A stretch of 61,654 nt of DNA, the filler included, from Platydemus manokwari (taxonomy: Eukaryota), in the NCBI GenBank assembly GCA_037951405.1. It is 5 parts of 5 records of this genome, joined end to end, with 100 filler letters (N's around TTAATTAATTAA, not from the genome) between each part and the next. Parts side by side here need not be neighbours in the genome. Positions count along the whole stretch, not along the records: positions 32,668 to 48,480 come from JBBMOY011235875.1; 4 more parts are not named here. The stretch is one strand, 5' to 3'. The notes beneath the pieces are model-generated. The model ran no database searches. It was not told the DNA's origin and was given only the letters and a program-made list of their open reading frames with translations. The stretch's first letter is position 1. Each line of letters starts with the position of its first letter. Positions 1 through 61,654 of this stretch are shown here, one piece after another. The position numbers were made by a program, and so were the translations under genes.

Positions 1-650
1 CAATTTTGGTTATAAATCTAAAATTGAATTTTATGTAAAAATTTCATTAAAAAATCATTACAAATAAATTTTAATATAAAAAAACTCACGAAAAGTCATT
101 ACTTTAAAATTGGGTCAAAGGACCCTTTTTCTTAACTTAAGCCGAAGTTTGGATTTCGATTGCATATTTCGAAATATTTTTATATTGAGCCTTACGACAT
201 TAACTAATACTCAAAACCGTACGAGGCGATTAATAAATCAATCGATAAGGTTCAAACTATAATCCTAGTTCGTTTATTGAATTCACACAAGTTAGTGGTT
301 TTACATCCAGATGTGCTTAGATACTGGTTTTAGTTTAATAAAAGATTAAGAATTCTTAGATTTATGAAATAATTTTGTTAAAATTTGATCGTCAATATAT
401 TGTACCGGTTTTTATATTGAAAGATTTATATTTATTATTTAATGAAGTGTTCGTAAAAATTAAAATATGGACTTTTCATATTGTTCTCAGAATATTATCA
501 AACAACGAAGAAAAATTTTGTATACATTTTATGACAGTGACTAGCGAATGTGCATTTTTTATGTAATGTAGTAGATTCTTTCGGAAATAGTGAATAAGAA
601 AGAATATTTTTATTGTTTATACATATATGTAATTTACATAATTTATTCAG

Positions 651-934
651 CAAATCCCGATTATAAAACTTTAATTCGAAGAACTTCTGTTAAGTATAGA
701 TCTTCTTGTCCCATCTGGGATGAACCATTTGTTTTTTATATACCTGAACAAAGTGACTTTAGAAAATTGAATTTACAAATTAAAGTATTTCACAAATTAA
801 AAAAAGGAAAATCTCTGATTGGTAGTATTGACTTTCCTTCGGATCCAGGTTCAAGTTCATTTAGTCAGTGGCAAATGATGATCAAAAATCAGGGAGAATC
901 TGTATCAGAATGGCATGCTCTCAAACATTCTTAG
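651..934 (+). CDS. 3' terminal exon of a C2-domain (synaptotagmin-like, C2B-type) protein; upstream exons not identified
   Basis: Acceptor atttattcAG ends at 650. Translation RRTSVKYRSSCPIWDEPFVFYIPEQ..LNLQIKVFH..IGSIDF..QWQMMIKNQGESVSEWHALK matches the C2B pattern (kT.vk..t.nP.wnEsF.F.ip..ig.......W..M...p...i..WH.L). Stop TAG at 932-934, with AATAAA near 995. Confidence 0.8.
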
Positions 935-2025
935 CGAATTTATTTAGCATTTTTTATAAATTTATATTTTTTTATAATTTACTTATTTTTGAAAAATAAA
1001 TTTCGTTTTGATTATTTTATTGATTTTATTTTATTTATAATGAAAAAGTTAATAAAATTTGAAAAATAAAGTTGAATAACTTAGTCAGTACGTCGGCAAA
1101 TGCTTCATTAATATTTTGTACAATATTTTCTAACTCGGGCAACATGGTAAAAATTAGATGAACAAATTTTGAAAAGTAAATTATCTTTCGACTGATTTTT
1201 AGAGCACCGCAACTCTATACTTATAAACCAATCTCCCTATTTTCAGATGAAACACAGTAACAAAATTGACAAGTTAAATAAATCATAATTACTTTAATTT
1301 AATGAAAAACTTAAAATTTACCAAAAAGCTACCGAGTATCAAATTTTTGAAGAATTTAGACAGATAATCCAGAAAATTATTGCATTTGCGAATATTTGTT
1401 ATCATTTTTCAAACTGATTCACAGTCGGTGACAGCCATTAAAATTTTATTGATCAATTATATATTATTTGTATTTTATTTAATTCTTGTCAATCCAAATT
1501 TGTATTCGTTATTAGAATATTTAATCTGAAAGAACATGTACAATTTTAAAAACACTTATAATTTATTAATTAAATTATTTTAAAATGATTACGTTTTGTG
1601 TATTCGTTTGAAATTGGAACTTTTTCTATAGATGTAATGTTTTACAGAAGTCACTCTGTATTCCAAATTTAAACTTCATAACAAATTGTTACAATTATTA
1701 CTGAATGAAAATCTTCATTTTTTAAGAAATAATATAAAGAAACACCCATTTCTTAATTTTTGAAAACTTTTTTCTTAAGCAATTTTTAATATAAACACTT
1801 TCATTCTTAGAACAGACAGTCATAGTGAGTAAAAATATTTGTAAGAGTTTATTTTTAACATTGAAATTTTTGAGTGCATAATACATTAATTTTATTTGAG
1901 TACAATTTTGACAACAAGTTACATAATTAATTGAATTATCAAGATTTGAAAATAATCGAATATCATCATTCAGTATTAACTGGGCTTAAATTACTAAAAG
2001 GGGTAGATTGATATATGTATTATTT

Positions 2026-2100
2026 AATTTTATAATTCAGGTTTAAGTATATTCTTCTAAAATTTTATAATTCAGGTTTAAGTATATTCTTCTAAAATTT
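2026..2100. repeat. 35-bp tandem duplication
   Basis: aattttataattcaggtttaagtatattcttctaa occurs at 2026-2060 and again at 2061-2095. Confidence 0.9.
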
Positions 2101-2999
2101 GATCGCTAAAATTTATTTTAATAAATATTTTTTAAATTTTGATGAAAAATGTATGTATTACTTATATTTCCAACGTTCTTCATAATTTTGGCAGTGAATG
2201 TCACTGCTAGTGATGAAAACCCAGACGAGGTAGGTAAATTGTAAAACCTCCTTAAATGTATAAATGAGATTCGATCTTGGCTATTTACAGCCAAATATTA
2301 AATAATGTATCAAATGTCAGTTTTATTTTTATCTTGTAATTGCTGCATTTAGGGTTATCATACTATGTCTTGGACTTGAATTACAAAGCAATTGTCATAT
2401 CAACAAATGTTGTATTTTAACAGATTTTTAGTTTTATTTTTAGAAAATCTTTTATCTTCTTATGTTAAACGATTTACTCATTGAGTTTCTTAGATGACAC
2501 TTTTGTGAAGCCCCTGTGTTAGTTAAAATACTTAGGATGTCGAATAAGGACAGAACATAAATGTTAAACCAAGTTATTATTTTAATCACAACACTTTACA
2601 CCCATGACATATTTTTTATATGATTATTTTCATTTGAAAAACATCTTCACACGATATGCAATGAATATGCAATGCAGTTTTATTTTGGGACACTCGTTCA
2701 ATAATATATAGCTCTTTTAATGTCTCTAATAATGTTAAAACGAGGACTTCGTCTCTAGAATTGTCCTGAAACTACCAGCACGGAAACTCCCTATGCTGTT
2801 GAATTAATTCACCATAAAAGATAATGACATTATCATTATATATACAATCAGAATATGAAGAATGCAATAAACCATTTAACTGTACTATTACAGATCTACA
2901 ATTACAATAATTGAAAACAAAATTATTCTTTATTTTTAAAATTTATTATATTTATTATATTATTTATTATTTAAAATAATTTTCTTTGAAGTCATTATT

Positions 3000-4620
3000 T
3001 AAAATTATTATCAGTTAATTTAAATTAATGTTCACAGTCTACAATGAAAAAATTCCTACAATAATTCTAGAAAAGCACTATCGCAACCTGAGAGTGAACT
3101 TCTCTTTGAAGTTATATAATACACTGACATAGAAACTTTGACGAATAAACTGGGAAAATGCATTTTACTGTCATGGCAGAAGCTAAGGGCCTCTGAGTTA
3201 TTTGTACAGACCAAAGTGACTTTCTACATGGGGAATTTCTAAATCACTTATAGTAGACTACTCCAGTTCGATGTGATGATAAGAAAATATCTGTAAAAAA
3301 TCTTGGCGCACCGAAATTTTGATAATCGAATTACTTCTACTCAAAGAAGTCAAATGGTGGTTGTGAACTACGATGCATGACGGAGGAGTACACAATACAA
3401 TTCGTCACTTACACTTATCATTTATTAATGAGCAAGAATGAATTGATTAAGATGACAGTCATACACTCTTTGTACAATAGTACTGAAATGAATAACCAAG
3501 CTTCGACAATTGAGGGAGCATTAGAATGTGTCAATTCGCATATTATACTAAATGAAAAGGACAAAACATGATGGAGCAACATAAGATATAACATTAAATA
3601 TGCCTCCAGGAAAATATATACCATTCTTATAAAGATCGAGATAATGCACAAAGTTCGATAAAATTTAACAATCAATAGTTCGCCTAACGAAAGGAACGTC
3701 ATAGTGAGACCAAAGAAAATCAAAGCAACACAAAAACTGATGAGACAATGTTTTATGTGATCTTACCAATCAAACTGGACTAATAGAATCAGAAAAGATC
3801 ACTATAATAGCTACTCAGGAGCTATTATTCCAAAGTAGTCAAAAGTAGTTTATAATAGGCATCTAACTCTTGCTAAATCCAGATTTATTCATAAGGCCAG
3901 GACAGAAAACCTTGTCACTTTGAATAAAAAAGTTCTAGGGGTTGATGGCTTGGAGAAAATGCTTATATGAAGTGTAATCACAAACGCACGTTTTCACCTG
4001 ATGCAAACCATCCAACTCTTTTGTACTCTATCGCAACTAAAGAATTATGAATATACTGGCCAAGGAAATTGTTAACAATACGGATTACATATTCTTTGTA
4101 GAAAAATACTGTCAATTTACTGAGTCCAAATTAAGGTTGAATCTTCAACAAATAAATTATCGAAAACCCATGATCGTCTTAGTTGATATAAAATGCCCCA
4201 TGGGCGAACTTGCTTTAATGGCCGAAACAGCTAAAAAAATATAGAAAAATACTCAGATGTCCAAGATGTGATGAAAAGAGCTGCTCAACTGGACTGTAGA
4301 ACGAGTCACTTTTGTTGTTGGGGTTCTGAGAACTTGGCAAACACAGACCAGTAATACCGTCCTAAATAAATTAGGGATTTATATGAAAATGATAAATAAA
4401 ATAGCTCCTCCTTGAATTAAGTCGAAAATGAATTCAAAATATCTGTAATGGAGGTTCCACTCAAGAATGGGGACAGCAACAAAGACAGTTTTAAAAATAA
4501 TGGAAGAGGATATTCCAGACATCATTGACAGGAAGGCGGATACAGAATTGATTGAATGATTGAACTAGCAAACTGTGATTCATGGATCGATTGAAAGAAA
4601 GAACCATGTACATCCCATAT
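3000..4620 (+). mobile_element. heavily decayed 3' half of an RLE-endonuclease non-LTR retrotransposon (R5/NeSL-like)
   Basis: Broken frames give NYFYSKKSNGGCELRCMTEEYTIQFVTYTYHLLMSK, which aligns with NCYLYVSSEKGGAGLRDLYDEYNLQQIVRAFKLLNSR at 43.6 kb. Further matches are RFIHKARTENL (cf. FIHKAKTNTF), a CCHC remnant near 3960-4010, and RLE motifs IVLVDIKCP and FVVGVLRTW. Boundaries approximate. Confidence 0.75.
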
Positions 4621-6769
4621 TTTAATGTTTAATTATGTTTATGAACAAATATTTGTAATAGTGTGCCACTATGCCTGAATATACCTTTGTATTGTTTATG
4701 TCCCATTTTATTGTTAGTCGCTGAAATTTCTTTTTTAAAAAATTCAAATCAAAAGTTATGTTTTCAACACAACAAAATATCTTTATTTTCAATACTTCAA
4801 TTTTCAACAATTTTTAAAATATTTAAAATTTATTCCCATCTGATTTGTCTTCTTTTTTAAATTCAAATAAAATTATGTAGTGTTCGATATAGAATATTAT
4901 TATTATTTGTACAATATTAAAAGTATTTAAAATGTAAATAATCATGGTTTTTGACAAAAAATTATTGGAAATATGAATCGATAAATAAAAAAAAATAAAA
5001 TAAATTGAATAAAATGTATCAGTAAGTAACATAAGTAAATGAATTTTGAAATAGTCTAGAGGTTTTAAATAATGCTAAAGTTGCCCTTCACATTCTTGAT
5101 TTAAAGAAGTCAATTGTAATCAGCTGAATAGAGAGACACCTCGTGGAAAAATGAAACAGAGAGATGTGAATTTGAGTTGTCTTAGCGAATTAAAGAGACT
5201 CAAATTATGAAAATATATGAATTAGATGTAAAAATAAAATTTTTCTTATCATTTTGCTTGGTAGATAATTTGAACAATGTAGGGATAATAAAATTGAAAA
5301 TACTTGCTAATAACATTACTTAGTAAAAATATAATTGCATTTCTTCTTGAAGAAAAATTATTTGACTTAAGATAATGTAATAATATGATTTGTCTTGGAT
5401 GATAATTAATAGCTTTCAACAAGAACAATAAATTTCCTATTAGAATTAAATGTAAATAATGAATATAGGTGCTTGTTTATTATATTTTCGAGGTCACATG
5501 TCCCATTAGTGTGTAATAATTTGCTATCATATTTTGTGACTTGATATCATCATTTATGGAATTTTAAAATTTGATTTTCATAATATTTTATTTAAATATT
5601 TGTAATTACAATATAATTTGGTGTCGTGACTTTTCAGTGTACTATCGATGTATGCTTTTTTAAATAGAAGAGGCCTACATTGACTTTGAGGTCGTTCAAA
5701 CAATATAATATAAAAAGATTTTTGTGTTTTAAAAGGAGTTCTATGTTTTATTTAATTTTAAAATTATTTTTTGTAGTTACTTTTATATTTAAATTGAAAT
5801 TTTTTATTTTAAATAAGTTTTATGTTTTAATTTTTCATCGTCATATAAGTCCTCACAATTTTTCTATATTTAGTTACATTGTATGTTTTTCACATTTTTT
5901 ACTTAAATATATTTTTTAATCCTAAATTAAAAGTGTCAATCTATCTGTAGATGATTTGTAGATACGTATCTTATTGTATTGTGACCACGTTGGACTGATT
6001 TTCATGTGCACCTATTTATTTTGATTAATTTATTTATCATAACATGATCTCTACTGGTGAGTTGTACTTCACAGTTTCTCCACAACACTTCAATGATCCA
6101 TCAGGTTAGTCTTAAAAACTTCAATGATCTTCTCAAAATAATCTTGTGCTAACAATTAGCAAATGCAAGGCTCTGATTTGCACTTAACTTTTACATCTTT
6201 TTGGGAATGCTTGGTAGTTTAATTTTCGTCGTCATGCCAGTATTAAATTTCCTTGTTTGCTAGATAAATTTATCTGATTTTACACTGTTTGATTTCTATT
6301 TTCAATTGCTTTTGGGTCCTGGAAATCTTACTTGCCTTACATTATTTTATGTTTAGCTTATGTTTCTTTTTCCAGGAGTAGCATATTTAACAAAATTATT
6401 TAAATAACATTTTATATTTTTATAAATCTTTAAATTTTAATTTATTTAACAATTCCCAATATTATTTAAAATTTCATAAAAATGAACATTTAAGTATGTA
6501 AAATAAATGTTCATCACAGCAAAGATAAAAAGTAAGATAAATGTTTATTACTGAATTGGCATTAGCTGTCAAATGTTATTCTAAGAATGGGCACGATTAA
6601 GTTGGGATTAGAATTGTTGAATAAAACATTGGATTGATGTTTGAATTAGATTTTGGGATTTGAAAATGTTGAAAGGACGGTTGAGTATTTGCTGCTGTTG
6701 ACTGATAATTATCAGAAAAATATTGATGTCAGTATTAAAGATAATTCAGTTAATCAATGAAAAATTACT

Positions 6770-7255
6770 TTAAAAATATTATTGGGATTCTCCTGAACAA
6801 TTAACTAATCGTTGACTTCAAAACAAGAAGGCTAAAATTGTTTTTCAACTGCGCGCTACTCAGTACGACTTACGAAATGAATACACTCAACATTCTTCTC
6901 AAAATCTAAACAAAACCAGGCTTCAGACTGACGGTTGGCCATCTTTACATCGATATTTATATTCGAAATCTGTGTGTAATTTGTTGTGCCATGTTGTATC
7001 ACATTTTGATTCGGTCTTCGCTTTTTCATGTTCCTATTGGGCTTTTAAGTTTTTTCATGAATGGGATTGGTCGGGTGTGTTGTTGTGTGACTATGTCTGG
7101 TTTTCCAATTATTGTTTACCATCTAACTCTGCTTTGATTGGCTGGTTGCTCAGCCTGTAGGGTTGAGTAGTTATACAAATGTTTAAAGTACTTAAACAAG
7201 GGTTCCAAGATGCAAAAATCGTTTTTCTTTTGCAGAATTTCATCTCACTCAACAA
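6770..7255. repeat. dispersed repeat of unknown class, copy 1 (homologous to 39840-40295)
   Basis: Shares colinear blocks with 39.8-40.3 kb: cagtacgactt, gttggccatcttta, tatttatattcga, gtatcacattttgattc, aaatgtttaaagt(a/g)cttaaacaagggttccaag, tttcttttgcag. Confidence 0.8.
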
Positions 7256-8544
7256 TGTTTTAAACCATGAAAAATTGTTTGATTGCTTTTTAATGGAAAA
7301 TTGATAAGAATATTGTTTACAGAATTATGACAAGAATATTTTTGGTTGTTTATTGGTAGGTCCTCTTCAACATTTAATCTTCAATGGAATCTAATCAAAA
7401 TGAATGTAGTAAAAAGACATTCATCAATAATCACACTTTTATTTAAAACATCCATAATGCTTGACTTATTGGAAATTAAAGCAAAGATTATTAATAATAT
7501 CTAACTAATGTCAATATAGAATATAGTGTATTGATTTTCGTACAAGAATTGATGCTAGTTATCTTGTGTAAAAAAATTAAATAATCAATAATTTATCAAT
7601 ATAAAATTTTAAACCAATAAATCCAAAAAATAAATAAACATCACACCACATTAAAAATAAATATTACTAATAATTAATACTTGTTATGTCCGATTGTTCT
7701 TGATTTATTTGGCTCGTTTCAATGGACGATAACTTAAATGATCTTAATTAATTCTTAGTACTTTGAATTAACTATATTTCTATACTAATGTTTTGATCAG
7801 TATGGATTTCAAGAAATTGTCGAGTTGATGATAGGTTTAATCAATGTGATTGAAAATTTTTTGAGTAATTCTCTGAAAATTGGCTTAAGTATTTAAAATA
7901 TGATGAGGTAATCCCTAGATTATGTTGAGGTGAAGGTTGAGAAGATTTATAACGGATACAAGAAAGGAGTTGAAAAGAAGAGACGAGTTTCATAACATAT
8001 AAGTATGGTTTAAGAAATCCCAAAAAGTTGTAAAGTAGTAAAATTTTCAACATGTAGTTTCATTATTCAAAAATTTGAACATCTGTTTCAAAATCATCTA
8101 TGCATTTAGAGTGCTTAGTAAGGATTTTGTTTAATTTGATTTTGTTTAACTGTATGTAGTCCAAAGGCGTTTCTAGAAATGGTATTTGTATTGAATGATA
8201 TGATGATAATAATGGTATGATGTTGTGGGGTTTTGATTTTGATGGTTATTGAATTATTTGGCGCGATGAAATCTAAAGTCACCGGTCCTAGCGGCTTCAA
8301 TACCTGGTATTGAAGACCAAGATGTCGGAAAATAAATTTAATATGTTAAACTGAAGCACAGAGAATGCGTTGGCTCTCTGGGCCTAAACAAAATGATGCG
8401 AGATTTCAAGTTTTTCAGCTATTATTTATAATCAAGAACAAATTATAGGTTATTAAAATAATTATTTAGGAAAATGAAAGCTAACAATTAGTTAAAAAAT
8501 CAACAACAAAATTTGAGCAAATACCTCGTACCTCGCCTCAGCGA

Positions 8545-9337
8545 TTAACGAGAAATCCGGTATCGGATGGAAAATTAATAATGATGCGGAGAATAAATAT
8601 TAATAGCTTATATATTAATGATTATCACTATTATTACAGAAGTTTAAAATTTAAGTAAAGTTAATTAATAAATGAACGAATGATAATCAAACACAAGAAT
8701 TTAACCCTTGCTACTTTCGTGTAATCGTTCGCTGGGGTACTGATTCGAATGTTCTTTCGATTACTCCAACTGTAACGAGATAACAAGTGATGATAATTCC
8801 TGACAAGGTACAAGTCGAGAATGTTTCACCTTCGATTTTCTTCGTCACCTTTTGGATCCGCTTCGCTCTAATTTGATTGATTCTCTTCACCAGCTTTCGT
8901 AAGATAATTGTGATAGTTAATCCTCGTGCTGATTATCGTCGCAATAACTGTAGTCGCTGATTATAGTTTAGCTGCTATGAATATAGATTATCTGTGGTTA
9001 GTTATGGTGGTGGTATCACGATCAGCGCCGTTATTTATATTCGCTGATCGCGTCCACCCACTTGTATGGCTCTTCATGACGATCATTTTTTGATGAATTT
9101 TTCACACGTTTTGTGTGAATAATTAATGATTTTATTGTACTTTATAATTACTTTTATTCTGTTTATTATTACTCTTTTACCTAGCTTTTTATTGTTTATT
9201 ATTATTATTATTTATTATAGTCACCTCAATATTAATTATTATTTATTCAACTTTTTATTTTTTTATCATTGATTAATTTTATTATTTATTTGTTTTTATC
9301 TTTCTACGCATCCTTATTATTTACCGGATTTTTTACA
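8545..9337. mobile_element. candidate non-autonomous element with imperfect terminal inverted repeats
   Basis: The left end (aaatccggta..aataatgatgcggagaa) resembles the reverse complement of the right end (aaatccggtaaataataaggatgcgtagaa). There is an internal hairpin at 9019-9050. No clear TSD. Confidence 0.4.
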
Positions 9338-9524
9338 TAAACAGAAAATAAAACCGATTGAATAATATTGAATAATAAAATACTAGTAACACAATAATGA
9401 AAATAAAAGCGTTACAAACAATATTAAAACACACAACAGTCTATTAAGAGCAAAAGATAAGTGTTATAAGCAAATCAGTTTTATTGTTAAAATCAACTCC
9501 GATTTAATGTTTATTTTGGAGATT

Positions 9525-9790
9525 ATACTGTTGACAGAGATTGTATTGTTGACTGAGATTGTATTGTTGACTGTTATTGACGGCTTGCAGCAGCTCAGTC
9601 CACACTTCAGGGAATATTTTAAGATGTATATTTAGTGATCTTTATGGAGTTTTTATATATCAATTCTATGTAGCGTGCATTTATTGTAAGACATGATATC
9701 TGTATGGAGTTTATTTATACGGAGTTTAGGGAGTTTTTATATAGTTTTGGAGTTTAGGGGGTTTTTATATAGTTTTATGTAGCGTGCTAT
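9525..9790. repeat. compound short tandem repeats
   Basis: About 3 copies of ttgttgac(a/t)gagattgta, several copies of ggagttt(aggg)..tttttatatag, and tatgtagcgtgc twice. Confidence 0.7.
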
Positions 9791-11022
9791 CCCAACATTT
9801 GTTTTAAATCAGATATTCTGAAAATCGAATGAGATTCTTGCATGTACACTTAATTCAGGTTTATGTTCTTGAATACGCTTTTAAATTGCCATCTTAAAAC
9901 CCTGGCATTTTCTGTTTAAAGTAAGCTGATTTTTAATTCAGATTTCCATCAGTTCATTATTAAATTTTAAATAGTATGTACGTTTTCCCCCTTATTTTAT
10001 ATTAAGTGAAGTACAAGTAGAAATAATAAATTAGCTGATTATTTAGATTTAATGGTTGTAATGACTTTGTTAGATACCAACAAAAGCTGAATATTCAAAA
10101 ATGTAATTACAATCCCAGAGTTACACTTTAAAAGCATTTTGTCAATATTCATACAATTAATCATACTCACAAAACAAAGCTAGTAATCAATTCATAATGG
10201 GATCAGCACCACAAAGATAAAACAGTGTTCAAAATAAAGATTATAAATATTGGCCGCCATAACAATCCCACAAAAGCATAACGCAGATAGAGAGATACCA
10301 ACCATGAAAGACTGACAGCTATTTTCAAGATCTAATCATTTTTAAAGACCTGCTTTGTCCGTTACCATATTTCTTCTAGACTAATCTCATTTTTCCATAG
10401 TCTGTTAGACTTTTTTCTTAATTTTTGATTCGAAGATCTCTCTTCCCAATCTTACGCCATTGGTGTGTTTCTATGTTTATGATTTTCTTTAAATTGGAGT
10501 CCAGTTAAACATTTTATTTAGAAGATATCCAAATAGATAATAATTTTTTGATAATTGTTTGTAAAAAACAATTTTAGTTATTGAAAGTAATTTATTAACT
10601 CAAAATTAAGTAACTTAGTAATTAATAAGTTCCAAACTTATATACGATCATGTAGATATGGCTTGATTGAATGGTTAATATTAAATACAATTTGTAATAA
10701 TGGGTTTTGAAATAGTAAGATAAGCAAATTTCTAAATTTCTAAAATATAACTTTTTTTAACCACTTATTCTTTAGTTATAATTTAGAATGTTTAAAATAT
10801 GTAATTTATTTATTATTTTAAAACATTTTTATTTTGTTTTTAACTGATAATTTGAATATTTTTATAATAAAAGTAGTTCAAAGGTTTAAATATGTTTAAT
10901 TCAATTAATAATCATATTAATATGATATTGTTTAGTTAAATTACAATTTTAGTTATACTGATAGTATATAAATTAGTCAATAAATTTAGAATTTTTTAAT
11001 TAGATATTATAATTACCTAAAT

Positions 11023-12005
11023 ATGATGCAATATATTATTTTCATTTTGCCGATAATTAGACTTTGTTTTTCTTGCGAAGATTATAATAAAATCAGTTTT
11101 CTCCCTCCTTTTGACGATTTAAAAACTATTCAAGCGAATATAGGTGAAAATATTACTCTAGCTTGTTGTCATCCAGATAGTAAAAGTTTACGGTGGGAAA
11201 ACAAAAATGGAATTATCAAAGAAGCTGAAAATTTTATACTCCTCAATGATGATAAGAAACGTTTAATATTAAAAATCGTTAAAATAGCTGATGAAATGAA
11301 CGATGTATACAGTTGTATAAATGCGAAACGTGGTATATCAAGATCAATTTCAATCGTTTTTAAAAAGAGATCTTTTGCTCCTGAAATTGTTAAAATGGAA
11401 AAGATTTTACCTAAACTCGACAAAGTAAAAATTGAATGCCCTCTGAAACAAAGACAAACTTTAAAATCGTGGAGATTTACTGAGGGTAATAGAAATCACG
11501 TGAAATACAAAGCAGAAAAAGCTAAATATTTCGAAATTAGTGATAATAATTTGAATTTTACTATCAAAATGAATACTGGTGCCGAACCGATTAAAATGCT
11601 TTGGTGTGAATATCAAGAAGTTAATCAAAAAGGAGTATTTAATATTTAATTATAATATTTTTTTTTGGAATATTTATTATTTTTTGTTCAGGACGTCTTT
11701 AGTGGTTTTTATGAAATGAATTTGATTTTCTATGATCCTATCAATGTGGCTATCAAAATGGAAAATGAAGGACCAGTTTTGGAAAGCCATGACGTAATTT
11801 TGATTTGCACTTTCAATGTTTTCCCACAACAAGTTGTCAATTTCCCGTACAACAACATCAAGTCGACATTTATTATCGATACCAAGCACGGTCTAGTTAA
11901 TCTGACCATACCGAAAATTACGAAAGATCTTGAAAACGAATATCTGTGCAAAGTGACGAATTTTCTGAGTCACGTTCCTTTCAAAATTGCTGAAGAAACA
12001 GCCAA
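11023..12005 (+). CDS. signal peptide plus three Ig-like domains (FGFR/FGFRL-like ectodomain or IgCAM); exons 11023-11634 and 11692-12005 (or stop at 12009)
   Basis: The N-terminus is hydrophobic. Ig motifs: GENITLAC..LRW..L.LK....D...DVYSC; KIECP...SW...LWCEY; VILICTF...NLTIPKITKDLENEYLCKVTN. A 57-bp phase-0 GT..AG intron (11635-11691) joins the two ORFs in frame. A possible further donor gtaat lies at 12006, just before an N gap. Confidence 0.75.
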
Positions 12006-12273
12006 GTAATATTGATAATTGTTCAATAGATTATAATAATAATATTATCNNNNNNNNNNNNNNNNNNNNNNNNNNNNNNNNNNNNNNNNNNNNNNNNNNN
12101 NNNNNNNNNNNNNNNNNNNNNNNNNNNNNNNNNNNNNNNNNNNNNNNNNNNNNNNNNNNNNNNNNNNNNNNNNNNNNNNNNNTTATCAATATTGCTATTA
12201 TTATTATTAATATTATTATTATCATTATTATTACCATTATTATTATTAATAAGAATATTGTTTTTATTAATAT

Positions 12274-12373
12274 NNNNNNNNNNNNNNNNNNNNNNNNNNN
12301 NNNNNNNNNNNNNNNNNTTAATTAATTAANNNNNNNNNNNNNNNNNNNNNNNNNNNNNNNNNNNNNNNNNNNN
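12274..12373. other. artificial assembly spacer N44-TTAATTAATTAA-N44
   Basis: The identical 100-bp structure occurs four times in the window; the core places stop codons in all six frames. Confidence 0.95.
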
Positions 12374-13400
12374 GATCTATTTTCTTGTTATCTACCGATT
12401 CAACCTCACTGACAAAATGTATACGACGGAGTTGTTGTGGTCTTTTTGATCTTCTACCTCGTGCTAATGCAAATGGATCAAATTGCTCTTGGATATCGTC
12501 CAGAATACATAAAATTCTACCTTCTACTCTGTGTCTAGTATATCGTATTAAATGACATGATCTGAAATGATGGCCTTCTTGTCCGCATATTAAACATTTG
12601 TGCCTTAGGGGGCACTGACTTCTGTAGTATCCGCTTTCTCCACAGCAGAAGCAATTGTCTCCGCGCAATCGCAGATACCTCGACACTTATTGTAAAGATT
12701 CTTGGCCATGTATTTCATTGAATACACTGGTCTCTCTCTACCTGAAGTGAACTTCTGTTCTGAAACTATTGGTTTGGGGTTTTGTGTTCTGATAGAATGG
12801 GGGTGGTTTATAATTACTGGACTCGTTGCTTTCTTTTTTGTACTGGTTATTCCACCGGTTGCTTCTTCCAGTTTTTAGCGCTTGAGCATAGCTGTCTCTA
12901 CGAATTGTATTGACTGCATGGGAATCTCGTTGCTCACTTTGTTCTCGATTCTCGAACACCTTTTTAGCACTCCTAACTTCTATGATATCCATGTCTGGTT
13001 TCAGGACAAGAGTATCTTTTAATTCATTCGATATTGGTCACTTGCTGATTATATCTTTGACTATGGAATCTTGTTTCAATCCAGAAATTCATCACCGCCT
13101 CAATCAATCCATGAGCTCTTATCTCGAAAGTGGCACACCGTTCTCTCTCTGATTGTTCGACAATCATATCCATTATTAATTTTTCGATTGTAAATGTATC
13201 TTCAAACCACGATTTAGATAGCACAACTGTGGTATCTTCCGATTTAAAATTTTTCCACAAAATGCCTGCTTTGACTGGAAGCAACAAATCAAATGTGCTG
13301 ATCAGGCTGAAACTATTAATTAATAACCACTCCTCTATATCTTGCATCCACTTTGCAGCCTCGTTTAAATTCTTCCCATCAAATTTTAGAATATTGCTTG
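12374..13400 (-). pseudogene. interrupted Ty3/gypsy-type gag with two CCHC zinc knuckles, truncated at the contig end
   Basis: Minus ORFs at 13024-13347, 12738-12992 and 12374-12686. Knuckles are CFCCGESGYYRSQC (degenerate) and CLICGQEGHHFRSC. The ORFs lie directly downstream of a PBS and LTR. Confidence 0.8.
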
Positions 13401-13427
13401 TTCCTTATTATTGCATTTATTTGTATG

Positions 13428-13439
13428 GCGTGGTCACCA
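13428..13439 (-). promoter_or_regulatory. primer-binding site, probably tRNA-Arg
   Basis: The minus strand reads TGGTGACCACG, complementary to a tRNA 3' end CGTGGTC-A-CCA (the GACCACG acceptor stem is typical of eukaryotic tRNA-Arg). It overlaps the LTR end by 1 nt. Confidence 0.7.
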
Positions 13440-14243
13440 GTTACGTCATAAACACCTTCAGGCATAGGATTTATTTAAAAAATTAAACTAATCCGCCAAT
13501 CAATTATTTAAACAAACACAACGTATTTCTTTATTTAATCACGTTATTATCATTTTGTTATTATTAATGTGTGAATTTTATAGTATTTTTAAACCTAAAT
13601 ATCAAGAGAAAATGAAAATATTATATATAGATTCGTACATATCTATAGAATTAAAAAATCATTTAAGTCACATTCGGTTTTATTGATGATAAAGAAAAGA
13701 TTTGGTAAAATCAACAACAGAATAATTCGTGATAACATTGTCTATTATGAAATGATAATGAAGAATATATTGGATTACAAGTGTGATTTATAGTAATCCA
13801 TTTTGAGCACTTGATAGCGTGAAGAACAATATCAGATTGAAGTTTTGTTTTCTTGTTTTGAATTTTGATGTGATTCAAAATTTCTTGAGAACTTATTGAG
13901 TGTAATCTTTGTGGAATCTTATTGATTTGATTTCATATTATTGGCAGCAATTTCAAGATTCTATTATGTTTTTTAGTCCTAATATCATTGAGTAGTAGTG
14001 GGTGACTAATTTTTTTCCACTTCCAATGTTCTTTTTTAAAGATTTTTGCCTTATCCTTGACATTTATTAATTTACAACGTGAAATTTCGATGGAAATTGT
14101 TCTCAAAAATACTCCACTAATTCGACTTATAATTAAAGTTAGATCAAATCTCGAATTTTAACGACACAATTCACTAAAATATGTTCCTATCTAATATTAA
14201 GCATTGATAAGGTTTGACTAAAATTTATTAAAAACACGTAACT
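13439..14243 (-). mobile_element. 5' LTR (about 805 bp) of the gypsy element, AGT...ACT termini
   Basis: Perfect 8-bp terminal inverted repeat AGTTACGT (13439-13446) / ACGTAACT (14236-14243), adjacent to the PBS and gag. Confidence 0.7.
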
Positions 14244-15444
14244 CTACTATGCTGTTGCTATGACAGAATAATGCCTGTGAAGTGAGTTTAATAGAGTTAT
14301 CGATTTAAATTTCTTAATTTTTTCTTATTATTGAAAGACAATTTATATTTAAAAAAAGTTTAATAAAAAAAATTATCATTATTTTAATTATTGCTTTTTA
14401 TCTTAACATTGCGTGAGGAATTGTGGCAGATTCTGTCTCTACAGATTCGGGACTCTACCAATTCAACATTAATCCATTTCTACGAATGATTTCATATTAT
14501 TCAGGGCCTTTTATTAAAATATAAAACTAGTATTGGGTAAAAGTAAAACAACAAGTTTAGTTGATTGATTTGTTATTTCAGAACTTTGAGAACAATAGAA
14601 TCAATAAATGTTGTCATTTTACCCATGGGTTGTATTTCAGACACTTATCAAAACAATGATCTGTCATTCTTTCAGACAATTGTTGCGCGGAAAAGCTAAC
14701 AAAAAATCCAAGTAGCTATTCAAATTGCCTAAACCTATCTTAAGTCTTCAACAAAAAATACAACAAAATGTGAGAGAAAGAACTCTGAAATCATAACAAG
14801 GAGCAATCGATATATTTTTACAATAATTATTTTTATTATGAATATAGTAAATTATTGAAGTAAATGAGATTAGATTCAAATCGTGGCTAGTTTGTATGAG
14901 ATGAAATTATGCAAACCAAAAATTAACTTTAAAATGTGTGCTTGTTTATTTATATTGATCCCATTTTTAAAATTTACCAACTGGAATCCGAATATTTATC
15001 CACAATTTATACAATGTTTTCGACTTTATTTACACATATTTATTAATGATCTAAGAAATTGGCTTACGTTTATAATAGGGGTTCTTTGACCTACTTTGTT
15101 ATAATGAATTTTCGTGTATGCGATAATTTTATACCTTAGTTTTATATATAACTGCGTATAATTCAGTTAATATCTCATTTTTTATGATGCTTAATAGTGA
15201 CAAAACATAGTTTTAAAACCAAGTTCCCATTCTAATCACAACATTTCTATATGATCATTTGAGTTTTTAATTTTGAATTTTTATATTTATAAATAAAGTT
15301 AGTTAATTACAGCCATGTTTAATAATATCATTGGTTATTTTTATAAAAAAAATTGCAAAAATTGGGAATATGATATTACCATTTATGTACTTTCTAAATA
15401 AATTATCTTTTAAATGTTAGCTTATTTTAAAATTCTAACATTAA

Positions 15445-16750
15445 TGTTGGTGTTTGGGGTTGCTTGGTTAATTTTATTATCAGTCTCTATATTCAATATT
15501 TTATTGTGGATCAATGCTGTCTTGATCAGTCTCTGTGAGCTCTGATCAACCCCTTAAGGTACACAAAATTAAACCTTATCTTATAATCTTGTTTCTTCAG
15601 CTCGCTATCATTACTATATGGAGATAGTATGATAGGCAGCAATGATCCAATCGTTATATTTTTATTATTATCAGTCTCAAACACGGTTTATTTTATTCAA
15701 TTCTATCAAAATCAGTCTCAAATTATTTGACAACTCTATCCTATATCCTATCTAATTAACCACGCTACAACTTTCCTTTACAATAAAGTTTATTAACTAC
15801 GAAATATACAACAAAACACAATTATACAACAAATGTTTTGGTTAAAACTACACTATACAGCAAATATAAAAATGACCGAGACGATGACACCTACAACTCC
15901 TGGAAAGAAAACTGTTGCAAATTTCAACTCTAGAAGCCGAACCTTTACCTTTAAGATGTTTTGAGACACAGGTCGATAATATGACAATAACGCGAAATAC
16001 AGTATATAATATTGATTATGATTTTACAGAATCAATCTAACTCACATAGATCAATATAATGTCAAAATCGAAGGGCATATAACACAAGAATTCTTATGGC
16101 AATATGTATCTTCACTTATTCTAGTGGTTTCCTATAATGGGCAGGGCTAGTTGTGATGGTTTTAACTCCGATTTATATGGTTTGAAAGTCGGCGCTTATT
16201 TAATCCTCCCGAATAAAATATTTGGATACATTTTCTGGAAAAATCCCCTCATATTTAATTTATAAAATCCCTTTAATCTTTCCTCTATTATATTTATTGC
16301 CATTAGATTAATCGTATATATAAAATATATTCCATTTTAAATATATATAATATTAAATTGCTATTATATTTTCCCTTTCAGAACTGCAGGCATTTAAAAT
16401 TATTGTTGCATAAAAATATATCGCTACAATTCGATAAAAATAAATTTAACAATATCGCTACAGTGCTGTAAAAATAAAATAAAATAAAATAGTTGCTTCA
16501 TGCAATAGCAACCAAATGTCCCGATTTTTAGCATTATCATAAAAATTTAATCAACTTCAGGCATCGATAAAAGTTACATTTTCCAACGGCTAAAAATCGT
16601 TACAAGACTAATTACTTTTAATACAACCAAATTATAAAAATTATAAATTACTATAATATACATCGACATTTCATACATTCTACTTTTATACATTGAATAT
16701 TGTCACTATTAGACACGATATCGTTATAGTCATTTTGTCAAACCCCAACA
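15445..16750. mobile_element. solo LTR or TGT..ACA-ended non-autonomous element with TTAA TSD
   Basis: Termini TGTTGGTGTTTG / CAAACCCCAACA form an 11/12 inverted match. TTAA flanks both sides (15441-15444 and 16751-16754). No long ORF inside. Confidence 0.6.
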
Positions 16751-16823
16751 TTAATAAAGGGTTTAGTGATATAACCATTATTAGTGGTAGCTACATCGTT
16801 TAAAGTTGGAGATTCGTTAAAAG

Positions 16824-17130
16824 GGTTAAAGTTAGAAAATAGGGTCCTAAAATGAAATTTGAAAATGTTAAAAAATGTGTCCTCGCTAATTTTCAATAAA
16901 TTGCAATTCGATCTACTGCTTTCATTTTTTCAAATAATCAAAGTTAATGAGATTTTGAAGCTCTGGTGTATTTAATATTTGATTTCCAACAACTGAAGTT
17001 CTTCTTAAGTACTTAAATAAAAAATTAAAAATGCTTCTAAAGAATATAATCAAATAAACTATATAGAATTTTGCAATGCTCTCAATAAATTTCAAATTTC
17101 ATTTTAGGACCCTATTTTCTAACTTTAGCC
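16824..17130. mobile_element. MITE (about 310 bp) with about 40-bp TIRs
   Basis: The left end gg(t)taaagttagaaaatagggtcctaaaatgaaatttgaaa is the reverse complement of the right end tttcaaatttcattttaggaccctattttctaacttta(g)cc. Related copies occur elsewhere in the window. Confidence 0.85.
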
Positions 17131-18132
17131 TTAAATTTAACATTTTGTTTTATAAAATTAAAATAATTTTATTATGATATTCAATTTTTTTCTGTTTCGA
17201 TATGCCAAGTACTAACACAACATTACAGTATGCAAATAACCCTCTTTATCTAAAGTTTTTCATTCTATATACAACCCAGTATCGAAATATCAAATTAATA
17301 AACAGGTTTTCCATCAAGCTAAATACCGATGATTGATATCGTGTATGATAGCAACAATTCTCAATCAAACCCACGAACGGTTTTCTCACATTTTGATTTT
17401 CGTCAGTAAAATATAAGCCAAATAAATAACCAAATAAATCCATCATGTTTTTATAACATTTCCCTCGAACACATTTCTAAAAAACACTCCCCAATATACA
17501 TAAATACACAATGACAATCTTCGATTTATTTCCCGAAAATCTTTACTTGATCTTTTCATTTATCGAAACGATCATAGAAAAATTGACCGTTTGACATTTA
17601 CAGCTACAAAGAAAATTGGAAATTTTCTCCTATCAAGCAATTATCATATCACCAAACGAACGATAAACAAAGATTTTTGATTTCAACTTGATTCGATAAA
17701 TTTCTTTCTTTTCTGGTTTTCGCTTCTGTCAGGTTTTTCAAAATTCGTTTCGTTATAATATGAAAATATGCAATTCATTTATAGTACTGGAAAAATAGTG
17801 CAAAAATAGATGAAACGAAATTCATTTGACAAATTGTAAGAAAATCTAGGACAGTTTTATCAATCAATATTATTTCTCTCTTTTTTTCTTACCACTATAT
17901 ATAAACAACTTTTAAAACTACAGATTTGGCATACAAATCTATAAATCTATGTCTGACTAGGCTAAATTTAAAACTGTACTCTGACTAATAAGACACACCT
18001 TTGAAACAGCCAATCAGATTTGAGAAATAGTAAAAACATAGTTTTGAATTTCAGTTAGTCATGCATTTTTGCTATTCATTTTAAAATCAATCGACAAAAA
18101 CAACAAAAACCATAAAAACAACACCAAACTTT

Positions 18133-18397
18133 ATGCCGACTGATCTTCAAGCCAGCTCATCATCGACATCTTCGATTTGTAAACCGAGTTCATTGGATGA
18201 TTCGTATGGATTTGAAAATTCTAAAACTGAATCCAATCTATCGAAAGATTTGATGCAAACTCATCTGAATGGAACTACTAGTCCTTGTTATTGCTGTACA
18301 CCGATTGGATTAAAATGCAATTTCGATGAAGAAGGTAAAAATCGAATCCATTCTGATATTTGTAAAGTTATCTGTTCCAATTACAATTGTGATCAAA
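18133..18397 (+). CDS. HECA: first coding exon of a Headcase (HECA/hdc)-like gene
   Basis: PCYCCTPIGLKC....SDICKVICSNYNCDQS resembles the Headcase N-terminal Cys motif (C.TP..C.....D..KV.C.N..C). A strong donor GTAAGT lies at 18398, and a CCAAT box (agccaatcag) near 18009. Downstream exons were not found before the spacer at 21127. Confidence 0.65.
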
Positions 18398-21126
18398 GTA
18401 AGTAAATTTTTCTAATTGTTTGCCCATTATGCACATACATTTCATACATATAAAGATAAAGAGATAATGTTTATTCTAATATTATGATCTGTACGTATAT
18501 ATAATAATTGATTTTTCGTATCGATTAGTAAAATATCAAAATTTTAGAATTGAGATAAATATTATTAAGGCGATATTTCGACTTTGTGACTTCTCAATCA
18601 CTTTATTCTTCTGTATAATTCATCAACAAATTTATAGTTCAATGATCTATGTTATCCTTTCAAGTTATTACAAAATCATTCGAAAGACTTCCATTCAATC
18701 AAAATAGAATGATTTATCATGTTGTTATAACCTTTACATGGAACCGTGAAAGCGAACAGGTTGAGCAATAAATGTTCTACTAAATAAATAAACCTACAAG
18801 TATATGTATACTGAGAACTATGAGAAATGTTAACATGTTTACACCCTTCACAATCAATTATTAAACGTTTAATATAAATAAAAATAGCAATGAATCCAAT
18901 TGAAACTCTACAGCTTCGTTTCGGGAATTGTTTTTGTTTCCTAATCCAGACTGGATTAAAAAAATGGAATTATTTAAAACAAATTATCCGAAAATCCGAA
19001 TAAATTTGAATGTTATCGAATATGATCATCAAATAAAATATAGACAACTTTTCAATCAGGATATTCCTAAACTGGCATGGCATTATCTAATTATATCTAT
19101 TATAAAATAAACAAAAATAGAAACGGAATGGTGAGGTTAATTACAAGCGCCACTTTTTCATGGGTCTGAAACCGATTTCCATTTCGAGTTGTCTGGCAGA
19201 ATTGTAGAATGAAATAGATTGGTTATTTAGCGTTCTGTTCCAATAATTTTGAAATTGATTTCACCGAAATTCATTTGCTGCTCCAATCAGATTTGATTTG
19301 TTTAAAGAAGTAGCTTGCTTTCCTGATTTTCTTTCGACAGTATTTATTAATTCAAATCCCAATCGTACATTGCTGTAGAGATGAAGGAAATAATATCCAT
19401 TTTTCTTTCCGTTAGCTTATCTATGAATTATTTATTTTGATAAATTCTCAGATTATTTTCATTTTTATTGATTTTTTTATTTTTATAGAATATTTTATTT
19501 TTACCCGTTTGTCATTTTTATAGAATTTTTCTTCTTTATAATAAAGCTTAATAATTACCGAAATAAGTGTTTAATTGTACTATATAAAAAACTATTTATA
19601 ATATATTAAAGACGAACATTCAATCGATCTGCGATATATAATTGTATTTACATGGATATCTACAAACCAAAATAAACAAATCAATAAACCGTTGGCATAA
19701 TTTTATATTATTATCAATTAATGTTATTAGAATGATGTGCAAATGTATTGTTTGCCAATAAATATCTAACATATCAAATACTCGTAATAAATTCTTCTGC
19801 GGTATTGATTTTCTACGTAAAACGTACAGCGTAATTTGTTTGGTGAAAATGCCCCAATAGACAGACGAATTATAATTTCTAAGACACTGTGTTATTTTCT
19901 GCCTTATCTGGGCAGATTAAAAGTATTGACTTGGGGAAATGATTCAATTTTTTGCATAGCGATCGTTTTTGGCAAAGATCCAAAAATAATCTAGTACTAA
20001 CTTTAGCAGAGGAAATAATTTAAAAATAAATCGGCAGCAAAAGGAGTAGGTCATATACATTGCTGAAAACCTAGACGAATTATTTAGATTTATCTCTCCT
20101 GTCAGTGATCATTTTTATCAGATTTTATTCGACATTGGTCCAGTTAGTTAAATTTTCTGTGTGGAGATGACGCGTTAATCAGTCGTTGTCGAATTTTTAT
20201 AAACCTATTTTTATCGATTATTAAAATTTTTTAAATAATCTCGTGTACTAAATCGACATCCGACATCACGAATATGGGGTTGGTAGTCGAATAATTTTTA
20301 TGAACCGGACCATATTAGGAATAATATATCTAATGAGTATTTTCTGCACATAAATTCGATTCCATTGTCATGTCAATTCAAAATCACATGTAAAAATGCA
20401 GTATTATTTAAAAAAATAAGTGATAAAATAGTTTTTTTAGAGCAGAATTTTTTAATAGATAATGAGATAATCAATGTGATTGTGTGTTAACGAGTTGATG
20501 GACCACACACCTTATTTCATAGATCTATACTTATTTTTAGAACTCATTGATTTATTTTACGATAAAGTAGTTCATTGATGAAGAATAATTAAAGGTTGAT
20601 GATTACCGCAAATAAAATCCACGAGAACGAAGCGACATACCTGCATTTCTAAGATTTTTACGTAATTGATAATTCAGATATATGCTTCAAGTTCAGGCTT
20701 TATTTATCTCTATTTATTTGAATGTCGACATATTTAAGATTTGGCGATTCAATTACTTGTAGCTACATTTTTACAATAATAAAAAAAACTTTGAAAAATA
20801 ATATGCTTTCTATGTCTATAAACCACTTTGGAAATTAATAAAATAGTTTTACCAATTTCAAAATCCACGGAAAGAACCAATTGTTCCTTCCGATGAAAAT
20901 ATATTAAATATATATTTAAATTGTCAATGAATAGTGGCATTACAATTATCAATTTTATCATCAAGGTAGTTGTGAGGATTTATAATGAATAGAAATTTCG
21001 AAAAAATTTTAAATCCGATTTTTATGAAATATTAATTTTGAAGAAGTGTAATTAAATTATAATTTGATGTCCTGACTTTTCAGTTCGTTTTTAATGCGTG
21101 CTTTATAGAAGAGTAAGTTTTAGTTA

Positions 21127-21226
21127 NNNNNNNNNNNNNNNNNNNNNNNNNNNNNNNNNNNNNNNNNNNNTTAATTAATTAANNNNNNNNNNNNNNNNNN
21201 NNNNNNNNNNNNNNNNNNNNNNNNNN
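21127..21226. other. artificial assembly spacer
   Basis: N44-TTAATTAATTAA-N44. Confidence 0.95.
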
Positions 21227-21898
21227 ATCAATAATTATTATTTACATTATTAAAACAAAACACTACACAGATATTTAACAACATTATTTTAGCAAGAAAA
21301 ATTTTCCTTTATTATTCCTTATGAATTAGCATAATTTTTGATTTATTTGAAAACTCTTGGCTACAATAATACATTCAACAATTCAATTTCTCATTAGTTC
21401 CGAAACAAAAATAATACCCCTAGTGTGTTATTGATAACAATAATAATGATATATTTAAATTTCTATCATTACTATTTGCTAAATGTTGTATCAGGTTGGC
21501 CCGCCTCATCATCGAGAAAACATTAAAAAGGAAATACATTAAAATACACTCTCGTCTGCCTATCGGGTTATATTGGCACCTGCATCGCTGTATATGATAA
21601 TGCGCCGTATGCTTCTAAATCCGGAAATGTTACCTTTCTCATATCTCTCAAGTTATATTCATTTCAACAAAATAAATATATTAAAGTTCCTGCTCCGATC
21701 TTTATTTTGAATTTGGCAATAGTTGGTGAAAAGTAATTTCTGAACATAGACGTCTTTACAAAGCGACATTGCAGTATAGTTTTAATATATAGGAATATTT
21801 ATTTAAAAATTACTGACTACATCAATACTACTGACTTGTATGACACACATACAGACTATAAATTGAGTTTTATGAACTGGATAATTACGTTGTTTTAT

Positions 21899-22658
21899 TT
21901 ATCCAATATTTGGGGTGGTATGCGATTGATATGCAGCTGACGCACAATCATCCAACAAGAAAGGTGAATACCATTCTTGATATTTATTGCTTATTGGGTA
22001 GCAATTTTGATACCACATTGCCGATTGATCTCTGTTGCCTGTTGACCAGAGGTTTTTGGAATCAATTGAGTAAGGGAAATTAATGTTTTGATAACATGAG
22101 AAATAGTTTTCAAGATTTTCCCACTGAGATGATCCCAACTGCATTCCGTTGACTGGAGGAATCAGAAATTTACTTGTCGACTCAAAGGGTTTTCCAAATT
22201 CATAATTATTAGTTTGATAAGAATTGATATATGTATGATATTGGGCAGCGGTTTCATAATCTCGTGCGAGTTTGCGTGAATAGTTATCATAGGATATCTG
22301 CTCGAACAAACACGGATTAGACAATGTTAGCGATTGATCATTTAACAGTTTCATTTCCTCAGAATTCCACTTTTCATGAAATCTACGCCTTGCATTCATG
22401 AAAAAGTTTGCAATTGTACTCACCTCTAATCCCAATTGGTCCGCAATTGTAGCCTGGGAAACAAAATATTAATATGCATGTACTCAGTATTTGAGATTAC
22501 TTGCATTTCCTTACTGGGCCTCTTGGTCTCTTTAAATATTGCATGTAGAGTTCGTCTTTGGATGTCTGTAAATATTAATCTTGGTTTCTTAACCGAATTT
22601 CGCGATCTTTCATATGACTGAATGGATGATGTATGGTCGCTTTCCTTTCGTTGACAAG
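21899..22658 (-). CDS. onecut: Onecut/HNF6 homeobox gene, last two exons (22658-22501 and 22453-21899)
   Basis: The spliced translation CQRKE..KKPRLIFTDIQRRTLHAIFKETKRPSKEMQ|ATIADQLGLEVSTIANFFMNARRR contains the diagnostic F48/M50 (NFFMNARRR) of Onecut homeodomains. A 47-bp GT..AG intron lies at 22454-22500, with the upstream acceptor at 22659-22660. Confidence 0.93.
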
Positions 22659-25600
22659 CTACATAATGGAGAATGCATGATAAATACTACAAGATTTCAA
22701 TGTTCATTTTCTGTATCTATTTCGAAATAAATAATTATTATTACTTTTATTTTCATTGGAGTCCTTATTTTTGTTCTTATTATTGTTATTACTTTTATTA
22801 TTAATAATACAATTTTTGCTTTTATTAATTGCTGNNNNNNNNNNNNNNNNNNNNNNNNNNNNNNNNNNNNNNNNNNNNNNNNNNNNNNNNNNNNNNNNNN
22901 NNNNNNNNNNNNNNNNNNNNNNNNNNNNNNNNNNNNNNNNNNNNNNNNNNNNNNNNNNNNNNNNNNNNNNNNNNNNNNNNNNNNNNNNNNNNNNTAATAG
23001 AAAATCGATATATTATGAAACAAATAAAATAATATATAATAATAACGATTTATAATAATAATAATAATAATATTCCTGATATTATGATCAATATTATAAT
23101 AATCAATAGAACATTAACTTGATATCTTTTTTCAACATATAAAAGAATATTTTTCTCGAAATATTTATCGCGGAAACTCATCAGATTCATTAAATTCATC
23201 TGATAATTATATATATTCAAGTGTGTACTTTACACCAATATTTTTCATTAAGATGAAATCCCAAAATGATTAAACGTGCCATTTTATTTGCAAACCTATT
23301 TACAATCGTTTCCAATTTATCTCAAGTGGAATTTTTTTATGTTTTTATTTAGAAATATATTTTATTCAAATTGTCATCTTGTTCGGGAGCTCTTTGGATT
23401 TTTATTATTGATTTATTTTATTTTTTTATTTTAATATTTATTATTGATTTATTTCATTTTATATTTTAATGATTATTATTGATTTATTTTATATTTTAAT
23501 AATTATTATTAATTAATAAACGATTAACAAATCATTGATTTAATAAATAAATATTGATTTGCTAATAAATATATTATTAAATAACAGAATACATCGAAGT
23601 ATTGAATGTACAAAACATAAAAGGTAAAGAGCACCTCTAGATTAGATAACAACTCTTTAATAGAACTGAACCAATCATATTTTAGTAAAAATGGAGCAGA
23701 AAATATATCAGATACACACATGTAGTGATCACATAATAAATTGATTAATACCTTATATTGATAAATACAAGCATAGTTCTACAATTTCATGAATTGATTT
23801 AATGGTCGATGTCAAATGAGAACCGTGTGTAAATCGTTGAGTTATCTAGCTTCGAGATTTCGAATCCAAAGGTATATTTTGTCGAAGACATCAATAAAAA
23901 ATTCAGTTAAGAGACTTGCGTTACGAGATCCTCGTTGAATGCAGAGTTTTAAAAATTGATTGATGTTTTAATTGATTTATTATTAAAATGTTTGTGAGCA
24001 TTTGAAATTGAATTAAAATTTTTAATTATTTAACTTTATATAAAATTCAGCGCTATAAATATTTTGGGTAAAAAATTTAAATAATTTGTTTAAATAATTT
24101 TAAATCACCTTTTCTTTATTTGATCACAAATTTTCCAGCATTGCAATTTCACAATGTTTTTATCTGATATTTTCTTTATAGATTTCATTGAGTTGGCTTC
24201 CTAACGAAAATACTCTCGTTATCTTGTGCATTTTCGATTTCAAAAATATTTATTTTAGGACTTAAAAATCAATCAATATTTAATTTAATTTGTTTGAATA
24301 TTTTAATTAAATATACTTTGTGGGTTAAAGTTCTTAAATTTTTGAAACAATACCAGCTGACGTTTTTCGAGTTCCTAAAACTTATTTTGATTAACAACAA
24401 CGCGTTGAATATTTTTTTATTCGTTTCTTTGTGGTCGGTTTGTACTACAATAATGAACTCTATTGTCATAATTATCGATTCGAATAATATGTCAAATCAA
24501 CGAGAAAGAAAATCAATGAAATTGAATGAAAGTCTCACAATTCGTTCTTATAAATTTCATTCATTGACGTCTCAGATCAAACGTCAATTGCTACCAAAAG
24601 AAACCAATTTGAAAAATTTTCGCGAATTGTGGATTCGACAATAGCTATTTAACTATCACACACAATTTATTTGCTTTACGAGCGCTACTGTATGAAATTG
24701 GAAGTAATCAAAAAATTAGTAAGTAAATATTCAAATACGATTATGTAGTAACTGTGTATGGCAGATTTTCAAAACACATCCCTTCCATTTATTTACATTT
24801 GGATTTACATTTTATCCCATTTCAATTCGTTGGGTTATTATAGATAAAATTTTAAAAAGATTTTGTTTTTAATAAATGCTACTTTTTTAAAAGGTATAAA
24901 GAGAAAGTACCAATTATTAACCTGTAGAAAAAAAAGAATATTTTCTAAAAATAATTGAAAATAATACCAATTAGTATTAGAATTATTTTAAAATCAATAA
25001 ATATTTAAATCATCATTTTAAATATAAAATATATTGATGTTAAAAATATAAATGATCTATTTAGTTTGTAGTTAAATAAAGCTTTATGTTGATTTCTAAA
25101 AATTGCTCTCAATGTAATTTTAGTATCAGCTTACATGGTTGTTAAGTATTAGGAATCGAGAAGTCAATGCCAAAAAAATTAAAAAGAAAATAGAAGATAG
25201 AAAGTATAGAGAATAAATATAGAATATTTGATACAGAAAGCAAAAATAATATTTAGATAATTTCAGAATTACATAGAAGAGTAAGAAGAATATCAAAAAA
25301 TTAAGAGGATGGTATGAATTTAAAACCATTGAAAAAGAAAAAAATCTTTATATAATGATTAATTTTATTTGTTTGAATAATTTGGTTTAATGTTAGCAAC
25401 TATATAATATATTGAAAGCAAACAATAAATTGAATTACCAGATAAGCTGGTGTGTAAATAAATAGCCAATAATAAATAATTAACAAAGTAAGCCAACGAA
25501 TAATAAATGGGTTGTGAGTAGATTAATAAATTAGCTTCAGGTCGAACTAAGATTAATAATTATTAATAAATAAAGCAATCACATATTGATTATCGAATAA

Positions 25601-26113
25601 AATAATCATTAATGAAATCTAATAAATCGATAGATTAAGTTATTTACTAAAAATTTATGAGGCAAGTAGAAGTAAATTCATCGAAATTATATAAAAGGAG
25701 AAGCAGAACAATACATGTTGTCATTTCATCAGAAATTACAAAGAGTAAGAAATGTTTATAATCAGCTTTGTTGTCTTTAATATATTGAAATAAGTATTTC
25801 TATTTTATAATATCAGGAGCAATATTCTTTCAGTCTTGCAGTTCTGCATAGTTACTTGTAGAATTGTAATTTGTCACTCACTTCAATTGGGAGACAAATT
25901 AATCCTCGTGCACATTCTAATAAAAGTATATTTTAAACAGAACCTACTTAAATATTCTAAATTACCTGGCAACCCAATTTATAAGCGGAATCAGTTAACA
26001 TGACACGATTTAAAAACCTCAAAACTAAAAGTAGGGGCAATGAAAATGAAAACAATTTGTGGTAAAAATCGTTCATATATAATTCAATTGATGAATATAT
26101 TTTATAGACAATA

Positions 26114-26742
26114 TCGAACCGATACTATTTGAAAAACCAACTGAAAAATCAAGACACCAAATACCTATTAAAACAAATAAATTTAATTTTATATAAATAT
26201 GATTTCATATAAATTAGAATTAGATTTTAATTAAAAATTCAATTCATAGCAAAATATCTCCCACCCCCCTTTCTTTAAAATCTTCGATTTTGTTAATTGT
26301 CTCTGTATCGAATACTCTACATCTTTCATTACACGAAAACTCTAATCAGTCTATCTTTTAATATCTTGTTTTACATATCCATTATCTCTTCATTTGATAT
26401 CTTCTCTTATATTTTCTTTATATCTTCTTTTATATCCACTTTTAATCTCTTCTACAACTTCTTCATATCTTCCTATATATTAGATTCTCAATTTAGTCTC
26501 AGTATTTTCCTCTTTCCTTTCTATTATTTTCAGTCGTTCATCTTTTCAGAATCGAATCCAGATGCGTAGTCGCCATGTTAGCCGTTACTATTTTAAAACC
26601 CATACATTAGAAACAAACTGAAAAGTCAAGACAACAAAAATCTATGTTAATACAAATATTTAAACAAAATAATTTTAATTTTATATAAATATGATTTGAT
26701 ATAAAATTAAAATTGAAAATTTAATTTATTTAAAATATCTCA
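26114..26742 (-). mobile_element. candidate TRIM (miniature LTR retroelement)
   Basis: Diverged direct repeats at about 26114-26261 and 26576-26742 (the latter TG..CA). The minus-strand PBS TGGCGACTACG directly follows one repeat and the PPT AAAGAAAGGGGGGTGG directly precedes the other. The interior is about 300 bp and non-coding. Confidence 0.65.
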
Positions 26743-40295: not shown

Positions 40296-41499
40296 TATTA
40301 TTTCATATCAGTTTTGTGGCAAAATTATCTAATAATCTGGAATCATTGTTTAAAGAGAAAAGTTTTAAGGATTATGTTCATGGTGAATGAGAGGGTCATG
40401 ATGGTTTGTTTTACGAATCAATTGCCACTACGTCACGTAGTATATTGATAAGTGGTTTTCGTAGTCTTATCGATTTCAAAAATTTGAATTAGTTTATCAT
40501 AAGGTGTGGTAAATAAATAATGAAAGGTGTTTTGATAGCTCATCATTAACGTTTATGGTAAATTATATTGGACTACAAGCCATCATTTTATTTTTGCTGC
40601 ACCACTGTAATTAAATTAATATTTTTTGATGATTTAATTCATAGATTTTACAACCATCAAGTCTCTCGAATATTAATAAATCTATTTTTAAATTCTTAAT
40701 CTCGTGGTCCATGAAGAAAACCTACTTTAAATGCCACTCTCTAGATTACATCACAGATTTAATATTTAAAGTATTGACTTTTGGATTTCGAACACCAAGA
40801 CCTGGAAAGTCAGCGGCTCCATTTCTATATAATGGAATAATTTTTCTTAAAAATTCTTAAATGTGAAAATCCATAACATGGTTTTATTTTTCGGTTTAAC
40901 TTCAACAATTAGCTATTCGTGAAAATAAAAATAAATTCAATAAATGGAATCAACAATTTTAAAAAAATTGATACACAAATTAGAAAATTTCTTCGATAAC
41001 TTGAATTGTCTATTTTGAGCTCAGCGAGATAAAATTTGATCTAAAATATCGATACATAGATTTCATTAAATATTTCATGATAAATCAATATTCCAACTAT
41101 GGCTGTTTTCATTATTATTAGTTAAGATATTTTAATTTAAAAATAATTCCTTCATATGAATAATTGTTGAGACATAATGATACATGTTTATTTAAGACAT
41201 TTGAGATGGAAAATTGAAATTTAATGCAGAATATCAGTTCGTTTTGTTGTAATGTTATTGGATTATTAAATTACTCCAGTAAATCAAATTAATATGCTGG
41301 GGACCCACTGGCTCAACAAATGCCTCTCAAAGCTCCTACCATATATTACTTAACATTTTATTTTATAAGTAAAGGTAATAATTTTACCATTTTATATTTA
41401 TGATAATTAATGTTTGAAACCAGTGTTCTTCAAAAGGGGAGCAGTCACCCACCAGTGGGTTTAAAAAATTTTAGGGGTTTCGAGAAATTTCACTTTCGA

Positions 41500-44400
41500 C
41501 ATTGGCTTATATTAAGACAAAATATCGATCCAATTTTAAAATTTGTATCATGAATGTAGCCTCAACTATTAACATTCTGGTAGAAAATAGAGACTACATC
41601 ATTAACAACTTCAATTTTAAACAGTTCAAAGATATAAATTACGTTGTCACAATTGCCAAAATTGATGAATCAGTTTATCTATTCGTTTATCGACATATTG
41701 AAGCAACCAGTTCAATTCATCATCTTGAGGGGCCAGAACAAGCAGATAAAAGTAAGTCTGCCGCTACAAAGCTTACAGGATATTTAAAAATATTCTTCTT
41801 AAAAGGAAAAGTTAGGCTTATAGACTTACTAGATACAACGAAAATTCGCACAAAGACTATTGACAATGCAATACAAATCTGCATTGATCAATTTCAGGAA
41901 CATGAAACAAAGACTTTCAAGTTTAAGTCTGATGACTCAGAAACAATGATAAGGCAAGTAGTCAAAAAGACACGTGATATAACACTAGTGATAAATAGCA
42001 AAATATCAATACAAGACATTATCGCCTTCTTCAGAGCATTAAAAATAGGTCCAGAGCATGTCATCTTGAATCCAACAATCACTACGGCTATTTTTGACGA
42101 CAACTGGCAATATCTGACAGTTTTTTGGAAACACAGATCAAATAAAGGAAGCCAAATACATTTACTGCCTGATTCATTCTCAATTTTTCCATCTGTGTTT
42201 GATAATCATCGACGTCGACATATGGGGATACTATGTGTTCAATCCATCATCTGCAAGAAAGAACGAAGATCTCTTTATGTACCATAATAGTGTTGTTGAA
42301 AAGCTCATGAAATTTACAACTATCAACAGTACATGTAAATTCACTCAAAATGAGTGTTCTCATATTACTAAAGGATCTGGTCTTTTCAACAACCTACTGA
42401 TATACGGTTACATGAAAAGTTATGCATTTGAAATACCACCAATGGATTTGAACGTCGATGATATATCAAAGAAATTTGAAGGCTGCTTTAACTCGAAATT
42501 GTTCAAGAACATTTACAGTAAAAGGACAAAAATAATAACAAAAACCGAAACCTTCAATGAAAGACAGGATGATGAATTGTAACCCAGTCCTGGCAACATG
42601 TATTGATTAAGATTCAGATTCAATGAATGATATCATGGCATCAAACATTCCAGTTAGACCAAAGGACCTAACAACCCAATACAAACCATACTTTGGTAAT
42701 AAAAAATTCGAAGGCTACATTGAACATAATGCAGTTCTTAACACCATCTCCGAAAATGTCAAGTCTGATCCAAAAAATAAAAAATCGGTCTCCATTGCTT
42801 GGTTGGACATAAAGAATACATTTCCTAGTGTTCCACAGAACTACATTTGGAAATGTCTGGAGGCCATCGGAGTTGAAGATAAATTTATTAAAACTCTTTC
42901 AGAGCTTTACTCCAACACTACGACATAATGTAAATGTGGTCAAATTGTTACTCCACCAATCAACATCAATGTTGGAGTTAAACAAGGCTGCCCAATATCG
43001 ATGCTGCTCTTTTCACTAGCAATTAATCCTTTATTGCTAACACTGGACGCAGCAAACATTGAAAAAGTCGAAATATTAGGCCAAAAGATAAAAATTCTGG
43101 CTTATGCTGATCATCCAGCTATTGTTGCAAATAATGCCAAAGATCTGCAAGGACTTCTCAACATAGCTAGTGAAGCTGCTAAACAAATCAATCTGCAATT
43201 TCAGCCTTCAAAATGTGCGTACATAACAATACCGGACGATAAATGAAAAACCAGCAGAATCTCAATTGATGGCAAGTTCATTCAAAAATTTGAACCTGGA
43301 CAATTCTTTGATCACCTTGAAGTTCCTGTTGGAGACAAAATAGATCAAAATCGATACAAGATCACCCAACAATTCATCGACGATGCAAGCGCAATAAATG
43401 CATCTGAACTCCACAAATATCAGAAATTAAAAGCAGTCAAAACATTCCTCCTTCCAAGACTAACATTTCCATTTCGAACTCGGGAAATAAAGAGAAATGT
43501 TTTACAAGAACCATCAAATGGACAAAATAACACAAGACTCGGAAACCTAAGTACAAAGCTTCGAAAAATCATGAAGGAAATTGTAGCAGTACCAAACCAA
43601 TCACAAAACTGCTATCTGTATGTATCATCGGAAAAGGGAGGCGCAGGACTACGAGATTTGTATGATGAGTACAATCTCCAACAAATTGTACGAGCATTCA
43701 AGCTTTTAAACTCGCGAGATGAAAGTGTCACTGAACTTATCAGAAATTCACTGAGGTTTGCAGCTTGTCCTCGTCTCCGAACAAAAAACCAATCATTAGA
43801 ATGGCTAAATGGACAAGTAGACCCACAATCAAACAAACATGCGTGCAAAACATGGTGGGTCTGAGTTAGATGAGCAATCACATATTTCAAACCTACCCAC
43901 AAACAACAATTTCATTCGAATGTAGAGATGGATTCTTCAATATCAGACTAACAGATGCCAGACAAATAACATCAGTCATACAAATATGCCATCTTAAATA
44001 AATCACAAGAATCATACACGAAACCGAGCACGTATCTTATCTGCTGCAATGGGCGACAAGTAACGCTAGCAACTATCTATGCCAAACAGTGAGCCACAAC
44101 ACCAAGCTCAACAAGCTAATCTACAGTGGTGAAATTGGCCCGTTTGCCTTCATCCACAAAGCCAAAACAAACACATTTCCAGTCAACGCGGGACCAATGA
44201 ATAGAGATCCCTTGTAACAGGAAATGCAGAAGGTGTCAAGCACAAGAAGAAACAATGGCACATGACCTTCAAGTGTGTATACTAAACAGCACACTCATTT
44301 CCAGCAGACACGATGCTTGTTTAAAGATCATATATCATACAATACAAGACCCAGATCTCACCATCTCAATCAATGAGATAATCCCATATCTCAAAGGTTG

Positions 44401-44930
44401 TGGTGAGGTCCAGAATGCGCATTGATATTTATATTGCAAACGTGTCAAAGAAAATAATCTACCTTGCTGATTTGAAGTGCCCGATTGATCAACCAGATAC
44501 AATCGCTACAGCAATATTCATGAATGAAGCTCACTATCAAAGTTTGGCAGTGAAAGTATGAGAAGCAAAACCAAGGTCGAGTTACTGACAATAATAGTCG
44601 GTTCTCTCGGGACAATTCCAAATACCTCATTATCAACACTCAAAAAGATGGGAATACACGAAGATGATTTATCGGCCATTGCAGCAGAATTATCAATCAC
44701 CTCAATAAGATACTCGGCAAGAATCTGGCATCTGCACTGCTCCAATATCTATATCGGCAACGAGGAGCCATAATGAATGACTGGTGTGTATGCTTGTTGT
44801 ACGAATTGTTTTGTTTTTTGTGGCCGCGCAGATTGAAATGTAAATTTCAAGGCTTGCCCATGCTGGCATATAATCTGATTGTACATAAAAAATTAAGCGT
44901 GTACATCTGTGTATAAATATAAATAAAATG
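41500..44930 (+). mobile_element. decayed RLE-type non-LTR retrotransposon (R5/NeSL/R4 group): 5' ORF region, RT, CCHC knuckle, restriction-like endonuclease, short 3' UTR
   Basis: RT motifs EGYIEHNAVL, IAWLDIKNTFPSVP, GVKQGCPISMLLF, LAYADH (YADD mutated) and PSKCA. Knuckle CRRCQAQEETMAHDLQVC and RHD. RLE motifs LADLKCP and IIVGSLG. Many stops and frameshifts; AATAAA near 44922. Confidence 0.9.
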
Positions 44931-45999
44931 AATACACTTCATTAGCCTGTAAAAGAAGTTGGATCTTGCTAGTATCCACCAGTCTCTCTTCATCGGTAAC
45001 CGTCCCCTGGCGTGACTTTTATGTGATATGTTGTTATCTTTGCCGTTGTCTAACTTCCAGGTGCTGATCCTGCTGGATATTGATTACTGATTTGACCATT
45101 AAGAGAGTGATTCCGGAATGTGATTGTCTGACGATTTAGTTTTCTTTATAATAAAGTGATTCCAAAGTATAATTTTGACATTCAGCATTGGTGAATAATA
45201 GGAACAATATTAGAAAAAACATAAAACTAAACCCTTTAGCTCAATCAATCGAAACATATTTTGAACTTCTGCAAGTAGGCCAGATATTCTTCAAGAAGAT
45301 AACAATTGTTATTTCTCAATCCAGTCACAATTAACAGTACGGAATAATCAATAAATTTTGATTGATTTCATATATATAAAAAGCCAAGAAAACTCAATTA
45401 GATTGACACATGCACTTAACAAAATAACAACCGATAGTCGATCAGATAGACTCGGTGAACAATAAATGATCGGCAAGCAATTAATTTTTAAATACAAATA
45501 ACCTTATGATGTTTTTATCAAATTTCAAAGCGATACCACATTATTGAATTATAATATATAATAAAAACAAATTTTAAGTTATTTTCCCTTAGTGGATAAC
45601 CCTTGTCATCTTACCATTAAACCTTTTTTGTTTATTGCTTTAGTAATATCTAATATAAGTTATTAATGTACATTATTCATAAATATTCATTGTCAACGAT
45701 TTATAATTTATATATCTCCGGTTGGACCAGTGTCGATCAGTCCACAATGTAATAATTTTAATAAATAATCAACCATTAAAATCCTAATGTAAAACTTATT
45801 AGATAATTAAAGCTTATAAAATATTTTCAAAATCAAAGTTCCGTGGAATTCCTATTGATTTATTAAGTTTTATTGAAAATATTTTTTTAAAATAATTACT
45901 GTAAATGAAAAATAACAAATGAATATAATAAATAAGAGTTCAAATATTTTAAAGGCATGAATAATAATATCATGAATGATAAATAAATTAAAATAATAT

Positions 46000-48027
46000 T
46001 TATACATCTGGCCTAAAGAATGAAGCTCTTCGAGAAGAAGTGGTTGCCTCATAGTCTAACATATTTCTCTTCATTACATTTATGCAAGGTCCTAAAAGTC
46101 TTTCAAAGCTTTCTCTATCAAGTACAGCGATTTTGCATTTAGTTTTGGCAATGATAGTAGCAGCTCGAGGTTTGCGATTAATTAAGGCCATTTCACCAAA
46201 GTATTTTCCGGTGGTGAGTTCACCAACCGATTCAGATTTCGATCCTTCTTCGAAATCAATAAAGATTTCGGCTATTCCCTCTTCAATAAAATACATTTCC
46301 AAACCTTCCTCTCCTTGCTTAATTATAGCCTTTCCAGGTTCATATACTCTTGTTACCAAGGCATCTGAAACATTGTTTCGTTCAAATGAACTTAATTCTT
46401 TTAAAAATGGAACTTGAGCCAAAAGATTATCATACATCAAACGTTTTTGGAAAGCCTTTTTCAGAACTATCTTTCGGAACATGTCTCTGCTCATTGCCCA
46501 AAGTAACCCATTTGTTTTAGCAATAACAGTAGCAGACCTTGGTGTATTATACATAAGTGCTAACTCTCCAAATGATCCTTTATTATCATACTGAGCCACT
46601 ACAGTGTCAACTCCATTTACCGGAACAATGATGTCATACAATCCATTATCGATAACATAAAAATTGTCACCATCCTCTCCACGTGTAATAATAACATCTC
46701 CTGGAACAGCAACCCTTTGAAACATAGAATTTATTACGACTTCTAATTGCTCATCATCTAAGCAACGGAATAACAGTATATCTTTACAACAAGCTCTTAA
46801 TCTATCTCTTTGTTCGTCAGTTTTTGTATAATCATGTATATTCTCCTCATCCAACAAGTCTTCGTCCTCATCATCATCATCATTTAATTCTGGGTTGAAT
46901 TTTCCGGCACTTACACTTTTTCTTGGCATATTGGATTTTTCCGCAGGTGGAGTGGCTAATACACTACTTTCGTCTTCACCATCCTTCTCATCACCAAAAT
47001 ATGTCTTTATAACATTGTTCATGTAGTCAGTACATTTTGGTTCAATAAAACCTTTAAATGTATCAATATCAATAGATAACACTTTGACATTTGTAATGGA
47101 TACAACGCTAGCTATTCGAGGTTGATCATCTAAAAGTGCAAGCTCTCCAAAATAACCTCCTTCATTTATTGAAGATATTTCCTTACCATCCTGCAATACG
47201 CTCACAAAACCTTCGTATAACAAAAACATTTCTTTACCTTCATCATTTTCATTTATAATTACTGCATTGGCTTCGTAAGATTGCAAAACCAATGAATCGA
47301 TAACCATGCGTTTTTCGTAGGACGATAGTTTTTCGAAAAGTTCCATATCATCGATAAAGTCTTTGTATTCGTTTCTTTTGTTTTGTATTTGTTCAAAAAT
47401 ACTAGAATCGATATCTTTTCTATTAATTACTAATAACTTTCCAGCAGATTTTGCGACGCACTTCAACTTTTCTTCTTCCTCTTCACCAAAATATCCACAG
47501 TTTGATAATTCTCCAACCTTCATCTTTCCAAAAGGCAGTTCAGCAAACAGCTCATAATTTCCTTCTTGAACAAAATATATTTTGTCAATTCCATCGCTTG
47601 TAATAATTTCACCACTTTCTACTGGTTTCTCTTCAGCTGAATTGACAATATTTTCTAACATTGTTTTATCCATACTGGTAAACAATTTACATTCTTCGAT
47701 GATTTTACCAGGTGATTTAACTGACCCTTTGATAGACAATTTCGTCTTGTTATCTGCAGCACCTTTATTTAACCCAAAACCAAATTTTTTCTTTTCTTGA
47801 TTATCTTGATCTTCAGGAGATTTAACATTTTCCTCTTTCTTCTCTTTTGATTTTCTATCAGACAGCCAATTTATACAGAACTCAACAAGATCGGTTGGTT
47901 GTGTTCGCAAAACGTCAACTGCCATATCTTGAAGTAGCTCACGAAACCCATTTGGAATTGTAATTTCCTTATTACACTTTACGTTGTTTTGATTGTTGAG
48001 AGGTGAAATATTATTGACATTTATCAT
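46000..48027 (-). CDS. intronless PKA type-II regulatory subunit-like protein with one D/D domain and four CNB domains
   Basis: Likely ATG at 48027. RIIa D/D motif IPNGFRELLQDMAVDVLRTQPTDLVEFCINW. Phosphate-binding cassettes GYFGEEEE (broken), GYFGELALLDDQPRIASV, SFGELALMYNTPRSATV and YFGEMALINRKPRAATI. RII-type FERLLGPC near the C-terminus. The ORF is uninterrupted. Confidence 0.92.
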   Translation of the reverse strand: MINVNNISPLNNQNNVKCNKEITIPNGFRELLQDMAVDVLRTQPTDLVEFCINWLSDRKSKEKKEENVKSPEDQDNQEKKKFGFGLNKGAADNKTKLSIKGSVKSPGKIIEECKLFTSMDKTMLENIVNSAEEKPVESGEIITSDGIDKIYFVQEGNYELFAELPFGKMKVGELSNCGYFGEEEEEKLKCVAKSAGKLLVINRKDIDSSIFEQIQNKRNEYKDFIDDMELFEKLSSYEKRMVIDSLVLQSYEANAVIINENDEGKEMFLLYEGFVSVLQDGKEISSINEGGYFGELALLDDQPRIASVVSITNVKVLSIDIDTFKGFIEPKCTDYMNNVIKTYFGDEKDGEDESSVLATPPAEKSNMPRKSVSAGKFNPELNDDDDEDEDLLDEENIHDYTKTDEQRDRLRACCKDILLFRCLDDEQLEVVINSMFQRVAVPGDVIITRGEDGDNFYVIDNGLYDIIVPVNGVDTVVAQYDNKGSFGELALMYNTPRSATVIAKTNGLLWAMSRDMFRKIVLKKAFQKRLMYDNLLAQVPFLKELSSFERNNVSDALVTRVYEPGKAIIKQGEEGLEMYFIEEGIAEIFIDFEEGSKSESVGELTTGKYFGEMALINRKPRAATIIAKTKCKIAVLDRESFERLLGPCINVMKRNMLDYEATTSSRRASFFRPDV

Positions 48028-48480
48028 AATAATATATTCATGATAGCAATTGTAAATAATTTTAATGAAATATTTTAAAATTATCAATATTATCGTAATT
48101 CGAATAATGTTTAATTCCTTATTACGTTATTTGAATAAAATCCATTCTTAACTTCAAATCTTATTAAAAGAATTATTATTATTATAAGAAGTAAGTTTAC
48201 TAAGAAATTCATAATTTTAAAGTTCGTTTTCAAATATTTCACTATAGAAAGAACTGAAAAGATCAAATAAATTGTTAATTAATAAAAATAGATTATTATT
48301 TTTCTATTAAAAAAGATAATTTAAAAAAAATAAAAATGCCATTTGAAAATTATTTTTCAATGGATAATAATGGGGTGATTCAATATATCAATTAATTAAA
48401 ATTATTATATGCAGTGATCCTAATTATAATAAATTATCTTCATTTATTATAAAACTTATTGTTAGGTAAGATAAAAGGAA

Positions 48481-48580
48481 NNNNNNNNNNNNNNNNNNNN
48501 NNNNNNNNNNNNNNNNNNNNNNNNTTAATTAATTAANNNNNNNNNNNNNNNNNNNNNNNNNNNNNNNNNNNNNNNNNNNN
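48481..48580. other. artificial assembly spacer
   Basis: N44-TTAATTAATTAA-N44. Confidence 0.95.
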
Positions 48581-49199
48581 CGTTATAACAATTTGTGTTA
48601 ATAAAATACCTGCATAAAAACATGAATAACTTTTGACTCAACCTGGTAATAATAATGTAATTTATTTATAATTTATTGATTTCAATTTTTTGACTATTTT
48701 TGGTTTGTAAATAATATGAAAGCCTTTCCTTGAATTATTTAAAATCTTATTCTTCTTTGTTCTTCGTGTCACATCCATCATTTGGTATGATCTTCTGACA
48801 GGCTTCAACGGCTTATCAAATTTGACAGTTGTTTACAAATAATGGGGGCACTGTATCAGTGGTTTTTATATTTCGGGCAAAGGCTGCTGATGTTGAGAGC
48901 TTATTTATACTGAGTTTTGTTAGGAATTAATTTGCATTGTAATGCGGGTCTATTATTTAAATACAATGGAATTTCTCAGATTTAATCTGGGTTGTTATTG
49001 ATCGGAAATAATAAAAATAAAACAGCTTTTCTACGTTACATCAATACAGGGTTGGATTTTATATAAAATATCAAGATTAAAGATAAAAATTGGATGTAAA
49101 CAAAATAAATATTTTTAGGAGTCAATTTCTCAAAACTCCAATATAAACTATCGCACATATGATGCATCTTATAAATAGTTTCCTAAAGAAAAACGTCAC

Positions 49200-50750
49200 T
49201 TACATAGAAACCGGAACAACAAGATGATTTTGAAGAACTGAAGAAAAGATTGACTTGACTATTCTGATACACGAAGATATGTTTATTGTAAAGAAAATAT
49301 TATTAGATTAGGTGCGTTCCTAGCGAACAAATCCAAGAAGGAAGATTGCGAATTAATTTTACCTCAAAAATCGTTAAAGAAGCACGAAATGAATTATTTG
49401 AGTATCAGAAAAGAATAAATGAGTTCAAGTTATTCAATGTTAAATAATAAGAAATCGCAGCAGGAGAGATGAAAAAAGGAAAATATTCTGTACAGTGCAC
49501 AGGGCTGTAAAAAATTTTCCAAGTATGTAAAATTCACGAAAAGTGAAGAAAGTAATGATGAGATTAATAAAATTAAAACCTCGTTAAAAAGTGAGAGACT
49601 AGAATAAATCCGAAGAAATTAAAGCAACAAGGATTTTTCATTTTAGGTGATACAGCAAAATATTATGATGGAATAAACATACTTTTACTAATTCCCACAA
49701 ATTATCCATCAATTTTGTTCGTGCAATATCGTGATTTTGCACAGGATGGACGTAAGAACTCTCTATCGAGTTTAGAAGCAGATTATTATGTTGGTTACAT
49801 CGAAATATATATATGCAATATATGTATTCCTTGAAAACTCAAATACTAGTGTGTTGAAATTACTCAACTCAATACCCAGAAGTGTCCGCCAGGAAGAATC
49901 AGAAAAGTGAGGCGGTAATACTTTTTGTTTAGAAACGCCGAAGAAAATGCTGAGAAATTGTAGAACACATCTTTTAAGTTATTTATTTATATATATTAGA
50001 GAGATATATTAGGATTATCTATAATTGGGAACAGCCCGTTATCATCTTCAAACGAATCGGTTGGTAAAAATAGAATATTCTACAGGGGAAATCGGGCTTT
50101 ATATTTTAAAACATTTTTGTCACAAATCCAAAGATAGTTCATGAATGAATCGAAGAGCTTCTTTTTCATGATTTTCCTCACAAATAATGATATGATAATG
50201 GAATTAGGTATCCAAGCACCGACATCTAAATAGATGGAAATTCCGGAGTGCCGAACTATGAAACAAGAAGATATTCAATAAGCATTGACAAAGATGAGTA
50301 TTAAAACTAAATATAAATAAAGAAGAATGCGAAGCATCTTACGACATAAAGCGAAAATATCGCAATATTATAGAGGAAGATTTAGTTAATCAGTTTCTAG
50401 CTGCAATAATCAAAGGATTATCTCTAAATGTTATCAAATCACACAAGTGGCCATATGGGGAATAGGAATTGCACGGAAAAATTTCCAACTTAAAATATCT
50501 AAAAAACAGTTCGAAAATTGAAGTTAATATAATTAAGAGTTAAAGGATTTCAGAGATAGACAAGGAGTAGGAATAAGATAGGAATATTGAAGAAAGATAC
50601 ATTAACGGTGAAAGCTGGAACTCGTGGATTTTACATATTTATAGGTTACTAAATCTATAAAGGAGGATCGTTTTAATAAATGAGATTAAGGAACTTTTAG
50701 ACAACTCAGAGACAAGACTTTTCAAATCAATTCAAACACAATAATGAAAT
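49200..50750 (+). mobile_element. very degraded retroelement (possible LTR-type integrase remnant)
   Basis: Purine-rich broken coding texture. RDFAQDGRKNSLSSLEADYY near 49730-49790 resembles the H...H.G....l...yyW integrase zinc-binding region. The match is weak. Confidence 0.3.
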
Positions 50751-53700
50751 TTTAACTTCAAATCGCAAACTATAAAATACCGATTTGTCACATAATCATT
50801 ATAGATGCTAATTGTGATACAAGCTTCAAGACTGTCCGTTATATTGTTATCTGATCGTGCTTATCTACAGTATCCAGAGCAACCAATGGTTAAAGCAATT
50901 TCGTTCCAAATATGAGTGAACTGGCTCACTGGATATAATAATATTTCACTTTAATTTTTATCATATGCATTCAATGTTTTCTATTCTATCATTCTAACCT
51001 TCACATTTCACTTTATTATCTTGATATTCTTTTACTGCATTATAAGATGGAAGCCATAGCATTCAAGAGCTGATTAATGATTAGTTTAAGAACCAGTATT
51101 AGTGCAAGTAAAATGTAACAAAATAAAGTGTCACAAACTATTCCAAATTGTCATCACCACATTAAATAAGCTCATGATAAAAATTTGTGTCTGACCGAGA
51201 GCTAATTAGATCAATCCTTCGAATCAAGTTACAATAAACAGATCTTTTATACAACTTATTACTAGAACTGATCACATGATGAACCCAGTTACCAATGACG
51301 ACTATTAAAGAAAATCTAACCATTCCAAATACGGCCCAGATTGAAAAGCAAAAATATGGATGAATAAAATTTCCAGAACCATGCCTCTCTTGCTAAGAAG
51401 GACTGAAGGAGATATGAAGGAGATGTATATTATAACCATGATCACTGAATTATCAGGTTAAAATTGAATATGCAATATTTTAAGATAAAAATAACTTAGG
51501 AAACACTGATAAATCAAATATGATTCATTATAAGAATCACAAACATTCCAACTTAAATTGCCATCAACTACAGAGAACATTCAAACGAGGAATACAATCC
51601 AAAAATATCAATTCTTCTAGAAGGTCTTTTGTATGAATCTTTCAATATAGATACAACTAAATTCAAAGATAATCTGTCATTACAAAATTTCAGGAAATTA
51701 TTTTATGTATGAAATTTTAGAGAAGAGGAGATTAATCGTATCTGTGGTTACCATCAACTACTAAGAAAAAGTCTTAATGAATGCATTGATGAGAATGAAT
51801 CACCAAATGACAGAATTCGAGAAACAGCATCATAGCATCACTAAAGAATTCTCGAGAAATCAAGATGATTAATACAGAACCATAACAAGAATCTAATAAT
51901 TAGTAAAAGAAAAAATTTTAGCAACTTCAGTACATAAGTTATGGAGAATCCAAGACTTCACAGCAGCAAAAATATAAAAACGAAAGTGTCGAGGCGTTTA
52001 TGTCATCCGAAAACACTGACAAAACATGAGTTACAGATTTTAAAAAGTTACATTTCCTTATGGAGGATATTAGAGCAATTCAACCCATTCACTGAACAGA
52101 GGAGTAATTCTGGATAGATAAACGCTAATCATTGTCAATGATGAAAATGAAAATATTATTACAAAGATATGTGAATCTTTACATGTGTATAGGCAAATTA
52201 ATTTCTATCATAAGCAAAAAATTCGACCAGTTTCAATTTTGCCACGTTCGGGCATTATTGATTTTATTGTTTCATTAGGCTTAATTCTATTTGATAATAC
52301 TATTATCTTAACCATCTGTTTCTATGAGCTCTTGATTAAGGCCACAGGTGTAATCTACCTTATTTGTTATTCCTTCACCTCGGTAAACTCACTCCTACTC
52401 ATGGCGCAGAACTAATAATGAGTGAAAACTCATTAATAAGAGATAAAAGATACAATATTTAATATAGATAAGTATTTTACACGAACGTATCTTACCGTAG
52501 AGTCTTCCAGTAAAATACTGGGCATATAGAGGATCCTGTTCTTCTGCACTACCTGGTCTTCTATTGTGCTTTGATTGAATTGCAAAATAATGTCTTCTCC
52601 CATAATGCTAATCTAATGCCAGTATATTTATGATTTTCTGGATATAATGTATTTACTAGAGTGAGAAGTTCTCCCATTGAACTTTTGTAATCGAGTGAAT
52701 ATTTTATTCCGCTAGAGAATTTATGTGCGCGATAATAGGTGGCAATTTATTTGTCGATGTTATAGCGCGATAATACATTGCGTATTGTTATTTTATAAAT
52801 TAATTTATTATTTAGGGAAATTTTGACAAATTTGTTCTAGGTGGGTTTCACTAATATTGTTATTTTACATATTTATAAATAATAATTGTTATAAATACTA
52901 TTATATTATGATAATTTAAGCTAGTTTCACTCAGTTGTTCTTACAGTTGTTAAGATATAAAAAACACAGATTAAATGAAAATTAATGCGCATTGCATACG
53001 TACTGTCGTGCATTGTTATAAAATTTATACCATTTTATCCATAGCTATTTCAATGTTAATTAAAGGTTGACTCAAAACCCCAACAATTTTTCAATTGGGA
53101 TAGATTTTACCTAAATGATTGAGCTCTTGTTATGCAGTGAAACAAAGGTCCTCTTCGATTATTTGTAATGAGCTTATTAGAATATGAAACAATATATTCC
53201 GAATCTCATGTTCAATACATTTGTGAAATGATCGATAATCGATAAGCCAATTTGTTAAAAATATATTTTATACACTCCAAAACATGATGGGCCAATTCAA
53301 AAAGCTAGTGGAAATCGAAGATTTTTATTTCTATAAATCAAATTTACGATAATAGAAAGTTTTTTTACCTGTCATTTGTCAGTGGAGAATAATCGGAAAG
53401 ATTAGTTGGCAAGTTCAAATAAAAGTAAGTTAAACAATCACTCTTCATTGTCGATTAATTCAAAATCCGCTTGATGTTAGCCGACAATTTTCTTTCGGAT
53501 TTAATTATCGAAATACCAATGAATGGGAAGTATTAATTATATTATAAATGAAAGACTCAAAATCTCTGTTATATTGTTAGCTTTATGATATTAATAATTA
53601 TTATTATGATTATATATTATTAATACTGTTGTTATAGCGATCACTATTAATATTAATAATATCATTTAGTTTGATAATAACTATTATCATTATTATTGTT

Positions 53701-56700
53701 ATTAACAATGAATATTGATGTAATATTATCGTCACTATTAATATTTCGTCTACTCGTCAACGTTGATAGATCAAGATCTTGAAGTATTTCGGGTCGAAAA
53801 TCGTCGCAATTAAGGTAGATATTTTTTGTTTATGCAAAATATACCTCAGAAAAAGCTTATTTTTAACCCGTAAATAGGCCATTGAATGAGTGTAGCCATA
53901 TGCACAACAAAAAATAATTAGAACATTTCAATTCACCCATCACAGATTGTACGGTTGCGGCTAATTGATTCTTACAAACGAAAAGAACTGATCACTGAAA
54001 AGGCCCAATAATATCGATAAAAGAAAAATTTCCTATCAAAATGTTTGAGTAAGATTTAGAAATTTACAACAAATGAAAATCAATATTCAACACATCAATC
54101 AAAACTCACAAAATTAAGTTATATATTTTATTGATTTTTAACAGAAATTGATTTATTATAATATTGGGTTTAGCTTTTAACTATTTTATTGAATGATCTT
54201 AATTACTGTAAAATTATTGTGATGAAATAAATTATATTATACTGTAATTCCCGATGTTTCGTGATTATAATCTAAATATGCCATGTTTATACTTTGTTAA
54301 TTCAGTTCAGGCCGATTCTTCGTCTGAATTGGTCATGTTGTTCCAAATTTTATGTAATAGATTAGTGAGCTGTGTGTCACACACACACAATAAATTTATT
54401 TTGTTTATCTAGTATGTATTTACCTTCAAACCTCAATTCTTTGTGCTTTCATTTTTCTGAAGATCAGTATGTAATCAATTTCTGAGCGTTTGTAAATGGA
54501 TTGATTTATTAAAAATTTCCAAAATTAACTTTAGAATCATTGGTTTTGTCAAGCTTTTTCATTTAATTTTTAGGTATATGAAACACGTTACAGTGGCTTT
54601 TAGTTGTCGTCATGGTATTGGTAAGAATAGCAATGCCAAGTCATAAAGCAAAATTTTAGTCGATAAAATTTCAATTAACTTATTTATTTTGGAATTTGTG
54701 CTCGAATTTTTCTATGAATAGAGACATTGTAATGGATCAAATCATGCTTCAGAGTATCAGGAAATTTTCTCTTATGGCATGTCACGGTCAATTTTTCACA
54801 ACAAAATTTTAAATATTATAAGTTTCTCTTTCTGAGTCATGTTTCTTGTCGAATGATCATAATTAATATATTTTTTATATAAGACTCAAAGGATAAGAGA
54901 GATTTGGAATCTCCAAATTTGGTTTACAAAGTTCGAAATAAAATAAAAATTTAACCACAATGTTGTCCAAATATAAAGTCCTCCTTGTCGCATGATAGAT
55001 ATAAGATTTAAGGATGATTCTTCAAGGAATATTAGCTCCACTATTTTTCAATTTTAAAGAATTTCACCTGAATCTCTTTTTGGTGGAATTCCTAAATTGT
55101 TGAGATTAAAAATTCATTAAAAAACCAAATTCACATTCAGAAATTAATAAATTTCATATCAAAAATAACTCTCTAAGGTGTCATAATAGCTGGTAAATAT
55201 TTTTGAATGAAAATATATTTTCAAAGAAAAAGTAACATATCAAATTGATTCTAAAAGATTGAAGATACGCACACACATATATAGTATAGGGATTTGAAAC
55301 GATTTTTTAAAGTATTCCTAAATATTCAGAAACAAATTTATAAAAATTCTTGAATCCTTGCTTCAATTTTAGAAATACCAGACATTCATATTGTAGTCTG
55401 ACAAACACCATCACATAGCGCTTCTTTTTACATCGTATTATTCTCACACGCTGTAGACATTCAATTCGATTTTTTCTTTACTAAAATTTACTCGGGACTT
55501 ACACTCTTGGTCATATCTAATCTAAATGTGTGTCTAAATATCAATAGGATTTCTTATGACCAGACTAGCAAACTGAACGTTTTTCTTAAAATGTAGACAT
55601 TTTAAATTTAAACCTTTTGACAATCCACCTTCGAATGTAATGATTATTGATCTTGTGGAGCAATATGTGTGTTTCTGTGACACCTGGAAGTATTGCTCGA
55701 TTATGGAAATAGATTTGGTTTTTGCTAATTTGACTCTTATAGGGATTAATTGTTGACGGGATATAAATTGGTAATTGGTGCTATATTCAATGTTATATAT
55801 TCTATACAATGGCACACATTATACACATATGTACACACACACACATTGTCATTTATATAATGTGTTGCAAGCATGCCATACACAATATTTATATTTCTAT
55901 AAATAACTTTGAATAGGAGAATGTAATGACAGACACGAAACATTAAACCGGTGCACTAAAAAGTTCATTATATTGATCAATGATATCCTATTGTTTTCAT
56001 CAAACATAGAGAGTGAATCAATATTTATATTTTTATAAATAACTTTATCAACTCAATCAACAAACTCCAACAATTTCTTTTCAAATATTTTTTATTCGCC
56101 CGAAAGAAAATTGATTTCAAAATTATACTGAAATAAAAATCTCGTAATTCCTGTTTTTTGCTTTGTTGTATTGTTTTATCGCCATTGCAATTTCTACACC
56201 GATTTCGTCTAGCAAAAGGAAATTCATTAAATCAAAATAGGAAAATACTGGATTTCTAATTCCAGAAGGAAGTTCTATTTTTCATATTATTATTGATTGA
56301 AATAGAAAATATAAAAGAACTTGTTGAAAATTTATAACACAGATCAATTGTTGATATTTAGTTTTGTTGTAGAGCTGTTTCCATGTCAACTGATGAGGAA
56401 TCATGATGACTTTTTCAGTTAAAATATTGGTTATTTTTGGTGTTATTTAATGGAATAAATCAATGTGTTTTCTTCTTGATTATTTATAGCATTTTATAGC
56501 ATTTTTATTACAATTTCTGTCAGTAAATGATATATTTTATTACGAAAGAACGAAATAATATTGATCATTTCTTACAATGAAATCATTGTTGAAATCAAGA
56601 TGAAACAAATGTCCATATAAGATTTGTGGAGTTCTAATTATGGCATCATGGAAAACTAGTTTTCTATAATTTTTTAATTGTAACCATGTTGGATAGAGCC

Positions 56701-57882
56701 TCGAAATCATTGTTTAAAAATTTATTGACAAATAGACTTGAGAAAACTATCTGCAATACTCAAAATATATATCCATTGTTGTCATGGGAACTGGTAATTT
56801 CCGAGTTGCATTTAACCTGCATCTAACTCACACACAAAATTATCAGACTTCGATTTTGTTGTGGAAATCAGAATCAATATTATTCTCACCGAAATTTATC
56901 AAATAATAAAATTAACTAAAGGAGATCAGTTTCTAGAAACATTTATATTTTCGTATGTTTTATATTTGTGAGTTTAGTTTTTTTTTTAATTTCATATCGA
57001 TTTAGTTTTTATATTCAAAGAAGGAAGACTCGTTAATTTTTAATAAATAGCAGTCTGTCCAACTTCACCCCGTTTTACAAGTAATAAAATTTGAAATTAT
57101 TTTCAGCTCTACTTAATTTAATATTTTAATTCGAACGATATCAGAATTGAAAATATTTTTAAAGAATATAATTAAATAAACTAAATAATTTTATTTTAAT
57201 TCGCTTTTCAATACTTTAAAAATTTTCATTCAAATGTTTTGAATTGAATTTTGAAAATTTTTACTTTCATAGTTTGATATAATATATTTATTTCGATATT
57301 TTTAACATAAATTTATGACATGTCTCATTCAAAATTATTAATATTGATTTTCAAATCTTCATATTGATTATTATCAATTCAATCACATTGCTATCAAGAT
57401 TTCTTCAAATGAAATAGAACATAAACATTTTCTTATTTGGATTGCTAGAAGATTCCATGTTTATTAGTCTCATTCTCTATCATAGTTCTAGTTTTCATCA
57501 CCCTATAGTGCGTTTCTCAAAAGACCTTTAATTGTAGAAAGAATGCTTCTTATAATATTAAAGATTTATGCGCTATCATTTAATTGAAGTTTAAAAACAA
57601 TTTCAGAATAAAGTTGATGGTTATCTGAGAAGATATGCAAGAATGGTTAATTAAATTCGATTTCAATTTATGTGATAGATGACAGAAATCAATCATAAGA
57701 TTTACATTTTCATTAACGAGTATGTCTCTTAATATACAGAGAAGTTCATGAACTGATGATGCACGTTAAAGATGTTTGAAGAATTCAATGGAATCTGATA
57801 TAAGCCGCAATGGCTAATTAAATGTACTCCAATGTAAATAAATAGTTGTGCGAGTTAATTTTTCAAAATTTGGTTTTAAACG

Positions 57883-59478
57883 ATGGATTTTGAAAATTGG
57901 AATCAAAAGATCGGTGGCTGTGGTCGATATCAATATATTCTCTTCTTTCTATTATCAGTCACGACTTTTCATTATTGCGGAGATGTTCAAGGTCTCACGT
58001 TTGCATTATTTGTACCGAAATTTTACTGTGTTGTCGAGAATAATAGTTGGGCAAATGATCCCAATGCATCCAATTATATTTCTAAAGATCAATGTCAATA
58101 TTTAGAGTCGTCAAATAGATCATGGACACCTTGTTCAAGATGGAAATATGACAAAGATATTTTGATTGATAGTTTCATCACTGATTATGATTTGGTTTGT
58201 AACAGAGCTTATTATCGTGAAATGATGTTTTCATTTTACTTTTTCGGTTGCCTCAGTAGCTATCCACTCATCATGTTAACTGATATGTTCGGGAGACGAA
58301 TTATAATGATAACATTTCTATTCTTATGGGTAATCTCTGCAATTTTCAAAACCGTCATTTACATGCTATGGGTTCAGTTCCTCTTAGCTTTTGTTAGCGG
58401 TTTTGCTAAGACGATTTGTTCTAATCTCGCCTTTACGACATTGATCGAAATGGTGCCATCTAATAAAGTTGATATCGCCGCATCGAACTTTTGGAATGCT
58501 TACAGTATTTCATATATGGCAGCTGCACTTTTTGCGTTTTTAGGACGAAGTTGGAAATATATTACTTGGTTCAATCTCGTTTTGGCAATATTTTATTTCT
58601 TCTACTTTTGTTTTGTTCCAGAAACACCGAGATGGTTAATGTTAAACAAGAAACGAGAGAAATCATTAACAACTATGGCGTTTATTGCTAAAATAAATGG
58701 TCGAAAATTTTCAAAAACGGAATTCGATAATTGGACTCCAATTGAAGAGAAAACCGGAAAATTCTGGAATCTTTTCAAACACAAAATAATGATTATCAGA
58801 TTGTTGATTTTGAACTTTGCTGCTTGGTCATTCTCGTGTGCATATATTGGATCATCAACTGACTTAACGTTTGCTAGTAATAATATTTTCATCACAACAT
58901 TTGTATCTGGACTAGTGGAACTTCCTATTTGTACTCTGTCCGGATTTTTGGCAAATAAATTTGGAAGGAAACCTCCTATTATCAGTTTTTGTTCCCTTGG
59001 AATTGTGTGTTTGATATTGTTACCTTTTCTTGAACCTGATCTATCCAAATCAATATGGCAACCTTGGTTGAAGGTTGTCATTGCAATGGGTTCTAAGTTA
59101 GGTTTTGTTAGTTCGTGGTCAATAACTGACATCATAATTAATGAGACAATGCCAACTACAACGAGAAATGCTGCAATGACATTGGTGTATGTCGCCGTTG
59201 GTATAGGATCGATGGTTGCGCCTATCTTCCACACTTTAGCCATGAAATGGCATTATGCAGCACCTTGTCTCTCGTATTCAGCACTTCTATCTATTACAGT
59301 CTTACTTGTAAAATTCTTCATTCCTGAAACACATACATTGCCAATACCACAAACCATTGAACAAGCAGTATCTCTTGTCATTCATAAAGAACAAGAGTGG
59401 AAAGCAAACATGATCAAACAAGCTCAAAAGCTTGGAGTGGGCCTTAATCATGAAAACGGAGTCGATTTGCACACATAA
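57883..59478 (+). CDS. SLC22 family (organic cation/anion, MFS) transporter, intronless
   Basis: IGGCGRYQ; Cys-containing loop C.RWKYDK..SFITDYDLVCNR; DMFGRR; VPETPRWL; NKFGRK; ETMPTTTRN; IPET..LP.TIE. About 12 hydrophobic segments in 531 aa. Confidence 0.95.
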   Translation: MDFENWNQKIGGCGRYQYILFFLLSVTTFHYCGDVQGLTFALFVPKFYCVVENNSWANDPNASNYISKDQCQYLESSNRSWTPCSRWKYDKDILIDSFITDYDLVCNRAYYREMMFSFYFFGCLSSYPLIMLTDMFGRRIIMITFLFLWVISAIFKTVIYMLWVQFLLAFVSGFAKTICSNLAFTTLIEMVPSNKVDIAASNFWNAYSISYMAAALFAFLGRSWKYITWFNLVLAIFYFFYFCFVPETPRWLMLNKKREKSLTTMAFIAKINGRKFSKTEFDNWTPIEEKTGKFWNLFKHKIMIIRLLILNFAAWSFSCAYIGSSTDLTFASNNIFITTFVSGLVELPICTLSGFLANKFGRKPPIISFCSLGIVCLILLPFLEPDLSKSIWQPWLKVVIAMGSKLGFVSSWSITDIIINETMPTTTRNAAMTLVYVAVGIGSMVAPIFHTLAMKWHYAAPCLSYSALLSITVLLVKFFIPETHTLPIPQTIEQAVSLVIHKEQEWKANMIKQAQKLGVGLNHENGVDLHT

Positions 59479-59619
59479 GGATCGTAGTTAAAAGATTTTC
59501 GTAAAATATGATAAATTTTTTTTTTAATTTTTATCCAATAAATTCTAAATTTATTTTATTTTCGTTTGATTTTATGTTATAATTTTTAATATTTTTTACG
59601 ATATAAACATCAGTATATA

Positions 59620-60240
59620 TTATTAGACGTTTCTCTTTCTAAGATATTTACCAGTTTAATGCTGTTTATCTGCTGACGGGTTATGCTAAATTTGTGTTCG
59701 CAATACTATTTGCAGGATTTTTACTTTCTTCAACATGACTTACACCAATACTTGAATGAATTTTATTATTTTATTTAATAACAGTACTTTGTAATAAATT
59801 ATTATCCCATTTTTATCTTCAACAGATGTAAAGTGTCTCCACTTAATGTTTTTTAAAGTTTTAATAATTTCATATAGTAAAAACAGCTTTCCCTTCATTC
59901 TCTTTATGTTACAAAATAATATTATTTTCATCACAAAGCATTTTTAAAAATTTATTTGTTATTACAGATTCTTTATTGCTAGTCTTTCTCAAAATAATTT
60001 TCAAAAGCCTCAGCTTAATGATTCTTATTTTTTATCTTTTGAAGGAATAATCTATCCACATCTTGTTTAGAAACGAATAACAACGAAAATATAATTATAA
60101 TCTTCACTAGATTTCTTAGATATTATAGCATTATCTACGTTATGAATGTCATCCTTTCTAAATGTCTTTACTTTAAAAATTTTTGTTTTTCAGATATTCA
60201 TGATCCATATCTTGAGATTATAAATCTTGAGCAATTTTCC
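59620..60240 (-). pseudogene. decayed Polinton/Maverick c-integrase
   Basis: Minus-strand fragments in the expected order: IAQDL.., FKVKTFRKDDIHNVD, DYNYIFVVI, IIPSKDK, EAFENYF, NKFLKMLCDENNIIL.HKENEGK, IIKTLKNIKWRHFTS, NNKIHSSIG. These match the Polinton integrase pattern (kDdiWsaD, yKYiltvID, PlKnK, Ni.ly...NE.K, RTLK..mW..FT, yNn..HSsI). Confidence 0.75.
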
Positions 60241-60490
60241 TTATTTATTTTCATATTCATTTTTATTTTCATTGGGATTTTCAAAAAAATTTTCAATTAC
60301 TGAATCTTTTAGTAAACATGGTAATTCGTGATTGATCGCAATTTTACCTTTCATGTTACCTTTTATAGTAAATCTTTCTAATTTTCTATAAATGTTGGAT
60401 TGTGTATAATATTCATTTTATGTTTCATTTTATAATCTTCAACATGTCTATCTTGTAAATCTTGGGAAATTTAATCTACATCATGTTGCA

Positions 60491-61052
60491 TGTATTGGGT
60501 ATATCACAAATTAGTCAAAATGGTCCTAAGAACCAAGGAAAATCCTATAATGAGTCAATACATACAAACCTGATAAACACACGTGCCTTTAACCAATCAG
60601 AATCGTTCCAATGTTAATCCATATTTAGAAGCCGAGAATCTATAGGCACATGCCTACAAACGGCAGCAAGTTTAAATATCCGCCAATGGCATACGAGATA
60701 TAAGGAAAATCTCAAGTAAATCAATCCACAAACAAATTTAGCGAATTGGAAACGATTATCCGTGACATCAAGCAGGCACACCAGATGGGTCTATAAAAGA
60801 GGTTAAATACCATGGATTCTTGCCAGTCTTTTTTGGTCGGTAATTTTAATGCTAACCTTATGTGTGATTTTAGTAATCAGTCTTTTGGATTACTCTTCAT
60901 TCTGTTTTTAACTTTCAGGCCCTTACCCCATCTTGAACGATTTCCTTTGTGAATTACGTAGAGATTTGTTATTGTTATTATTGAGATTTCGAGTGTATTA
61001 TTTTGGTTAATATAAATTTGTAGATTCAAATTGTTGTTAATATACCAACACA
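60491..61052 (+). mobile_element. LTR-like insertion within the Polinton remnant
   Basis: Imperfect inverted ends TGTATTGGGTATAT / ATATACCAACACA, CCAAT boxes near 60593 and 60683, and TATAAAA at 60792. No clean TSD. Confidence 0.35.
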
Positions 61053-61519
61053 TGGCTATTTCATCAGTTCTATTTACAGGCTGACGTTCTTTGGAATTGT
61101 AATAATATTTAATTTTTCAGTTTCATTATTGTTATTATCAATTTTGTCAACATATTTTGAAGATTCGTTCCAAATCTAGTAAGATCATGTAGATGATTTT
61201 CTTTATTAAATGGGTTTAAAATTTCGAAATGAAATTCTCCATGATGAAATCCAGTTCTAAATTTATTAAAAAAATTAACATTTGTTATTGCTTGTTGCAT
61301 ATCGCCTCCGGCTTTCAGATTCGCTGAGTCGCATCCTTCAGAATTAAAACCTCGTAATTTTATTCGTACTCGTACTTTCATTCATACTTTTCCTACTATT
61401 TAACTGAGATTTGGTTTTATCATGTTTCGATTCATAAGATTTTGAAATTTATTGATTACGAATCTCACAAGGATATTGGTTCATTTTTATACCCAAAAAT
61501 AGCCTATGCTTGAAACTAA

Positions 61520-61654
61520 AATGAAATAAAATTTAAAAATCATGTAAATATTTCTTCACCTCTTAGAATTCTAATAATTGGAAGTTCAGGTTGTGGTAAA
61601 ACTCAATTACTTTTTAAAATGTTACTAACACCAGGATTTTTAGATTATGATAAT
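61520..61654 (+). CDS. N-terminal part of a Polinton/adintovirus A32-like (FtsK-HerA) packaging ATPase; runs off the window and may be pseudogenised
   Basis: SSPLRILIIGSSGCGKTQLLFKMLLTPGFLDYDN contains a Walker A motif plus the LL.PG.LDY.N motif typical of Polinton ATPases. There is no in-frame ATG after the TAA at 61517-61519 and before Walker A. Confidence 0.8.

Follow-up and report, generated by a model that had tools for sequence, protein, structure and literature searches.

The window analysed here is a stretch of 61,654 nucleotides from Platydemus manokwari (GCA_037951405.1), and on its minus strand a single open reading frame spans positions 46000-48087, with the first ATG at 48027. 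From this ATG the ORF listing gives a complete coding sequence of 675 residues (46003..48027, minus strand) that needs no intron and is closed by a stop codon at 46000-46002 (minus strand), in exact agreement with the initial annotation, which had placed an ORF of about 675 residues here. About 125 nt past the stop, an AATAAA-like element (45868..45878, minus strand), noted on direct reading of the DNA, may represent a polyadenylation signal. The regulatory subunits of PKA belong to the most strongly conserved signalling proteins of animals, and their plan of a docking/dimerisation (D/D) domain, a linker and two cyclic-nucleotide-binding (CNB) domains is regarded as fixed; the shape of the holoenzyme and the behaviour of the isoforms are thought to be tuned by the linker. 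The protein encoded here, with four CNB-fold domains in 675 residues, departs from that plan of about 400 residues. Its order is an RIIa domain, a disordered linker, an additional CNB module (hereafter A'/B'), a second disordered linker with the inhibitor site and a canonical RII CNB-A/B pair, and in the full-length model the D/D domain and the N- and C-terminal pairs are folded, with the two disordered linkers between them. A Pfam scan of the 675 residues detects RIIa at residues 27-54 (34.5 bits, cut-off 22.4) and cNMP_binding in four stretches (215 bits, E 8.6e-65), and no kinase domain. Pfam, a pair HMM and alignments thus agree on the layout first proposed, i.e. a PKA RII-like subunit with D/D domain, extra pair, inhibitor linker and canonical pair, including the predicted RIIa plus four cNMP_binding matches. 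Judged by its sequence, the gene is real and intact. It encodes a PKA type-II regulatory subunit with a second CNB pair, which consists of one dead and one apparently working domain and is placed between the anchoring domain and the kinase-inhibitor site.

The assembly is consistent over the gene. A 3334-nt Logan contig of sequencing run X1 covers positions 44869-48202 with 0 differences and an even depth of 14.6, although this run may derive from the same sample from which the window was assembled. X1 is the only run holding the gene in our run searches; it resembles genomic DNA, in that depth stays even from the gene into the intergenic sequence and a high-copy repeat adjoins, and none of the RNA runs among those searched holds the gene. 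Within the gene, a single direct repeat of 21 nt was detected at the DNA level, a chance match. An assembly stutter, which the initial annotation had discounted, is ruled out, as no further repeat is present and the X1 contig spans the gene without differences. A neighbouring ORF is importin-alpha-like and without close relative, its best match being 19% identical.

One colinear ortholog was found, P0001 (UniParc UPI0005FF18AC, a database prediction), which comprises 670 residues, is 64% identical, follows the P. manokwari protein from the same start methionine to the C-terminus and has a reading frame open throughout. At the N-terminus, an extension of about 21 residues (47965..48027, minus strand) is predicted to be disordered (pLDDT <50 for residues 1-18) and is, in the alignment, conserved with P0001 and missing in other RIIs. 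The RIIa D/D domain follows (residues 22-58; 47854..47964, minus strand), as identified by PF02197, alignment and model, with helices at residues 28-42 and 47-68 (pLDDT 82-95 in the full-length model), an I-T-I-P motif that aligns with I-Q-I-P of RII-alpha, and 67% identity to P0001. Linker 1 (residues 59-104; 47716..47853, minus strand) is disordered (pLDDT <50 for residues 69-100) and only 22% identical to P0001, its sole conserved motif being KKKFG[F/I] at residues 79-84.

The C-terminal half has the hallmarks of a canonical RII. CNB-A (residues 406-530; 46438..46812, minus strand; 86% identical to P0001) carries Glu488 and Arg497 in its phosphate-binding cassette (PBC), and CNB-B (residues 531-662; 46042..46437, minus strand; 77% identical), recognised by Pfam, alignment and HMM, carries Glu612 and Arg621 as well as the capping Tyr659. 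These PBC residues and the capping tyrosine occupy columns that are invariant across RIIs, a pair HMM built from canonical RII CNB pairs matches residues 406-662 with an E-value of 5.7e-118, and the ORF ends 13 residues beyond CNB-B.

Upstream of this pair, linker 2 (residues 347-405; 46813..46989, minus strand) is acidic, disordered (pLDDT <50 for residues 347-375) and 63% identical to P0001, and contains, at the place usual for RIIs, the inhibitor site, which according to the alignments reads N-M-P-R-K-S-V-S-A-G (residues 366-375; 46903..46932, minus strand). Here Pro368 is located at P-3, Arg369 at P-2, Ser371 at P0 and Val372 at P+1. Arg369 is invariant, whereas position 368 is an arginine in at least 90% of 37 RII-type sequences; the corresponding site of P0001 is PRQSVSAG, with a single basic residue in PRQSV. 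Inhibition of the catalytic (C) subunit is perhaps weaker or different, because the P-3 arginine is lost and only one basic residue is present in P0001. The substitution of proline for the P-3 arginine had gone unremarked in the initial annotation.

The additional module occupies residues 105-346, which the RII pair HMM matches over model positions 9-254 of 257 with an E-value of 1.4e-42. The two halves of the protein align colinearly over 242 residues with 27% identity (E 3e-32), and the alignment takes in the motif pairs on which the initial annotation had based the same correspondence. In an AF2 model, the module adopts the PKA-R tandem CNB fold (pLDDT 91, pTM 0.83) and superposes on cAMP-bound R subunits with TM values of 0.83-0.87 (RI-alpha, Euglena R and PfPKA-R), the best E-values in the structure comparison being obtained with RII-beta. 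Its first domain, A' (residues 105-222; 47362..47715, minus strand; 49% identical to P0001), was delimited by alignments, the pair HMM, Pfam and the AF2 model. In the PBC region A' reads FGEEEEEKLKCVAKS, as compared to FGELALMYNTPRSATV in others, i.e. it is five residues shorter and without the arginine; alone it scores 22.6 bits, under the Pfam cut-off of 27.5 (PF00027), its N3A helix is truncated, and the model retains the beta-barrel with no helix in the PBC region. We consequently classify A' as a pseudo-CNB, since the fold is kept while the PBC is lost. The second domain, B' (residues 223-346; 46990..47361, minus strand; 62% identical to P0001), as placed by Pfam, alignments and AF2, has an intact PBC that reads FGELALLDDQPRIASV. 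B' alone reaches 68.9 bits, above the Pfam gathering score, and retains Glu295 and Arg304 (in RIAS), while Tyr343 aligns with the capping tyrosine of B domains and the PBC helix is modelled with a pLDDT of 94-98. Loss of the cassette in the first domain and its retention in the second, both claimed from the outset, are thereby borne out. The residue following the PBC arginine, an alanine in PKA and a threonine in PKG, is an isoleucine in B', and the affinity and specificity of B' are therefore uncertain.

The position of the KKKFG[F/I] motif about 30 residues before A', close to the location expected of an inhibitor site, and its status as the only conserved motif in a linker of 22% identity raise the question of whether A'/B' could act as a second unit for binding C. 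In that case the motif would be a relic pseudosubstrate and each protomer would hold two C subunits, presumably in the manner of protist tandem-R proteins with repeated inhibitor sites; P0003, P0021 and P0024 have an RRxG/A-type site ahead of each CNB pair. We consider this very unlikely, as the motif has lysines rather than arginines at P-3/P-2 and a glycine at P0, the spacing falls short of the canonical one, and A' combines a truncated N3A helix with the absence of the PBC surface that docks onto C in known holoenzymes.

Comparison to P0001 indicates, at the level of the protein sequences, that the A'/B' module is under constraint, because identity reaches 49% in A' and 62% in B', compared to 22% in the linker. 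This reading of purifying selection is that of one pairwise protein-level comparison, the module being carried by two sequences. The best conserved stretch of the module is the PBC of B', which is nearly unchanged in P0001. A duplication relic in decay, whose conservation reflects only a short divergence of the two species, would fit the lost site of A', which falls below the Pfam threshold alone, and the very long branch of the pair (4.2 substitutions/site). However, identity in the unconstrained linker and tail is down to 22-23% at a divergence at which the module keeps 49-62%, no stops or frameshifts occur in its approximately 730 nt in either species, and AF2 folds it at the pLDDT given above, leaving this reading with hardly any credibility. 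Somewhat less remote, yet still improbable, is an issue with the gene model, namely that the locus mainly yields a canonical two-CNB R subunit lacking the D/D domain and starting at Met367, or separate N- and C-terminal products; that the 675-residue protein is rare or never made appears just as doubtful. Met367 directly adjoins the inhibitor site upstream and is conserved in P0001, and the RNA result above points in the same direction. On the other side, neither species has a stop or frameshift between the D/D domain and the C-terminal pair, the frame is open even over the 46 codons of the 22%-conserved linker in a genome of about 70% A+T, where frames decay fast, P0001 begins at the same methionine, and the 67% conservation of the D/D domain is sensible only if the domain is attached to something.

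The evolutionary affiliation was assessed for each of the two pairs. In a maximum-likelihood tree of CNB pairs (65 rows, IQ-TREE), the C-terminal pair falls with flatworm RIIs (support 93/95) within the RII-type group (80/90), and the gene is not placed inside Neodermata. Low G+C content and a small number of exons per gene would match the figures published for Gyrodactylus salaris (33.8% GC, PMC4040987), a likeness that amounts to a guess at most. The A'/B' pair attaches at a deep node, with a stem of 4.2 substitutions/site. AU tests reject neither a position as sister to its own C-terminal pair (p 0.35) nor one with RI-like pairs (p 0.24). Similarity to RII, RI-like and protist R pairs is in all cases about 105-122 bits; the phmmer ranking shows no preferred relative, with the protein's own C-terminal pair outside the top 30, and among PDB matches RI-alpha reaches about 105 bits versus about 80 bits for RII. 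Five signature columns of A'/B' are of RII or flatworm-RII type, none is of non-RII type and three more are shared only with the own C-terminal pair; since controls with non-RII sequences give 3-8 RII matches by chance, these columns are at most a weak hint at an RII origin. Of the initial proposal of an old, strongly diverged and retained internal duplication, the age and retention of the extra pair stand, supported by the colinearity of P0001 and by the conservation of A' and B' relative to the linker, while its derivation from the protein's own pair is not established.

Relatives of the module are scarce. When 1.84 billion representatives were searched exhaustively with HMMER, P0001 emerged as the only specific relative of the N-terminal module, a word-based search for fragments gave nothing above 31% identity with residues 60-400, N-module patterns had no match in JGI metagenomes, and no RII with four CNBs came to light in the literature searched. 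The combination of a D/D domain, an extra CNB pair and the RII layout is hence known from two sequences only in the searched databases. With metazoan RIIs the protein shares the RIIa D/D domain, the serine at P0 of a substrate-type inhibitor site and a CNB-A/B pair with PBCs and capping tyrosine, and its C-terminal pair is 48-57% identical to, and groups with, those of flatworm RIIs (such as Macrostomum, Schistosoma and Opisthorchis). It differs in the approximately 300 extra residues (linker and A'/B') that separate the D/D domain from the inhibitor site, in its length of 675 rather than about 375-420 residues, in the 21-residue N-terminal extension and in the proline that replaces the P-3 arginine. 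Kinetoplastid PKA R subunits have lineage-specific N-terminal modules, with the D/D domain replaced by other domains and the ligand of the canonical CNBs changed. They provide a precedent for remodelling of the N-terminal region and of CNB ligand properties in one lineage; however, whereas kinetoplastid R replaces the D/D domain, the present protein retains it along with the canonical CNBs and gains a further CNB pair.

Uncharacterised proteins in which an R-type CNB-A/B pair is repeated in one polypeptide also occur in genomic and metagenomic databases, with 4 to 14 CNBs (four in P0021 and P0024, six in P0002, 12 or more in P0121-P0123). RIIa was found in 0 of the 15 scanned with Pfam, in contrast to the RIIa domain and single inhibitor site of the present protein, and in P0003, P0021 and P0024 the inhibitor site is repeated with each pair. 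Where Pfam reported four stretches in such proteins, all were detected in the whole-protein scan. They group with non-RII (protist- or fungal-like) R, except for P0002, which lies beside the RII clade, with its third pair nested in that clade at the end of a very long branch, and none has specific similarity to A'/B'. Apicomplexan (type III) PKG has four CNBs, one of which is a degenerate, non-binding pseudo-CNB (PMC6628679). The likeness lies in four CNBs per chain of which one is degenerate, nucleotide binding being predicted or shown for the other three. PKG, however, carries a kinase domain in a chain that lacks a D/D domain, senses cGMP, and has its dead domain as third CNB rather than first; in the tree, PKG-like pairs lie among the non-RII sequences and are not close relatives.

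Building on the architecture, fold, motif states, conservation and RII affiliation observed here, we consider it probable that the protein is a functional, lineage-restricted RII variant of a flatworm-type animal, in which the extra module acts as a cAMP-sensing switch or buffer. The C-terminal half would bind and inhibit the catalytic subunit and free it upon cAMP binding, as any RII, and the RIIa domain would dimerise the protein and dock to AKAP helices. Neither a C subunit nor an AKAP of this organism is encoded in the window. The connection from the D/D domain to the inhibitor site, usually flexible, would here accommodate a second folded R-type tandem CNB module. Within it, A' is predicted to bind no cyclic nucleotide and is probably a scaffold, whereas B' most likely binds cAMP, as suggested by the retained ligand-contacting glutamate and arginine and the capping tyrosine. 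This predicts three cAMP sites per protomer and six per dimer.

Alternatively, A'/B' may be a ligand-independent spacer or protein-docking platform, in which the PBC of B' is kept for structural reasons with no cAMP sensing. A' has lost its site yet is 49% conserved, so that a ligand-free CNB fold is evidently useful, the isoleucine following the PBC arginine of B' is unusual, and in apicomplexan PKG a pseudo-CNB that binds no nucleotide is retained in a structural role (PMC6628679). We nevertheless regard a spacer as unlikely, although less so than the alternatives discussed above, since B' keeps all canonical contacts tested (Glu295, Arg304 and Tyr343), its PBC is the most conserved part of the module between the orthologs, and such residues are as a rule lost from dead CNBs, examples being A' and pCNB-C of PfPKG.

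How a cAMP-sensing module could operate can be outlined only tentatively. Ligand binding to B' would shift the A'-B' module between an extended and a compact state, in turn altering length and geometry of the tether from the AKAP anchor to the R:C unit, and/or the module would add a local tier of cAMP buffering or cooperativity. The initial annotation had likewise suggested that the protein may be an AKAP-anchored cAMP sensor in which the extra pair changes cooperativity or buffers cAMP. Extended and compact states are known for R subunits. It is possible, though we hold it to be a minority prospect, that the AKAP-to-R:C tether itself is cAMP-operated via B' and, together with a weakened inhibitor site, forms a two-tier anchored PKA with three sites per protomer. 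Such a tether-switch would change holoenzyme geometry, anchoring or the activation threshold, and we found no such PKA design described. A natural, selectively retained RII with a folded pseudo-CNB and a probably active CNB in its linker, and with the P-3 arginine of its inhibitor site lost, provides a test of how linker architecture and the number of sites relate to cAMP cooperativity, anchoring and buffering. In a parasitic flatworm, a PKA regulator specific to the lineage could also be of interest to searches for traits peculiar to parasites. As to scope, the layout is represented by two sequences, while multiplication of CNB pairs as such recurs in uncharacterised proteins elsewhere.

The single long open reading frame at 46000-48087 on the minus strand (ORF listing) encodes, from its first ATG at 48027, a PKA RII-like protein of 675 residues plus stop. 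These are the limits given in the initial annotation, which had proposed an RII-like subunit with four cyclic-nucleotide-binding (CNB) domains and anticipated RIIa plus four cNMP_binding domains from Pfam. Both were found, i.e. an RIIa docking/dimerisation (D/D) domain at residues 27-54, whose 34.5 bits exceed the cut-off (22.4), and cNMP_binding in four stretches that together score 215 bits, confirming the observation and supporting the architectural reading. The N-terminal half aligns colinearly with the C-terminal half over 242 residues (27% identity, E 3e-32). A CNB-pair profile built from CNB-A/B of about 115 canonical RII proteins matches residues 406-662, the canonical C pair (E 5.7e-118), and also residues 105-346, where the match spans model positions 9-254 of 257, close to the full length (E 1.4e-42). 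At the level of sequence, the latter match identifies the extra region, A' and B', as a complete R-type A-B pair rather than two stray CNBs.

The four-CNB gene is no artefact, in agreement with the earlier dismissal of an assembly stutter. The sole DNA direct repeat within the gene is a 21-nt chance match, and a 3334-nt Logan contig spans 44869-48202 with 0 differences and an even depth of 14.6. This contig derives from the only public run holding the locus. The run resembles genomic DNA and is possibly what the assembly was made from; the match accordingly demonstrates consistency, not independence. More important in this respect is the database ortholog P0001 (UniParc UPI0005FF18AC, 670 residues), colinear with the window protein from the same start methionine to the end at 64% identity.

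Comparison of the two orthologs also bears on the possibility that the extra pair is a decaying relic. Identity to P0001 amounts to 67% in the D/D, 49% in A', 62% in B', 63% in linker 2 (between B' and CNB-A, with the inhibitor site), 86% in CNB-A and 77% in CNB-B, versus 22% in linker 1 (between the D/D and A') and 23% in the C-terminal tail. A'/B' evolve faster than the canonical pair, and much more slowly than linker and tail, which are unconstrained. Together with a reading frame of about 2 kb that stays open in both species, in a genome of roughly 70% A+T, these identities argue against neutral decay of the extra pair, and likewise against two separate genes.

In a tree of 65 CNB pairs (IQ-TREE, LG+C20+F+G4 by PMSF), the C pairs of the window protein and P0001 cluster with Macrostomum, trematode and Cichlidogyrus RIIs (support 93/95), in a flatworm clade nested in the RII-type group (80/90). 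As the best named matches of the C half are also flatworm RIIs (48-57% identity), the label flatworm-type RII is supported by sequence comparison. The A'/B' pair has a stem of 4.2 substitutions per site, joined at a deep node, and AU tests reject neither its placement as sister to the gene's own C pair (p 0.35) nor with RI-like pairs (p 0.24). In phmmer it matches RII, RI-like and protist R pairs all at about 105-122 bits, and in the PDB it scores about 105 bits with RI-alpha against about 80 with RII. Signature columns count 5 RII or flatworm-RII versus 0 non-RII, where non-RII controls reach 3-8 RII by chance; 3 further columns are common only to its own C pair. A putative internal duplication would be the simplest reading.

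The two extra domains differ in motif state. In the phosphate-binding cassette (PBC), A' carries FGEEEEEKLKCVAKS where other CNBs have FGELALMYNTPRSATV, and so is five residues shorter and without the arginine, while the B' stretch is FGELALLDDQPRIASV; the alignments thus uphold the initial claim of a lost and a kept cassette. Scanned alone, A' scores 22.6 bits, under the Pfam gathering score of 27.5, and B' 68.9 bits. An AlphaFold2 model of residues 108-350 from a 75-row alignment (pLDDT 91, pTM 0.83) contains two beta-barrels connected by a long B/C helix, with the PBC helix absent in A' and clear in B'. The top Foldseek matches of this model in the PDB are exclusively PKA R subunits, with the lowest E-values to RII-beta and TM-scores of 0.83-0.87 to cAMP-bound RI-alpha, Euglena R and PfPKA-R. 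In a model of the whole protein (pLDDT 78.5, pTM 0.46) there are three folded units (D/D 28-68, N pair about 105-345, C pair about 400-660), and the segments between them (69-100 and 347-375) fall below a pLDDT of 50. The predicted protein hence resembles a string of beads, and its inhibitor site lies within the second disordered linker.

We propose that the D/D dimerises the protein and binds AKAPs, and that the C half would inhibit and switch with cAMP as an ordinary RII does, although its pseudosubstrate may dock more weakly. B' (Glu295, Arg304 and the capping Tyr343) probably provides one additional cAMP site, adjoined by A' as a putative dead scaffold domain. Given that the tandem CNBs of R subunits change between extended and compact states when they bind ligand, the hypothesis that needs the fewest assumptions is that the inserted module may serve as a ligand-sensitive tether and/or local buffer linking anchor and kinase. 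Less probably, the module would be a ligand-independent spacer; that it is a second C-binding unit is unlikely.

Architecture and motifs in the initial annotation stood, and several departures from canonical RII had gone unremarked. At the inhibitor site (46903-46932, minus strand), P-3 is Pro368; of 37 RII-type sequences, at least 90% have arginine at this position. In P0001 the site reads PRQSV, with one basic residue only. Met367 immediately precedes the site in both proteins and, judging from its position, could act as an internal start yielding a D/D-less two-CNB product, and in a less likely reading the locus would give such alternative products. A 21-residue N-terminal extension ahead of the D/D is conserved in both proteins. 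The sole motif of linker 1 conserved with P0001, KKKFG[F/I] (47776-47793, minus strand; residues 79-84), could be what is left of an inhibitor site that was duplicated, or else a short linear motif.

Searched exhaustively by HMMER with the N module, 1.84 billion cluster representatives gave 17,698 CNB proteins, with P0001 as the sole specific relative, and a fragment-oriented search and a metagenome scan yielded no further ones. Repetition of R-type CNB pairs is not rare elsewhere, with 4, 6, 12 or more CNBs per protein (database proteins P0021, P0024, P0130, P0141, P0002, P0121 and others). In contrast to the window protein, none of 15 such proteins scanned with Pfam has an RIIa domain, several carry an RRxG/A-type inhibitor site ahead of each pair, and most cluster with non-RII R subunits in the 65-pair tree. 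Literature searches turned up no account of a four-CNB RII; the closest described design analogue is apicomplexan PKG, with four CNBs, one a non-binding pseudo-CNB (PMC6628679). The tandem proteins (P0121-P0123, P0002, P0021, P0130, P0141 and others), with 2 to more than 7 R-type pairs in up to 3779 residues and in some cases a myristoylation-like MGCxxS N terminus, form a large population, apparently without published description.

Upstream of the gene, a five-codon ORF (48036-48053, minus strand; ATG AAT ATA TTA TTA TGA) runs, in a different frame, into the start codon of the main ORF, and about 230 nt upstream there is a ttttcag acceptor-like site; spliced-leader trans-splicing occurs in flatworms. 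A fragmented reverse-transcriptase element at 41500-45000 (plus strand), its ORFs broken across several frames, has a weak RVT_1 match at 42623-42925 and Logan contig depths of about 220-2830, versus 14.6 at the adjacent RII-like gene, and is thus a high-copy repeat of the genome. An intronless importin-alpha-like ORF at 37469-38908 (plus strand; 479 residues, IBB and Armadillo repeats) has one database relative at E < 1e-5, Saccoglossus importin alpha-7 (19% identity), and would accordingly be either an extremely diverged copy or from a fast-evolving lineage; so low a nearest identity may point to a fast-evolving, poorly sampled lineage. Finally, very A+T-rich low-complexity DNA at 32705-33211 (GC 0.23) contains long Asn/Ile-run ORFs on both strands, which are probably noncoding.
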